This document shows, in pieces, positions 1-64,000 of a stretch of DNA of 64,000 bases. Every line of letters begins with the position of its first letter. Position 1 is the first letter of the stretch. Origin of the DNA: an uncultured Muribaculaceae bacterium. GTDB lineage: Bacteria > Bacillota_I > Bacilli_A > RF39 > UBA660. The translations under genes and the position numbers were made by a program. The notes below the pieces were generated by a model. That model had not been told where the DNA came from. It was given only the letters and a program-made list of their open reading frames with translations, and did not search any database. Location of the stretch: the NCBI GenBank assembly GCA_964370475.1, contig CAYJJI010000002.1, positions 27,151 through 91,150 on the forward strand. The letters are read 5' to 3'.

Positions 1-83
1 ATATCTATTAATTTACTATAAGTAGTGCCTTGTTCAACTGTTAAAGTTCCATTTCCTTTTATCATTATTTCTATTGTGTTCAT
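1..83 (-). CDS. 5' end of a CDS that runs off the left edge (product unknown)
   Basis: ATG at 83-81 with GAGGG about 6 nt upstream. Open frame MNTIEIMIKGNGTLTVEQGTTYSKLID continues to position 1. Too short to assign a product. Confidence 0.35.
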   Translation of the reverse strand, partial: MNTIEIMIKGNGTLTVEQGTTYSKLID

Positions 84-190
84 ATATTCCCTCTTAATCT
101 TATATATATTTTATCAAAATATTAATATTTTGTCATATTTTTTTACTAATATAATTGTAAATACTGTCTAAGATAGTAATAGGTGATTTT

Positions 191-754
191 ATGAATATTG
201 TTCCTAATATAATAGAAAAAAAATTTAATGGTGAATTTGTGTATGATTTATATAGTAGAATGCTTAAAGATAGGATTATTTTTATTACTGGAGAGATTAA
301 TGATATAACAAGTAATATTGTAGTTAGTGAGTTGTTGTATTTAGACTCATTGAATAACGATGATATTTACATTTATATTAACAGTCCTGGTGGTTCTGTT
401 ACTTCTGGGATGGCCATTGTGGATACAATGAATTTTGTCAACAGTAAAGTTAATACAATAGTTATAGGTATTGCTGCCTCTATGGCATCTTTGATTTTAG
501 CTTGTGGGAATGAAAGATCTGCTTTACCTAATAGTGAAATAATGATTCATCAACCACTAGGCGGTGTCAACGGACAAGCTACAGATATTAAAATAGCTGC
601 TGAAAGAATATTAAAACTAAAGGATAAATTAAATAAGTTACTAGCTCTTAAAACTAGTAACTCATTATCTAAAATTAAGAAGGACGTTGAACGAGACTAT
701 TACATGTCTTCTAACGAAGCTCTTAATTATGGTATTATTGACAAAATTTTATAA
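191..754 (+). CDS. clpP: ATP-dependent Clp protease proteolytic subunit
   Basis: 187 aa with the ClpP triad context: GIAASMAS (Ser), MIHQP (His), ERDYYMS (Asp). AGGTGA RBS lies upstream of the ATG. Confidence 0.95.
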   Translation: MNIVPNIIEKKFNGEFVYDLYSRMLKDRIIFITGEINDITSNIVVSELLYLDSLNNDDIYIYINSPGGSVTSGMAIVDTMNFVNSKVNTIVIGIAASMASLILACGNERSALPNSEIMIHQPLGGVNGQATDIKIAAERILKLKDKLNKLLALKTSNSLSKIKKDVERDYYMSSNEALNYGIIDKIL

Positions 755-2692
755 TTATGGATTAAATGTTATATTAATTTTATATGAAGCTGATACATCA
801 CTTGCATCTGCTGTTATTCCGATTCTAAAATGCAAACTGCTTGTTCCATTTAAATTATATGTGTAGCTTCCTGACCAGTTTGTATTAGTTCCATTCCAAG
901 CTACATCAATTTCTGTTCCATTTAGTTGTAAGTTACTATCTCCATCTTCACCAGTGTGATGATTTGTATAACTTTTTATGTATCTTATTGTCGCAGTTTT
1001 GTACAAACTCATATTTGGTACATTTGATGATGTTATATAATAATTTGAATAAATTCCTTTTCTTTTTCTTACAACTGATATAGTAAATTCTTTATAATAA
1101 AACGGACTTAATTTAGTACTTAATGTTTTACTTACCTCTTTTGTATTTCCTGCTTTATCATATATTTTCACTAATATATTATAATTAGATGAAGTTTTTA
1201 AATTAGTCATTGAATACGAAGCTGTTTCACTTGATGAATATATTATTTGTTGTAATACATTATTTGAATAAATTTCATATTTTTCTATCTCTCCGTAGCT
1301 ATCAGATCCTGTTATATTTATTTTAGCAGATGTTGTTGTTGTATCAGAAAATGCTATAGATACTGTTGGTATTTCTCTATCAATCTTTTTTTCTTCATAA
1401 TAGTTTTTATCGCTAAATGTTGCTTCCGTTATATTTTTAGCATTATCTATAGCGTAAATATAGTAATTACCATTATCTTTTAAATAGCCTGTATTTCCAT
1501 TGATTATATCCTTTTCTTCTACTTGATTATAATTTGTTATTCTATTTTTTGATATGTAATATCCCTTTATTCCTGATGCATCATTTCCTACATCTTCCCC
1601 ATTTAATGTTACTAATCTATTTTGGTTTGTCCAACTAGTACTTATCTGAACATTTATATTAGGTTTAGTAGTATCTACTTTTTGAATTTGAATTATTTTT
1701 GAAGATGTATTTCCTGCTTGATCACTTGCTATTATTTCGTAGTTTCCATTTTCAACTTCAATTATCTTAGTTCCGTTTGATTCTATTTTTATTGTACTGC
1801 CATTATTAGTAACGTTTTTTATTCCTGATCCTATATTTCCATCATTTACTTCTATGTTTAGTTCTCTTAAATAATTTGTCCATTCGCTATCATCATATTC
1901 AATATTTAGAAATGGAGCAGTTTTATCTATCTTTACTATCTTGGAATTAGTTTTTAGACCTGATGTGGTATTAATTGTAATATTGATAGTAGCTATTATG
2001 TTTTCTGATGATATTTTAACTATATTACTACAATTATTAACATCTATAGTTGCACCTGTTGTTATTCTACATATATTATTGTTTTCATCAACTAGTTTAG
2101 TTTCATTTATACCTGCTCCACTATAGATGAATTTTGCATCTGTTGCGTAGCTATATTCTCCATTATCTAGGAGGTGTGTTTCTATTATTACGTCTTTATT
2201 ACTCCAATCAACTTCATTAGTAGCTGCGTTGATATTTAGTTTTTCGCCAATCACATTTCCATCTATTTTGTATGCTGTAATACTAATATTAGAGTCTTTT
2301 TCCTCTTCTAATTTAACTTCACAACCAGTATATTCTTTATTGGTATATTCTGCATTTGGAATATTATTTTCAATATATATATCAATGTTATGACATATAA
2401 TGTTTTCATTTGATACAGGGTCTAATATTTCATTTGTCTTACCATCATCTGCACTTAAATATCCGTCATTTACCAGTTGCAATATTGGAATGCTAATTGG
2501 TGATGACAAGTTATTTTCGTCTGCCCATTTTTCTGCAGAAAGCTCAATTTGTGCTATTTTATTTAATCTTGCTTGTTCTTTGTTTTTTTCATTTATATTC
2601 AAGTACGATGGTATTGCAATAGCCATTATTATACCTAGTATTACTATAGCTACTAGTATCTCAACAATAGTAAAGCCCTTTTTATTCTCCAT
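755..2692 (-). CDS. Large modular type IV pilin-like protein (prepilin-type N-terminal cleavage/methylation signal plus 3 Ig-like modules plus C-terminal domain)
   Basis: N-terminus MENKKG|FTIVEILVAIVILGIIMAIAIP has Gly-1, Phe+1 and Glu+5. Three modules start K[IV]D...P and end in D-x-AGN / D-N-AKN. Paralogue of 24896-26863. Confidence 0.75.
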   Translation of the reverse strand: MENKKGFTIVEILVAIVILGIIMAIAIPSYLNINEKNKEQARLNKIAQIELSAEKWADENNLSSPISIPILQLVNDGYLSADDGKTNEILDPVSNENIICHNIDIYIENNIPNAEYTNKEYTGCEVKLEEEKDSNISITAYKIDGNVIGEKLNINAATNEVDWSNKDVIIETHLLDNGEYSYATDAKFIYSGAGINETKLVDENNNICRITTGATIDVNNCSNIVKISSENIIATINITINTTSGLKTNSKIVKIDKTAPFLNIEYDDSEWTNYLRELNIEVNDGNIGSGIKNVTNNGSTIKIESNGTKIIEVENGNYEIIASDQAGNTSSKIIQIQKVDTTKPNINVQISTSWTNQNRLVTLNGEDVGNDASGIKGYYISKNRITNYNQVEEKDIINGNTGYLKDNGNYYIYAIDNAKNITEATFSDKNYYEEKKIDREIPTVSIAFSDTTTTSAKINITGSDSYGEIEKYEIYSNNVLQQIIYSSSETASYSMTNLKTSSNYNILVKIYDKAGNTKEVSKTLSTKLSPFYYKEFTISVVRKRKGIYSNYYITSSNVPNMSLYKTATIRYIKSYTNHHTGEDGDSNLQLNGTEIDVAWNGTNTNWSGSYTYNLNGTSSLHFRIGITADASDVSASYKINITFNP

Positions 2693-2699
2693 ACATACC

Positions 2700-3626
2700 T
2701 CATTTATTTGATTGATGATTTTTAATTATTTTATTTATTTTTATAAAATAATGGTTTATTCCTGATTTACCTATTTTTTTACCAGTTTCTTCTGTTATTA
2801 TTTCTGCTAATTCGCTGTAAGATGCTTCTGGGTATTTTTCTCTATAATCAATTATTTCTTTTGTTCTATCGTCAATTATATCATATAAATCAAATTCTTT
2901 TAAATATTTTATATTTTCTAAGTGACTTAATCCTGTTTTTATTATTTTTTCTTGATTTGCTATTTCACAGTTATTTAATCTATTTACCATATTTTTATGA
3001 TCTCTATATATCCTTATATCTTCATAATAAAATAAAGCATTGTTTACGTTGAACATTTTTAAAATATCACTTATCATTTCTGCGTTTTTTAAATATACCA
3101 TATAATTATTTGTTCTTTTAATAAATTTAAATATTATATTAATGTCTTTAAATAGCTTAATTATAAATAATACTTCTTTTTTTGTTTTTATAAAAAATTC
3201 TAAATGATAACCACTATTTTGTGGGTTGTTAATGCTTCCTGAAGATAAAAATAATCCTTTGATGTAAGCTATTTTTTCTTCATCAGATTCTAATAAAAAT
3301 TCTTTTGCACTTGTCTTTTTTTGATGATATGTAATGTTTAGTTTTTCTAAGATATTTTTTGTATTATTATTAATTTGTAAAATATAGAGATTTTTTTCTT
3401 TGAATTTTTTATCAATTCTATTTGTTATTGTCGGAGTAATATTTAGAGTCATTTTAAGTGACTTATATATCAATCTTGCAACTGATGCATTTTCCATAAC
3501 TAGTTCTATTTGATTTGAAGTTATTTTACCATCATATCTTATAAACGATGATAGCAGAGCTATTGTTTCTATGTTGTTAAAGTTTTGTTTTGATATTTCT
3601 TCTTTGATACTTGTTGTGAAAGTCAT
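2700..3626 (-). CDS. whiA: DNA-binding sporulation/cell-division regulator WhiA
   Basis: 308 aa. The N-terminus MTFTTSIKEEISK... and overall LAGLIDADG-like plus C-terminal HTH layout are typical of Firmicute WhiA/YvcL. GGAGG RBS present. Confidence 0.88.
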   Translation of the reverse strand: MTFTTSIKEEISKQNFNNIETIALLSSFIRYDGKITSNQIELVMENASVARLIYKSLKMTLNITPTITNRIDKKFKEKNLYILQINNNTKNILEKLNITYHQKKTSAKEFLLESDEEKIAYIKGLFLSSGSINNPQNSGYHLEFFIKTKKEVLFIIKLFKDINIIFKFIKRTNNYMVYLKNAEMISDILKMFNVNNALFYYEDIRIYRDHKNMVNRLNNCEIANQEKIIKTGLSHLENIKYLKEFDLYDIIDDRTKEIIDYREKYPEASYSELAEIITEETGKKIGKSGINHYFIKINKIIKNHQSNK

Positions 3627-3634
3627 ATTTCCTC

Positions 3635-3724
3635 CTATATAAAGTTTGTTGAAATAATTATCCCTAGGATAATTATTATGATTATTTCTATTATAATTAT
3701 TAACGTTCTTTTGTGTTTTTTCAT
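3635..3724 (-). CDS. Candidate 29-aa hydrophobic micro-protein upstream of whiA
   Basis: ATG at 3724 with GGTG RBS. Translation is MKKHKRTLIIIIEIIIIIILGIIISTNFI, a basic head followed by a single TM-like segment. Its stop TAG (3637-3635) overlaps the whiA GGAGG RBS. Too short for the ORF track. Confidence 0.3.
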   Translation of the reverse strand: MKKHKRTLIIIIEIIIIIILGIIISTNFI

Positions 3725-3744
3725 TTGTTTCACACCTTTATTTT

Positions 3745-3773
3745 ATTTTATATTTTATACTTATAATTGTCAA
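3745..3773 (-). promoter_or_regulatory. Sigma-A type promoter for the micro-ORF/whiA/pilin-like transcription unit
   Basis: On the - strand: TTGACA (3773-3768), 17-nt spacer, TAAAAT (3750-3745). It sits directly after the ftsEX-M23 terminator. Confidence 0.5.
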
Positions 3774-3774
3774 T

Positions 3775-3797
3775 AAAAAAGATAGATTTCTCTATCT
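3775..3797 (-). terminator. Rho-independent terminator of the ftsE-ftsX-M23 operon
   Basis: - strand AGATAGA-GAAA-TCTATCT (7-bp stem) followed by a T-run. The hairpin overlaps the stop codon at 3792-3794. Confidence 0.6.
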
Positions 3798-5003
3798 TGA
3801 ATACCAGTAAGTCCTTCTTGAAGGATACCAACTGTTAGTGTTAACACTATTGGCTAAATATGTACTCCAACTACTGTAATCCACTCCATAATGACCTTTA
3901 CTAACGTTATAATGAAGATGAGTTCCTGTTGTACACCTATCATATCCTCCATTGGCTGTTGAAGTTGATCCTCCACCCATTTTTCCAATTACTGTATTAG
4001 TATCTACAGTTTGTCCTTCTTTAACATTAACTGTTAATAAATGGGCAAATTCTAATGTGTAATCTATGCCATTAACATTAACGAAGACAAATACCATGTT
4101 TCCTCCACATGAACTGAATGTTACGTTTGATACTCTTCCGTTTGCAGTTGCATATATCGTAGTTCCTTCCGGTACTCCACCAACATCAACTGCAGCGTGT
4201 CCTTCTACTTTTCCTGTTATAGGACTAATTCTAACTCCCCATGAACTTGTAATATAACCTTTTGTTGTAGGTTTTAACCATCCATATGATGTTCCTATTG
4301 TTGTACAAGTTGAAACATTAACTGTTTCACTTGGACAAATACCAACATAATATTTAATTAAGTTTTCTTGATTTTTTATTTGGCTATCTATATCTAAGTT
4401 AACATCATTTATAGTTGATAATTCACCGTTTAATTTATCAAGTTCTTTACTTATTTCAATTATAGTAGAATCAAGTTCAATTGTTCTTTGATTTAACTCT
4501 TCTTTTAATTTTGTATTTTCTTCTATCAGTATATTAAGAGAGTCTATAGTTTTATCAGTGTATTCTGTTATTTGGTCTACTGCTTCAAGTCTTCTTACTA
4601 GATCTTGAATGCTTTTTGCATCTGAGATGTAATCACTATATATATCATCTCCTTTTGTTAACTGATAATATCTTAATAGTGCTTCTATTTCTTTATTTAA
4701 TTGTTCTATTTTTGCTTCTGATTCAGCTATTTTAACATTAGCTTCTTCAATATCTATTTCTATTTCTTCTTGCTCTAAACGCATGTTGTAAATATTATTA
4801 TTAACTGCATCTATTTCAGCTTGTGTTAAATCTTTTGCATTTTCAATTCTAGTTTTTTCATCGTTTAAATCTTGTAGATATTGTCTCATATCTTGAATAG
4901 TTTGGCCTGAATTAGCTTTAACCATTATTGGAGCAAAATAAGGGAATATCATAGCTAATATTAGTATAACACTGATTATATTATTAAGTTTTTTTTGCAT
5001 CAT
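3792..5003 (-). CDS. Secreted coiled-coil M23/LytM peptidoglycan hydrolase (FtsEX-associated type, EnvC/PcsB-like architecture)
   Basis: Signal/TM segment, then about 200 aa of heptad-rich coiled coil, then a LytM domain with HAAVD and GTHLHYNV metal motifs. Overlaps the ftsX stop by 4 nt. Confidence 0.85.
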   Translation of the reverse strand: MMQKKLNNIISVILILAMIFPYFAPIMVKANSGQTIQDMRQYLQDLNDEKTRIENAKDLTQAEIDAVNNNIYNMRLEQEEIEIDIEEANVKIAESEAKIEQLNKEIEALLRYYQLTKGDDIYSDYISDAKSIQDLVRRLEAVDQITEYTDKTIDSLNILIEENTKLKEELNQRTIELDSTIIEISKELDKLNGELSTINDVNLDIDSQIKNQENLIKYYVGICPSETVNVSTCTTIGTSYGWLKPTTKGYITSSWGVRISPITGKVEGHAAVDVGGVPEGTTIYATANGRVSNVTFSSCGGNMVFVFVNVNGIDYTLEFAHLLTVNVKEGQTVDTNTVIGKMGGGSTSTANGGYDRCTTGTHLHYNVSKGHYGVDYSSWSTYLANSVNTNSWYPSRRTYWYSR

Positions 5004-5899
5004 ATTTTCAAATACTTTCTTACCGCTCTATAACTACCAAACATTCCTACTATTCCACCTAACGCTAATAATGTTAGTGCTATGTAGAATATAAAGTATG
5101 TAGGGTTAATTAGAGGGATTATATTTGAATACACGAATCCGTTTAGTTCTTCGTATAAAATGAAATACCCATATACTGTTGTTACAACTGGTATTATTGA
5201 ACCAATAATACCTAATATTAAACCTTCAAATAAGAAAGGTAATCTAATAATTAAATTTGGTGTTCCAACCAATCTCATTATTTCTATTTCACTTCTTCTT
5301 GAAAATATCGTTAATTTAATAGTGTTACTAATTAAGAATACTGTAACAATTACTAATGCTCCAACTATTATTATTGTAACTGTCTCTATTACATCAAATG
5401 CTTTGATAAAGCTTTCTGCTTTACCTTCTCCGTATTTAGCTGCGAAAACATTATCTAACATTTCTATATCTGTACTTGTTTTTTTCAAGAGATTTACATC
5501 TTCTACTTTTATTTCAAACGAATCTCTTAATGGATTAGTTTCTAAAGTTTCTAGTATTGCTCCTATATCTTCTGATTCGTTTTCTAAATCAGCTTTCCAT
5601 TCATCGTTACTTATAAATACAACATTTTCTTCTTCAATGTTATCAAGTGCTATTATTTGGCTTTTTAGTGTTGCCACTTGTTCTTCTGTTAAATCTTGTT
5701 CTAAAAATACATCGATTGTTAAATCACTTTCTAGTTCTCTTGTAGCATTATTTACGTTAAATGACATCACCAATGCTACTGCTACTATAATTAAAGTTAT
5801 CGTTGAGCAAGCTATTGATGCTAGGCTTAAACTGAAATTTCTTCCAACACTTTTAAAAGCGTCGCGAATGTTTACTTTTAAAATTCTAAATACTTTCAT
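5000..5899 (-). CDS. ftsX: Cell division permease-like protein FtsX
   Basis: 299 aa: TM1, a large extracytoplasmic loop, then 3 C-terminal TMs. Translationally coupled downstream of ftsE. Confidence 0.9.
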   Translation of the reverse strand: MKVFRILKVNIRDAFKSVGRNFSLSLASIACSTITLIIVAVALVMSFNVNNATRELESDLTIDVFLEQDLTEEQVATLKSQIIALDNIEEENVVFISNDEWKADLENESEDIGAILETLETNPLRDSFEIKVEDVNLLKKTSTDIEMLDNVFAAKYGEGKAESFIKAFDVIETVTIIIVGALVIVTVFLISNTIKLTIFSRRSEIEIMRLVGTPNLIIRLPFLFEGLILGIIGSIIPVVTTVYGYFILYEELNGFVYSNIIPLINPTYFIFYIALTLLALGGIVGMFGSYRAVRKYLKI

Positions 5900-6587
5900 T
5901 TACCTTGTACTTTCCTTTCGCTTGATCTCCAACTAAACTACCATTTTCAATTGAAAGAACTCTTTTTTTCATTCTATTTACTATATCTTTGTCATGAGTA
6001 GCCATAATGATTGTTGTTTCTAATTCTTTGTTAATTGAATCTAAAACTTTCATTATTTCCATAGATGTTTCTGGATCTAAGTTTCCTGTTGGTTCATCAC
6101 ATATTAACAATTTAGGTTCGTTTACTATTGCTCTTGCTATACAAACTCTTTGTTGTTCTCCTCCTGACAATTGATTTGGAAATGATCTGATTTTTTCTTT
6201 TAGTCCTACTCTTTCTAATGATTTAAGAACCATTTTTTTGATTTCTTCTTTTTTCATTCCCATTGTTTCTAGTGCAAATGCTACATTTTCGTACACTGTT
6301 AGTTTTGGAAGTAATTTAAAATCTTGAAATACTATTCCTAATTTTCTTCTTAATTTGTAAACTTTTCTGTTTTTTAAACTTGAAATATTTATTCCTCCAA
6401 CATTAACTTCTCCTTTTGTTGGTTTTTCTTCTCTATATAACATTTTAATCAAAGTTGATTTTCCACTACCACTTGAACCGATTAAAAAGACGAATTCTCC
6501 TTTTTTTATTTCTAAGGTTAAATTCGCAACTGCTGTTACTCCATTTGAATAAACTTTGTAACAATTTTTTATTTCAATAAACTTCAT
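5886..6587 (-). CDS. ftsE: Cell division ATP-binding protein FtsE
   Basis: ABC ATPase with Walker A GSSGSGKST, signature LSGGEQQR and Walker B LLICDEPT. Adjacent to ftsX. Confidence 0.95.
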   Translation of the reverse strand: MKFIEIKNCYKVYSNGVTAVANLTLEIKKGEFVFLIGSSGSGKSTLIKMLYREEKPTKGEVNVGGINISSLKNRKVYKLRRKLGIVFQDFKLLPKLTVYENVAFALETMGMKKEEIKKMVLKSLERVGLKEKIRSFPNQLSGGEQQRVCIARAIVNEPKLLICDEPTGNLDPETSMEIMKVLDSINKELETTIIMATHDKDIVNRMKKRVLSIENGSLVGDQAKGKYKVNESI

Positions 6588-6589
6588 TA

Positions 6590-7543
6590 CTATACCACCT
6601 TATCATTTTTTATTATAACACTATCTTCATCATAATTAAATGGTAAATTATCCCTCTTTTTACCACCACTTACTTCATAACAATCATTTATTACAAAAAA
6701 TGCTCCTGGATCTATTTCTAATATTGATTCTTTAAATAAGAAGTAATCTCTATTTGATACTACACACATAATCATATGTTTTTTATTTTTGGAATATCCA
6801 CCTTCTGCTTTTATCATAGTAACTCCTGTGTTCATTACATTTATGATAAATTCTTCTATTTCTTTTTCTTTTTTTGTATAAATAAAGAACATTTTACTAT
6901 CTGATATTCCTATTAAGATTCTATCAACTAGCGTCGATGAAATGAATAGTAAGATTAGGGTGTATAAAAGTTTTTCTATTCCAAATACAAACCCACCTAT
7001 TATTACTATTGTTCCATTTATTAAAATACCACCTTTACCCATTGTTATTTTTAGGTATTTATTAGCTATAAGAATAATTATATCACTACCACCCGTACTG
7101 TATCCTGATTTATAAATTATACCCATTGATAAACCTACTAATCCTCCAGCTACTAATGTAATTAGCAGCATTGAATCGAAAATAAAATATTTTACTAAAG
7201 GTGCTGTAAACCCTGATGTAATTTCTATGAATAGTGGTAATACTAGCGCTCCGATAATACTTTTTTTTGTAGTATCTGCTCCTAGAAATATAAATCCTAA
7301 CGTAACAGTAAATATATTAAATAATAAAATTGTTATTGAAGGGTTTATTTTGAATAAGTAATCTAAGATTACTCCTGTACCACTTGCTCCACCTATAACG
7401 AAGTTATTTTCCAAAAGGATGATGTTAAAACTTATTGCTAATAAGAATAAACCTGATAACATCATCAAGTTTCTTAAAACGAAGTTTTTTTTGTTTATTT
7501 TTTTTAGGATATCTTTGTAATCTATTTTCATATCATTCACCAT
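6590..7543 (-). CDS. YitT-family membrane protein (DUF2179 C-terminal domain)
   Basis: Multi-TM N-terminal part with GGASGTG / GGSDI motifs and a soluble C-terminal domain. Paralogue at 30962-31822. Confidence 0.8.
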   Translation of the reverse strand: MVNDMKIDYKDILKKINKKNFVLRNLMMLSGLFLLAISFNIILLENNFVIGGASGTGVILDYLFKINPSITILLFNIFTVTLGFIFLGADTTKKSIIGALVLPLFIEITSGFTAPLVKYFIFDSMLLITLVAGGLVGLSMGIIYKSGYSTGGSDIIILIANKYLKITMGKGGILINGTIVIIGGFVFGIEKLLYTLILLFISSTLVDRILIGISDSKMFFIYTKKEKEIEEFIINVMNTGVTMIKAEGGYSKNKKHMIMCVVSNRDYFLFKESILEIDPGAFFVINDCYEVSGGKKRDNLPFNYDEDSVIIKNDKVV

Positions 7544-7597
7544 TTATATTATACTATATTTTTAGATTATTGCATATGTTTTAATGAGGTGATATAC

Positions 7598-7963
7598 ATG
7601 AATGGTAATTTTTATCAAAATCCTACTTTTCCTGGAAACAATAATCCTAAAGGAAATTATGATTTGAATGAAAATGTTGAAGGTAGTGTGATATTAGATA
7701 TGGAGCAAAGTTATATAGAAAATATAATTAGATTAAATAAAGGCAAAAAAGTTAAAGCTTATGTTTCTTTTCCTGATTCTAATACTTGGAAAGATAAAAT
7801 TTTTGAAGGTGTGATAGAAGAATCTGGAAGAGATCATTTAATCATAAGTAATACTAAAAATGGGGAATGGTATTTAATATTAATGGTTTATTTGAATTAT
7901 ATAGAATTTGATGAACGTATTAATTATATTAGTTCTTACAATAATACTTATAATAAAATGTAA
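7598..7963 (+). CDS. gerQ: Spore coat protein GerQ-like
   Basis: ATG at 7598 lies 6 nt after GAGGTG (the track start at 7589 is GTG). The core SYIENIIRLNKGKKVKAYVSF...GRDHLIIS...WYLILMVYLNYIEFDE matches my recollection of the GerQ/YwdL conserved domain. Confidence 0.55.
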   Translation: MNGNFYQNPTFPGNNNPKGNYDLNENVEGSVILDMEQSYIENIIRLNKGKKVKAYVSFPDSNTWKDKIFEGVIEESGRDHLIISNTKNGEWYLILMVYLNYIEFDERINYISSYNNTYNKM

Positions 7964-8032
7964 ATAGAAAATCAAATTATTTGATTTTTTTTCTACTTTA
8001 GATTATATTTAATATATGATGGAGTTGAGAAT

Positions 8033-8578
8033 ATGGCAGTTATAATATTTTTCTTTTTACTGGTTGCAGTAGTTTGTTCTGGAGGTATCTTTTATATTAT
8101 TAATTATAACAAGTTAATGGATTACCATTCTAAATTAGAACATTCTGAAGCTTTAATCGATGATAATTTGAGAGATAAGTATGATTTTTTAGGAGAAATT
8201 AATGTTCAATTATCTTCTGTTTTGGATAATAAAAAAAGTTATCTAAAAGGATTTGATACTTTAAGAGATGAAAGAATTACTAACTTTGATTTTGATAGAA
8301 AGTTAGTTGAATATGTTGGTGTTATTAATCAGTTAAATGAAGATTTTATTGAAGTTAGTCAAGATAAAGAGATTAAAAAATTATTAAAAAACATCAAAGA
8401 AATTGATGAAAGATTAAATGCTACTAAGCAATATTATAATAGATATACTGCTTTAAATAATAGAATTGTTAGAATTTTCCCTACTAATATTATTTCTAAT
8501 ATTCATAAGGTTGATGTTAGACCATTTTATGATGGCAAAGATATGACCGATGATATTGTGGATGATTTTAAGATTTGA
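8033..8578 (+). CDS. lemA: LemA-family membrane protein
   Basis: 181 aa with an N-terminal TM followed by the helical LemA pattern (YNKL...D..L..R.D......QYYN.....N). Confidence 0.75.
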   Translation: MAVIIFFFLLVAVVCSGGIFYIINYNKLMDYHSKLEHSEALIDDNLRDKYDFLGEINVQLSSVLDNKKSYLKGFDTLRDERITNFDFDRKLVEYVGVINQLNEDFIEVSQDKEIKKLLKNIKEIDERLNATKQYYNRYTALNNRIVRIFPTNIISNIHKVDVRPFYDGKDMTDDIVDDFKI

Positions 8579-9233
8579 TTTCCCAATTTACAGGTTTGAT
8601 ATTGTTTTTTATTAAATAAGTATTAGTTTTAGAGAAAGGTTTACTATTGAAGAAACCTTTATTTGCCGAGAATGGTGATGGATGAGAAGACTTAATAACT
8701 AGATGATTTTTATTAGTTATTAAATCTTCTTTTTTTATGGCATAATTACCCCATAATATAAATACTACAGATGTTTTTTTATTGTTTAATACTTTGATAA
8801 CCTTATCAGTCACTTTTTCCCATCCAAGATGTTTATGGCTACTAGGATTGCCTTCTTCTACTGTTAAAATACTATTTAATAACAGAACTCCTTCTTTAGT
8901 CCAGTCTAATAGATTTCCATGTTTTGGTATTGGTATATTTAAATCTTTATTTAACTCTTTGTAAATATTTTTTAGTGATGGTGGTATCTTATTGTCTTTT
9001 TCAACTGAAAAAGATAGACCATGTGCTTGGTTAGGTCCATGATATGGGTCTTGTCCTATAATTACTACTTTTACTTCTTCAAACGTCACTTTGGTAAGAG
9101 CGTTAAAAATTTTGTCTTTTTTCGGATAAATTATCTTGTTTTTATATTCTTGGTCTATAGTATCCATTAATTCATTAAAAAAAGAAGTATCTATGATATC
9201 TTTTAATAATTCATCCCAACTATTATTTATCAT
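8568..9233 (-). CDS. ung: Uracil-DNA glycosylase
   Basis: GQDPYHGPNQAHGLSF and HPSPFSA motifs. I prefer the ATG at 9233 because GGAGG lies 5 nt upstream. The track start at 9245 would overlap the rlmH stop. Confidence 0.92.
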   Translation of the reverse strand: MINNSWDELLKDIIDTSFFNELMDTIDQEYKNKIIYPKKDKIFNALTKVTFEEVKVVIIGQDPYHGPNQAHGLSFSVEKDNKIPPSLKNIYKELNKDLNIPIPKHGNLLDWTKEGVLLLNSILTVEEGNPSSHKHLGWEKVTDKVIKVLNNKKTSVVFILWGNYAIKKEDLITNKNHLVIKSSHPSPFSANKGFFNSKPFSKTNTYLIKNNIKPVNWEIKS

Positions 9234-9244
9234 ATAAACCTCCA

Positions 9245-9682
9245 TTATTTATGGTATTTTTCGTTATTATTTATTTTAAACGATCTATAAATTTGTTCTA
9301 ATAATATAGCTCTGAATAATCCGTGCGGGAATGTCATTTGTGAAAATGACATTTTATAATTAGATATTTCTTTTATAGTTTGATCTAATCCTTCAGAACT
9401 TCCTATTATAAATATTATATTTGGAAATGATATAAATTTATTTTCTATCATTTCGGCTAGATTTTTGCTATTTATTTGATTACCTTCTATTTCCATAGTT
9501 ATTACAAAGCTATTATTAGGTATTTCTTTTTTTATTTCTAACGCTTCTTTTTTTAAATCATTAATATCTTTTAATTCTGTTATTTCTATTTTGTGATATT
9601 TATTGATTCTTTTTTTATAATCTTCTATCATATCAATTAAATATTTTTCTTTTAATTTACCTAAACAAATTATCTTAATCAT
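9245..9682 (-). CDS. rlmH: 23S rRNA (pseudouridine1915-N3)-methyltransferase RlmH
   Basis: 145-aa SPOUT-fold protein. The C-terminal MTFPHGLFRAILLEQIYR is typical of RlmH. Conserved adjacency to the yycJ-like gene. Confidence 0.88.
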   Translation of the reverse strand: MIKIICLGKLKEKYLIDMIEDYKKRINKYHKIEITELKDINDLKKEALEIKKEIPNNSFVITMEIEGNQINSKNLAEMIENKFISFPNIIFIIGSSEGLDQTIKEISNYKMSFSQMTFPHGLFRAILLEQIYRSFKINNNEKYHK

Positions 9683-10440
9683 AATTCAATTACTCCACTT
9701 ATTTCTTGTTGTCTTGCACATTTAATGTTAATTTTTTTTGCATCTTCTTTTAATGTTTCTTTGATCGTTTCGTATGCTTTTTCTTCACTGTTATTATTTT
9801 CGCTTAAATGCATTAGTATTATATTCTTAGTTTTTTTACCGATTATTTTACTTAAGTATAATGATGCATCTATATTTGATAAGTGTCCCTTTGGTCCGTA
9901 AACTCTTCTTTTCAAATGCTCTGGATACCTACCATTGATTAACATTTCTATATCGTGATTACTTTCCATTAAGTACATATCTTTATTGGATATATCATTT
10001 AAATATTTTTGGTTAATATATCCTGTATCAGTAATGTATACAAGGGATTTATTATTAGATTCAATAATAAATCCTCTTATATCATTAGTATCGTGAGATA
10101 ATTTTATACTTTTAATCTTCACTTCATTTAATTCTATCTCTTCTTCGTATACTACTGTGTTTTTGTATTCTTTTAACTCTTCTATATCTATTAACATAGG
10201 AAAGGTAATATATATTTTAGGATTATATTTTTTTATAAAAGTTTTTAATGCAGAAGTATGATCTTTATGTGAATGAGTAATTATTATTGTATCTATTTGT
10301 TCTGGTTTTATATCTATTTCTGCTAGTTTTATATTTAAATATTTCGAAGTCATTCCTAAATCGATTAATATTTTATGATGTTTTGTTTCTATGTAAGTGA
10401 TGTTCCCTTTTGAACCACTTGCTAATACACATGATTTCAT
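9679..10440 (-). CDS. MBL-fold metallo-hydrolase (YycJ/WalJ-like)
   Basis: HSHKDH metal motif with N-terminal LASGSKGN. Synteny with rlmH matches Bacillus yycJ-yydA. Confidence 0.82.
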   Translation of the reverse strand: MKSCVLASGSKGNITYIETKHHKILIDLGMTSKYLNIKLAEIDIKPEQIDTIIITHSHKDHTSALKTFIKKYNPKIYITFPMLIDIEELKEYKNTVVYEEEIELNEVKIKSIKLSHDTNDIRGFIIESNNKSLVYITDTGYINQKYLNDISNKDMYLMESNHDIEMLINGRYPEHLKRRVYGPKGHLSNIDASLYLSKIIGKKTKNIILMHLSENNNSEEKAYETIKETLKEDAKKINIKCARQQEISGVIEL

Positions 10441-11945
10441 TAGAATAATATTATATTTCTAGGATTTACTGAGTATCCTCCATTATATGGAAGTCCGATA
10501 AATACACCTAAGTGTAAGTGGACACCTGTTACCCATCCTGTGTCACCCATTCCACCTAAGATGGTTCCTTTAGAAACATAATCTCCTTTACTAACTGTTA
10601 TATGTGATAAATGGGCATATATTGTATAATATCCATTTGGATGTTCTATTACAACGTTTTCTCCAGCTGAATTACCTGCTATTCCACCCCATCCTGCATT
10701 TATTATGTTACCTTCTAGTACTGCGTAAATTGGCGATCCATAACCTGTTCCTGAGATATCTATTCCATCATGTAGAGTTCCCCAACGATATCCATATTCA
10801 CTTGTAATCTTGTATGGGAAGTTTGTTGGATAGCCCCAAGAGTCTCCAGTTGGCTTATAAACTCCTCCACCGGTTCCATATACTACAACTTGATTTTGTG
10901 GCAATCTGATTACTTCACTTTGTGATTCATCGATGTGAGCTCCTTGGTTCATTTCTCCGTTTATTACCTGAGCGTAACTTGTTACTCTTTGTAGTCCGTT
11001 AATACCTGCTACTGTTGTTTTTGTATATCCTGAATACTTAGATGGATCTAAGATTCTCTCTGTTTCAAATGGTTGTTCTATTATTTCTTTTACTTTTAAG
11101 TCATATATTAAAGTGATTTGCGGATCAATAAGTGCAATATTTATTTTTTGACCTACTGATAATATTGTGTTTTCACTTTTTATATCATCATTTGCAATTA
11201 ATAATTCTTGTACGTTTAGTTTGTTATCGAAAGTGATACTTTCGATATCATCTCCAGCTTTTACTGTATATTCTTCTATTTCTATATTATCACCAAATAG
11301 TAATTTTTTTGTTAGTTCATTACTATCTGTAAAAATTTCTTCTTGTGAATTGATGTATGCTTCTTTGATAGTTATAGTTTCATCAAAATACATATCTTCT
11401 ATAATTTGGCCTACATCTGTTAATTCTTCTTGATTTTCTGTAATATAGTCTTCATATTCATCTTTATCAACAAACGTTAAAATATATTGGTCTATGGCGT
11501 CGTAGAAAACCTCTTTTTCTAATACATTTATATTGAATTCCTGTGTTTCTTCTTCGTCTTCTTCATTTTTAGTTTTAATACTAATTTCGTATCCTTTAAT
11601 AGTAAAATCCCTTTCGTTTTTTATACTATCATATATTGTAGATGCTGAAATTATTTCTTCTTCATATGTATTATATTCTACTATTTCAAAACCATTTGGA
11701 GGATAAACTTGGTCTACGTTGTATTTATCCTTTAGTTCTTTTTGTTCTTGGTTTATTAATTTATAAAATTCTTCTTCATCTTCAATCATACCAATTTCTT
11801 TTCCATCTAAATATATTTGATATACTTTATTTGGTGTTAAGATTGGTTCTTGATTAAATGTAGTAAATACTGTTAGCATTGTTACTACTGTTATTATTAC
11901 CCCTGAAAATAAATACATTTTTATTTTTTTATTCATCTTCTTCAA
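10440..11945 (-). CDS. Membrane-anchored LysM/G5/M23 peptidoglycan metalloendopeptidase
   Basis: N-terminal TM. LysM-like segment YTVKAGDDIESI...GQKINI. G5-like segment ...TVAGINGLQRV...VVVYGT. LytM domain with HDGIDIS and GVHLHLGV. Confidence 0.8.
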   Translation of the reverse strand: MKKMNKKIKMYLFSGVIITVVTMLTVFTTFNQEPILTPNKVYQIYLDGKEIGMIEDEEEFYKLINQEQKELKDKYNVDQVYPPNGFEIVEYNTYEEEIISASTIYDSIKNERDFTIKGYEISIKTKNEEDEEETQEFNINVLEKEVFYDAIDQYILTFVDKDEYEDYITENQEELTDVGQIIEDMYFDETITIKEAYINSQEEIFTDSNELTKKLLFGDNIEIEEYTVKAGDDIESITFDNKLNVQELLIANDDIKSENTILSVGQKINIALIDPQITLIYDLKVKEIIEQPFETERILDPSKYSGYTKTTVAGINGLQRVTSYAQVINGEMNQGAHIDESQSEVIRLPQNQVVVYGTGGGVYKPTGDSWGYPTNFPYKITSEYGYRWGTLHDGIDISGTGYGSPIYAVLEGNIINAGWGGIAGNSAGENVVIEHPNGYYTIYAHLSHITVSKGDYVSKGTILGGMGDTGWVTGVHLHLGVFIGLPYNGGYSVNPRNIILF

Positions 11946-13281
11946 TCTCTCCTAAATAACTTTTAAAGTTACTCATATTCAATTCAAAAGTTAATTTGAA
12001 TTTACCAGTTGCACCTTTACGATGCTTAGCTATTATAATATCTACTGGTACACTTTTTTCTTTATTTATTTCTTCTTTTGTTTTGAAGTAATCTTTTCTG
12101 TTAATAAACATTACTAAATCGGCATCTTGTTCTATTTGCCCTGATTCACGTAGGTCTGTTAACATCGGTTCGTTGTTATCTCTTTTTTCAGCATTACGTG
12201 ACAACTGTGCTAATGCTACAACTGGAACTCTTAGTTCCATAGCCATAGTTTTTAATGTTCTTGATATTTCTGCTACTTCTTGTTGTCTTGATTCTATTCT
12301 TTTACTTCCAGTTGTAATCAACTGTAAGTAATCTATTATTACTAACCCTAATCCATGATCTTGATTTGCTAATCTACGACATTTTGCTTTTATTTCACTG
12401 ATAGTGATTGTTGCATTATCTTCGATATAAATATTAGTACTACTTAATTGACTCATTGCTTCATTGTACTTTTTCCAGTCATTGTGTTGCATTTGTCCAG
12501 TTTGTAGTTTATATGAATCAATTGTTCCAGTCGATGATATCATTCTGTTTACTAACTGTTCTGCAGGCATTTCTAAAGTGAATATAGCTATTGCTTTTTC
12601 TGTAGTCATAGCTGCATTAACACCCATATTTAACGCCAGTGCTGTTTTTCCCATACCTGGACGGGCAGCTAGTATTATTACTTCACCTGGATGAAATCCA
12701 CTAGTAACTTTATCCAAATCAGGAAATCCAGTTTCTATTCCTGTTACTTGGTGTTTATTTTTTGATAATTGTTCTAGTTTTTCTTTTGCTATAGCTAGTA
12801 CATCTCTAATAGGTTTGAATTCACTACTTTGTCTTGTTTTTGTTACATTTAATATAGTTCTTTCAGCATTATCTAATGATGATGTTATATCATCATCATT
12901 TTCATATACATTAGTTATGATATCTGTTGCTGAATTAATTAAATCTCTAAATGCTGATTTATCTTTAATTATCTTTATGTAATAATCAAGATTTGCCGTT
13001 GTTGCTACGGAATCTATTATTTCACTAATATATTCTATACCACCAACACTGTTAAAATATTTCTTTTTATCTAACTCTTCTTTTAAAGTAGTAATATCTA
13101 ATGGTATTTTATTATCAAATAATGATTTAATAGCTATAAATATTTTTTGATTTGCTTCATTGTAATACATTTCTTCTGTTGTACTTTCACATACTTTTAC
13201 TAATGCATTTCTATCTAAAAATGTTGCTCCTAATACACTCATTTCTGCTTCTTTATTATTAGGTATTTCTCTTAAAGCCAT
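11929..13281 (-). CDS. dnaB: Replicative DNA helicase
   Basis: 450 aa with Walker A ARPGMGKT and the DnaB N- and C-terminal domain pattern. No intein. Confidence 0.95.
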   Translation of the reverse strand: MALREIPNNKEAEMSVLGATFLDRNALVKVCESTTEEMYYNEANQKIFIAIKSLFDNKIPLDITTLKEELDKKKYFNSVGGIEYISEIIDSVATTANLDYYIKIIKDKSAFRDLINSATDIITNVYENDDDITSSLDNAERTILNVTKTRQSSEFKPIRDVLAIAKEKLEQLSKNKHQVTGIETGFPDLDKVTSGFHPGEVIILAARPGMGKTALALNMGVNAAMTTEKAIAIFTLEMPAEQLVNRMISSTGTIDSYKLQTGQMQHNDWKKYNEAMSQLSSTNIYIEDNATITISEIKAKCRRLANQDHGLGLVIIDYLQLITTGSKRIESRQQEVAEISRTLKTMAMELRVPVVALAQLSRNAEKRDNNEPMLTDLRESGQIEQDADLVMFINRKDYFKTKEEINKEKSVPVDIIIAKHRKGATGKFKLTFELNMSNFKSYLGEIEEDE

Positions 13282-13423
13282 TTAATCACTTCCTTTTCTT
13301 TGTCTACTTATCATTATATCAAATTATTCGTTTTTTTTCACGAAATCTTGTATATATAATAGCATATATTTAACTAATTGGACTTTATTTATTGTTTTTG
13401 ATAAAATATAGGTGGTGATTTAA

Positions 13424-14785
13424 ATGAATTTAAAAAATATTAAGAATGTATATTTATCTGGTATTGGCGGAAGTAGTATGAGTGGTATTGCTTTGCTTTT
13501 AAAGAGCTTCAATATGAATGTATCTGGAAGTGATAGTCAATCTTCTTCTCACACTAACGATTTAATTAATAAAGGAATTAGAGTTGATATAGGTCAAGTA
13601 AGAGAAAATATTACTAAAGATATTGACTTATATATTTACTCAGCTGCTATAGCAGCTGATAATCCCGAAAGAATAGCTTGTGAAGAATTAGGGATTGAAA
13701 CTGTTGAACGTGGTGTATTTATTGGATATTTAACTTCTTTGTATAACTTTAATATAGGAATAAGTGGAACTCATGGCAAAACGACGAATACTGGAATGAT
13801 TGGATGTATATTTTTAGCAAGCGGGATGAATCCTTCTATTCATTTGGGGACTACTTTAAAGCAAATAGGTAGCAATTTTCATATAGGTAGTGAAGAAATA
13901 TTTATTGTTGAAGCTTGTGAATATAGTGAAAGTTATTTAAATTTCAATCAAAATATGATATTAATAACTAACATAGATAGTGATCATTTGGAGTATTTTG
14001 GTTCTCTTGATAACATCAAAAAATCTTTTAGAACTTATATTGATAAGTTACCTGTGGATGGTGTAGTAGTTATCAACAATGATGATTCTAATTCTTTGGA
14101 TATCCTTGATGGATTTAGTAAAAAAGTAGTTACATTTGGCATAGATAATAAAAGTGATTACACTGCTAGGAATTTAAAATTTTATGATTCTTGTGGGTCT
14201 TTTGATTTATATCATAACGAGACTTTATTAGGTAATATCTCTTTACAAGTTTCTGGGTTACATAATGTTTATAATTCTTTAGGAAGTGTTGCTCTATCTT
14301 TAGAGTATGGATTGTCTTTTGATACTGTTAAGAAAGGTATTGAAGATTTTTCTGGAACTGATCGTCGTTTAGAGTATAAAGGATTGTTCAACGGCGCTAA
14401 AGTTTATGATGATTATGGTCATCATCCTGTGGAAATTGATGTTACTAGAAAAGCTGTTGAGTTAATGACTTATGATAAATCGTGGATAATTTATGAGCCT
14501 CTTACCTATACAAGAACTAAAGATCATCTTATTGAGTTTGGTGAAGTTCTTAGTAAGTTTGATAATATTATTCTAATAGATATTTATGCTTCTAGAGAAA
14601 AAGATATTTATAACATTAATTCTAGTATGGTAGCCGATGAGGTAAAGAAATATAATCCTAATGTTGTATATATTAATTATGAAAAAGTCAGAGAATATTT
14701 GATTGATAAAGTTACAAGTAATGATGTTGTAATAGCTATGGGACCTGGTCGTATTACAAAGGTTATAGAAGAATTAATTAAATAA
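13424..14785 (+). CDS. murC: UDP-N-acetylmuramate--L-alanine ligase
   Basis: Mur ligase motifs GIGGSSMSGIA and GTHGKTTNT. 453 aa. GGTGGTGA RBS. Confidence 0.92.
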   Translation: MNLKNIKNVYLSGIGGSSMSGIALLLKSFNMNVSGSDSQSSSHTNDLINKGIRVDIGQVRENITKDIDLYIYSAAIAADNPERIACEELGIETVERGVFIGYLTSLYNFNIGISGTHGKTTNTGMIGCIFLASGMNPSIHLGTTLKQIGSNFHIGSEEIFIVEACEYSESYLNFNQNMILITNIDSDHLEYFGSLDNIKKSFRTYIDKLPVDGVVVINNDDSNSLDILDGFSKKVVTFGIDNKSDYTARNLKFYDSCGSFDLYHNETLLGNISLQVSGLHNVYNSLGSVALSLEYGLSFDTVKKGIEDFSGTDRRLEYKGLFNGAKVYDDYGHHPVEIDVTRKAVELMTYDKSWIIYEPLTYTRTKDHLIEFGEVLSKFDNIILIDIYASREKDIYNINSSMVADEVKKYNPNVVYINYEKVREYLIDKVTSNDVVIAMGPGRITKVIEELIK

Positions 14786-14812
14786 AAAAATGCATTTAAA
14801 TATGCATTTTTT
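14786..14812. terminator. Bidirectional terminator between murC and rplI
   Basis: AAATGCAT-(6 nt)-ATGCATTT hairpin flanked by an A-run on the left and a T-run on the right. Confidence 0.6.
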
Positions 14813-15251
14813 ATTTTACTAACTCAACTGTCAAGTCTATTGTTACTTTTTTATGTAGTTCAAGTTTTACTATATGTGAACCTAATGAGTCAATATGATG
14901 ATCTATTTTGATTTTTTTCTTGTCAATGTTATATCCCATTTTATTTAATTCTTCATGGATTTGTTTAGTTGATATAGTACCAAATACTTGATCATTTTTA
15001 CCAGTTTTAACTTTAAAAGTTATTTTTTTTGTTTTTAACTTTTCTTTGATTTGGTTATATTCTTTTATAAGTTTATCTTCTATTTCTTGTTTATTTTCTA
15101 ACTGTTTATTCAATACTTTACTACTACCCTTTGTGTATGCTATAGCTAGTTTATTTTTTATTAAAAAATTATTTGCATAGCCATCACTTACTTCAATTAC
15201 TTGGTCTTTTTTTCCTTGTTTTTTTACATCTTGTAATAAAATTACTTTCAT
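14811..15251 (-). CDS. rplI: 50S ribosomal protein L9
   Basis: MKVILLQDVKKQGKKDQVIEVSDGYANNFL is a canonical L9 N-terminus. The ATG at 15251 is preceded by GGAGTGA. Confidence 0.95.
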   Translation of the reverse strand: MKVILLQDVKKQGKKDQVIEVSDGYANNFLIKNKLAIAYTKGSSKVLNKQLENKQEIEDKLIKEYNQIKEKLKTKKITFKVKTGKNDQVFGTISTKQIHEELNKMGYNIDKKKIKIDHHIDSLGSHIVKLELHKKVTIDLTVELVK

Positions 15252-15290
15252 AGTTATCACTCCTTCTTACTTATTATATCATTAATTTAT

Positions 15291-15316
15291 AAAAAAAATA
15301 AGACATAGTCTTATTT
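15291..15316 (-). terminator. Terminator after rpsR
   Basis: - strand AAATAAGAC-(loop)-GTCTTATTT followed by T8. Confidence 0.65.
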
Positions 15317-15529
15317 TACGTATGGGATTAATGCCATAAATCTTGCTCTTTTAATTTGTTCAGCTATGTGTCTTTGATGTTTAGCACATGCTCCAGTCAT
15401 ACGACGAGGCATGATTTTACCTTTTTCATTGATGTATTTAGTAACGATCATTACATCTTTGTAATCAACGCTCTTACCAGCACACATTTGACAAATTTTC
15501 TTCTTTTTACGGAAATATCCTTCTGCCAT
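15311..15529 (-). CDS. rpsR: 30S ribosomal protein S18
   Basis: 72 aa, with ...IDYKDV...LTKYI-like and [18 protein letters not shown] typical of S18. Confidence 0.95.
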
Positions 15530-15544
15530 TGTTATTCCTCCTTT

Positions 15545-15991
15545 TTAAAATGGTAGGTCATCATCGCTAAGTGCAACTTCACTTCCAAAGTCTTCAAAAG
15601 CATCTTTAGAAACGTTTGTTGTTTCGATGTTATTACCTGTTTGATAATCATTAGAGAAATTATTAGAAGTTGCTCCTTTTGCAGATAAAAATGTTACATT
15701 ATCAGCAATAACTTCAGTTACATATCTTTTTGTTCCATCTTGATGATCGTAACTTCTAGTTTGAATTCTTCCATCAACTGCTACTTGGGCACCTTTTTGA
15801 CAATATTTTGCAATATTCTCAGCTTGTTTACGCCATGCTACACAATTAATAAAATCAGCTTCTCTTTCTCCATTTTGATTAGTAAATGTTCTATTAACAG
15901 CTATAGTAAATGTTGTACTGTTCAATCCTGATGCAGTACTTCTCATTTCTGGATCTCTTGTTAATCGACCAATTAAAATTACTTTATTCAT
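15545..15991 (-). CDS. ssb: Single-stranded DNA-binding protein
   Basis: OB-fold N-terminus MNKVILIGRLTRDPE and acidic tip DDDLPF. Sits in the rpsF-ssb-rpsR operon. Confidence 0.95.
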   Translation of the reverse strand: MNKVILIGRLTRDPEMRSTASGLNSTTFTIAVNRTFTNQNGEREADFINCVAWRKQAENIAKYCQKGAQVAVDGRIQTRSYDHQDGTKRYVTEVIADNVTFLSAKGATSNNFSNDYQTGNNIETTNVSKDAFEDFGSEVALSDDDLPF

Positions 15992-15994
15992 TTA

Positions 15995-16285
15995 TTACTC
16001 CTGATCTAATTTGATAATAATATGTCTTAAAATATTTTCATCTAAGTTAGCTTTACGATCAAATTCAGCAATAGCTTCTTTTGTCGCTTCAGTGATTATT
16101 AAATTATAAAATCCATGAATTTCTTTTTTGATTGGATAAGCTAATTTTTTTTCACCTAAGTCTTTAGTTTCAATAACTTTAGAATTGTTATCAGTTAATA
16201 TCTTTGCATATGCAGTAGCTGTTTGTTTAACTGATTCACTTTCTAATGTAGCTTTAACTATAAACATAATTTCATATTTGTTCAT
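15995..16285 (-). CDS. rpsF: 30S ribosomal protein S6
   Basis: MNKYEIMFIV... is a typical S6 N-terminus. First gene of the S6-SSB-S18 operon. Confidence 0.95.
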   Translation of the reverse strand: MNKYEIMFIVKATLESESVKQTATAYAKILTDNNSKVIETKDLGEKKLAYPIKKEIHGFYNLIITEATKEAIAEFDRKANLDENILRHIIIKLDQE

Positions 16286-16293
16286 TTCTACAC

Positions 16294-16336
16294 CTCCTTA
16301 TGGTCTTTTGCGGCCTTACTTATGTAAGGCAAGGAG
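16294..16336 (-). promoter_or_regulatory. rpsF 5' leader structure sequestering the Shine-Dalgarno sequence (S6:S18 autoregulatory-leader-like)
   Basis: On the - strand, CUCCUU (16336-16331) pairs with the SD AAGGAG (16299-16294). This encloses the hairpin GCCUUAC-AUAA-GUAAGGC and an unpaired CCGCAAAAGACC segment. Confidence 0.5.
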
Positions 16337-16356
16337 TAAATTAATACTCGTCTTGT

Positions 16357-16385
16357 ATTATAGCATTAAAAAATGCCTTTGTAAA
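16357..16385 (-). promoter_or_regulatory. Sigma-A promoter of the rpsF-ssb-rpsR operon
   Basis: - strand TTTACA, 17-nt spacer, TATAAT. The -35 lies inside the preceding terminator hairpin. Confidence 0.6.
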
Positions 16386-16391
16386 GGCATT
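16368..16391 (-). terminator. Terminator after the 78-aa gene
   Basis: - strand AATGCCTT-TACA-AAGGCATT followed by a T-run. Confidence 0.65.
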
Positions 16392-16404
16392 TAATAATAC
16401 ACTA

Positions 16405-16641
16405 TTAGGCTCTTTGTGAGTTAGCCATAAATATTTCTAATACTTTTTTTAATTCTACTGGATCTTTAATATCTGCTATACTAACTGAATCTCCAGTTCT
16501 TACTATTTGACCTAGTATTATGTTTTCAGTTTCCGTTGCTTTATTAGTTACGTCCAGACACATTACATAATGATTATCTGATAATAATTCATCTAATACA
16601 TAGAATTTTTTATTATTTACTTCTAAAACTTTATCTCTCAT
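16405..16641 (-). CDS. Small DUF1292-like protein (78 aa)
   Basis: I prefer the ATG at 16641, which lies 4 nt after the upstream stop. The track start at 16671 is TTG. The pattern LEVNNKKFYVLDELL..HYVMCLDV......ILGQIV......I.D..ELKKVLEIF resembles DUF1292/YrzB. Paralogue of 18363-18632. Confidence 0.5.
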   Translation of the reverse strand: MRDKVLEVNNKKFYVLDELLSDNHYVMCLDVTNKATETENIILGQIVRTGDSVSIADIKDPVELKKVLEIFMANSQRA

Positions 16642-16645
16642 ATGG

Positions 16646-18361
16646 TTACACCCTACCCATTCCGTTTTCAATAATGTTAAATGCTTCTTTCGTTAAATTA
16701 ACATATGCTTGGTGTCCATGATTTGAATTGACACTTCCTACAACTTCAGTTACACCATCAAGATTCGCTACTTCACTTAGTGAACTAATTTCAACCGGTC
16801 CGTTTCCTGTCATAGCTACTATCTTATCATAATGTGATCCATATTGTGGATCAATCCATTCAAGTGGCATTTCAGGACTTATTCCATCTACTGCTAATTG
16901 AGTTGAATCATATACACTGTCTAAATTAGTATGACTTACAGCATCTCCTACATTTATATCAGGTATTGTAGGTTCAGTAGGTATTGTAGGATCAGTAGGT
17001 ATTGTAGGATCTACTGGCATTGTTGGATCTGTTGTTGGCAAATCACCTGGTAATTTGTCAACGCCAATATCTGATCCAATTATACCTGTAGCTAGTGATG
17101 TTATACCTGCAGTTATTTGAGCGGTAGTTGTAACAGTTTTTAAATCGTTATAAAATTGTTCACTTCCCCAATAAGCTTTTAATCCACCAACTCTTTCTTT
17201 GATTTCTTCGTCTGCTTCTGAGATTCCTTCTATCTTTTCAGGATTTTTTTGTTCGTTAACCTTTGCTAATTGAATTTTTTTAATTTGAACGTTTGCAAAT
17301 TTCTTTACACCCATTCCTACTAAATTTAGTGCTATAGTTCCGTACGGTCCACCAGCCAATGCTACAGTTGCACCAATTGCTGCTCCTAATACATATTTAG
17401 ATGCATTTTTAACAAATTTCCATACTGCTGCTTTATTTTTACCTTTTTTTGTGGCTTTTTTTCTTTTCTTATCTTCTTCTAATTCAATAGCGTTATTTAG
17501 TTTTTCTTCAAGAATTTTAATTTTATCTTCAAGTGCTTCCGTTTTTTTCTTTTGTTCTTCATATAATGATCTATAATCTATTATATCTTTTTTTTCTGAG
17601 TCCTTATCTTCTTTGTTTTCATTTTGTTTGTTTTCTTGTTGTTGTACTTGAAGTTGATTATTTTGTTTGTTTTCTTGTTGTTGTACTTGTATTTGATTAT
17701 TTTGCCTTACTTGTAGTTGATTTTCCTTATTATTTGCTAGTTGCTTTATCATTTCAGAATTACGTGCTGCTTCAAGTAATTCAGGATAATTTCCTAAATT
17801 ACTTCCAATTGAGTTACCTTCATACAAATAATTGTATAGGGTTTCTTGTATTGAATGATCCATTAACATTAATCTTACTCGTTCATCACTTGATAATTCT
17901 ATATATTGATGTAGCATAGCTAACTCTTGTGTAGTTAAGTATGCTTCGATATTTTGTGGAAGATCAGTTAATTGGAAATTCATATTATTTTTTATTACAT
18001 TTTCAAATTCCATATTTTTATCAGTAACTTTTGATATTATTGCTACTATTTTGCTAAATGTGATATCTGTATTTTTTTCTTTATCAATCATATTCGTTTC
18101 TTCTAATACATTATTATTTTCATCATATGTTATTACTATATTCTCTTTTTGAGGTCCTTTGTTTTTTGCTTTTTGTAATTTTTCATATAAATTTTTAAGT
18201 TCACCTTGATCTTCTGTTTTAACATAAAAACGATAATCAAATATGTCTGCTTGTGATCCATTCCATTTGATTTCTACTTTTTTTCCTTTATAATCATTAG
18301 ATACCATCAAATTTTGTATAGCTTTTCTAATTTCTTCAAGAGTTGTTGGATTTTCTGTCAT
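16646..18361 (-). CDS. 571-aa repeat-rich protein with a central glycine-zipper hydrophobic hairpin (function unknown)
   Basis: Long ORF, tightly coupled to both flanking small genes. It has a Q/N/K/E low-complexity tract, VLGAAIGATVALAGGPYGTIALNLVGMGV, a P-T-[ID]-P-T-[DE] linker and a C-terminal domain of about 125 aa. No signal peptide. Confidence 0.65.
   Translation of the reverse strand: MTENPTTLEEIRKAIQNLMVSNDYKGKKVEIKWNGSQADIFDYRFYVKTEDQGELKNLYEKLQKAKNKGPQKENIVITYDENNNVLEETNMIDKEKNTDITFSKIVAIISKVTDKNMEFENVIKNNMNFQLTDLPQNIEAYLTTQELAMLHQYIELSSDERVRLMLMDHSIQETLYNYLYEGNSIGSNLGNYPELLEAARNSEMIKQLANNKENQLQVRQNNQIQVQQQENKQNNQLQVQQQENKQNENKEDKDSEKKDIIDYRSLYEEQKKKTEALEDKIKILEEKLNNAIELEEDKKRKKATKKGKNKAAVWKFVKNASKYVLGAAIGATVALAGGPYGTIALNLVGMGVKKFANVQIKKIQLAKVNEQKNPEKIEGISEADEEIKERVGGLKAYWGSEQFYNDLKTVTTTAQITAGITSLATGIIGSDIGVDKLPGDLPTTDPTMPVDPTIPTDPTIPTEPTIPDINVGDAVSHTNLDSVYDSTQLAVDGISPEMPLEWIDPQYGSHYDKIVAMTGNGPVEISSLSEVANLDGVTEVVGSVNSNHGHQAYVNLTKEAFNIIENGMGRV
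16961..17032. repeat. 4 x 18-nt in-frame tandem repeat (encodes the PTIPTD/E linker)
   Basis: Units aggtattgtaggttcagt / aggtattgtaggatcagt / aggtattgtaggatctac / tggcattgttggatctgt. Confidence 0.85.
17622..17699. repeat. 2 x 39-nt in-frame tandem repeat (encodes NNQ[LI]QVQQQENKQ), with a degenerate third copy to about 17725
   Basis: 17622-17660 and 17661-17699 differ at only a few positions. Confidence 0.85.
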
Positions 18362-18362
18362 G

Positions 18363-18632
18363 TTAGTTATCCCCCTTTAAGTTTTCGTTATAATAATCCA
18401 CTAATTTTTGAATATCCTTAGAGAATATTGGCATGATTTCTTCTAATATATCTTTATTAGTTTCATCAGCTACTGTATCTTCAATAACATTGATTACTTT
18501 ATACTCCTCTGTTGGTTCTTCTTTGTCTAATTTGTTAATTAGTGCATATGTCATTTCTTTATGATTAATTACGTCTAAAACTACGTAGTCCTGATTATCA
18601 TATTCAATAACGTCTGATATTTCTAAATTCAT
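18363..18632 (-). CDS. Small DUF1292-like protein (89 aa)
   Basis: IEYDNQDYVVLDVINHKEMTYALINKLD...YKVINVIED.....ILEEIMPIF follows the same pattern as the 78-aa paralogue. Its stop lies 1 nt before the start of the 571-aa gene. Confidence 0.5.
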   Translation of the reverse strand: MNLEISDVIEYDNQDYVVLDVINHKEMTYALINKLDKEEPTEEYKVINVIEDTVADETNKDILEEIMPIFSKDIQKLVDYYNENLKGDN

Positions 18633-18666
18633 ATCTGATTCCTCCTATTGTAGTAATTATATCACA

Positions 18667-19431
18667 CTACTTTTTCTTTGTCATTACCTTGTTTTTTATA
18701 TTTACATCTTGTAATTCTTTATTTCTTTTTCTTATTAACTGATATAAAATAGTAGCTATTACAATACCTGTTACTTCTATTGTTAATAATGGATTAAAGA
18801 ATTTTAAAAATGGGTAAATATTTACTATATAAGCTGGTATTTCCGATGAATATATATAATTCATATCAAATATTATATTAAATGGCATCATACCGAATAT
18901 CAATATATTTACAAATATTGCTGACTTTATAATGTGTTTCAATTCTATTTTGTAGTTAAGTGCAAAATATGAGAAGAAACTAGCTACTATAAATACATGA
19001 TGAGAAATAAAATATTCATAAAATTTGAAATAATCCCAACTTGAAGGTAGTTCTGGCCACAACATCGCTGGTATCGGTCCTATAAAAGATAAAAAGAATG
19101 TATATTTAAGTAAGTTATCTTTTTTAGCGTATATTGCATATATAAATATATAATTTGATATGAAACATAAATGAAATGGTAAATGTATTTTATAGTCGAA
19201 TATACCATATGCGATATTGGTTACTAAGTAGAATACTTGACTTACTAACATTATTGTTGCCAATATCACTAATATTTTTCTTGATTTTTTTTCGTCTATT
19301 TTCGATATTTTATCCCTAAATATATATATTAATATCATCGGTATTACTGCTAGTAATATACTAAATATATGGTTGAATCCAAACATATTGTAGCTTGGTC
19401 CTGGATTATTATTAACAATGAATTCTTTCAT
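18667..19431 (-). CDS. Integral membrane protein, YwaF/TIGR02206-like
   Basis: 254 aa with about 7 TM segments. It has the F..H..S and LPFHLC motifs that I associate with the YwaF family. Confidence 0.55.
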   Translation of the reverse strand: MKEFIVNNNPGPSYNMFGFNHIFSILLAVIPMILIYIFRDKISKIDEKKSRKILVILATIMLVSQVFYLVTNIAYGIFDYKIHLPFHLCFISNYIFIYAIYAKKDNLLKYTFFLSFIGPIPAMLWPELPSSWDYFKFYEYFISHHVFIVASFFSYFALNYKIELKHIIKSAIFVNILIFGMMPFNIIFDMNYIYSSEIPAYIVNIYPFLKFFNPLLTIEVTGIVIATILYQLIRKRNKELQDVNIKNKVMTKKK

Positions 19432-20531
19432 TAAACATTAAACCTGAAGTGACAAATATCTCCATCTTTCATTATATATTCTTTTCCTTCTAATCTTAAT
19501 TTTCCTGCTTCTTTTACTGATTTTTCATCTTTTAGTTTTTCTAAATCTTCATAGCTCATTACTTCTGCTTTGATGAAACCTCTTTCGAAATCTGTATGTA
19601 TTATTCCTGCACAGCCTGGAGCTTTAGTATCTTTAATAAATGTCCACGCTCTTACTTCATCTACTCCTACTGTAAAAAACGTTTGTAGTCCTAGTAAATC
19701 GTATGTAGCTCTTATGAGTAAATCTAATCCACTATTATTAATATTTAGCTCTTGTAAAAATAATAATTTTTCTTCTTCACTTAATTCTGATAATTCACTT
19801 TCAATTTTTGCACTCATTAAAATTACTTTTGCTTCTTCTGTTTTTGCATATTCTTCTACTAGTTTTGTATACTCATTTCTTCCAATAACTGCATCTTCTT
19901 CATTAACGTTAGCTACATATATTATTGGTTTTTCTGTAATAAAATTAAAGTTTTTAATAATTAGTTTTTCTTCTTTATCTAACCCTAATGTTCTTATTGC
20001 TTTATTATTCATTAATGTATCTTTTATTTTTGTTAATATTTCTAATTCTAATAGAGCTTCACGATCTTTAGTTGTATGGGCTTTCTTTTCTATTTTACCT
20101 ATTCTATTTTCTACTATTTCTAAATCTGCAAAGATTAGTTCTAGATTAATTATTTCTATATCTCTGATTGGGTCTATATCACCTTCTACATGAGTTATAT
20201 CTTCATCTTGAAAACATCTTACTACTTCGACTATAGCATCAACTTCTCTAATATGTGATAAGAATTTATTACCTAAACCTTCTCCTTTAGAAGCTCCTTT
20301 TACTAAACCTGCTATGTCTGTGAATTCAAATGTTGTAGGTACTAGACTTTTTGGATTATACATATTATTTAAGTTGTCTAATCTTTTATCTGGTACTGTT
20401 ACTACTCCCACATTTGGTTCTATTGTAGCAAACGGATAGTTTGCTGCTAATATATTTTTCTTTGTTATTGCGTTGAATAATGTAGACTTTCCTACATTTG
20501 GTAATCCAACTATTCCTGCTTTTAATGCCAT
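19431..20531 (-). CDS. ychF: Ribosome-binding ATPase YchF
   Basis: G1 motif GLPNVGKST, 366 aa, C-terminal TGS-like ...GDICHFRFNV. Confidence 0.95.
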   Translation of the reverse strand: MALKAGIVGLPNVGKSTLFNAITKKNILAANYPFATIEPNVGVVTVPDKRLDNLNNMYNPKSLVPTTFEFTDIAGLVKGASKGEGLGNKFLSHIREVDAIVEVVRCFQDEDITHVEGDIDPIRDIEIINLELIFADLEIVENRIGKIEKKAHTTKDREALLELEILTKIKDTLMNNKAIRTLGLDKEEKLIIKNFNFITEKPIIYVANVNEEDAVIGRNEYTKLVEEYAKTEEAKVILMSAKIESELSELSEEEKLLFLQELNINNSGLDLLIRATYDLLGLQTFFTVGVDEVRAWTFIKDTKAPGCAGIIHTDFERGFIKAEVMSYEDLEKLKDEKSVKEAGKLRLEGKEYIMKDGDICHFRFNV

Positions 20532-20555
20532 TCATATCACCTTTCTTAATTATAT

Positions 20556-20582
20556 AAAAAAACAACTGAAATATCAATTGTT
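20556..20582 (-). terminator. Terminator after the AbgT-family gene
   Basis: - strand AACAATTG-ATATTT-CAGTTGTT followed by T5. Confidence 0.55.
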
Positions 20583-20588
20583 TTACGT

Positions 20589-22118
20589 CTATACTGTAGT
20601 TAATCCTTCTAAACCTAGCGGAATACCTGCAATATACCATACTATCGCCAATAACAATAGTCCTATACCTACTAAAATAGAGTACGGTACTTGATATTTA
20701 ATAGTTGTAAATAAACTTACCGGCTTGGTATTTTGGTTATATTTTTCAATATATGATAAATATATTACAAAATATGCTAGTAATGGTGTTAAACCTGTTG
20801 TTACAGATTCACTAAAACGCATTACTATTTGAGCAAATTCTGGACTCAGTCCCGAGTTCATGAACGCTTGAACTGCTCCTACAGATAATATTGCCCATTT
20901 TGTTGGTCCACTTGGAATAAAGATATGAGCTATTGCTCCTAAAATAAATACCATTATTATTAGTGGAATATTTGAAAATCCGGCATTAGTTATTATATTA
21001 GCGAAGTACGCTAATATAACTGTACCTATTTCTGTTGCTTTGAATACATTTATTAAAACTGATGCAAATAATATTAATATTAATGTTTTACCTGTTCCAT
21101 CTAATGAATGACTTAAATGGTCACAAAAATCGTTATTATTTTTTATTGATTTTGAGCCTATACCATATAAAAGACCTAGAATTATAAAGAATATTGTAAC
21201 GATAAATACAAATCCATTACTAAAAAATGATTCATAACTAAATAATTTATCAATGTATAATTCTTGGCTATAATCTAGTAAACTACCACTAAGCGGAAGT
21301 CCAGGAATAATACTATATATTATTATTAATAAGTATACTAGTCCTCCCATCGATGCTAGAACTAAGCCTCTGTAATCTTTTCTTGTTACTTTGTATTCTT
21401 TTTTCTCTTCTTTATATTCGTATTTAATTACTTTATCTGCTATTATTTTTTCTGTTACATAAGTAATTATGAATGCTGTTAGTGCAACAGCTATGACCAT
21501 TATAAATAGAAATAATGTTGTTGTTACATTAAAGTTTGAGACTATATTAGCACTTAGTACTGTGCTATTTAACATAGTACTATCTACTGCTGTAAATATT
21601 ATACTTAGTCCAGATCCAGCCGTTAATGCGGCATATGATGCTACAATACCTATAATAGGATTTCTTCTACCATGTAGGAACAATAAAGCGCTTAGAGGTA
21701 TTAAAATTATATAGCTTAAATCTCCTATAATACTACTTAGTATTCCTATTAACACTAACACAAATGTAATAGTATTTTTGTTTATATTTTTAGTCCATAA
21801 AGTGAATATAGTTTTTAGAAATCCACTTTTTTCCATTATACCTATACCTATTAAAATTATTATAAGCATACTTAATGGTGCAAACGTCGCAAAGTTGGAA
21901 ACTGTGCTAGTAAATATGTACTTTATCCCTGATAAACTGAATAAAGACTCAACTGTTACTAGTACAGTCTCGTATTCATTTGTATTAGGGTTGATTTTGT
22001 AGTATGTTGATTCAAATCCTATTAAACTTAGAAATCCACTTAATATTATTGTAATTAAAATGAGTATGGAAAAAGTCATTATTGGATTTAATACTAATTT
22101 GTTTTTTAGTTTGTCCAT
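20589..22118 (-). CDS. AbgT-family transporter (p-aminobenzoyl-glutamate/antimetabolite transporter family)
   Basis: 509 aa with more than 10 TM segments. The N-terminal pattern ...NPIMTFSILI...GIKYIFTS.V.NF..F.PL is typical of AbgT/MtrF. Confidence 0.8.
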   Translation of the reverse strand: MDKLKNKLVLNPIMTFSILILITIILSGFLSLIGFESTYYKINPNTNEYETVLVTVESLFSLSGIKYIFTSTVSNFATFAPLSMLIIILIGIGIMEKSGFLKTIFTLWTKNINKNTITFVLVLIGILSSIIGDLSYIILIPLSALLFLHGRRNPIIGIVASYAALTAGSGLSIIFTAVDSTMLNSTVLSANIVSNFNVTTTLFLFIMVIAVALTAFIITYVTEKIIADKVIKYEYKEEKKEYKVTRKDYRGLVLASMGGLVYLLIIIYSIIPGLPLSGSLLDYSQELYIDKLFSYESFFSNGFVFIVTIFFIILGLLYGIGSKSIKNNNDFCDHLSHSLDGTGKTLILILFASVLINVFKATEIGTVILAYFANIITNAGFSNIPLIIMVFILGAIAHIFIPSGPTKWAILSVGAVQAFMNSGLSPEFAQIVMRFSESVTTGLTPLLAYFVIYLSYIEKYNQNTKPVSLFTTIKYQVPYSILVGIGLLLLAIVWYIAGIPLGLEGLTTV

Positions 22119-22119
22119 T

Positions 22120-22305
22120 TTACTCTCCTATTACTTTTTTCATTTTTTTATCAAAATCTAATCTATCAATCATAATTTCTCTATTACAATTTAAACATTT
22201 GATTTTTACATCTACACCCACTCTTGTTATTATCCATTCGTTAGATTGACAAGCGTGTGGTTTTTTCATGATTACTTTATCATTAATTTTTATTGGTCTT
22301 ACCAC
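22120..22305 (-). CDS. DUF951-family small protein
   Basis: 61 aa with a KKPHACQSNEW...CLNCNR zinc-ribbon-like pattern. Conserved near spo0J/ychF in Firmicutes (yyzM-like). Confidence 0.65.
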   Translation of the reverse strand: MVRPIKINDKVIMKKPHACQSNEWIITRVGVDVKIKCLNCNREIMIDRLDFDKKMKKVIGE

Positions 22306-23116
22306 TATGAACCTCCAGTTGTGGGTACGGAATTTTTATATTTGATTTATCTAATTTCATTTTGATCAATTTTAAACATTCTCTTCTTATTCCCCATTGT
22401 TGTTCTTGATGACATGTTATTTTAATTCTATAATTTACCGAATTAACATCTAAGTCTTGAATACCTAAGTATTCTATCTTATTTTCTTTAATACCTTCAA
22501 TTGTTGGCATTTCACTTATTAATTCGTTAATAACTTTTTCTACTTTTTCTACTTTTTCTTCATATGCTATTGGGATATCTATGATTACATCAGCTGATTT
22601 TTGAGAAATATTTATTATCTCGATAATATTTCTATTAGCTATTATTAATACTTCTCCATTAACACTTTTAATTCTTGTTGATTTTAGTCCAAAAGATATT
22701 ACTTCTCCTGTGAAGTTATTTGTATTTGGATATCTTACTATATCTCCAACAACGAAATAGTTTTCTAATATAATTGTAATTCCTGAAATAATATCTTTTA
22801 GAGTATCTTGTAGTGCAAGCCCTAATACTACTCCAACAACTCCTAAACCTGCAATAATAGATATTGTATCAATACCAAACAATTCTAATATAATTATTAA
22901 AGCAATTATCATTATTGCATATTTAATTACGTTTTGTACTAAGTTAATTACAGTTTTTGATCTTTTTATTTGATATGGAGTTTTTCCATTAAATGCTATT
23001 TTATTTGTTATTTGAATAGCTAGTCTATAAACGATCAACGATAAGATTATAGTTATAGCTGTTCCATATATTTCTGGTTGTAGTATAAAGTCTATAATGT
23101 TTTCTATTAAGTTCAT
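22283..23116 (-). CDS. Small-conductance mechanosensitive channel (MscS family)
   Basis: 3 TM segments plus a beta-domain (GDIVRY..N.FTGEVISFGLKSTRI...GEVLIIANRNI). I prefer the ATG at 23116 with its GAGGA RBS over the GTG at 23128. Confidence 0.85.
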   Translation of the reverse strand: MNLIENIIDFILQPEIYGTAITIILSLIVYRLAIQITNKIAFNGKTPYQIKRSKTVINLVQNVIKYAIMIIALIIILELFGIDTISIIAGLGVVGVVLGLALQDTLKDIISGITIILENYFVVGDIVRYPNTNNFTGEVISFGLKSTRIKSVNGEVLIIANRNIIEIINISQKSADVIIDIPIAYEEKVEKVEKVINELISEMPTIEGIKENKIEYLGIQDLDVNSVNYRIKITCHQEQQWGIRRECLKLIKMKLDKSNIKIPYPQLEVHSGKTNKN

Positions 23117-23117
23117 T

Positions 23118-24002
23118 TTATTCCTCACCCAATTCTAAACCGATTATTTCTAGTATTCTCTCTAAATCTTTTTCATTATCATAAGCTATTTCTATTTTTT
23201 TAGGTTTTATTTTAACTTTTGATCCTACTTTTTCGCATAAGTGTTTTTCGTATATTGATGTTCTTATACTTGGTATAGTTTTTTTGATAGTGTTTACTCT
23301 AGGTATATAATCTTCTTTAGTAATTCTTTCTAAATCTCTAACACTAAGTTCTTGTTCTATAACTTTATTTGCAAGATTTAAAATTTGTGTTTGGTCTGCT
23401 AATTTACTTAATACTCTTGCATGCCCCATTGAAATTTTTTGATCGGAAACATATTGTTTTACTTCTTCTGGAAGTCTTAACAATCCCAATAAATTTGTGA
23501 TATGACTTCTACTTTTTCCGAATTTTTCAGATACTGCTTCTTGTGTTAGATTTTCAAATTTTATTATTTTTTCGTAAGCTTCTGCTTCTTCTATAGGATT
23601 TAAATTTTCTCTTTGAATATTTTCAATTAGAGCTATTTCCATCATTTCTATATCATTAAAATCTTTCACTATTGCAGGGATTGTTTCTAAACCTGCAATT
23701 TTTGCAGCTTTTGTTCTTCTTTCTCCCGCAACTATTTCATATCCTTTGATACTTTTTTTAACGATTATAGGTTGTACTATTCCATGTTCTTTGATAGATT
23801 CCGCTAATTCATGCAGTGATTTTTCATCAAAAGTTTTTCTCGGTTGATACGGATTGCTCCTAATGTCAATTAATGGTATTTCAGCCACTTCTTTATTTGT
23901 TGCAGATGTTACTATTTCTTTTTCAAAATTATCAAAATCTATTCTTTCGTTTGAAAATAGTTGTTCTAATCCTTTTCCTAAAGCTTTTCTTTTAGTTTCC
24001 AT
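23118..24002 (-). CDS. parB: Chromosome partitioning protein ParB/Spo0J
   Basis: N-terminal KALGKGLEQLF, then the ParB box with GERR (IVAGERRTKAAKIAG), then an HTH. The track start at 24011 is TTG, and ATG at 24002 is the alternative. Confidence 0.92.
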   Translation of the reverse strand: METKRKALGKGLEQLFSNERIDFDNFEKEIVTSATNKEVAEIPLIDIRSNPYQPRKTFDEKSLHELAESIKEHGIVQPIIVKKSIKGYEIVAGERRTKAAKIAGLETIPAIVKDFNDIEMMEIALIENIQRENLNPIEEAEAYEKIIKFENLTQEAVSEKFGKSRSHITNLLGLLRLPEEVKQYVSDQKISMGHARVLSKLADQTQILNLANKVIEQELSVRDLERITKEDYIPRVNTIKKTIPSIRTSIYEKHLCEKVGSKVKIKPKKIEIAYDNEKDLERILEIIGLELGEE

Positions 24003-24777
24003 TTCTCTCAATCACTTCCTTTGCTAAATTTTGATATGCAAGTGTTGCTCTACTTGTTGAGTCATAATCACTAATTGGTTTTCCATGACTTGGTGCTTCT
24101 ACTAACCTTACAAGTCTTGGTATTATAGTATCGAATACTTTGTTTCCAAAGTATTTTCTTACTTCTTCTATTACTTCTAGTCCTATGTTAGTTCTTGAAT
24201 CTAACATTGTTAATAATACTCCTTCTATTCTCAATTCTGAATTCATATTCGATTGGATTGTTATTATTGAATTTAATAACTGTGCTATTCCTTCTAGTGC
24301 GAAGAATTCACACTGAACTGGAATTATTACCGAATCACTTGCTACTAAGGCATTCATCGTTGTAATTCCTAAAGATGGCTGACAATCAATAATGATATAA
24401 TCATACTTTTCTTTTACTGTTTCTAAGACATTTTTTAATTGATCATTTTGTCTAAATGTTTGGTCTTCTAACATTTTTTTTACAAATTCTACATCTACTC
24501 CTGCTAAATTAATTGTTGATGGAATTATAGATAGATTTTTAAACTTAGTTTTAATAATTGTTTCTGCTGGAGTAGAGTTTAAAGTTATCATATTATAGAT
24601 ATCGTTTTTAAAATCTCCGTTATTATATCCTAATCCAGTTGTAGCATTACCTTGCGGATCTAGATCGATTAATAAAGTTTTTTTTCCTTCTTTCCCTAAC
24701 GCTGCTGCTAAATTTATACTAGAAGTTGTTTTTCCAACTCCTCCTTTTTGATTTACTAATGATATTATTTTCGTCAT
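23992..24777 (-). CDS. parA: Chromosome partitioning ATPase ParA/Soj
   Basis: Deviant Walker A KGGVGKTT. The ATG at 24777 lies 8 nt after AAGGTGG. The track start at 24789 is GTG. Confidence 0.93.
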   Translation of the reverse strand: MTKIISLVNQKGGVGKTTSSINLAAALGKEGKKTLLIDLDPQGNATTGLGYNNGDFKNDIYNMITLNSTPAETIIKTKFKNLSIIPSTINLAGVDVEFVKKMLEDQTFRQNDQLKNVLETVKEKYDYIIIDCQPSLGITTMNALVASDSVIIPVQCEFFALEGIAQLLNSIITIQSNMNSELRIEGVLLTMLDSRTNIGLEVIEEVRKYFGNKVFDTIIPRLVRLVEAPSHGKPISDYDSTSRATLAYQNLAKEVIERNGN

Positions 24778-24870
24778 TATGAGTACCACCTTTTCTGTTA
24801 ATGTCTATACTATATTTTATCACACATTTAAATAATTATAAAATATTTTTTGAATATATTTTTGCTATTT

Positions 24871-24892
24871 AAAAAAACATCGTTTTACGATG
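24871..24892 (-). terminator. Terminator after the second pilin-like gene
   Basis: - strand CATCGT-AAA-ACGATG followed by T7. Confidence 0.6.
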
Positions 24893-24895
24893 CTT

Positions 24896-26863
24896 TTATG
24901 AAAATTTTTGACTTCCGTTATTCCAACAAGTATTATATGAAGCTACTCCACATGCCCAGTGACTGCAATAGTTATATGAAGCTACTCCACATGCTGATGT
25001 GTGACAATAATTATCCGTATATCCAGTTCCATAACATGTCTTAGAAACAGTTCCATAATCACAACATTGACCACCTACCCAGTGTTTTCCATCTTCTCTA
25101 CACATTCCATGGTTATAAGTAAAGCAATTTGTATAACCTGATGTATTACATGAATAAGAGTATGTGTATGGCGTTTGGCCGCATGCTGGATTTTGACAAT
25201 AGTTATAAGAAGCAACGCCACAATAGCTAGAGTGGCAGTACTTATATGATTTAACACCACAAACAGAGTGTGAATTGTATTCTGCTGTTTTAATATTCAA
25301 ATTTTCGTTAGTATTACTCTGTGCGTTATTTGTACAATTCATTGAAGCAATATACGTTTTAATTTGTGATAAACTCATTTTTCCTGATAACGATTGAGCT
25401 GTTTCTTCCGTATCTGTTAGTCCACTTTGACTTGAAGTGGATAGTCCACTTTCTTTATCTTCACAAGATATAGTTATAGTTGATCCCACAGGGTATACAT
25501 TCGTCGTTATTTTATTTTGAGTTGAACTTATAACTATTTCTGGTGGAGTTTTATCTACTTTTGATATTTCTATTTTTTCATAATCACTAATATTTCCTAC
25601 TAAATCTTCAGCATATAAGTAATATGTTCCGTTATCTTTAGATATCTTTTCTGTTAAACTTTGTAATTCATTATAGTTATTTACTAGTTCAGCTCCACTA
25701 GTTGATTCTTTAGTATTAACATAAATATTTATTATACCTGAATCATTTGGAGAATTACCTGTATCAGATGCTGTAATATTTATATCTCTATCTTTATTTA
25801 CCCAACTTGTATTATCTGTAGTTGCTGCTATTGAAGGTTTGATTAAATCTACTTTTTCTACTTTTACTTGAGCTCCGTTTGAAACGTTACCTGCTTTATC
25901 TGTTGTAAATAAATAATATGTTCCATTATCTTCTTTTATTATTGCATTTCCGTTGTTGTCTATTTTATTACCTTCTCCTGAAGGTATTTTATTTTCAGTA
26001 TTTATATATACCGAATCTATTCCTGAACCTACTAAACCATCAGATGTATTGATTGATATTTCTCTTTTTTCGTTAATCCAAGTTGTATTGTCTACTTTAA
26101 TATCTAAAACCGGCGCTACATTATCTATCTTGATTTTTTTTCTTGCTGTTTTTAACCCTTCTGTGGTTTCTATAGTTATGTTTAAATCTATTATTGAGTT
26201 TATTTCTTCAATTATAAGCATATTTTTACAGTTTTCAATATTTGTAGGTACTTTATTTTCGAATTCACATTTATTAGATGTTTTAGTTTCGTTAATTCCA
26301 CTACCTATATATATAAATGATGAATTTTCTTTTATTTCGTATATAGTATCAGTAACTATTAATACATCTTTATTACTCCAACCAAATTCATTTGTGCTTG
26401 TGTTTATCTCTAATTCACTTAATGAATTATCATCATTTATTTTATACGCTTCTACTATTATATTAGGGTCATTTTGTTCTTCTATAACTGCTACACAATC
26501 AGTTAATTTTTCATCAGTATAAACCGCTGTAGGTATATTGTCTTCTAATGTTATATTAACTGTATTACATTTTATATCTTCTTCAGTATATGGATCAATT
26601 ACGGAATCATCAGAACCTTCATCTGCTGAGATATAACCGTTATTTATCAATTGATATACTGGTATAGAAATTGGTGACGATAAATTGTTTTCGTCTGCCC
26701 ATTTTTCAGCTGCAAGTTCTATTTGTTTTACTTTGTTAACACTAGCTTCTTTTTTACTCTTATCTGATATATTAATATAACTAGGAATTGCAATTGCCAT
26801 TATTATACCTAATATTACTATCGCAACTAATATTTCTACTATTGTAAATCCTTTATTTTTCAT
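24896..26863 (-). CDS. Large modular type IV pilin-like protein, paralogue 2, with a Cys/Tyr-rich repeat C-terminus
   Basis: N-terminus MKNKG|FTIVEILVAIVILGIIMAIAIP. Collinear with 755-2692 over about 450 aa, including three KxDxxxP...D.AGN modules. The last 122 aa contain 16 Cys. Confidence 0.75.
   Translation of the reverse strand: MKNKGFTIVEILVAIVILGIIMAIAIPSYINISDKSKKEASVNKVKQIELAAEKWADENNLSSPISIPVYQLINNGYISADEGSDDSVIDPYTEEDIKCNTVNITLEDNIPTAVYTDEKLTDCVAVIEEQNDPNIIVEAYKINDDNSLSELEINTSTNEFGWSNKDVLIVTDTIYEIKENSSFIYIGSGINETKTSNKCEFENKVPTNIENCKNMLIIEEINSIIDLNITIETTEGLKTARKKIKIDNVAPVLDIKVDNTTWINEKREISINTSDGLVGSGIDSVYINTENKIPSGEGNKIDNNGNAIIKEDNGTYYLFTTDKAGNVSNGAQVKVEKVDLIKPSIAATTDNTSWVNKDRDINITASDTGNSPNDSGIINIYVNTKESTSGAELVNNYNELQSLTEKISKDNGTYYLYAEDLVGNISDYEKIEISKVDKTPPEIVISSTQNKITTNVYPVGSTITISCEDKESGLSTSSQSGLTDTEETAQSLSGKMSLSQIKTYIASMNCTNNAQSNTNENLNIKTAEYNSHSVCGVKSYKYCHSSYCGVASYNYCQNPACGQTPYTYSYSCNTSGYTNCFTYNHGMCREDGKHWVGGQCCDYGTVSKTCYGTGYTDNYCHTSACGVASYNYCSHWACGVASYNTCWNNGSQKFS
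24899..25264. repeat. Degenerate in-frame direct repeats encoding [C-x4-C-x7-C] units (CGVASYNYC-type)
   Basis: The peptide units VCGVKSYKYC, YCGVASYNYC, ACGVASYNYC and ACGVASYNTC recur. At DNA level, tatatgaagctactccacatgc occurs twice, near 24934-24955 and 24974-24995. Confidence 0.8.
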
Positions 26864-26874
26864 ATTTCACCTAT

Positions 26875-27606
26875 TTATCCAATTTCAATTATGTTAGTGA
26901 TAGTTTTTATTTCATCGTATTTAATAAATTCTAATTCATCTTTTAAATTTAAAGTCCCATATATTGTGTTTTTTGTTGTTTTATTTGATGATGATAATAC
27001 ATTTTCTAATGAAAATGGTATTACATTTACTAGAGTACCTTCGTTATATAAAAGATGGTATCCCGCTACTATATTGAATGTATTTTCTTCTTCATTTGTA
27101 ATTGTTGTATATAAATCTATCGAAAAGTCGTCTTCGTCTTTTATATCTTCAACTAAAATTTCATATTTTATTTTTTCTGACATAACTGATGAATATTCTG
27201 CTGTAAAATCTACTTCTATTTCTCCTTTATAGTCATTAGTGTTTGGAAGATTAAAAGTTGTTACATACATATTGCCTTTTGTTATCGGGCTAACTATAGT
27301 AATATTTTCTTTTATAAGATTATTTTCTATATCATTAAATTTTATTTTTAGTTCTCCATTTATGATATCTTCGTTGTTATTTTCAATTATTATTACTAAT
27401 TGATCTCCACTATTAATAACATTTCCTGTAATTAATACATCACTATTGTCTGATGTTGTTGTTATATTTTCATTAGTATAATTCATTGATACTATTTTTT
27501 GGTTATCGCTATTAGTACAGTTAGTATTTCTTGTTACTAATAAATAAATTGTACTTCCTAATAACAAAACAGAAATTATGCTTAGTATTATTAACCATTT
27601 TTTCAT
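26875..27606 (-). CDS. Membrane-anchored/secreted protein of unknown function (243 aa), first gene of the pilin-like operon
   Basis: N-terminal MKKWLIILSIISVLLLGSTIYLLV, GGAGTGGG RBS, and an 11-nt gap to the downstream pilin-like gene. I recognise no family. Confidence 0.6.
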   Translation of the reverse strand: MKKWLIILSIISVLLLGSTIYLLVTRNTNCTNSDNQKIVSMNYTNENITTTSDNSDVLITGNVINSGDQLVIIIENNNEDIINGELKIKFNDIENNLIKENITIVSPITKGNMYVTTFNLPNTNDYKGEIEVDFTAEYSSVMSEKIKYEILVEDIKDEDDFSIDLYTTITNEEENTFNIVAGYHLLYNEGTLVNVIPFSLENVLSSSNKTTKNTIYGTLNLKDELEFIKYDEIKTITNIIEIG

Positions 27607-27652
27607 TTTTACCCACTCCTTATTTTATATATATTATAACACTTTTTTATAG

Positions 27653-27680
27653 AAAAAAAAGATATACTTTTGTATATCTT
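27653..27680 (-). terminator. Terminator after ftsH
   Basis: - strand AAGATATAC-AAAA-GTATATCTT followed by T8. Confidence 0.7.
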
Positions 27681-29646
27681 AATTTAATTCATCTTTCAGT
27701 GCTTCTTCAAGCTCTTCTCTTGTCATTTTAGTGTAACCTTTAACACCTTTATCTTTTGCCATTTCTTTAAGTTTTAATATTGTGTTACCGTTTACGTTTG
27801 TTTCTTTTAAAGAATCTATTGTTCCTGTTTCTACTAATGATTCAATTTGTTCTTTAGTTAATGTTTCATATTCCATTAGTGCATCACTTAAAAGCATAAC
27901 TAGTTTTTCATTTTTCTTTAATACTGTTTTTGCTTCTTCATAGCATTCTTCAATTATTTTTCTTACTTCTTTATCTATTTCTAATGCAACTTGATCAGAG
28001 AAGTTTTTAGTTTTAGTATAATCTCTACCTAAGAATACTCCTTCACTCTTGTGTTCTAATTGCATTGGTCCTAAATCACTCATTCCGTATTCTGTTACCA
28101 TACTTCTTGCAATATTAGTAGCTCTTCTAAAATCATCTGATGCTCCTGTAGTTATTTCTCCTAGGAACATTTCTTCACTTACTCGTCCACCAAGTAATCC
28201 TACGATACTTGATAAAAGCTCGTTTTTAGTCATTATTCCAATTTTTTCTTCTTTAGGAAGCATCATAGTGTATCCACCTGCTTGACCTCTTGGAATAATT
28301 GTTATTTTATGAACTTCGTTAGCTTCTGCTACTTTAATTCCAATTACAGCATGACCAGCTTCGTGAATTGCGACTAATTTTTTTTCTTTTTCTGTTACTG
28401 TTCTTGAAGTTTTTGCTGGCCCTAACAACACTCTGTCAGTAGCTTCGTTAATTTCATCCATTGTAATAGCTTCTTTATTTCTTCTAACTGTTAATAAAGC
28501 CGCTTCGTTAAGAAGGTTTTCTAAGTCTGCGCCAGAGAAACCTGGTGTTCTTTTACTTAAGTTATCTAAAGTTACTTCGTTAGCTAACAATTTGTTTTTT
28601 GCATGAACTTTTAAAATTGCTTCTCTTTCTTTAGAGTCAGGTAAACTAACCGTTACTTGACGATCAAATCTTCCAGGTCTTAATAAAGCCGGATCTAAAA
28701 CGTCTGGTCTGTTTGTTGCAGCAATAATAATTATTCCTTCATTTACTCCAAATCCGTCCATTTCAGTTAATAATTGGTTTAGTGTTTGTTCTCTTTCATC
28801 GTGTCCACCACCTAGACCAGTTCCTCTTTGTCGTCCAACTGCATCTATTTCGTCAATAAATATTAAACACGGTGCGCATTGTTTAGCTTGTTTAAACATA
28901 TCACGTACTCGTGATGCTCCTACACCTACAAATAATTCTACGAAATCCGAACCACTTATATAAAAGAATGGTACATTAGCTTCACCAGCAACTGCTTTAG
29001 CTAATAATGTTTTACCAGTTCCTGGAGGACCTACTAATAATACACCTTTAGGAATTCTTGCTCCCATTTTTTGGAATTTTTTAGGACTTTTTAAGAAATC
29101 AATAAGTTCTTCTACTTCTTCTTTCTCTTCTTTTAATCCAGCTACATCTTTAAATCTAATTGATCCACCATCTTCACTAAGTTTAGCTCTACTTCTTCCA
29201 AAATCCATTGATTTACTATTTCCTGATGCTAGTTTAGTAAATAGGAAATATGACACTGCTACTATTATTAATAATGGTAGTATATTTACTATAATTAATA
29301 AAATTGAGCTAGATCCAGGATCTTTAGCTGTTTCATATAAATCTAAATCCATTTCTTCTGCATATGTAGTTAATGCAGATAATTGTTCTTCTACTACTTT
29401 TGCTGTAAAAGTTTCTTTATCATCATAACCTTCTAATTTACCAGAAATGTAATATACAGACTCTGTGCTTTTTGGCATTATAGTCATTTCTGTTACTTCT
29501 TCTTTTTCGATACTATTTAACAATTCTCCAGTAGTTAATTCATTTACTGTATAATCGTTAATGTTAAAAAACACAATAGTTAATAATACAATTGTAATTA
29601 GTATCATGTATGGAAATGATTGTTTAAATACTTTGTTTTTATTCAT
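27679..29646 (-). CDS. ftsH: ATP-dependent zinc metalloprotease FtsH (with a Rho_N/SAP-like C-terminal tail)
   Basis: Two N-terminal TM segments, Walker A GPPGTGKT, second region of homology, and the HEAGH zinc site. The extra C-terminal tail reads ...[29 protein letters not shown]. Confidence 0.95.
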
Positions 29647-30958
29647 AATAACTCTCTTTCTTTTCTACCAACTTTTGGTACTTAATTATTATATCATATT
29701 TTTCATTTTTGTCTTTATCAAATTTCGACTTTTTTATTCCTGGTAACCATATGATATTGTTATTTTGATCAAGCAATACTGGTTGATTTATTCTATTTTC
29801 TTTTTCTATTTTTTCATCTTTTAATATATCTTTTATTTTTTTGCGACCTAACATATTTTTTATTTCTATTAAATCATCATTTTTATAATTTCTTACAATC
29901 AGAGGCAGTTTTATCTCTGATAAATTTAATCTTAATATATAATTACTTTTTGTTAAATCATCTTCTGTTTCTTTTAAACAATAATTGTTTGGTAATTCTA
30001 TGTATTTATTAAATAAATGATTGTATTCATTTGTTTGATGTTCTTTTTTTAGTTTTAATTTGTTATATTCTTTTTCTATTTTAATGTTTGACGGAAGATG
30101 TATTTCTTCATTTTTATTTTTTACTATCATTTCTTTTAATAAATTAACATGAGTTTTATTTATTAATTTAATATCATCTTTGTATATTTCTTTTAAATAC
30201 TTTTCTATTAATTTTTGAATTATAATTTTTGGGTGGTTGTTGATGTTTTCTATATTTAGTTCATTGTCTTTATATATTTTTTGGAATTCTTTATTAGTGA
30301 TACTCTCTATTAGTTCAAAAGCATCTGTTAATTCTTTACTAAATTCTAAAAACTTTTTATGAACATCGTAATTTTCTTCTTTTAATACTGGTAGGATATT
30401 ATGTCTATATCTATTTCTAGTATAGAATAAATCGTTGTTAGATTTATCTAACCGATAAGGTATGTTATTAGCTTGATTGTAGTTAATAATATCTTCTTTC
30501 GACCAATTTAGTAGTGGTCTATATAATTTGTAGTTATTTTTATATATAATTTCTTTTATACCAATATATCCATTTAAACTTGATCCTCTTGTTAATCTCA
30601 TTAATATTGTTTCTATTAAATCGTCTCCGTGATGAGCAGTTAATAAGATATTAGCACTATATTTATTTATTATCTTTTCAAAAAATTGATATCTTCTATT
30701 TCTTAAATTTTCTTCACTATGATTAGTTTCATATAAAGTTGTTGTTTCAAGAATATAATTATTGTTGTTATATTTTTTTAAAAATTCTTCTTCTTCTTTT
30801 GACTCTTCTCTTATATTATGATTTACATGAGCTATTATTATTTTGTTATTTGGATATTTTTTTGTAATTATATTATATAAACACATTGAATCTGGTCCTG
30901 CTGAACAGGCTAATACAATTATATCGTTTTCTTTTATATATTTATTTATAAATATCAC
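29639..30958 (-). CDS. tilS: tRNA(Ile)-lysidine synthase
   Basis: PP-loop [12 protein letters not shown]. 439 aa. Conserved position upstream of ftsH. Confidence 0.88.
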
Positions 30959-30961
30959 TTC

Positions 30962-31822
30962 CTAATCTTCTTTAAATCTTTTGTTACTGTTTGTTAATTC
31001 ATGAGTATCACTAATTACTATAAATGACTTATCGTCTATTAATTTAATTCCTTCTTTTACTCTATAGTAATCATTTGTGTTTACTATACTCATTAATATT
31101 TTCATATTTTTTGATGAATATCCACCTTTAGCATTTATTATTGTAATATCTGTTTTTATAATGTCTAGTAAGTATTCTTTTACTTCTTTTGGTTTTGATG
31201 TATATATGTAAAAGTTTTTATTTTTACCTATTCCTATAAGGGTTTTATCAGAGAATGTACTTATCAATACTAATATTATTATTGAATATATCATATTTTC
31301 TATTCCGAATACTAAACCACCTAATACTACTATTAATCCATCTACTAATATAATGGCTGTTTTTAAGGGTATTTTATAAGTGAAACTTGCTAATTGATTT
31401 ATGATATCTGTGCCACCTGATGTGTATCCTTGTTTAAAGATTAATCCATAGCCTATTCCTGATGATACACCAGCTATTATCACTTGAACTATTAGTTCTA
31501 CTTCTGATAAATCTATTAGTTGTGCAAGCGGTAGTGTTAGAGATAGGAATATCGGTGAAAGTAGTGCTCCGATGATTGTTCTTTTTGTTGTCAAGTTATC
31601 TAGTACTAAATATGATAATGCAATTAATAAGATATTACTAATTAAAACAAAAATACTGATATCGATATCATACAAGTCATAAAATAATAATGCTAGTCCA
31701 CTTATTCCAAATGCTGCTAGTTCGTTTTTTAACATAAATAAGTTGAAAGAAAAAGATACTATTAATAATCCTATCACAACAAATATATATCTTTTTAAGT
31801 TTTGTAATTTCTTTTTTTTCAT
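30962..31822 (-). CDS. YitT-family membrane protein (DUF2179)
   Basis: Paralogue of 6590-7543, with GYTSGGTDI and the C-terminal DUF2179-like domain. Confidence 0.8.
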   Translation of the reverse strand: MKKKKLQNLKRYIFVVIGLLIVSFSFNLFMLKNELAAFGISGLALLFYDLYDIDISIFVLISNILLIALSYLVLDNLTTKRTIIGALLSPIFLSLTLPLAQLIDLSEVELIVQVIIAGVSSGIGYGLIFKQGYTSGGTDIINQLASFTYKIPLKTAIILVDGLIVVLGGLVFGIENMIYSIIILVLISTFSDKTLIGIGKNKNFYIYTSKPKEVKEYLLDIIKTDITIINAKGGYSSKNMKILMSIVNTNDYYRVKEGIKLIDDKSFIVISDTHELTNSNKRFKED

Positions 31823-31831
31823 AGTTTCCTC

Positions 31832-32924
31832 TTATTTATTCTTTAATAATGATTTAATTATATTTATTATGTCTCCATCTAACACTTTATCCGCTTGTGT
31901 TGTTTCAAAGTTCGTTCTGCTATCTTTTACAAGCGTATATGGTTCTAGTACGTAATTTCTTATTTGACTTCCAAAATCTATATTTTTTAATGTTCCTTTA
32001 CTATTTTCAACTTTTTCGTTTTGTTTCATCAATTCTATTTGGTAGAGTTTACTTTTTAATATTTTCATAGCTTGTTCTTTGTTTTTTAACTGACTTCTTT
32101 CGTTTTGACATGTTACTACAGTTCCTGTTGGAAGATGAGTTATTCGAACTGCAGAATCAGTTGTATTTACTGATTGACCACCTGCTCCGCTACTCCTATA
32201 TACATCTATTTTTAGATCAATTTCTTTTATATCGATGTTTATATCTGTTTCGAATTTCGGGATTACTAATACTGAGGCAAATGATGTATGTCTTCTTGAA
32301 TTTGAATCGAACGGAGAAATTCTAACTAATCTATGTACTCCTGATTCGTTTTTTAAATATCCGAAAGCATAATCTCCTTTTACTAAAATAGTTACACTTT
32401 TTATTCCAGCTTCTTCGCCTTTTTGTTCTTCTATTATTTCGTATTTGTAGTTTGATTTGTCGCAAAATCTAATGTACATTCTTTCAAGCATACTTGCCCA
32501 ATCGCAAGATTCTGTACCTCCTGCTCCTGGGTGTATTTCTATATAACAATCTGATTGATCATATTCTTCACTTAGTAATGTTGAAGTTTCTAAATCGCTT
32601 AGTTCTTCATTTATATTTGTTATTTCTAATGTTATCTCTTCTAGTGAGTCTTTATTATTTAAATCTATTAAGCTTATGTACTCCGTTATATATTCAATAG
32701 TTGATTTGATTTCGTTATATTTAGATAACTGCTTTTTTATGTTATTTACTTCTTTAGCTACTGAACTACTTTTTTCGACATCTTGCCATATGTTTGGATC
32801 ATTTAATTGTTCTGTTAATTCATTTAATTTATTTTGTTTTTCTGTGACGTCAAAGAGACCTCCCGATACTATCTAAGGTTTCTATTTGAGTTTTATTTAA
32901 TTGTTGTAATTCATATAGTTCCAT
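31832..32924 (-). CDS. prfB: Peptide chain release factor 2 (requires a programmed +1 frameshift)
   Basis: Frame 0 runs from the ATG at 32924 through MELYELQQLNKTQIETLDSIGRSL to an in-frame TGA. The +1 frame continues DVTEKQNKL... into the track ORF 31832-32491, which carries the SPF and GGQ motifs. Both segment lengths are divisible by 3. Confidence 0.93.
32849..32864 (-). other. prfB: prfB programmed +1 ribosomal frameshift site
   Basis: - strand GGGAGG TCT CTT TGA C: an internal SD-like GGGAGG (32864-32859), then slippery CTT plus the TGA stop with 3' C (32855-32849). Confidence 0.92.
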
Positions 32925-32985
32925 AAGGACTCCTTTTTTGTTTATTATATCATAAATATGTTTTATAATGCATAGCTTTTTTAAT

Positions 32986-33009
32986 AAAAAAAAGTAGCTA
33001 AACTACTTT
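32986..33009 (-). terminator. Terminator after secA
   Basis: - strand AAAGTAG-TTTAG-CTACTTT followed by T5. Confidence 0.5.
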
Positions 33010-35501
33010 TATTTTCCACAACATTGTTTATATTTTTTTCCTGATCCACATGTACACGGATCATTTCTTCCTACTTTTTCACTTTTCTTTGGAGCGCTTT
33101 TTAACTTTTCTTTTCCGTCGTTTGCATTTCCTTGAATTGTTTGTTTTCTTTCAACGTTTTGTTCTATCTTTGCTTTTGATAAGTAAACTGATATTTTTTC
33201 GTCTACATTATCTAGTAGTTTTTCAAATATTTGATATCCTTCTGTTGTGTATGCTTGAAGTGGATTTGTTTGTCCATAACTTCTTAATCCTATACCATCT
33301 CTTAAATGTTCCATTGAAGAGATATGTTCTAACCATAATGAATCAATAACTCTTAATGATATTGCTTTTTCAAAATTACTTCTTATTTCTTCTGGAATAT
33401 TTTCCATTTTTAATTCGTAATTATTTTTTACTTCTTCGTAAATAATATCTATTACTTCATCAATATTTGTTATGTCTTGAATTGTTTCGTTTTTGAAATC
33501 TTGTATTAAATTAGTATTTATATATTCAGTAATTTCTTCTTTATCTTTAGCTGTTAGGTAACCCTCTGGAGCTATATGACTTTCTATTAATACAATAATA
33601 TTGTTTTTTAATGTATCAAGAGTTCTTTCTTTTATACTCTCTTGATCTAAAATTTCGTTTCTTCTAGTATATATAATTTCTCTTTGTTCATTCATAACAT
33701 TATCATAATCTAGAAGGCTTTTACGCATGTCGAAGTTGTTTCCTTCTACTTTTTTCTGAGCTGTTTCTACACTTCTTGTAAATGTTTTACTTCTTATACT
33801 TTGTTCATCAGTAAATCCTACACTTATTAGTAGATTTTTTATTTTGTCTGTACCGAACCTTCTCATTAAGTCGTCTTCGAATGATACAAAAAATTGAGAT
33901 GTTCCTGGATCACCTTGACGTCCTGCTCTACCTCTTAACTGATTATCTATTCTTCTTGATTCGTGACGTTCTGTACCTATTACCCATAGACCACCTAATG
34001 CTTTAGTTTCATCACTTAATTTAATATCTGTACCACGTCCAGCCATATTTGTTGCGATCGTTATTGCCCCAACGTTACCAGCTTTTGCAACTATTTCAGA
34101 TTCTCTTTCGTGATTTTTTGCATTTAACACTTCATGTTTTAAATTTTCTTTAGTTAATAATTTACTTAATTTTTCATTATTTTCTACAGATATTGTTCCT
34201 ACTAATATAGGTTGTCCTTTTTGATGAACTTCTTTAATAACATTTATTATAGCTTTGTACTTACCATTTTCAGTTGAATATACTAAATCTGTTAAGTCTT
34301 GTCTTGCTATTGGTTTATTTGTTGGAATTTGAATAACATACATATTATATATATTTCTAAATTCTTCTTCTTCTGTTTTAGCTGTTCCCGTCATTCCTGA
34401 TAGTTTGTTATACATTCTGAATAAATTTTGAAATGTTATTGTAGCCATAGTTCTTGTTTCTTCGTTTATTGTTACATTTTCTTTTGCTTCTATTGCTTGA
34501 TGTAATCCTTCTGAAAATTGACGACCTTGCATTAATCTACCTGTAAATTGATCTACTATTACTACTGTGTCATCTTCTACTACGTAATCTACATCTTTTT
34601 TAAAACCGTAATTTGCTTTTAATGATTGATTTATATGATGAACTAATATCGCGTTATCTAAATCATATAAATTTTTAATGTTTAGTTGTTTTTCAACACT
34701 GTGACTTCCAGCTTCTGTAAGCGAAACGTTTTTAGTTTTTTCATCGATAGTATAATCTTCTTCATTTTTTAATCTTTTTACACATTTATCAGCATCATGA
34801 TATAGGTTTTTTGCATTAAATTTTCCCCCTGATATTATTAGCGGAGTTCTCGCTTCATCTATTAAAATTGAATCCACTTCATCTATAACACAGAAATTAA
34901 GAGGTCTTTGTACTCTTTTATCAGCTGTAATAACCATATTATCTCTTAAGTAATCAAAACCTATTTCATTATTAGTTGAATATAGTACATCACAATTATA
35001 CGCTTCTCTTTTTTCTTTTGGAGTTAGTTCTCTTAAATTTAAACCTACACTTAGTCCTAAAAACCTAAATATATTACCCATCCACTCTGAGTCACGTTTT
35101 GCAAGGAATTCATTAACTGTAATTATGTGGACTCCTTTTCCTGTTAGGGCATTTAAGTATGTTGGCATTGTTTCTGTAAGAGTTTTACCTTCACCTGTAC
35201 GCATTTCTGCTATATTACCATAATGAATAGCTAACCCACCTAACATTTGAACAAAATATGGATATTCTCCTATTACTCTTTTTGCCGCTTCTCTGACAGT
35301 TGCAAACGCTGGTACAATTATACTTTCTAAGTCGTTATTATTTTCTGCTAGAATACTTTTAAATTCTTCTGTTTTAGATTTTAATTCTTCATCTGATAGT
35401 TTTTCGTAAGCTTCACTTAAGTTATCTATTTCTTTTGCTATAGCTTCGAATCTTTTTAATTCTTTGTATTCTGAATCTATTAATTTTTTTAAAAATTTCA
35501 T
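33009..35501 (-). CDS. secA: Preprotein translocase ATPase SecA
   Basis: 830 aa with the motor motifs (MRTGEGKTL, DEVDSILIDEARTPLIISG) and the C-terminal zinc finger CTCGSGKKYKQCCGK. Confidence 0.97.
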   Translation of the reverse strand: MKFLKKLIDSEYKELKRFEAIAKEIDNLSEAYEKLSDEELKSKTEEFKSILAENNNDLESIIVPAFATVREAAKRVIGEYPYFVQMLGGLAIHYGNIAEMRTGEGKTLTETMPTYLNALTGKGVHIITVNEFLAKRDSEWMGNIFRFLGLSVGLNLRELTPKEKREAYNCDVLYSTNNEIGFDYLRDNMVITADKRVQRPLNFCVIDEVDSILIDEARTPLIISGGKFNAKNLYHDADKCVKRLKNEEDYTIDEKTKNVSLTEAGSHSVEKQLNIKNLYDLDNAILVHHINQSLKANYGFKKDVDYVVEDDTVVIVDQFTGRLMQGRQFSEGLHQAIEAKENVTINEETRTMATITFQNLFRMYNKLSGMTGTAKTEEEEFRNIYNMYVIQIPTNKPIARQDLTDLVYSTENGKYKAIINVIKEVHQKGQPILVGTISVENNEKLSKLLTKENLKHEVLNAKNHERESEIVAKAGNVGAITIATNMAGRGTDIKLSDETKALGGLWVIGTERHESRRIDNQLRGRAGRQGDPGTSQFFVSFEDDLMRRFGTDKIKNLLISVGFTDEQSIRSKTFTRSVETAQKKVEGNNFDMRKSLLDYDNVMNEQREIIYTRRNEILDQESIKERTLDTLKNNIIVLIESHIAPEGYLTAKDKEEITEYINTNLIQDFKNETIQDITNIDEVIDIIYEEVKNNYELKMENIPEEIRSNFEKAISLRVIDSLWLEHISSMEHLRDGIGLRSYGQTNPLQAYTTEGYQIFEKLLDNVDEKISVYLSKAKIEQNVERKQTIQGNANDGKEKLKSAPKKSEKVGRNDPCTCGSGKKYKQCCGK

Positions 35502-35546
35502 TTTATCACCTGTATGTCCTATTTTATCATATATTTTTATTTTTTC

Positions 35547-35575
35547 AAAAGAAAAATAAGAGTTTTCTCTTATTT
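35547..35575 (-). terminator. Terminator after hpf
   Basis: - strand AAATAAGAG-AAAA-CTCTTATTT followed by a T-rich tract. Confidence 0.6.
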
Positions 35576-36100
35576 AACATTTATTATTCCGTAATTGTCT
35601 TCTTTTCTTTTATAGACAACCGATACACAGTCTTCATCTGTATTTTTAAATATAAAAAAGTCATGTCCAAGTAGATTTGCTTGAAGTATCGCTTCTTCTT
35701 CATCCATCGGTTTCATAGAAACGTTTTTTCTTTTAACTATTTTTGTTTCTTCTTGTTCTTCTATATCTTCATAATCAAAGTTAAATTCAATCGGTTCTTG
35801 ATTTTTATATTTGCCTTTTATTTTTTCTTTATTTTTTCTTAATTGTCTCTCTAAGATGTCAGTTACTAAATCAACTGCTGCATAGAAATCTTTATTTCTT
35901 TCTTCAGCTCTTAAAGTGAACTTTTGGGTAGGGACTGTCACTTCAACTATTTGTTTGTCGCCACGAATTCTGACTAGCACGTTAGCTGTGATTTTTTCTG
36001 GTTTTTCAAATAATCTGTCTAACTTAGTAAGTTTTTCGGTAATGTGCTCTTTCATAGCACTAGTTACCTCGATCTTTTCGCCACGGATTTTTAGATCCAT
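35570..36100 (-). CDS. hpf: Ribosome hibernation promoting factor (long HPF)
   Basis: MDLKIRGEKIEVT..., the S30AE domain, a linker, and the C-terminal dimerisation domain (PMDEEEAILQANLLGHDFFIFKN). The hpf-secA-prfB synteny matches Bacillus. ATG at 36100 lies 7 nt after GGAGGA. Confidence 0.9.
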   Translation of the reverse strand: MDLKIRGEKIEVTSAMKEHITEKLTKLDRLFEKPEKITANVLVRIRGDKQIVEVTVPTQKFTLRAEERNKDFYAAVDLVTDILERQLRKNKEKIKGKYKNQEPIEFNFDYEDIEEQEETKIVKRKNVSMKPMDEEEAILQANLLGHDFFIFKNTDEDCVSVVYKRKEDNYGIINVK

Positions 36101-36140
36101 AAACATTCCTCCTCTAACTTAATTATAGCACTTTTGACAG

Positions 36141-36163
36141 AAAAAAACTACTAAATTGTAGTT
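36141..36163 (-). terminator. Terminator after the cold-shock gene
   Basis: - strand AACTAC-AATTTA-GTAGTT followed by T7. Confidence 0.55.
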
Positions 36164-36363
36164 AAGTTCGATTCTGCAACTTCTTGTGCTTGTAGACCTT
36201 TGTTTGTCTCAATAAGTTTGAATTCTACTAAGTCACCTTCTTTTAAAGTTTTAAATCCGTCTCTTTGAATTGCGGAGTAATGAACAAATATATCTTCTGT
36301 TTCATTGTATTCAATGAAACCAAAACCTTTCTCATTATTAAACCACTTTACTCTACTTCTCAT
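36151..36363 (-). CDS. Cold-shock protein (CspA family)
   Basis: 70 aa with RNP1 KGFGFI and RNP2-like VFVHYS. Confidence 0.93.
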
Positions 36364-36514
36364 AACTTTCCTCCTTCTTATATAAAAAATTTACCATGCT
36401 AATTAGAAGTTTTCAATAGAAGTTAATCGACAAATTATTTAGCACATATAAAATTTATAACTTTTTTTAATTTTATACAAGAGATATTTTTTAATTCTAT
36501 TGTGGGTGGAAATT

Positions 36515-37018
36515 CTACTTAAGAAAGTAACCTAGATTGTTTACAAAATAATAGCACGTCTTTTTGGTTTTTATTTCTTCTTTTCTATAGTTTAGTATAT
36601 CTATGTCTTTTAGTTTTAGTATTTTGATTATGTTGTTGATATCTATATAGTTATAAACAATTATCTGCTTTTGATTATTGATTATCCTTGTTGATAATTC
36701 ATCAGTTATTAACAGTTTTTTTTCATGGAGCACTTCACTTTCTTTTTTAATTTTTATTTTATTAAATTCTAGTTCTTTGAAAATATTTTTTAACTGATTT
36801 ATGTCACTTATTGTATATAGATCATTAACTGTTATGATTGCTATATCACCTAATATATTTTTATTTATTTTTTCTAATTTGATGTTTTTTTTCATTGTAC
36901 AGTAAAATTCTTTTAAATTGTCTATTTTTCCATACTTTATGCTTGGAAATATTTGTTTTGGTTCATCTATTTTGTATATCAATGATACATCAGTAAAGTG
37001 ATAATAAATTATTTTCAT
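36515..37018 (-). CDS. Hypothetical cytoplasmic protein (167 aa)
   Basis: Intact ORF with a GGAGGAAAAATG RBS, lying directly downstream of the SpoIIQ-like gene. K/I/N-rich. No TM segment and no recognisable motif. Confidence 0.5.
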   Translation of the reverse strand: MKIIYYHFTDVSLIYKIDEPKQIFPSIKYGKIDNLKEFYCTMKKNIKLEKINKNILGDIAIITVNDLYTISDINQLKNIFKELEFNKIKIKKESEVLHEKKLLITDELSTRIINNQKQIIVYNYIDINNIIKILKLKDIDILNYRKEEIKTKKTCYYFVNNLGYFLK

Positions 37019-37051
37019 TTTTCCTCCATTATAAATACCCCTGATGGGGTA

Positions 37052-37684
37052 TTAATTATTTTCTGTTATTTTATATTCATAAAATTCTTCTGGATTAATT
37101 AGTTTTCCATCTTTTATTACTTGAAAATGTAAGTTATATTCTTTTGTTCCTTCAATATTATTAGGTCCACTTTGGGCGATTATTTGTCCTTGAGTTACTT
37201 CATCTCCAACTTTTACTGAAATATCATTTACACTTTGATAATATGTTGTAATATTTGGAGAGTGTTCTATCTCTATGATATTTCCTAATATATCATCTTC
37301 TGTTATATTTTTAATTGTTCCTTTCAATACACTTACAACTGAGAAATTTTCATCCGATGAGTACATTATTCCTGTATTTTGTAAGTATATATTTTCGTAA
37401 TATATCAAAGAATTTTGTTGTGTTTTTTCGTCACTTTGATAATCGTAATAACTTTTAGAAATTGTTACTTTTTCTGATGAGTATGGTTTTATTACTTTTA
37501 TTTCTATTTCTTTATTAACTGGTATTGAATCTTCAATTATTACATCTTTTACATTTTCATTAATTGGTCCATCTACTGTTTGATTAATTATTCCTCCTAA
37601 AAAATATAGAGCTCCTACTAATATTATACAAGTAATACCTATTACTGAATTTACTACCCAAGATCGTAATCTTCTTTTCGTCAT
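37052..37684 (-). CDS. Membrane-anchored degenerate LytM-domain protein (SpoIIQ-like)
   Basis: N-terminal TM. The LytM fold is recognisable (NIIEIEHSPNITTYYQS...GQIIAQSG...NLHFQV), but the HxxxD ligands are absent and HxH reads NLH. It sits directly after spoIID, as in clostridial spoIID-spoIIQ loci. Confidence 0.6.
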   Translation of the reverse strand: MTKRRLRSWVVNSVIGITCIILVGALYFLGGIINQTVDGPINENVKDVIIEDSIPVNKEIEIKVIKPYSSEKVTISKSYYDYQSDEKTQQNSLIYYENIYLQNTGIMYSSDENFSVVSVLKGTIKNITEDDILGNIIEIEHSPNITTYYQSVNDISVKVGDEVTQGQIIAQSGPNNIEGTKEYNLHFQVIKDGKLINPEEFYEYKITENN

Positions 37685-37726
37685 TATTTCACCTTCCTAC
37701 TAAAAGTGTGAACAAATTATGACTAT

Positions 37727-38611
37727 TTATACTGTTATTTTGTTTATTTCTATATCTTGGTAATAATATTTTAATATTTCCTCATATGTTTTTCCTTCTT
37801 TTGCTAGTCCATTGGCTCCGTATTGACTCATGCCTACTCCATGACCGTATCCGTTAGTTATCAAAGTTACTTGATTATCATTGATATTTATTGTGATATC
37901 TGTTGATCTTAAGTTTAGCAAGTTTCTAAAATCTACGCCTGTGTAATCTATATCATTAATAGTAATTAAATCTATTCGATTATTTTCGTTATAAGTAATT
38001 TTGTTAACTATGAATGAAGTACAATCTATATTTAACATTTTACATATTTCTTCTTTTTTATATGTAATTGTTTCTTGATAGTTTTGATGATTTTCTTCCC
38101 ATGGAGATTTCACTGATTGTATATAAGGTAATTCTTCTCCAAACACTGTAAGGGAATTTTCTGTAGTTCCGTTACTCATTGAAAAGTAAAAAGCAATTAT
38201 GGGATTTTCTTGATATGTAATGATTAAATCTTTTGTATCTTCTATAGCTTTTGATATTTTTTCTTTATAAATTTTGTAATCTTCTCCCCACTTAGATTGC
38301 ATTTGGGAATCGTTTATGAATGCTTGATCTGAGGTTGTACCTGTTAATAGTTGATTGTTAATGTATTTGTAATAAGCATAAGTTCTAGCAGCTACTGCTT
38401 GAGCTTTTAAAGCTTCTATTTCAAATGAAGCTGGCATTTCTGCAGCTAATACTCCTACCAGATAATCTTCTATATATAATTTTTCGTTATTTAATTTTAT
38501 ATATATTTTCTCGTTTGTATATGTGTTTACTTCTTTTTTTTGTTCTTTTTTTATAAGTATACTTATAGGAATTAAAACTATTATTATTAGAATTAGATAT
38601 TTATTTTTCAT
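37727..38611 (-). CDS. spoIID: Stage II sporulation protein D (SpoIID/LytB lytic transglycosylase)
   Basis: LVGVLAAEMPASFEIEALKAQAVAARTYA and GHGVGMSQYGANGLA motifs with an N-terminal anchor. Confidence 0.85.
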   Translation of the reverse strand: MKNKYLILIIIVLIPISILIKKEQKKEVNTYTNEKIYIKLNNEKLYIEDYLVGVLAAEMPASFEIEALKAQAVAARTYAYYKYINNQLLTGTTSDQAFINDSQMQSKWGEDYKIYKEKISKAIEDTKDLIITYQENPIIAFYFSMSNGTTENSLTVFGEELPYIQSVKSPWEENHQNYQETITYKKEEICKMLNIDCTSFIVNKITYNENNRIDLITINDIDYTGVDFRNLLNLRSTDITININDNQVTLITNGYGHGVGMSQYGANGLAKEGKTYEEILKYYYQDIEINKITV

Positions 38612-38620
38612 TTTTTCTCC

Positions 38621-38646
38621 AAAAAAAGAATAGTACTTTGTACTAT
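38621..38646 (-). terminator. Hairpin plus T-run between the DUF1146 gene and spoIID
   Basis: - strand ATAGTAC-AAA-GTACTAT, then TC, then T7, running straight into the spoIID GGAG RBS. Confidence 0.5.
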
Positions 38647-38647
38647 C

Positions 38648-38863
38648 TTAATATATTTGACTAACATTTAAAAATGCTAGTATAAATTGTGTTAGTAAGT
38701 ATCCGCTTATCATACTTAATATCATTACCAAACATCTTGCTTGGATTGGTTTATTTTTTAACATTATTTTTTCAAAGTTTATTCCTGATAATGTATATAT
38801 ACTTAGAAATGTAAAAAATATATATAAATAGATACTATAATCCATTATATGTTCCGTTTTCAT
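38648..38863 (-). CDS. Small membrane protein (DUF1146/YwzB-like)
   Basis: Two TM segments, about 65-71 aa. Its position next to spoIID/murA matches Bacillus ywzB. The start is uncertain: 38863, or the internal ATG at 38845. Confidence 0.55.
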   Translation of the reverse strand: MKTEHIMDYSIYLYIFFTFLSIYTLSGINFEKIMLKNKPIQARCLVMILSMISGYLLTQFILAFLNVSQIY

Positions 38864-39287
38864 AATTTATGATTTTGTTCATTCTTCTTATATGCCTTTC
38901 TTCATTTGGTGTTGGAGTATCCATGAATGTAGTTATTAAATTTGTCATTTCTTCTATTGTTGTTGTTCCTATCGCTAACACGTTTGCTCCATTATGTTCT
39001 CTAGCTTTTATACAGTCATCAGTGTTGACTGCTCTAGCACAACGAACTCCTTTAATTTTGTTAGCTATGATACTCATACCTATTCCATTACCGCAGATAA
39101 CTACTCCTATATCTTTTGTTTTATCCATTTGTTCCAACACTTCTATGGCAAAATCTGGATAGTCATCTTCGCTATGATGTGGTAATTTACTTGTTACTAT
39201 TTCTAAATTTTTTGTTTTTAAAATTTCATTTATTAGTAAGTCTTCTATTTCGTGAGACCTATGATCTACTGCTATGTGTAATTTCAT
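38835..39287 (-). CDS. rpiB: Ribose-5-phosphate isomerase B (RpiB/LacA/LacB family)
   Basis: VICGNGIGMSIIANK and the overall 150-aa RpiB pattern. Confidence 0.88.
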   Translation of the reverse strand: MKLHIAVDHRSHEIEDLLINEILKTKNLEIVTSKLPHHSEDDYPDFAIEVLEQMDKTKDIGVVICGNGIGMSIIANKIKGVRCARAVNTDDCIKAREHNGANVLAIGTTTIEEMTNLITTFMDTPTPNEERHIRRMNKIINYENGTYNGL

Positions 39288-40287
39288 TTTTTTCTCCTTC
39301 GTTTATTACTTTTTTAAAGATTGGAAGTAATCCTTGATTATTTGTTCTATGTGGTGGTAATTGGAAGATATCATGTCCTGGAAAATGATTTCCTTCAATT
39401 AACATTATCCCTTTATCTGATAGGCATAAATCCCACCCTACATAACCTACTTCTGGTACTATTTCAGATATTTCTTTAATGTATTTTTTTATTTCATTCC
39501 ATTTTGGGATCTTTAATCCTACTATTTCTTTATTAGTAATCGGGTGTTTTTTGTAAACATGATCATGTTTATCTATTGCTGGATATTTTATTATTCCATC
39601 ATTTATATCTATGGGAGCTCCTAATCCTTCGTTATTAAAATTGTCTACGACATTTTTTTTATTTCCAATCCTTAGAAAGGAAGCTACTATGTTTCCTTTA
39701 ATAGTATATATTCTTAAGGTATTTACTGAATAAGGATGTATTTCGTTAATTACTTTTATTTGAGTTGCTACTTCTTCTATTAATACTCTTTTTTCTTTTA
39801 ATAATTGTTGATGTATTTCTTTGTAGTTTTTTTCTGTTACTTTTATTTTTTCTATACCTTTTCCACATTGACCATCTACCGGTTTTACTATTATTTCTTT
39901 ATGTTTTTTTATAAACTCTTTGAATTCTTCTAAGTTGTTATCTTTTAACTTAATCCAATCTCTATTTAAATAATTATTGAATTTAGTATTAAATACTATT
40001 TTATCATCAAATATATACCATTTACTTTTATCATTTAATGATCTGACGAATTCATTATTTATTCCTCTAGTTATAATTGTGCTTCTTTGTTGTTTATTCA
40101 TTGTGTACATTTCAAATAATTTATAATCTTGGTATCCTGCTTGATATTTAATACCGCAGTATATTATATCAAAAAATAATTTTACTTTGTTTATATTTGT
40201 TTTGTTGTTTATATAATTTATAGTTTTAAAAAACTGTTTATAATCCATGCTTTTTATTCTTTTTATTATGTATTTAATTTTCCTCAT
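39259..40287 (-). CDS. ATP-grasp family protein (sugar-transfer-associated ATP-grasp-like)
   Basis: Motifs IVKPVDGQCGKGI ... VLIEE ... LRIYT ... GWDL...G..LIEGN. The ATG at 40287 follows GAGGTGA. Its 3' end overlaps the rpiB start by 29 nt. Confidence 0.6.
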   Translation of the reverse strand: MRKIKYIIKRIKSMDYKQFFKTINYINNKTNINKVKLFFDIIYCGIKYQAGYQDYKLFEMYTMNKQQRSTIITRGINNEFVRSLNDKSKWYIFDDKIVFNTKFNNYLNRDWIKLKDNNLEEFKEFIKKHKEIIVKPVDGQCGKGIEKIKVTEKNYKEIHQQLLKEKRVLIEEVATQIKVINEIHPYSVNTLRIYTIKGNIVASFLRIGNKKNVVDNFNNEGLGAPIDINDGIIKYPAIDKHDHVYKKHPITNKEIVGLKIPKWNEIKKYIKEISEIVPEVGYVGWDLCLSDKGIMLIEGNHFPGHDIFQLPPHRTNNQGLLPIFKKVINEGEKNEITHSSRS

Positions 40288-40344
40288 ATAATCACCTCTT
40301 CCATTATATAACAATTTCTAGATTAAGTCACAAAAAAAATAAAA

Positions 40345-40563
40345 CTATTCAGCTTTATTTTCTTGACTTAATCCATATTTACGGTTGAATTTTTCAACAC
40401 GTCCAGTTTTCTTTAATTTACCTTGTGTACCAGTATAAAATGGATGACATTCGCTACAAACTTCAACTTGAATTTCTTCTTTTGTTGATGTAGTTTCAAA
40501 TGTTGCTCCACAAGCACAGATTACTGTAGATTTTTTAACATCAGGGTGTATTCCTGCTCTCAT
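40345..40563 (-). CDS. rpmE: 50S ribosomal protein L31 (zinc-binding type A)
   Basis: MRAGIHPD..., CxC ... CSEC cysteine pairs, HPFYTG. Confidence 0.95.
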
Positions 40564-40621
40564 CTTTATTCTCCTTCCGCCATATCTAATATGCTTAGAT
40601 ATAGTAATGCATTTCTTAAGT

Positions 40622-40649
40622 ATTATACCATAGTTTTTATATTTAGCAA
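40622..40649 (-). promoter_or_regulatory. Sigma-A promoter of rpmE (extended -10)
   Basis: - strand TTGCTA, 16-nt spacer, TGG-TATAAT. Confidence 0.55.
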
Positions 40650-40661
40650 GCTTTTTGAGTT

Positions 40662-41186
40662 TTATTTAATTTTGATATGTAACTTATTAAGTATATTTCC
40701 TACTATCGATAATATTTTATCACTATTTTTCATAGCTAATTGTTTCATTATTGCTTTTCCACCTACAGTTATTGTAGATATTATTGCAGTAACTATTATG
40801 GCAGTTATTGTTAAATCAATATTTAACGTTGCTGCATAACTAATTGTAAGTACGGCTGATAAACTTCCACTGACTATTCCACATATATCACCTATTACAT
40901 CATTACAAAATGATGCTATTGTTGCTGAATTTTTTATAAGTGATAAAGCTTCTTTTGATCCTTTTATTTTTTTTGATGCCATGGCATGAAAATTAGCTTC
41001 TTTTGAAGTTAATACTGCTATTCCCACCATATCTGATGTTATTCCTATACAAATTACTAACAATGTTATTATAAGTAATATTGTACTGTTAAAATTGTTG
41101 GCTATAAAGTTTGATATTCCACTAAATATTATCGATAATATAAAAGTCAATAAAAAAACTTTATAGATCCAGTTATTATTTTTCAT
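40662..41186 (-). CDS. Four-TM membrane protein resembling a stand-alone DUF21/CNNM transmembrane module
   Basis: 174 aa. The segment [50 protein letters not shown] parallels the DUF21 pattern SE.A...L......L...G...A..........LS..Q.G. There are no CBS or CorC domains. AAGGAGG RBS. Confidence 0.4.
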
Positions 41187-41229
41187 TAATAACCTCCTTA
41201 TAAAGTAGTATGCGTATGGTATATTATAA

Positions 41230-41680
41230 ATTAATTTTACGGCTTTGGTCGAGTTGAATTTCTCTGTTTTATACCTTCAGTTACCTTCGGGCGATTTCTC
41301 TTTAAATAAACAATTAATCGTTTCCAAATTAATTACTCGATTACCACTTAGTCCGCACTTCAATCTTTATAATATGGACACTCTAGAGGTTTTCCCTGAC
41401 ACTAGGGAGCTATCTTTATTCGCTTTTGCAATGAATGTTTCAATAACATAATATCGTTATATCCCCAATCATCACGCACGACATGTGCTTTTAAATTACA
41501 ATGACGTAGTTTTAGGATTTAAATTATATGCCATTATAACAGCCCTAAAACTTAAAATTATACACTCACCCTAACTTGGGCAGAAAAAGCAAGTACATAA
41601 AGTGTCTTTTGCACAATTAGTAGATTTTTAGCCCTACCTTCCAATAGCTGTTGTGACTAGAATAATGCACCACACCTAAT
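41230..41680 (-). ncRNA. Candidate structured RNA or long 5' leader of unknown class
   Basis: About 450 nt with no credible ORF. My hand count gives about 35 percent G+C, against visibly much lower values in other spacers. G exceeds C on the - strand. A near-consensus promoter lies just upstream. There are several hairpins, two related modules of about 70 nt, and mutually exclusive helices. The boundaries are approximate. Confidence 0.5.
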
Positions 41681-41684
41681 AAAC

Positions 41685-41713
41685 ATAATATCATCTTTAC
41701 ACTATTTTGTCAA
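41685..41713 (-). promoter_or_regulatory. Near-consensus sigma-A promoter driving the candidate RNA
   Basis: - strand TTGACA (41713-41708), exact 17-nt spacer aaatagtgtaaagatga, then TATTAT (41690-41685). Confidence 0.7.
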
Positions 41714-41785
41714 GTGATTTGTTTTTATGTTGCAAGAATATATTAAATTTAATATATTCTATGATTGTTTCTTGATTTTTTGCAT

Positions 41786-41806
41786 AAAAAAAGAGCTTAG
41801 CTCTTA
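41786..41806 (-). terminator. Terminator after the 1162-aa surface protein gene
   Basis: - strand AAGAGC-TAA-GCTCTT followed by T5. It overlaps the TAA stop. Confidence 0.5.
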
Positions 41807-44800
41807 TTTTATTATAAAATGTTTCTCCGATGTCGTTATATATTCTTCTCCGTCATATGCTTCGATAACTATTTTATAAGCTTGAACATCCATAATTGAT
41901 ACGTTCAGATTTAGGTCTTGATTACCAATCAATAGTTGATATTTATTTTCTTCTAACGTTCCTATTAAAGGTGCATCTATATAATCATTCAGATTTAAAA
42001 GCGTGTAATCTTGATTTAAAGCATTTAATTCTGTCTTTTTATATAATGATATTTTAAGATTTGGGTTTGTAGCACCGGTAAGCACGGTATTCAAATCAAT
42101 TATTGATGTTAATGTATCCTTATAAATAATAGGATCATTATTCATTGAAGCTTTAAAGTAGATATTTTTTGCTTCTGTACTGTTATCAACTAGCAATGGC
42201 ACTTCTTTAGTAGCAATATATTCTGTTTGCTTGTTATTGTAAGAAATGAAACTGTCAATTTCGACTATGTAGTTTCCTATATCTAGGAAACTATCTCCTT
42301 TATAACCTTGTATTTCTAAAGTTGTATCTATTCCTAGTATTCCAGTATTTGAATTTATTGTGACTAATCCATTTTGATCTGGGTAGTATGTATTACCATT
42401 CATTTTGAATGCCAAATTGTTTAAGTCACTTCTAGGTACTGATGAACCGTCTTCTTTTCTTAAGCTAATATTTAGTATTATATCTTGTTCTTCTATATAT
42501 GTATCATATATTGGTAATCCTAACGCTTGTTTATAAATTACTCCAGTATCAATATTTATCGTAGCTATTGAATCTGATTTATATTTCAAATACGCTTGGG
42601 TAGTTGTAGTATTAAAGAACAATGATGCTTCATTATTTTTAAATAGTGTGAATGGTATTAATGATCCAGCAACTGTATTTCTTATTATTGTTCCTGAATT
42701 ATCTTCTGCTGTTATCCACATATTATAAGAACTTATATCATCGTTAATTATAGAATTTTCAAATATTACCGTAACAGTGAAATTTTCTTTTATATCGGTT
42801 CCGTTACTATAATCACTTTCTGTAAAATATGAGTTAACTGTACCTATTAGATTGAAATTTTTAAATGATATTTTTGATGATGATATGCTATTTTCGATTT
42901 TGTAATCATATTTATTACCTGTTATGTTATCAGTTAATATTATTACTGTTCCGCTTGGTACCGTTCTATCAAAAGTTAAATAATGATTTATTTCATCTAT
43001 TTGATAGTGTGGTACATTATAAATATAATTTGCTGTTATTGATGAATTAGATGTTATATTTATTGTATCATCACTATTAAACATATCATTTTTTCCTGCT
43101 TTGATATAGTTCGTATGGTATCCATCAAATGTTATTATATCACTGTTTAAATAAGCTATATTCCCGCTTTTGTCTTCTATTTTAGCATATAAGATGTTTT
43201 CACCTACTGGTGTAAGACTGAAAGTTCCGTCATACTCTGACCAATTTGCTTCATTTAATTTATTTAAGCTATCTTCGCTCATTATTTCATCACTTACTAA
43301 GTAACTTATTTCATTTTCTTCAGAGTTTTCGTTTGATGTTATCGTTATGTTGTTATTTGATTTTAATAGTATTTCAGATACATCTGTTCTTAAATCAGTC
43401 CAAGAGTTATCGGCGAATGAAATAGTTCCGCTAGGTAATGTTTTATCTATATTTATTACATCAGAATTTATATATCTTACTTGTTGGTTATAGTCTGTTA
43501 ATTTTACATACACTATATATTGACCTTCTTTATCTAAAACGACTGGTCCTTCATAACTTAACCAAGTTATATTTACTATTTCTTCTTCTGTTAATGCAAT
43601 GTTATCATTTTTTATGTAGTATTCTACTTTAGATAGCGAATAGATTGGAGCTGTCGAAGTAACAGCTATATTTAAATTTTGATTGTAATATTTATTTTCT
43701 AATATATATGAAGTATTATTCCAGTAGTTTTCTCCAGCTCTTATATCTATCAAGTTTATTTCATCAATAAAATATAATTCAGGTAAATTTAAATCGTTAT
43801 ATATCCATTTGTTGTTTATTGGATCTTCGTGGAAGTTTGTATAATTTAGTGCATTTAACGATTCATTTGAGTATAGAGTATTTGAATCTATAGTATTTAC
43901 TATTGGATTATTAGATATATTTTGATTGTAAACATTTTCTAGTATAACTTTTTCATTTTCTACTATAAATTCTGAATTAGAGCTATTAATGGTATTTTTT
44001 ATTACGACATTATCGTTAGTTATTCTTCTTGATATTCCATATTTTTCTATGGCGTTTAGCGAACCACTATTATATACATTTGTTATTTCTGTAGGTCCTG
44101 TTATATTTCCAACTATACCAGTTGCTTTGTATTCAGCGTTTACTGTTCCACTATTGTATGAATTTAATATTTTTAAGTTTCCTGTTGAATTATTTATTAA
44201 CCCTGATGAACTACTTGTATTGTATATATTAGTATTGTTTACAAAGTTAGTTATTTCTGTGTTATTAGAGTTAGTTATTAAACCTGATGAACTAGAAAGA
44301 TTATATACTACTTCGTATTCTAAGTTAATTAGTGATATATTTCTAATTATTTCTTCAGATCCAATACTTATTACTACTTCGTTAATTGGTGTAGTTCCTA
44401 AATCAACTTTAAATTCTCCTAACTCTATAGCTAATCCATTTATGGTTAAATTATAGTTAATATTATTAGCATCATTAACTAAGTAGTTACCTTTAATACT
44501 TGAAGATATAATTTCTTTATTATCTACTGCATCGGTTAATTTTAAATTATTTATAAATAATCCTGTTGAAGTATGGATATCATTGAATTTTGTAGATGTT
44601 TTTTCTACAACTGTTTGTTTTCCTACTACTAGTCCGCTTAAGTAAGTATCACTTATCTTAAAATCATTAGAGTTAACTGCTAATCCTGCATTATTATTTC
44701 CTCCATATATTAACATGTTTTCTATATAAGTATTTTTAAATGTTCCTGATATATTTTTGAATAATGCTAAATTATCTTCACTCTCACTTGTTACATACAT

Positions 44801-45292
44801 TCCATATATTGAAAAGAAATTTCCGTCAAAGTTTCCTTTAAAATCTTCAATCATATTGATTTTGTTGATTGACTTTTCTGATTGTTCTAAGTAATTTTTA
44901 TCATTATAGATTTGTGTAGTATATTCTTTTATATAGTACTCTGTATTAGATGAAACATATCTTAATACTTCATCGTATACAAATATACCATCATTTATAA
45001 TTATGTCATTACCTAATTTAAAGTATGTATCTTTATAATCTGTAGATTTTAATTGTTCTGCAAAATAAGCAAATTCGCTTCCGTCAACAATTATATAAGG
45101 ATCTTCTTTAGTACCTGTTCCTGATGAGTATGAAGAAGCAATTGTACCATCCCAGATAGTTAGGCTCATTGATTCGTTTATCCCATTATAAAAACGCGAT
45201 AGTGTTGGAACTGCTACCGTTAATGTAAGTGTTAACATTATTAACGCAAATACTATATAAATTTTAGGTATTTTTTTTATAATGTTGTACAT
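41804..45292 (-). CDS. Giant N-terminally anchored surface protein with GLUG-like/beta-helix repeats and Ig-like modules
   Basis: 1162 aa with the N-terminal TM KIYIVFALIMLTLTLTVAVP. Repeated [AST]GL[IVF]xN units occur (AGLAVNS, SGLVVGK, SSGLITNS, SSGLINNS, TGIVGNI). One module, IDKTLPSG...EDKSGN, matches the pilin-like proteins. There is no LPXTG motif. Confidence 0.75.
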   Translation of the reverse strand: MYNIIKKIPKIYIVFALIMLTLTLTVAVPTLSRFYNGINESMSLTIWDGTIASSYSSGTGTKEDPYIIVDGSEFAYFAEQLKSTDYKDTYFKLGNDIIINDGIFVYDEVLRYVSSNTEYYIKEYTTQIYNDKNYLEQSEKSINKINMIEDFKGNFDGNFFSIYGMYVTSESEDNLALFKNISGTFKNTYIENMLIYGGNNNAGLAVNSNDFKISDTYLSGLVVGKQTVVEKTSTKFNDIHTSTGLFINNLKLTDAVDNKEIISSSIKGNYLVNDANNINYNLTINGLAIELGEFKVDLGTTPINEVVISIGSEEIIRNISLINLEYEVVYNLSSSSGLITNSNNTEITNFVNNTNIYNTSSSSGLINNSTGNLKILNSYNSGTVNAEYKATGIVGNITGPTEITNVYNSGSLNAIEKYGISRRITNDNVVIKNTINSSNSEFIVENEKVILENVYNQNISNNPIVNTIDSNTLYSNESLNALNYTNFHEDPINNKWIYNDLNLPELYFIDEINLIDIRAGENYWNNTSYILENKYYNQNLNIAVTSTAPIYSLSKVEYYIKNDNIALTEEEIVNITWLSYEGPVVLDKEGQYIVYVKLTDYNQQVRYINSDVINIDKTLPSGTISFADNSWTDLRTDVSEILLKSNNNITITSNENSEENEISYLVSDEIMSEDSLNKLNEANWSEYDGTFSLTPVGENILYAKIEDKSGNIAYLNSDIITFDGYHTNYIKAGKNDMFNSDDTINITSNSSITANYIYNVPHYQIDEINHYLTFDRTVPSGTVIILTDNITGNKYDYKIENSISSSKISFKNFNLIGTVNSYFTESDYSNGTDIKENFTVTVIFENSIINDDISSYNMWITAEDNSGTIIRNTVAGSLIPFTLFKNNEASLFFNTTTTQAYLKYKSDSIATINIDTGVIYKQALGLPIYDTYIEEQDIILNISLRKEDGSSVPRSDLNNLAFKMNGNTYYPDQNGLVTINSNTGILGIDTTLEIQGYKGDSFLDIGNYIVEIDSFISYNNKQTEYIATKEVPLLVDNSTEAKNIYFKASMNNDPIIYKDTLTSIIDLNTVLTGATNPNLKISLYKKTELNALNQDYTLLNLNDYIDAPLIGTLEENKYQLLIGNQDLNLNVSIMDVQAYKIVIEAYDGEEYITTSEKHFIIK

Positions 45293-45367
45293 TTCCGACA
45301 GTCACCTACTTTGTACTTAGTATAACATATTTCGACAAAAAAATAAAACCATTTTATGATTTTATTT

Positions 45368-46621
45368 TTATTTGTCACTCTGTTTTATATCTGCGTTACA
45401 ATTAGATAATTTTTCGATTATATTTTCATATCCTCTTAATATATGTTCTATCTCAGTAATAGTAGTTGTACCATCTGCTATAAGCCCTGCACATATCATT
45501 GCAGCACCTGCTCTTAAGTCTGTTGCTACTACTTCTTCACCTTTTAATTTAGTTTCTCCTTTTACTTTAGCTATATTTCCTTTTACATCAATTTCTGCAC
45601 CCATAAGACTTAGATATTTTGTATGACTCATTCTATTTTCGTATATAGTTTCTTCTATTAGAGATTTTCCATTAGCTTGTGTCAATATTACTGAAAAAGG
45701 TTGTTGTAAATCTGTTGGAAATCCTGGATATCCAAGAGTTTTTATATTGATTGGTTTTAAATTAACTGATTTAGATACTATTAGATAGTCATCACCTATT
45801 TGAAGTGGCACTCCCATTTCTCTCAATTTATTTAATACTGATTCTAGATGTTTTGGAATTATGTTTTCAATTTTTAATTCTTTACCAGTTAGCGCTCCGA
45901 TAATAGTATACGTTCCAGCTTCTATTCTATCAGGAATAGTTTCTATTGTAGCTTTATGTAGATAATCTACTCCAAGAATGGATATTGTACTTGTTCCAGC
46001 TCCTCTTATTTTAGCTCCCATGTTGTTTAAAAATGTTGCAATATTTACTATTTCTGGTTCTTTTGCTGCATTTTCAATAATTGTTTTACCTTCCGCTTTT
46101 ACTGACGCAAGTATTATATTAACTGTTGCTCCTACTGATGGCATATCTAAATAAATTCTGCTACCCTTTAGTTTATCTGCAGTTATTTTAAATTTATTAT
46201 CTGATTCAATAACTGTTGCTCCTAGCGCTTTATATCCTTTTAGGGTTTGATCTATTGGTCTTGCACCTATATTACACCCTCCAGGAAAATACATTTCTAC
46301 AGATTTAAATTTACCTAATAAAGCTGACATAAAATAATATGACGCTCTTAATTTTGTTGCTATTTTTTCTGGCACTTCTTTATTTGATATTTTCGAACTA
46401 TCTATAGTTAATTTATTATTATCTTCTTCTACAGTAGCACCTAGGTAATTTAATATTTCTTTTAATGCTGAAATATCTGAAATATTTGGTACATTATCAA
46501 TAGTTGCTATTTCATCGCATAAAATAGATGCAGGCACTAATGCTACTGCACTATTTTTTGCACCACTTATTGATATTGTGCCACTTAGTTCGTTACCGCC
46601 ATTTATAATAATTTTTTTCAT
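45368..46621 (-). CDS. murA: UDP-N-acetylglucosamine 1-carboxyvinyltransferase
   Basis: 417 aa with ISGAKNSAVALVPASIL and the active-site Cys in PGGCNIGARPID. Confidence 0.95.
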   Translation of the reverse strand: MKKIIINGGNELSGTISISGAKNSAVALVPASILCDEIATIDNVPNISDISALKEILNYLGATVEEDNNKLTIDSSKISNKEVPEKIATKLRASYYFMSALLGKFKSVEMYFPGGCNIGARPIDQTLKGYKALGATVIESDNKFKITADKLKGSRIYLDMPSVGATVNIILASVKAEGKTIIENAAKEPEIVNIATFLNNMGAKIRGAGTSTISILGVDYLHKATIETIPDRIEAGTYTIIGALTGKELKIENIIPKHLESVLNKLREMGVPLQIGDDYLIVSKSVNLKPINIKTLGYPGFPTDLQQPFSVILTQANGKSLIEETIYENRMSHTKYLSLMGAEIDVKGNIAKVKGETKLKGEEVVATDLRAGAAMICAGLIADGTTTITEIEHILRGYENIIEKLSNCNADIKQSDK

Positions 46622-46704
46622 ACTTTCACTTTCCTTTTATATACGTGACCCCTTTAAATATATAATAATTTAGGTATTAAAGTCAAATAGATTACTATTT
46701 TTCA

Positions 46705-47238
46705 TTAAAATATATGTAAAAATGCTACACTTAACAAGATGCATATGCCTATTATTATTGCATATTTACCTACTTTTTTTGAAGCGTATTTACCTATAGT
46801 TAAACCTAAATATGTAAATAATAAGCTATTTAATGAGAAGATTATAGTTGCTAATATTATATTTTGAGTAATAGTATATAGAGCTATGCCTGTTGAAAAA
46901 GAGTCTATACTTACTGAAAATGCTAATGCCATAGCACTATATAGACCTATTTTATAATTTATTTCTTCTTTGCTAAAGTAATCTAGTGCTAATTTTATAC
47001 TTAATATTATCAATACTGTACTTAATAAATATTTAGGATTTAACCCTATAAATTGAAACAGATTTTTTCCCAATAATAATCCTAATAAAGGCATTATAAA
47101 GTGAAATATAGCTACTGTAATACTTAATAAATTTATTTCTTTTTGTTTTTTTATTAATGTACCTATGGATAAAGATATGGAAAAAGTATCCATACTTAAT
47201 CCTATTCCTATTAGTATGAGCGATAGTATTTCTTGCAT
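46705..47238 (-). CDS. mntP: Manganese efflux pump MntP family
   Basis: 177 aa, 6 TM segments, and an internal duplication with GLSMDTFSISL and SVSIDSFSTGI motifs. Confidence 0.82.
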   Translation of the reverse strand: MQEILSLILIGIGLSMDTFSISLSIGTLIKKQKEINLLSITVAIFHFIMPLLGLLLGKNLFQFIGLNPKYLLSTVLIILSIKLALDYFSKEEINYKIGLYSAMALAFSVSIDSFSTGIALYTITQNIILATIIFSLNSLLFTYLGLTIGKYASKKVGKYAIIIGICILLSVAFLHIF

Positions 47239-47280
47239 ATTCCCTCCACTAAATATTATTTATAATATTTAAAAAAATAC

Positions 47281-47769
47281 TTAATTATTAAGTATTTCTT
47301 GGACAAATAGTTTATATTCCATATCATCTAGTTCAGATTCTTCTGCTTCTAATAAGCACAGTGGTGGAAATAATACACACCACCAATTATCTCCTTTTGC
47401 TTCTCCAAGTTCTATCACTAATGACTCATATTCTCCATCTTCATACTTAACTCCTTTGAAGTTTTTTTCGGGAAAATAGTTTGTACCGTAATTTATTTCA
47501 TAATCTATAGTTTTTTCTTCTAAAATTGGCGTTATTTTGCTAATTGAATCATTTATATACATTCTGCTATTTTCTATACTATCAAGATTATTTTCTGTTA
47601 ATATTGGATGTATTTCACTTAATACCTCCATTTTAGTTATTTGATCTTTTGTTTCATTACTATTAGCTATTATTCTAAATCTAATTGATTCTTCTGGAAT
47701 TGTTATTACTTCTTTTTTATTTATTGTTATAATTGTTACAATAAATAAGATTATAATTATTTTTTTCAT
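47281..47769 (-). CDS. spoIIR: Stage II sporulation protein R
   Basis: IRFRIIANSNETKDQ and GDNWWCVLFPPLCL hallmark motifs with an N-terminal signal/anchor. Confidence 0.85.
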   Translation of the reverse strand: MKKIIIILFIVTIITINKKEVITIPEESIRFRIIANSNETKDQITKMEVLSEIHPILTENNLDSIENSRMYINDSISKITPILEEKTIDYEINYGTNYFPEKNFKGVKYEDGEYESLVIELGEAKGDNWWCVLFPPLCLLEAEESELDDMEYKLFVQEILNN

Positions 47770-47810
47770 AAAAATATCACCTACTTTATAGTGGGTGATT
47801 ATTTTATTTT

Positions 47811-48530
47811 TTATTCACAATTTATAAAAATAAATACATATCTATCTTTACCTGACAAATCTTTTTCTATAGTTATTGTAGATTTAGGATATATTTTTTC
47901 TGCTATTTTTTTTATTTCGATTCCTTGTTTATAACCTATTTCAAAAGCGATGATTGCTTTATCATTTATATAATTTATAGAATTTTCAATTATATTTTTA
48001 TATATAGATAATCCGTTTTCATCAGCATATAGTGCTATGTGCGGTTCGTTATTTTTAACTATTGATTCCACTTCTTCATCGATTCCTATGTAAGGTGGAT
48101 TACTTATTATTAAATCGTATTTATCATTTATATTATTAAATACATTACTTTCAATAAATTTAATTTTTGTATTATTTTCTTTTGCATTAACTGTAGCAAT
48201 ATTTAACGCTTTAAGACTTATATCACTAGCAGTTACATTGCACTCTATTTCTTTTTTAAAAGTAACAGCTATAGCTCCGCTGCCTGTTCCTATATCTAAA
48301 ATATTGGGATTTTTAATATTATATTTGTCTAAATAGTTAATAGTTTTTTCTATTAATATTTCTGTTTCAAATCTTGGAATTAAAACATTTTCATTTACTA
48401 TAAAGTCATATCCGTAAAAATTAGTACTACCTAATATATACTGAGGTGGTTCTCCATTTTCTAGACGTTTTAAGTTGTTTTCAACATCTGATTTATCTGA
48501 ATATTTCTTTATATAATCAATATTATTCAT
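47811..48530 (-). CDS. prmC: Release factor glutamine methyltransferase
   Basis: SAM motif DIGTGSGAI and NPPY (ISNPPYI). Overlaps the prfA stop. Confidence 0.9.
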   Translation of the reverse strand: MNNIDYIKKYSDKSDVENNLKRLENGEPPQYILGSTNFYGYDFIVNENVLIPRFETEILIEKTINYLDKYNIKNPNILDIGTGSGAIAVTFKKEIECNVTASDISLKALNIATVNAKENNTKIKFIESNVFNNINDKYDLIISNPPYIGIDEEVESIVKNNEPHIALYADENGLSIYKNIIENSINYINDKAIIAFEIGYKQGIEIKKIAEKIYPKSTITIEKDLSGKDRYVFIFINCE

Positions 48531-49584
48531 TTATTCCTTCTAACTTAAGTCTTTGATCTTCTGCTATTAGTGCTTCTATTACTGGTGATATTCCACCATC
48601 CATAACACGATCCAGTTCCATAAGTGAATAGTTTATTCTATGGTCTGTTACTCTATTTTGTGGATAGTTATATGTTCTTATTTTTTCTGATCTATCTCCA
48701 CTACCAATTTTATTTTTTCTAACACTACCTACTTCTTGTTCTTGTTTTCTTTGCATTTCATCATATAGTTTGATTTTTAGTAAACTTAGTGCTTTTTCTT
48801 TGTTTTTGATTTGGCTTCGTTCATTTTGGCATGTAACTACTATTCCAGTTGGCAAATGAGTTAATCTTACTGCAGAGTCGGTTGTATTTACTGATTGTCC
48901 ACCTGCTCCACTACTTCTATAAACATCTACTTTTATATCATTTTCTTTAATTTCATAATTAATACTTTCAACTTCTGGCATTACTAATACTGTAGAAGTT
49001 GATGTATGAACTCTACCTTGAGTCTCTGTTGCTGGAACTCTTTGAACTCGGTGAGATCCACTTTCAAATTTTAGTTTGGCGTAAACATTTTCTCCCTTTA
49101 TTAAAATTTCTACTGTAGAAAATCCCCCACTTGTTCCAGGTATTTCATTAATCGTTTCAATTTTCCAACCGTTATTTTCAGCATAGTAAGTATACATTCT
49201 TAGTAAGTCTCCAGCAAATATATTTGCTTCGTCTCCACCTGCTGCTCCTCTAATTTCCATAACAACGTTTTTACCATCGTTTTCATCTTTAGGTATAAGT
49301 TGCACTTCTAGTTCGGCATTTAATCTTTCAATTTCTTGTGTTAATCTTTCAATCTCTAACGAAGCCATTTCTTTTAATTCTACATCTTGTAACATCGTTT
49401 TAGCTTCTTTTAATTCTTCTTCAGATTTAGTCAATAATAAATAATTATTAACAATATCTTCTAAATCTTTTTGTTCTTTTGATAAATTCTTTAATTTATT
49501 ATAATCAGAAATAACTTCTGGTTTAGATAATTCTTCTGTTAATTCATTATATTTTTTAAGAATTGTTTCTAATCTTTCTTTCAT
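48523..49584 (-). CDS. prfA: Peptide chain release factor 1
   Basis: PAT tripeptide (RVPATETQGR) and GGQ (SGAGGQSVN). 353 aa. Confidence 0.96.
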   Translation of the reverse strand: MKERLETILKKYNELTEELSKPEVISDYNKLKNLSKEQKDLEDIVNNYLLLTKSEEELKEAKTMLQDVELKEMASLEIERLTQEIERLNAELEVQLIPKDENDGKNVVMEIRGAAGGDEANIFAGDLLRMYTYYAENNGWKIETINEIPGTSGGFSTVEILIKGENVYAKLKFESGSHRVQRVPATETQGRVHTSTSTVLVMPEVESINYEIKENDIKVDVYRSSGAGGQSVNTTDSAVRLTHLPTGIVVTCQNERSQIKNKEKALSLLKIKLYDEMQRKQEQEVGSVRKNKIGSGDRSEKIRTYNYPQNRVTDHRINYSLMELDRVMDGGISPVIEALIAEDQRLKLEGINE

Positions 49585-49606
49585 AATTACTCCTTTCTAA
49601 GGATTA

Positions 49607-50047
49607 TTAATTTTCTTCGTCTTCTTCGATAATCATTAAATCTTGCAGATCATCTTCGTCATCATCATTTTCTTGATCTTCAACATTGTAGAAAATATCT
49701 TCTTCAGAAGATTCTATTATTTCCTCTTCTTCATCTTCTATTTCTTCTATATGATCTGCTAATAATTCTTCTTCATCTTCTTCTATTATAACTTTAGTTG
49801 TATGTTTTGTTTTTAGATCTACTTTTCCTGATTCTAATATTATAAATCTTTGATCTGTTGAAATCACTTCAAAGAAATCAGCTATTTGTGCTACGAATTG
49901 ATCTTCTGTTAATCCGTAAATATCTGCTACATGTTTGAACAGTTCATTTACCTTATAATTTTTATTAGTTTCTGTTATTATCATAAATGCAATATCATCA
50001 TAAGACATCGCTTCTATCTCGTGTTTTTCTAATTCTTTTAATTTCAT
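49607..50047 (-). CDS. rpoE: DNA-directed RNA polymerase subunit delta
   Basis: N-terminal HARE-HTH-like domain (MSYDDIAFMII...FFEVISTDQRFI) followed by a long D/E tail. Confidence 0.85.
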   Translation of the reverse strand: MKLKELEKHEIEAMSYDDIAFMIITETNKNYKVNELFKHVADIYGLTEDQFVAQIADFFEVISTDQRFIILESGKVDLKTKHTTKVIIEEDEEELLADHIEEIEDEEEEIIESSEEDIFYNVEDQENDDDEDDLQDLMIIEEDEEN

Positions 50048-50057
50048 ATTTCTCCTC

Positions 50058-51659
50058 CTACATTTTTTCTAATGGTTCTACACCAATTAAATTTAATGCA
50101 TTATATATTGTTTGTTTTACAGCTGTAATTACTGCTATATTAGTATTAGTTTTTTCTTCATCATCAGTAATTACTCTGTTTTTAGAATAGTATAAGTGAA
50201 ATTCACTTGCTAATTCGTATACGTAATTAGTAATAAGATGTGGTAATTCTTTTTCTGCTGCATTTTTTACCATTTCTGGAAATTCATATACTTTTTCTAA
50301 CACATTATATGTGTATTCATCATCTAGTTTACTAATTTTATTAATATTAATACCTTTTGTATTATTTATTATTGAACAAATGCGTGCATATGCATAACTT
50401 ACGTAATATACTGGATTTTCATTTGTTTTTGATTTAGCTAATGTTAAATCAAAATCCATTTGTGTGTCTAAGCTATTTTTTGAAAAATAATATCTTGCTG
50501 CATTTACTCCTACTTCCTCTAGTAATTCTTTTAATGTTACACTCTTACCAGAACGTTTACTCATTTTTACTATTTCTCCATCTTCAATTAATCTTACTAA
50601 TTGAAGAAGCTTGACATCTAGTTTATTTGAATCCATACCTAGAGCTTTTACACTACTTTTTAATCTCGCTACATAACCATGATGATCTGTACCTAAAATA
50701 TCGATCATTTTGTCAAATCCCCTATTATATTTATCTAAGTGATATGCTATATCAGGTACTAAATATGTATATGATTTATCTTCTTTTACTAAAACATGAT
50801 CTTTATCATCAAAATAATCACTACATTTAAACCAAATAGCATTATCTTTTTCGTATGTTGCAGATTTTTCTGTCAATTTTTTAATTACGTTATCTAGTCC
50901 ATATTGATTTGAAATGTCTTTTTCACTGGTGAATTTGTCATATTCTATTCCGTAAAGTTTTAAATCGTTAATTATGTTTCCTAACATTTGATCTTTTCCA
51001 AGTGTTTTAAAATAATCAATTTCTTCATCTAATTTACTATCTTGGAATTCATTATAAATTTCATTTGCTATTTCTATTATTTCTTTACCAAAATATCCAT
51101 CTTCAGGCATTTTAAAATCTTTGTTACATTTTTCTTGGTAACGAGCTTTTATAGATAGTCCTAAATTATTTATTTGATTTCCTAAGTCATTTACATAATA
51201 TTCTTTTGTAACATTGTAGCCGCTGAATTTTAATATTCTAGCTAGTGAATCACCATATGCTCCTCCTCTTGCATTACCTAAATGTAATATTCCTGTAGGA
51301 TTAGCACTAACGAATTCAATGTTTATATTTTTTCCTTGACCTATATTGTTTTTACCGTAATTTTCTTTTTCTAATAGTATTTTTTCTAAATTTTCAAATA
51401 AATATTCTTTTTCCACATAAAAGTTGATAAAACCTGGAGCTGCGATTTGAATGTCTATTATTTTATCTTTGTTTATTTGTTCTGCTATTTTGTTTGCTAT
51501 GTTTAATGGATTATCTTTTAATTTTTTAGCTAATTTCATTGCTATATTACTTGAATAATCACCATTTTCTTTATTTTTTGTTTTAGTTATTTCTACCGAT
51601 TCTTCTATATCCATTTCTTTTAGAACGTCAGTTATTTTGCTGATTAATAATTCTTTCAT
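50058..51659 (-). CDS. argS: Arginine--tRNA ligase
   Basis: Class I HIGH variant (PTGILHLGNARGG), MSKRSG, and a C-terminal DALR anticodon-binding domain ending ...EPLEKM. Confidence 0.95.
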   Translation of the reverse strand: MKELLISKITDVLKEMDIEESVEITKTKNKENGDYSSNIAMKLAKKLKDNPLNIANKIAEQINKDKIIDIQIAAPGFINFYVEKEYLFENLEKILLEKENYGKNNIGQGKNINIEFVSANPTGILHLGNARGGAYGDSLARILKFSGYNVTKEYYVNDLGNQINNLGLSIKARYQEKCNKDFKMPEDGYFGKEIIEIANEIYNEFQDSKLDEEIDYFKTLGKDQMLGNIINDLKLYGIEYDKFTSEKDISNQYGLDNVIKKLTEKSATYEKDNAIWFKCSDYFDDKDHVLVKEDKSYTYLVPDIAYHLDKYNRGFDKMIDILGTDHHGYVARLKSSVKALGMDSNKLDVKLLQLVRLIEDGEIVKMSKRSGKSVTLKELLEEVGVNAARYYFSKNSLDTQMDFDLTLAKSKTNENPVYYVSYAYARICSIINNTKGININKISKLDDEYTYNVLEKVYEFPEMVKNAAEKELPHLITNYVYELASEFHLYYSKNRVITDDEEKTNTNIAVITAVKQTIYNALNLIGVEPLEKM

Positions 51660-51660
51660 T

Positions 51661-52005
51661 TCATTCTCCTTTTAAATTTATTTCAAGGTTTAATTTTTCT
51701 TCTATTGTATATGTTATTATGATTTTTTTTTCGCTAATTTTCATACTGCATTCAATATTAAATGTACAAGTTTCACTTGTTTCTAATACAATATTACAAA
51801 TTTTTTTAATAAAGTCAACTATAAATGTATATTCTTGATTATTTTTAGTATATTTTTTTGTTTTTAAATCTATTATTTGAAGTCCATATTCATCTTCAAA
51901 AGTTATAATATCTTTTTTTTTCGTGTAGTCCAATTCTGTTTTATCAATTAAAATTTCTTGGTTATTTCTTAATTGATAACTTAATTTGTGTTGCAATATA
52001 AACAC
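51661..52005 (-). CDS. DUF1934-family protein (YwiB-like)
   Basis: 114 aa, immediately upstream of argS and coupled to it, as in other Firmicutes. Confidence 0.65.
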   Translation of the reverse strand: MFILQHKLSYQLRNNQEILIDKTELDYTKKKDIITFEDEYGLQIIDLKTKKYTKNNQEYTFIVDFIKKICNIVLETSETCTFNIECSMKISEKKIIITYTIEEKLNLEINLKGE

Positions 52006-52097
52006 TTCCTTTTTTAACTAGAAATCATTATAGCATAATATAATTAAAAATACACATAAATTGCATATTTTCTTTACATAATAAGTTTAGGTGAAAT

Positions 52098-54035
52098 ATG
52101 AAAAAATTATGGTTATTATATAAGTTGTTTATAGGTGTTATCATACTAGTTTTACTTGTGTTAGGAGGATTATATACTTATTCTTATTTATCTCCTTCTA
52201 TAGCTATAGAAAACAGTAATTCTATTATTATTTATGATAGGGATGAAAATCCTGTTTATTATAGCAATAATACTGCTAATTGGGTGACACTTGAGAATAT
52301 TAGTCAAGATGTTATAAATGCTGTGGTAAGTGTTGAGGATAAAAATTTTTATAGTCATTTAGGTTTTGATTATTTACGTATTGCTAAAGCGATGATGATT
52401 AATATAGAGAGTGGGGGAATTGTTCAGGGAGCTAGTACTATTAGTCAACAATATGTTAAAAATTTATTTTTAGATTTTGATAAAACTTGGAATCGTAAAG
52501 TTGATGAAGCTTTATTAACTATGAATTTAGAAATGCATTATGAAAAAGATGAAATACTAGAGGGATATTTAAATACTATATATTATGGACAGGGAAATTA
52601 TGGTATTTATGATGCTAGTATGTATTATTTTAATAAAGAACCGAATGAATTGACTTTAGAAGAGTCAATTATGTTAGTAGGAATTCCTAAGAAACCTAAT
52701 GATTTTAATCCTGTAACTAATTATGAATTAGCTAAAGAAAGAGCTTTAGTAGTAGCTAGTACAATGGTTAGTAATGGATTTATTACTGAAGAGAGATATC
52801 ATAATTTATTTGTCTTAGATTTAGCTATACATGGAAGTAGAGAAGATAATTCACTTGAAACTATAATGTATTATTATGATGCTGTATATAATGAATTGGA
52901 GACAATTGATGAGATTCCTGTTTCGTTACTTGATACTGGAGGTTTAAAAATATATACATCTTTAGATATGGAAGTTCAAACTGAAATGGAAAATTCAATT
53001 AAAAGAAATATGAACGATTCAGAGGAATTACAAGTAGCTAGTGTAGTTATAGAACCTGATACTGGAGCAGTTTTGGCTCTTTCTGGTGGTGTTGATTATG
53101 CTATTAGTCAGTATAATAGGGCGTTAAGTTCTAAAAGGCAGGTTGGTTCTTCTATTAAACCTATTTTGTATTATGCTGCTCTTGAAAATGGGATGGTTAG
53201 TTCTACGAAATTTCTAAGTGAACCTACAACTTTTGTTTTTTCTGATACTGATTCCTATTCTCCTATAAATTATAATGAAGTTTATGGAAATCAGGAAATT
53301 ACAATGGCTGCAGCACTTTCTTATTCTGATAATATATATGCTGTTAAGACTCATTTATTTTTAGGTGAAGAGACGTTAGTTGATACTTCTAAAAGAATGG
53401 GTATTGATGCTGAATTACTAGCTAATCCATCTTTAGCACTTGGTACTAGTGAAATAAATATGATGGATTTTGCAGGTGCATACACTATTTTAGCTAACGG
53501 AGGATACGAAAAGGAAATTACTTTTATTGACAGAATAGAGGATTTAGATGGGAATGTTTTATATGAGAACGATAGGGAAGAGAAGTTAGTCTTAAATCCT
53601 AATTATGTGTTTATTTTAAACGAAATGATGACAGGTACTTATAATAGTGCGTTTGATGATTATAATTCTCCTACTGTTATTTCTATTGCTTCTAAAATAT
53701 CAAGAGAGTATGCAGTTAAAACCGGATCTACAGGAACTGATTTTTGGATGGTAGGATATAATCCTGATGTTTTAATGTTAGTATGGAATGGAAATGATGA
53801 TTCTTCCACTCTAAAAGTAAGCCAGGGCGGAGTAAGTAAAAACATTTGGGTTGATACTGTTGAAGCGTATTTAAAAGATAAGGAGGCTAATTGGTATCAA
53901 CAACCTGAAAATGTAGTAGGAGTTCCACTAGATGCTATTAGCGGAGAACCGGTTAATGATGCATTAAAAACTGTTATGTATTATTATGTTAGTGGTAGTG
54001 AAGTAGGGTATAAGAAGGAAGATTACTTACAGTAA
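52098..54035 (+). CDS. Bifunctional class A penicillin-binding protein (glycosyltransferase plus transpeptidase)
   Basis: GT51 motifs VSVEDKNFYSHLGFD and GASTISQQ. Transpeptidase motifs SSIK, SYSDN and KTGST. N-terminal TM. Confidence 0.9.
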   Translation: MKKLWLLYKLFIGVIILVLLVLGGLYTYSYLSPSIAIENSNSIIIYDRDENPVYYSNNTANWVTLENISQDVINAVVSVEDKNFYSHLGFDYLRIAKAMMINIESGGIVQGASTISQQYVKNLFLDFDKTWNRKVDEALLTMNLEMHYEKDEILEGYLNTIYYGQGNYGIYDASMYYFNKEPNELTLEESIMLVGIPKKPNDFNPVTNYELAKERALVVASTMVSNGFITEERYHNLFVLDLAIHGSREDNSLETIMYYYDAVYNELETIDEIPVSLLDTGGLKIYTSLDMEVQTEMENSIKRNMNDSEELQVASVVIEPDTGAVLALSGGVDYAISQYNRALSSKRQVGSSIKPILYYAALENGMVSSTKFLSEPTTFVFSDTDSYSPINYNEVYGNQEITMAAALSYSDNIYAVKTHLFLGEETLVDTSKRMGIDAELLANPSLALGTSEINMMDFAGAYTILANGGYEKEITFIDRIEDLDGNVLYENDREEKLVLNPNYVFILNEMMTGTYNSAFDDYNSPTVISIASKISREYAVKTGSTGTDFWMVGYNPDVLMLVWNGNDDSSTLKVSQGGVSKNIWVDTVEAYLKDKEANWYQQPENVVGVPLDAISGEPVNDALKTVMYYYVSGSEVGYKKEDYLQ

Positions 54036-54040
54036 ATAGT

Positions 54041-54070
54041 AAAAAGATAACTATGTTAGTTATCTTTTTT
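54041..54070. terminator. Bidirectional terminator between the PBP gene and the 262-aa gene
   Basis: 10-bp stem AAGATAACTA-tgt-TAGTTATCTT flanked by an A-run and a T-run. It overlaps the last codons of the - strand gene. Confidence 0.65.
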
Positions 54071-54844
54071 ATATTTTTTAGGTACTAAAATGTGACAATT
54101 TTCATTTTCGTTTAATTCAAAAAATTTAATGTACTGTCCTGTTAAATCTCCTGAATTTTCTATTTCATATGGTTTATCTTGTTTAATTAAGTAAGGAATG
54201 AATTCTTCAGGAAGGGATTCTATTGGTATTTCAAATTGAAGCATATTTTCTATTAGTTCTTTATAATTTCCATCTTGATGTCTTAATAATATGTTATTTT
54301 CACCACATCTATATTCAGCACTGTTTGTATAATATGTATTTAACGATCTAACATATTGAATTATATAACTACAATTTTGATGTATAGAGTCATTTTCTTG
54401 TTGATATATTTCTTTGTGATTTGTAAAAGTCATTAGTAATGGATGATTTAATATTTTGTTACATGTATTATAAAATTCTTCTATATCCATAATTTCGAAC
54501 ATTTCTTCTTTGGTTGTTATGTTGTTGTAATTTAATTGGTTGTTTTTTGTGCTTATTTCTATATTAGGTATATAAGGACTATATAATAACGCCTCCTTTA
54601 TTATAGGTATTTTTCTTAATAAATTCTCTATTTTTTTTACTATATTTTCTCGTTTATATCCAAAAACTCTTATTACTTGTTCTTTTTCGCTAGCAAATGT
54701 ATTGCTAAAGTCAAAATTTAATTCTTTATATTTTCCTAATAATCTAATTACATTGTTAAGTGAATTTAGTTCTTCTTTTAATTGACAAGTTTCTTTTTTG
54801 ATTGCTATTACTAATTCTAAGTAATTGTAACTTTTCTTTTCCAT
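54056..54844 (-). CDS. Hypothetical cytoplasmic protein (262 aa)
   Basis: Intact ORF with its own promoter-like TTGCAC, 16-nt spacer, TATAAT, and a GAGGTTAT RBS. No TM segment and no recognisable motif. Confidence 0.5.
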   Translation of the reverse strand: MEKKSYNYLELVIAIKKETCQLKEELNSLNNVIRLLGKYKELNFDFSNTFASEKEQVIRVFGYKRENIVKKIENLLRKIPIIKEALLYSPYIPNIEISTKNNQLNYNNITTKEEMFEIMDIEEFYNTCNKILNHPLLMTFTNHKEIYQQENDSIHQNCSYIIQYVRSLNTYYTNSAEYRCGENNILLRHQDGNYKELIENMLQFEIPIESLPEEFIPYLIKQDKPYEIENSGDLTGQYIKFFELNENENCHILVPKKYKKDN

Positions 54845-54898
54845 TATATAACCTCTTAATCTAATTTTTATTATACAACGTTTTTTTAAGAGTGCAAT

Positions 54899-54922
54899 AA
54901 AAAAATAGTATGTTTATACTAT
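54899..54922 (-). terminator. Terminator after the ParB-family (noc-position) gene
   Basis: - strand ATAGTAT-AAAC-ATACTAT followed by T7. Confidence 0.6.
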
Positions 54923-56058
54923 TTTTCTATTAATATACTTATTTGGACTTGCTTTCCTAAATCATATTCGTTTACAAATATTTTTTGACCTTGAGATTTT
55001 AAGGTATCTACTAAAGACATAATTTCATTTTTAGCGTCTGTTTGTGTTGGATTTGATGTTGGAAGTGCAAAATCTAGTGTTTCATGTTCAATAGGCGCCT
55101 TAGCACTAATTGTAGAATCTAGTGTGTCGATGTTATTTGTAGCTACTTTGAACACTGATGTTTCACTGTTTCCTACATTTATTCCTGTATCTAAGTTTGC
55201 TGTTTCACTTTCTGCGAAGTTAAAGAATTTATTTTCTGCAGGTTGAACTTCTTCTACTTTATTTTCTATAACTTTCTTTTCATTTATTTGAACGTCAGTA
55301 GGCAATGAACCACTGAATTCAGTCATAGTATCTTCTGGCATCATCATACTTTCAACACTCCTTTTTGGTTTATCATCTCTTATATCTCTAGCGTTATTCT
55401 TGATGTCTTCAAAACTAGGTAAGTTATCAATTATTGGTTGTGCTGCATTACCTATTGTTGGATCATTTTTAAGTTCTTGTTCTAGTTGTCTAACTGTTAG
55501 TCTTTCATTAACTATTTTATTTAGCCATAGGTGTTGTTTTGATTTATCTTCGACTTTTAATAATGTTCTGGCATGTCTTTCACTTATTTTATTTTCCATT
55601 AATGCTTTTTGAATTGATTCATCAAGATTTAAAAGTCTTAGTTTATTAGCTATTGCAGATTGTGATAAACCCATTTTTTTTGCTAATTGTTCTTGAGTTA
55701 AATATCCTTTATCTAATAAATTTTTGTAAGATCTAGCTTCTTCTATAGCTGATAAATCTCTTCTTTGTAAATTTTCTACCAAAGCTACTTCAGCACTTTT
55801 ATTATCGTCAATGTTTGAAATAATCGCTGGAACTTTTACTAAACCTGCTTGAGTTGCAGCTTTATATCTTCTTTCTCCTGCTATTATTTCATATTTATTA
55901 CCTAATTTTCTTAATACAAGTGGCTGAATTATACCATGTTCTTTTATAGAATCTGATAATTCTTTTAGTCCTTGTTCATCGAAAGCTAAACGTGGTTGAA
56001 AACGATTTGGTATGATATCGTCTAAGTTTATTTGTAATACTTCTGATTCTATATTCAT
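54919..56058 (-). CDS. ParB-family protein in the noc position, with a long unique C-terminal half
   Basis: The ParB/Srx N-domain carries GERR (IIAGERRYKAATQAG), followed by an HTH (LTQEQLAKKMGLSQSAIANKLRLL). Residues from about 200 to 379 have no recognisable ParB C-domain. It lies immediately downstream of rsmG, as noc does in Bacillus. Confidence 0.75.
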   Translation of the reverse strand: MNIESEVLQINLDDIIPNRFQPRLAFDEQGLKELSDSIKEHGIIQPLVLRKLGNKYEIIAGERRYKAATQAGLVKVPAIISNIDDNKSAEVALVENLQRRDLSAIEEARSYKNLLDKGYLTQEQLAKKMGLSQSAIANKLRLLNLDESIQKALMENKISERHARTLLKVEDKSKQHLWLNKIVNERLTVRQLEQELKNDPTIGNAAQPIIDNLPSFEDIKNNARDIRDDKPKRSVESMMMPEDTMTEFSGSLPTDVQINEKKVIENKVEEVQPAENKFFNFAESETANLDTGINVGNSETSVFKVATNNIDTLDSTISAKAPIEHETLDFALPTSNPTQTDAKNEIMSLVDTLKSQGQKIFVNEYDLGKQVQISILIEK

Positions 56059-56102
56059 TGTACAGCCCCTTTTTAATCTATTCTTCTATTATTAATAATA
56101 AC

Positions 56103-56819
56103 CTATTTTTTTGAATTTAGCAATGGGTATTTGATTATCTTGTCGTATAGTCTAGGATACTCTGAAGGAGTTTTTTTTGTTTTTTTAATTACTAATATAT
56201 TTCTTTGACTATTTTCAATTGGTAATTTAAATTCGATATTCTTAACTAGTTTTCCACCTAATATTGATAGAGCGAAGGTATAGTCTGCTTCTTTTGTTAA
56301 ATCTCCTTTTAAAGCTATAAAATAGCCATCTATTTTTAATAAAGGTATTGATAATTCTGATAGAGTAATTATATTAGCTACTGCTCTAGATGTTACTATA
56401 TCGAATTTTTCTTTATTTGTTGATGCAAATTCTTCTGCTCTTTGATGAGTTATATTTATTTTATCTATATTTAATTTTTTAGATAGTTCTTGTAAAAATT
56501 TTGTCTTTTTATTATTTGAATCTAATAAAGTTACTTCTATTTCCGGAAATAATATTTTTATGATCATTCCAGGAAATCCAGCACCCGTTCCAATATCTAA
56601 TAGATTATTTACAGTTTTTAAATCATTAGCTTTTAAAATTGTTATTGAATCGTAAAAATGTTTTAAGTATATATCTTCTTCATTAGTTATTCTTGTTAGA
56701 TTTGTATGACTGTTATATTCTATTAAAAATTCTTTATATATTAATAGTTGTTGTTCTTGAATATCAGTTAATTCTATATTAAATTCTTTTATTTTTTGTT
56801 TAAATTCTTCTAAATTCAT
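56103..56819 (-). CDS. rsmG: 16S rRNA (guanine527-N7)-methyltransferase
   Basis: SAM motif DIGTGAGFPG. Follows mnmG. Confidence 0.92.
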   Translation of the reverse strand: MNLEEFKQKIKEFNIELTDIQEQQLLIYKEFLIEYNSHTNLTRITNEEDIYLKHFYDSITILKANDLKTVNNLLDIGTGAGFPGMIIKILFPEIEVTLLDSNNKKTKFLQELSKKLNIDKINITHQRAEEFASTNKEKFDIVTSRAVANIITLSELSIPLLKIDGYFIALKGDLTKEADYTFALSILGGKLVKNIEFKLPIENSQRNILVIKKTKKTPSEYPRLYDKIIKYPLLNSKK

Positions 56820-56820
56820 A

Positions 56821-58689
56821 TTACTCCTTATTATAATACTTTCTTAAATATACTGTAAGTATCGCTATATCTGAAGGATTTACTCCGCTTATTCTTGTTG
56901 CTTGAGCAATTGTACTAGGTCTGATTTGAATAAACTTTTGTTTTGCTTCTGAAGCTAAATTATTTACTTTATTATAATCAATATCTTTTGGAATTTGCTT
57001 TTCTTCCAATTTTAATAATTTTTCTACTTCCTTGTATGTTTTTTCGATGTATCCTTCATATTTTATTGATATTGTAACTTGTTCTTGAATTTCTTCATTA
57101 TATCCATAACAATAACTATTTGTTTTTTTTAAGAAATCTAAAGTGATTTCTGGTCTTTTGAGTAATTGAAATAATGACAAAGTAGTTGTTGGAATATTTA
57201 TATTATGCTCATTAAATACTTCTTTAACTTCATCTGTTATTTTCAATTTTTCTTCTTTTAACCAAGTAGTAAAATTCAATATTTTTAATTCTTTAAGTAG
57301 TAAGTTATCATATCTCTCTTGATTTATTAATTTATTTTTATAGGCATGATGTCCTAATCTTAAGTCGGCATTATCATGTCTTAAGATTAGTCTAAATTCT
57401 GCTCTTGAAGTTAACATTCTATATGGTTCTCCAGTTCCTTTAGTAACTAAATCATCAATTAATACTCCTATATAAGCTTCATTTCGTTTTAATATTAAAG
57501 GTTCTATATCATTTATTTTATTTGATGCATTTAATCCTGCTATTAGTCCTTGTGCAGCTGCTTCTTCATAACCACTTGTTCCGTTTATTTGACCAGCTGT
57601 ATATAAGTTTTTGATTATTTTATTTTCTAATGAATTATTGATTTGTAAAGGATTTATAGCATCATATTCGATGGCATAAGCATATTTTTTTATAATTGCA
57701 TTTTCTAATCCAGGAAGTGAATGAACCATTTGTTCTTGAATATCTTTTGGCATTGATGTTGAAAAACCTTGAATGTACCATTCATCTGTGTAATTAGATT
57801 CTGGTTCTAAGAATAGTTGGTGTCTTTCTTTATCTTTAAATCTTACAATTTTATCTTCTATTGAAGGACAATATCTTGGACCAACACCTTCAACATGGCC
57901 TCCATACATACTTGATTTTTCTAAATTATTTTCGATAATTTCATGTGTTTTTGGAGTGGTATAGATTAAATAACAACTTCTTTGTTTATCAATATCATAA
58001 AGTGGTTTCGTTATATGAGAGAATGTATAGTATTTTTTGCTACCTTTTTCTTCTTGTAAATTATCAAAATTAATAGAATTTTGAGCTATTCTTGGCGGTG
58101 TACCTGTTTTTAATCTTTGAATATCTAATCCTAGAGATTTTAATTTATCACTTAAATGATTTGATCTTTCTTCTCCGTGAGGTCCACTGTTAGTTTTTGT
58201 GTTTCCAATGAGAATTGTACCTTTTAAATATGTTCCGGTAGTTAATATTACAGCATTTGCATATAAGATTTCATTATTTTTTAATATAATTCCTTTAACT
58301 GTATTATCTTCTATAATAAGATCTTCTACCATACCTTCTATAATATTTAAGTTTTCAATTTCACTTAATTTTTCTAGCATTATTTTTGGATATGTTACTT
58401 TGTCAGCTTGTGCTCTTAATGACCTAACTGCTGGACCTTTAGAATCATTAAGCATTTTGATTTGGAAATGTGATTCGTCTGCGACGATACCCATTAATCC
58501 ACCTAAAGCGTCTATTTCTCTTACTATTATACCTTTTGCTGTTCCACCTATTGATGGATTGCATGGCATGTCAGCAATGTTTTTTATATTTGCTGTCACA
58601 AGAGCAGTTTTATTACCTAACTTGCTTGCAGCATTAGCTGCTTCACAACCGGCATGTCCTCCTCCTACAACAATAATATCGTATTTCAT
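56821..58689 (-). CDS. mnmG: tRNA uridine 5-carboxymethylaminomethyl modification enzyme MnmG
   Basis: FAD motif VVGGGHAGCEA. 622 aa. Confidence 0.96.
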   Translation of the reverse strand: MKYDIIVVGGGHAGCEAANAASKLGNKTALVTANIKNIADMPCNPSIGGTAKGIIVREIDALGGLMGIVADESHFQIKMLNDSKGPAVRSLRAQADKVTYPKIMLEKLSEIENLNIIEGMVEDLIIEDNTVKGIILKNNEILYANAVILTTGTYLKGTILIGNTKTNSGPHGEERSNHLSDKLKSLGLDIQRLKTGTPPRIAQNSINFDNLQEEKGSKKYYTFSHITKPLYDIDKQRSCYLIYTTPKTHEIIENNLEKSSMYGGHVEGVGPRYCPSIEDKIVRFKDKERHQLFLEPESNYTDEWYIQGFSTSMPKDIQEQMVHSLPGLENAIIKKYAYAIEYDAINPLQINNSLENKIIKNLYTAGQINGTSGYEEAAAQGLIAGLNASNKINDIEPLILKRNEAYIGVLIDDLVTKGTGEPYRMLTSRAEFRLILRHDNADLRLGHHAYKNKLINQERYDNLLLKELKILNFTTWLKEEKLKITDEVKEVFNEHNINIPTTTLSLFQLLKRPEITLDFLKKTNSYCYGYNEEIQEQVTISIKYEGYIEKTYKEVEKLLKLEEKQIPKDIDYNKVNNLASEAKQKFIQIRPSTIAQATRISGVNPSDIAILTVYLRKYYNKE

Positions 58690-58695
58690 TTTTTC

Positions 58696-60045
58696 CTACT
58701 TTCCTAAGCAAAATTTACTGAATAATTCGTCAAGAAGTTCATCTTTATATGTTGCTCCTATTATTTCTCCTAATAAATCCCAACATATTTTTATATCTGT
58801 TGTTAAAAAATCTATTGGTGTTTGATTTACTATTTGTTCTTCAATTTCGTTAATTTTTTGTATTGACTTTTTTATTAAAGCTATTTGACGGGCGTTTGAT
58901 AAATAAGTTAAATCTTTCAATTTAAAAGTTTCTAATTCAAATAACCTTATTATTTCTTTTTTTAATTCTCTTAAACCATCATTATTAATAGTATTTCCTT
59001 TAATTACATGTTTTAATTTAGAGTAATCTAATTTATTTTCTAAGTCACACTTATTTATATATATTATTGATTTTTTATTTTTTATTTTTTCAATTAGTTC
59101 TTCATCTTCTCTAGATAATTTTTCATTATTATTTAATACTAATATTACTAAATCTGCAATTTTTATTTGTTCTAAACTTTTGTCTACTCCTATTTTTTCT
59201 ACAAAGTCAGTAGTTTTTCTTATACCAGCTGTATCTATAAAATTAATTTTTACACCGCTTAAGTAGATGCTTCCTTCAACTATATCTCTTGTAGTTCCTG
59301 GTATATCAGTTACTATAGCTTTATTTGTTTCTAGGAATTGATTTAGAATTGAACTTTTTCCTACATTTGGTTGACCTATTATAGCTATATTTATTCCATC
59401 TTTTATAATTTTACTATTTGATGAATCTTTATATAGTTTTTCTAATTTTTCTTTTATTTCTTTAATTTTTGGTGTTAAAATTTGGTGTGTTATTTCTTCT
59501 GCATCTTCATATTCTGGAAAATCTATGTTTACTTCTATATTTGCTAATAGTGATACCAATATTTGTCTCAAATCATTTATTTTATTTGTTAGAGAACCTG
59601 TTAATTGGTTTACTGCCAAGTTTCTTGCATTTTCTGTATCTGATTCTATTAAATCTTGTACTGCTTCTGCTTGGGCTAAATCTATTTTTCCGTTTAAAAA
59701 TCTTCTTTTTGTGAATTCTCCTGGTTCTGCTAATCTACAACCATTCATCAATAATAATTCTAATATTTTGTTTGTTGTAGAAATTCCTCCATGGGAATTT
59801 ATTTCAATTATGTCTTCACCTGTATATGTATTTGGTTTTTTCATTACAGATAGTAAAACTTCATCTATTATTTTTGAATCTTCAATTATATGACCATAAT
59901 TTATGGTATGGGTAGATACTTGATCTATATTTTTTCCTTTATATAATTTTTTTATAATATTTATGGATTCTGGTCCACTTATTCTAATTATTGATATTGC
60001 TCCAACACCTTGAGATGTTGCTACTGCACAGATAGTATCATCCAT
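58696..60045 (-). CDS. mnmE: tRNA modification GTPase MnmE
   Basis: G1 motif GQPNVGKSS and C-terminal CLGK. Confidence 0.96.
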   Translation of the reverse strand: MDDTICAVATSQGVGAISIIRISGPESINIIKKLYKGKNIDQVSTHTINYGHIIEDSKIIDEVLLSVMKKPNTYTGEDIIEINSHGGISTTNKILELLLMNGCRLAEPGEFTKRRFLNGKIDLAQAEAVQDLIESDTENARNLAVNQLTGSLTNKINDLRQILVSLLANIEVNIDFPEYEDAEEITHQILTPKIKEIKEKLEKLYKDSSNSKIIKDGINIAIIGQPNVGKSSILNQFLETNKAIVTDIPGTTRDIVEGSIYLSGVKINFIDTAGIRKTTDFVEKIGVDKSLEQIKIADLVILVLNNNEKLSREDEELIEKIKNKKSIIYINKCDLENKLDYSKLKHVIKGNTINNDGLRELKKEIIRLFELETFKLKDLTYLSNARQIALIKKSIQKINEIEEQIVNQTPIDFLTTDIKICWDLLGEIIGATYKDELLDELFSKFCLGK

Positions 60046-60144
60046 ATTTTCACTCCCTTTTTTAGTGGTATTATAGCATATTTTTTTATTTTATTATAGT
60101 TTTAATTATCATGATGTAATAATTAAATTATTTTTTAGAACAAA

Positions 60145-60166
60145 TTAAAAACCTATTTCTAGGTTT
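60145..60166 (-). terminator. Terminator after jag
   Basis: - strand AAACCTA-GAAA-TAGGTTT followed by a short T-run. Confidence 0.5.
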
Positions 60167-60773
60167 AATCTTTATATTTAATAATTATATGACGATTTGG
60201 ATCTTCGCCTTCACTTACTGTTTGAATATTTTTGAAGTTTGTTAGTACATTATGAATTGTTCTTCTTTGGAAAGAATTCATATTTTCTAATTTCGCGTCT
60301 ATCTTTGTTAGCTGAACTTCTTTAGCTATTTTTTTAGCGGTATATTCAAGATTTTTTAGTTGTTTTTCTTTATAATTTTCAACATCTAAAATTATATATG
60401 GATATTTCCCAATTTCATTAAAGACTAATTGTCTTAAAATCATTTGGATAGAAGTTAATGTTCTTCCATCTTTTCCTATTAATATTGAATTATTGTCAGA
60501 GTACATTTTAATAGTAATTTGTTCTTCTCTGATTTTACTTTCAAATTTAACTTCTAAATTCATATTATTTGTTAGTTCTTCAAGATATTTTATTAAATAT
60601 TTTTTAACATTTTCTATTGTAACTAGTTTTAATGTATATGTTTTAGATTTAAATAGTCCACCTTTTTCTTCTTCCATATGATAAATTACATTTTTTTCTT
60701 CTAAATTTAAGTTTTTAAGTGTTTCTTCTAGTAATTTATCTTTTTCTTTTCCAGTAAATGTTTCAACTTTCAT
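60165..60773 (-). CDS. jag: RNA-binding protein Jag/KhpB (KH plus R3H domains)
   Basis: KH-like core (LIGKDGRTLTSIQ) and R3H (SFQRRTIHNVL). Follows yidC. Confidence 0.88.
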   Translation of the reverse strand: MKVETFTGKEKDKLLEETLKNLNLEEKNVIYHMEEEKGGLFKSKTYTLKLVTIENVKKYLIKYLEELTNNMNLEVKFESKIREEQITIKMYSDNNSILIGKDGRTLTSIQMILRQLVFNEIGKYPYIILDVENYKEKQLKNLEYTAKKIAKEVQLTKIDAKLENMNSFQRRTIHNVLTNFKNIQTVSEGEDPNRHIIIKYKD

Positions 60774-60774
60774 A

Positions 60775-61698
60775 CTACACCTTCTTTTTCATATATTTAT
60801 TAATAATTGAGTTTTGAGCTACTGCAAATAAATTTGTTGCAATCCAATACAGCGCTATTGCTGTTGGTAAACTGAATGATGCTAGTGATATTGTTACTAA
60901 CATAATTTTCATCATGAAATTCATTTGTGTTTGCATTTCATCAGTAGTTTGAGAACTCATTGTATTTTTAAATGATAAGTATGTACTTAGAATGATTAAT
61001 ACTATTAATGCTATATAAATATAATTTCCATCGCTTATTCCAACCCATGGAGTTGTTCCCAACTTTAATCCAAGGAAGAATTCTCCTTCAAAAATTGCTG
61101 GTACTCTATTGATTGCTTCTAAGAATGCAAAAAATACTGGTAATTGAATGAATGCTACTAAGCAACCTGAAACTGGATTGATATTATATTTTTTATAAAT
61201 CATCATAGTTTCTTGACTTTTCATCATCATTGAATCTTTATCTTGTTTGTCTTTATATTTTTTTTCTAATGCTTTTATCTCAGGATTAGCTTTTTTCATA
61301 TTTTCTGATTGCATTTGAGATTTTCTTGTTAATGGCAGCATTGCTAATCTTATTATTATACCAATTAGTATAACTGAAATACCCATATTATTAACTAAAT
61401 ATCCTAGTTGTAATATAATGTACGCTAATGGTTTTACAAAGATAGTATCCCATAAACCTTCATATCCATTACTTGTAATAGTAAATTCTTCACATGTAGG
61501 AACTTTATTAATAATTTCTACTTTATGTTCTTCATATAAATTTAAAGTATCTTTATCTGATGGTTGACATAAAATATTTGCTGTTAATGTTTGCCCCGTA
61601 TTTTCATTGATAACATTTTTATTATCATCTTTAACATATTCAGTACAACCAGTTGTTAATAATATTATAGATAATAATATTAATATTTTCTTTTTCAT
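60775..61698 (-). CDS. yidC: Membrane protein insertase YidC (lipoprotein type, SpoIIIJ/YqjG-like)
   Basis: Lipobox LLTTGC, 5 TM segments, and a basic C-terminus. Confidence 0.92.
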   Translation of the reverse strand: MKKKILILLSIILLTTGCTEYVKDDNKNVINENTGQTLTANILCQPSDKDTLNLYEEHKVEIINKVPTCEEFTITSNGYEGLWDTIFVKPLAYIILQLGYLVNNMGISVILIGIIIRLAMLPLTRKSQMQSENMKKANPEIKALEKKYKDKQDKDSMMMKSQETMMIYKKYNINPVSGCLVAFIQLPVFFAFLEAINRVPAIFEGEFFLGLKLGTTPWVGISDGNYIYIALIVLIILSTYLSFKNTMSSQTTDEMQTQMNFMMKIMLVTISLASFSLPTAIALYWIATNLFAVAQNSIINKYMKKKV

Positions 61699-62027
61699 TT
61701 ATTCTCCTTATTTGCAATTAATGATATTAATTTATCTTCTAGTTTAGAATATTCTTTATTTACTGATTTCATTCTAATCATTATCACATAATCAAAATTA
61801 TTAGCAAATTGATTTTTATATTCATCTAAAATACTTTTTACTTGTCTTTTTAATTTATTTCTTACTACTGCGTTACCTGATTTTGTACTTATCGTAATTC
61901 CATATAGTGGAACTATTTCTTTTTTAGGAAACCTATATATAATAAAATAATCATTTTTATTGTATTTTCCTTTTTTTATTATTTTGGTAAATTCAGTACT
62001 TTTTTTAATGATTTCTACTTTTTTCAT
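61695..62027 (-). CDS. rnpA: Ribonuclease P protein component
   Basis: 110 aa, basic, with an RNR-like motif region (AVVRNKLKRQVK). Sits between rpmH and yidC. Confidence 0.92.
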   Translation of the reverse strand: MKKVEIIKKSTEFTKIIKKGKYNKNDYFIIYRFPKKEIVPLYGITISTKSGNAVVRNKLKRQVKSILDEYKNQFANNFDYVIMIRMKSVNKEYSKLEDKLISLIANKENK

Positions 62028-62073
62028 GGAATTACCCCTTTATAATAAATAAAACCACTTAAAAAATAGCGGT

Positions 62074-62196
62074 TTATTTTGTTAGTTGCTTACGTCCTTT
62101 TGCTCTTCTTGATTTTAAAACATTAGTTTCTTTACGAGCGAAAAATCCGTGTTTTTTAGCTTTTTTACGATTATTAGGTTGAAAAGTTCTTTTCAT
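62074..62196 (-). CDS. rpmH: 50S ribosomal protein L34 (short, 40 aa)
   Basis: My own translation: [52 protein letters not shown]. Below the ORF-track length cut-off. Confidence 0.9.
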
Positions 62197-62229
62197 AATT
62201 TGCACCTCCTCTAAACAAGTCTCCTTATT

Positions 62230-62689
62230 ATAGTATTATAATGCTTGAATTGTCAAGTTTTTATCGTACTTTTTTTGATATGAATTTGTTTGATAATTTT
62301 GTTGATTTATTTTTTTTATAATATTCATTGAAAATTTATTTAATATTGATTAACTAATTTACAATTTTTTATATTTTTAAGGTTTAAGGTTGTTGAGTAC
62401 TTATTAGTTATCAACATTTATCAATTTTCATTTAGCAACTTTTAAATCCTTTGTTTAAGGTGATATATGAATTTTATCAACAGTTACCTGTGGATATGTG
62501 GATAACTTTTTTAACATGTTATTAAATTTTTTTTAGAAAGTTGTTGATAAGTTGTTAAATATCTTATATTATAGATAAAGTTTTGTTGATAAGTTTGTTG
62601 ATATCTTGTTGATAAATAAAAAATACTTTTATTTTTTGGATTATTAAGTTAAAATATTTTATACATGTTGTGGATTAGGAGGTAATGTT
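62230..62689. other. oriC region: DnaA-box cluster and AT-rich unwinding-type tract upstream of dnaA
   Basis: One perfect box, TGTGGATAA, at 62497-62505. One-mismatch TGTGGATAT at 62489-62497 and TGTGGATTA at 62669-62677. Five copies of the variant TTATCAACA / TGTTGATAA at 62408-62416, 62474-62482, 62542-62550, 62584-62592 and 62607-62615. Very AT-rich tract at 62280-62400. Confidence 0.8.
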
Positions 62690-64000
62690 ATGGATGAAAA
62701 TCAAATTTATAAACAATTTTTAGAGTTAATAAAAGACAATTTGAATAATGTTTCTTATAACACTTGGTTTTCTAATAGTAACATTGTCTCAATAGACAGT
62801 AGTAAAATGGTTATTTCAGTTCCTGGTGAGATGTATAAAAATCATATTATGAGGAATTATCATGATATTATTGTTGATTCATTATATAAAATAACTGGAG
62901 ATATGCTAGATATTGAAGTTATTTTAGAAGAAGAGTTAAATAGTTTGAACTTATTAAATCCTAATCTAGTAGAGGAAATTGCTGTTCAAAAGGTAGATAA
63001 TTTTGAAAGTAATTTAATAAAACAATATACTTTTGATAATTATATGATGGGTGATACCAATAGATTTGCTAAAACAAGTGCACAGACTGTTGCTTTGGCT
63101 CCTGGTAAGACATATAATCCTTTATTCATTTATGGAAGAAGCGGCCTTGGTAAAACACATTTAATGCATGCTATAGGTAATTATATCGTTGAAAATAGTA
63201 GTTTAAGAGTTTTATATACATCTAGTGATGAATTTAGAAATGATTATACTGGTTTAGCTAATTTAAAACCCTATGAAAATACACTTGATTATATTAATAA
63301 TTTCAAAAAGAAATATCGGGATATAGATGTACTTATAATAGATGATATCCAATATTTAGTGGGTGCAGAAAAAACTCAGGAAGAATTTTTCCATACTTTT
63401 AATGAGTTGCACAGAGCTAACAAGCAAATTATTATTAGTTCTGATAGATCTCCAGATGATTTAAAGTTACTTCAAGATAGACTTAGAAGTCGGTTTACTT
63501 GGGGACTACCAGTAGATATTTATCCTCCAGACTTTGAATTAAAGTGTTTAATTATTAAAGATAAATTGAAACACTATACTTTTGGAGATAGAATGAGTGA
63601 AGATGCTATTGAGTACGTTGCTAATAATTGTGATGGTGATGTTAGAAAATTAGAGGGAATTATAAATAGGTTGAGTGCAATGGTAGCAATAAATGTTCCA
63701 GATAAAATAACTTTGGAGCTTGCTATAGACTACACTAAAGACTATTTACCTAAGAATTTTTATAAAAATAATCATATATCTAATATACAGAAAGCTGTTT
63801 CTGATCACTATAAAATTACTGTGGAAATGATGAAAAGTCGTAAGAGAAGTAATAATATAGCCTATCCTAGGCAAATAGCTATGTATTTGTGTAGAGTATT
63901 AACTGATGAATCTTTTCCTAAGATAGGATTAGAGTTTGGAAATAGAGACCATTCGACAGTTATTCATGCTTGTGATAAAATTGAAAGTGATATGAAGAGT
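62690..64000 (+). CDS. dnaA: Chromosomal replication initiator protein DnaA (3' end beyond the window)
   Basis: ATG at 62690 lies 7 nt after AGGAGG. Translation begins MDENQIYKQFLELIKDNL...SYNTWF. Walker A GRSGLGKTH, and the domain IV sequence begins (IAYPRQIAMYLCR). The frame is open to position 64000. Confidence 0.96.
   Translation, partial: MDENQIYKQFLELIKDNLNNVSYNTWFSNSNIVSIDSSKMVISVPGEMYKNHIMRNYHDIIVDSLYKITGDMLDIEVILEEELNSLNLLNPNLVEEIAVQKVDNFESNLIKQYTFDNYMMGDTNRFAKTSAQTVALAPGKTYNPLFIYGRSGLGKTHLMHAIGNYIVENSSLRVLYTSSDEFRNDYTGLANLKPYENTLDYINNFKKKYRDIDVLIIDDIQYLVGAEKTQEEFFHTFNELHRANKQIIISSDRSPDDLKLLQDRLRSRFTWGLPVDIYPPDFELKCLIIKDKLKHYTFGDRMSEDAIEYVANNCDGDVRKLEGIINRLSAMVAINVPDKITLELAIDYTKDYLPKNFYKNNHISNIQKAVSDHYKITVEMMKSRKRSNNIAYPRQIAMYLCRVLTDESFPKIGLEFGNRDHSTVIHACDKIESDMKS

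Follow-up and report, generated by a model that had tools for sequence, protein, structure and literature searches.

OLE RNAs, named for being ornate, large and extremophilic, rank among the largest non-coding RNAs of bacteria that await an assigned biochemical function, which gives each member of the family some comparative value. Full-length forms, such as those of Halalkalibacterium halodurans and Clostridium acetobutylicum, are about 577-630 nt long. In these RNAs, a stem of ~12 bp formed by P3 and P3.1 encloses P4-P9 and has been proposed to span the membrane (PMC12265935). The A-rich P4 loop forms a dimerisation centre in cryo-EM models (PMC12265935), and the palindromic loop of P9 makes an intermolecular kissing contact, bridge B3, in the cryo-EM dimer (PMC12286853). 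The OapB recognition motif consists of a GNRA tetraloop together with one bulged nucleotide in P13 (PMC7936274), while the OapC k-turn at J4a/5-P5-J5/6 has been defined experimentally (PMC9723947, PMC12054373). A membrane-localised ribonucleoprotein and stress-tolerance phenotypes are known only for H. halodurans (PMC12265935, PMC10898510).

The protein partner OapA, short for OLE-associated protein A, is recognised by a set of four transmembrane helices, basic residues clustered on the cytoplasmic side, a DxxxD motif, the lack of the CNNM proline and weak similarity to CNNM proteins (PMC11332333, PMC12265935). Sub-threshold similarity to CNNM/DUF21 is how the literature describes OapA (PMC11332333). 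The family is accepted to include reduced OLE variants (PMC11332333). Fernando and Breaker (2024) described variant 1, in which P7, P8 and P9 are shortened and which is common in TANB77, and variant 2, in which P7 and P8 are wholly absent and which is common in the RF39 clade; both are found mainly in uncultured gut Bacillota (PMC11332333).

The locus considered here lies in a 64,000-nt stretch of DNA (the window). It is almost certainly an ole gene, encoding a folded, reduced-size member of the OLE RNA family that has oapA as its partner. This identification draws on the family match, the canonical model pairs, covariation, the signature sequence blocks, an OapA-like gene downstream, synteny and a conserved promoter. 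The gene fills most of a spacer of 617 nt (41187-41803), the longest ORF-free stretch in the window, which is flanked by a 1162-codon gene (41804-45292, - strand) and a 174-codon gene (40662-41186, - strand). The elements of the locus, in the direction of transcription, are as follows.

41785-41805, - strand: terminator of intrinsic type that ends the upstream 1162-aa gene, with stem-loop AAGAGCUAAGCUCUU and then a U-run.
41685-41713, - strand: ole promoter, sigma-70-type, the best site in the region with 11 of 12 consensus positions.
41200-41689, - strand: ole, reduced form of ~465-490 nt, placed by the RF01071 match.
41193-41199, - strand: oapA ribosome-binding site AAGGAGG, 6 nt before the ATG.
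40662-41186, - strand: oapA, 174 aa, assigned by motif, topology and synteny.

A first-pass annotation, made from the sequence alone, had drawn attention to this spacer as GC-enriched, with more G than C on the - strand. Both observations hold: G+C amounts to 34.8% in 41241-41680 compared with 27.0% window-wide and 19-27% in the other ORF-free gaps above 150 nt on a crude ORF map, and the - strand of this interval contains 92 G and 61 C. The description of the spacer as the only long non-coding stretch in the window also stands. A 517-nt gap at 32492-33008 was considered as a second such stretch and rejected; it is the N-terminal part of prfB, is coding and is set apart by the programmed +1 frameshift of that gene. 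The ole region was likewise correctly described as ORF-free. A 68-codon ORF with a TTG start is present on the + strand (41245-41451), but this region contains 2-9 stops per frame in all seven relatives introduced below, so the ORF is interrupted in every frame of every relative and the region is effectively ORF-free.

An Infernal scan of the whole window against Rfam 15, run at the curated thresholds, places a match to RF01071 (OLE RNA) at 41200-41689 on the - strand, with a score of 231.5 bits and E = 5e-64, where the gathering score of the family is 50 bits. The alignment is untruncated and spans model positions 1-616. It shows 114 model pairs, of which 105 have both residues present and 97 of these 105 are canonical. 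The first-pass annotation was right in proposing a structured non-coding RNA on the - strand, which is borne out by this match and by covariation among close relatives. It was wrong in treating the RNA as unclassified and a candidate for a novel family; OLE was on its own list of families to check.

The same annotation had pointed to loose string similarities to the M-box and the T-box, and these are the sole support for reading the region as a diverged M-box or T-box, or as some other cis-regulatory RNA already known. Neither M-box (RF00380) nor T-box (RF00230) was found at the gathering threshold in the whole window, or in a permissive cmscan (E <= 10) of the 751 nt at 41100-41850. Apart from OLE, that scan returned only noise (mycoplasma_FSE, plant miRNA families and STnc410), which refutes this reading and leaves it a vanishingly small probability.

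Seven relatives share the architecture of the window's RNA and are referred to together with it as the short clade (L001-L003, L081, L083, L090 and L114). L001 comes from a rabbit-gut MAG and L002 from a sheep-rumen MAG; L003 is also genome-derived, and the other four are metagenomic loci. The clade was picked by a motif-distance classification of 160 loci, used for this purpose only, which failed to recover many genuine OLE RNAs whose core motifs vary. Most of the relatives were then confirmed by cmscan; the placement of L083 and L090 is based only on motif spacing and alignment. In the seven relatives, 89-108 nt separate the P6 loop from the 3' side of P9; the corresponding distance is 155 nt in three other loci and >170 nt in the remaining measurable loci. 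A P7/P8 deletion matching that of the window is seen in L001-L003, L081 and L114.

The conserved core of ole runs from GUGGUGCA (41673) to ACCAU (41216). Its helices and conserved blocks can be placed from the family model and the short-clade alignment, in 5' to 3' order of the RNA.

41654-41673, - strand: 5' conserved block GUGGUGCAUUAUUCUAGUCA, corresponding to model positions 17-36.
41644-41655, - strand: 5' strands of P3.1 (CACAA) and P3 (AGCUAU), pairing with 41413-41400.
41619-41638, - strand: P4 hairpin with the A-rich loop CUAAAAAU, 100% paired, with 2 compensatory pairs.
41557-41602, - strand: P5/P5.1 hairpin with loop GCCCA, 19 pairs, 6 of them double-changed, 91% paired.
41508-41552, - strand: P6/P6.1 hairpin with loop AAUGGCAU, from model and clade pairing, containing GUUUUAGGG/UCCUAAAAC.
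41483-41507, - strand: linker at the P7/P8 site, where 15 nt replace 80 model positions (44 reduced to 7 and 36 reduced to 8).
41419-41482, - strand: truncated P9, from the model alignment, with the distal arm reduced from 37 to 3 nt.
41400-41413, - strand: 3' strands of P3 (AUAGCU) and P3.1 (UAGUG), from the clade alignment.
41387-41397, - strand: P10 hairpin AGG-GAAAA-CCU, then CUAGAGUGU; GGGAAAACCUCUAG is invariant.
41221-41375, - strand: P12-P15, the 3' multi-helix domain, from model and clade helices, including GACCAAAGCCGUAAAAUU.
41354-41335, - strand: near-invariant core GGACUAAGUGGUAAUCGAGU, in which CGAGU pairs long-range with ACUCG.
41333-41313, - strand: P13 with GAAA tetraloop and bulged U, AUUAA-U-UUG[GAAA]CGAUUAAU, an OapB-type site.
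41292-41273, - strand: P14.1 with a GUAA loop that is kept in the clade.

The window's RNA holds all the signature blocks of full-length OLE, namely GUGGUGCA..CUAGUCA, CUAAAAAU, GCCCA, AAUGGCAU, UGCAAAAG, GGAAAAC, GGACUAAGUGGUAAUC and GACC.AAGCCGYAAA (as GACC.AAGCCGUAAAAUU). Among the eight sequences of the short clade, the blocks GUGGUGCA..CUAGUC, CUAAAAAU, GCCCA, AAUGGCAU, UGCAAAAG, GGAAAAC, GGACUAAGUGG and AAGCCGUAAAAUU show at most one substitution, in one sequence. Within the 5' block, GUGGUGCAUUAUUCUAGUC is invariant and the final A differs in one sequence. P1 and P2 lie outside the Rfam model. Complementarity between invariant strands suggests that P1 may form between the 5' GUGGU and the 3' ACCAU (41220-41216), and P2 between UCUAG and CUAGA (41387-41383). 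P3 and P3.1 are also absent from the Rfam model and were added from their description in the literature and from complementarity; they comprise 6 + 5 bp, with double changes at 6 of the 11 pairs across the clade.

The helix that the first-pass annotation had seen between GUUUUAGGG and UCCUAAAAC is real and corresponds to P6 of the family model. Wherever they were checked, the strings it quoted lie where it had put them, and its other motifs fall within the intervals it gave. Several of its structural readings did not survive comparison with the family. The K-turn-like GUGAUGA (41475-41469) forms one side of the regular P9 helix. A hairpin proposed at CCCUAGUGUCAGGG conflicts with the conserved pairings of P3.1 and P10, and the relatives do not conserve its 5' arm. 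The idea of two related modules is not distinguishable from chance, with a local alignment score of 17 compared with 14.0 +/- 2.4 for shuffled sequences and 138 of 1000 shuffles reaching 17.

Covariation across homologous spacers, a test that had been suggested at the outset, was counted on the eight-sequence alignment with Rfam-derived pairs plus P3/P3.1. Pairing is present in 89.7% of pair cells, compared with 39-45% in controls where the partner strand was slid. Compensated pairs, with changes on both sides, number 31, against 1-8 in these controls, and 0 of 500 shuffles match the observed values on any of five measures. The P9 helix alone contributes double changes at 6 of 10 pairs. The folding energy of the single sequence is unremarkable (MFE z = -1.03), a value that is uninformative for this AT-rich RNA. 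The evidence for structure is thus the family model and covariation, not thermodynamics.

The assignment of these helices bears directly on the first-pass proposal that the region is a novel riboswitch-like or attenuator leader controlling the DUF21-like gene in cis, through an antiterminator (UAAUCG/CGAUUA) and a mutually exclusive terminator (AAUUAAU/AUUAAUU followed by a U-run). The RNA does lie directly upstream of a membrane-protein gene with which it is apparently co-transcribed, and both alternative pairings exist in the window sequence. However, the whole region is accounted for by a known trans-acting RNA family. The AAUUAAU/AUUAAUU pairing is a true helix, but as the conserved P13 with its GNRA loop, covarying as such, and not as the stem of a terminator. 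UAAUCG belongs to the near-invariant core GGACUAAGUGGUAAUCGAGU, which is engaged in the long-range pairing listed above. What had looked like the U-run of the terminator, GUUUAUUU, makes up the 5' strand of P14 and then leads into the conserved UUUAAAG junction, and no - strand terminator is called inside the RNA. Regulation in cis of this kind is highly improbable, and the region is better read as an OLE RNA.

Transcription of ole appears to be independent of the upstream gene. The terminator of the latter has a stem of 6 pairs (41805-41791) followed by TTTTTAT, and just past it comes the promoter, with TTGACA (41713-41708), a spacing of 17 nt, TATTAT (41690-41685) and TG at 41693-41692. Promoter-like sites overall are not enriched in the region (11 found and 13 expected). 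In all eight short-clade loci the TTGAC of the -35 box is invariant and in the same register, and the extended -10 element, with the consensus TGATATAAT, is largely conserved, its distance from GUGGUGCA being unchanged. This conservation at one position argues for a dedicated ole promoter, as had been proposed from the near-consensus match and the preceding terminator. Transcription would start at this sigma-70-type promoter, with a predicted start site near 41677. The arrangement differs from that in H. halodurans, where ole is described as belonging to a long polycistronic cluster (PMC12265935).

At the other end of the RNA, no - strand terminator was detected between 41690 and 41186, and hence none between ole and oapA. 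The start of oapA, with its ribosome-binding site, lies ~30 nt past the conserved 3' end of the RNA (ACCAU, 41216). With this spacing and no intervening terminator, the simplest reading is that ole and oapA are co-transcribed, the transcript probably continuing into oapA.

The first-pass annotation had placed the RNA just before a gene for a DUF21-like membrane protein. The position is right, and the gene is oapA. Its product matches the CNNM/DUF21 family PF01595 over residues 38-170 with 23.1 bits, below the Pfam cut-off of 28.4. By motif, topology and synteny, the 174-aa protein is identified as an OapA orthologue and not a DUF21 transporter proper. Its DxxxD motif (FCNDVIGD, with DVIGD at residues 96-100) is invariant in 15 homologues, including some from Bacillus-group species. 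There are about four hydrophobic segments, at residues ~6-30, 27-61, 97-119 and 118-147 in our grouping of overlapping stretches, a cluster of K and R at residues 62-85 and no prolines. With the MpfA/CorB/CNNM (DUF21) Mg2+ transporters, OapA shares only the weak, sub-threshold PF01595 match; it differs from them in having no CBS or CorC domains, in the DxxxD motif and in the lack of proline. A sequence search of the PDB gave nothing at E <= 1, and no NCBIfam model matched the protein. A search of public genomes with the window's OapA was used to assess synteny: 40 of the loci returned were scanned, and in 38 of these 40 an OLE match lies upstream of the gene for the OapA homologue, most often directly adjacent.

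The host also fits the known range of OLE RNAs, which is Bacillota, usually anaerobes or extremophiles. The closest loci belong to MAGs labelled 'uncultured Bacilli', of rabbit-gut and sheep-rumen origin, and the window encodes GerQ and SpoIID-domain proteins, which are typical of Bacillota, so a Bacillota-related host is indicated. Neither OapB (KOW) nor OapC (L7Ae/YbxF) was found among ten small ORFs of the window that were scanned (S18, S6, SSB, CspA-like, RnpA, GerQ, DUF1292, DUF1146 and two unknowns); linkage of these genes to ole is not expected.

The window's RNA and full-length OLE have in common P3/P3.1, P4, P5/P5.1, P6/P6.1, the base of P9, P10 and P12-P15, GNRA loops on P13 and P14.1, the bulged nucleotide of P13, an oapA gene directly downstream and a Bacillota-related host. 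The OapB-type motif in P13 is present, as judged at the level of the RNA. The sequences of the dimer-contact loops of P4, P5.1 and P6.1 are invariant in the clade, GCCCA of P5/P5.1 being the kissing-loop partner of P6.1 in the OLE architecture.

The differences are mostly losses. At ~490 nt, the window's RNA is ~110-125 nt shorter than typical, and most relatives have 545-630 nt and 355-558 bits compared with 490 nt and 231 bits here. Full-length OLE has P7, P8, P11, the distal part of P9 and its palindromic kissing loop, whereas the window's copy has none of these. P9 retains its base and the conserved GGAU/UGAAA internal loop and lacks the distal arm with the GGCC-type palindrome; no self-complementary tetranucleotide recurs in apical P9 across the aligned clade. 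The P11 hairpin of the model is deleted. The k-turn consensus of full-length OLE at J4a/5, CGAUGAAG, is degenerate; the window has AAAAGACAC at this site, and six of the seven relatives mostly have AUGAUAC. The OapC k-turn was looked for at J4a/5 with J5/6 or J6/7, and no canonical 3-nt-bulge k-turn at J4a/5 could be fitted by manual inspection. The window's RNA therefore falls outside the full-length class (~600 nt, with P7, P8, long P9 and P11), a result that excludes this class only.

Such losses, together with a bit score that is low for the family, could suggest a decaying, non-functional OLE remnant in a reduced genome, or even a decayed protein-coding gene. This is scarcely credible for several reasons. 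All eight loci keep this reduced architecture, with neighbouring OapA proteins that share only about 53-72% identity with that of the window. The core is near-invariant in sequence, compensation is seen at 31 pairs and the promoter has been conserved; the deletions remove whole peripheral hairpins cleanly; the oapA frame is intact, with its motifs conserved; and there is no conserved reading frame on the + strand. Reduced natural OLE variants are, moreover, documented (PMC11332333). The losses are better understood as those of a pared-down but maintained OLE RNA.

Compared with the published variants, the absence of P7 and P8 in the short clade fits the definition of variant 2, for which the published text is silent on distal P9 and P11. 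The shortened P9 is a feature shared with variant 1, and the OapB-type P13 site, often missing in variant 1, is kept in the window. The gut and rumen origin of the closest relatives resembles the habitat of the uncultured bacteria that carry the variants. The sporulation-type genes for GerQ and SpoIID-domain proteins are unlike the description of the reduced-genome RF39 and TANB77 organisms. L004 and L014, of 545-548 nt, are intermediate: their P7 and P8 are short, P9 is truncated and P11 is missing; they resemble variant 1 and are distinct from the short clade. The locus thus represents a known RNA family in a reduced form that was described previously, and it is not categorically new: a routine scan against Rfam is enough to annotate it, and variants shortened by the absence of P7 and P8 have been published.

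It is possible, if rather doubtful, that the window and its seven relatives constitute a distinct 'minimal' OLE subclass of ~465-490 nt, in which P7, P8 and P11 are missing, as is the entire distal P9 arch that carries the intermolecular kissing loop, and in which the OapB-type site in P13 and a conserved promoter of its own are kept. This clade may be more reduced than published variant 2.

The likely function can be proposed by analogy with what has been learned in H. halodurans and in two species of Clostridium (PMC12265935, PMC10898510, PMC12286853), from which RNA-protein binding, membrane localisation, dimerisation and a role in stress are all extrapolated. The RNA itself folds into the conserved OLE architecture, with P3 through P6, P9 in truncated form, P10 and P12-P15. 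As in H. halodurans, the four-helix membrane protein OapA would bind the RNA, and the two would form a membrane-anchored ribonucleoprotein, in which P3/P3.1 may span the bilayer. Dimerisation would involve the P4 and P5.1/P6.1 loops, joined in full-length forms by the P9 loops. By the same comparison with H. halodurans, the complex could make the cell more tolerant of cold, of short-chain alcohols and excess Mg2+, and of poor carbon sources.

The value of this locus is modest, as a clean natural example of a pared-down OLE RNA. The interest of a further-minimised subclass would be incremental and would lie in helping to define the essential core of OLE. If it is real, it would show naturally which parts of the RNA are dispensable, including one of the four dimer contacts, and would give structural studies of the unresolved 3' domain a more compact RNA to work with. 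An OLE RNA that has dispensed with P7, P8, P11 and the P9 arch while keeping near-invariant sequence cores, P3/P3.1, the P13 site and its promoter could help to delimit the essential core of the OLE ribonucleoprotein.

Downstream of ole, the OLE RNA gene, the order oapA-rpmE-ATP-grasp-rpiB is syntenic between the window and L001, the closest relative among the public loci encoding OapA homologues. By contrast, the 3-kb flank upstream in L001 shows no counterpart of the gene that precedes ole in the window. No Pfam family was found for the product of this window gene, and its sole match, weak and sub-threshold, places an OmpL47-type beta-barrel domain (NCBIfam) at residues 678-714. The ribosomal-protein leader directly 5' of rpmE (40345-40563; product Pfam Ribosomal_L31, 104 bits) barely exceeds its gathering score (34.3 versus 33.3 bits).

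41804-45292, - strand: gene for a 1162-aa protein, upstream of ole
40649-40622: promoter-like site TTGCTA-16-TATAAT, near the leader and rpmE
40571-40604, - strand: L31-Firmicutes ribosomal-protein leader (RF03156)

In two of the public loci, the OLE RNA is intermediate in size, at 545-548 nt, and scores 382-396 bits. P7 and P8 are short, P11 is absent, and P9 is truncated, with 1-4 nt standing in place of 46-50 model positions. These RNAs resemble the published reduced class "variant 1" (Fernando and Breaker 2024) and stand apart from the window's clade.

L004:1253-1797: intermediate OLE RNA
L014:2363-2910: intermediate OLE RNA

Only 2 of the 40 loci scanned, L006 and L015, gave no RF01071 match in the scanned DNA. 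The OLE gene is not directly adjacent to the OapA homologue at L010, L018, and L028; there it sits 0.4-1.8 kb upstream of the homologue. Several contigs among loci of these kinds bear Muribaculaceae or Bacteroidaceae labels, which probably reflect mis-binning.

3001-3471 in L006 and L015: OapA homologue

An apparent 517-nt non-coding gap is an artefact of simple ORF listing and belongs to the prfB coding sequence. Translation in frame 0 gives MELYELQQLNKTQIETLDSIGRSL before a stop codon, and the +1 frame (GGLFDVTEKQ...) runs on into a 219-codon ORF. The presence of RF2 suggests that UGA is read as a stop in this organism.

31832 to ~32925, - strand: prfB (release factor 2), classical programmed +1 frameshift

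Two sporulation-type genes, along with the rpsF-ssb-rpsR cluster and rnpA, point to a spore-forming, low-GC (27% in the window) member of the Bacillota as the likely host.

7589-7963, + strand: GerQ spore-coat gene
37727-38611, - strand: SpoIID-domain gene
61695-62027, - strand: rnpA
15311-16285, - strand: rpsF-ssb-rpsR cluster

A spore-forming host of this kind would differ from RF39 and TANB77 organisms with reduced genomes, the main reported hosts of short OLE variants.
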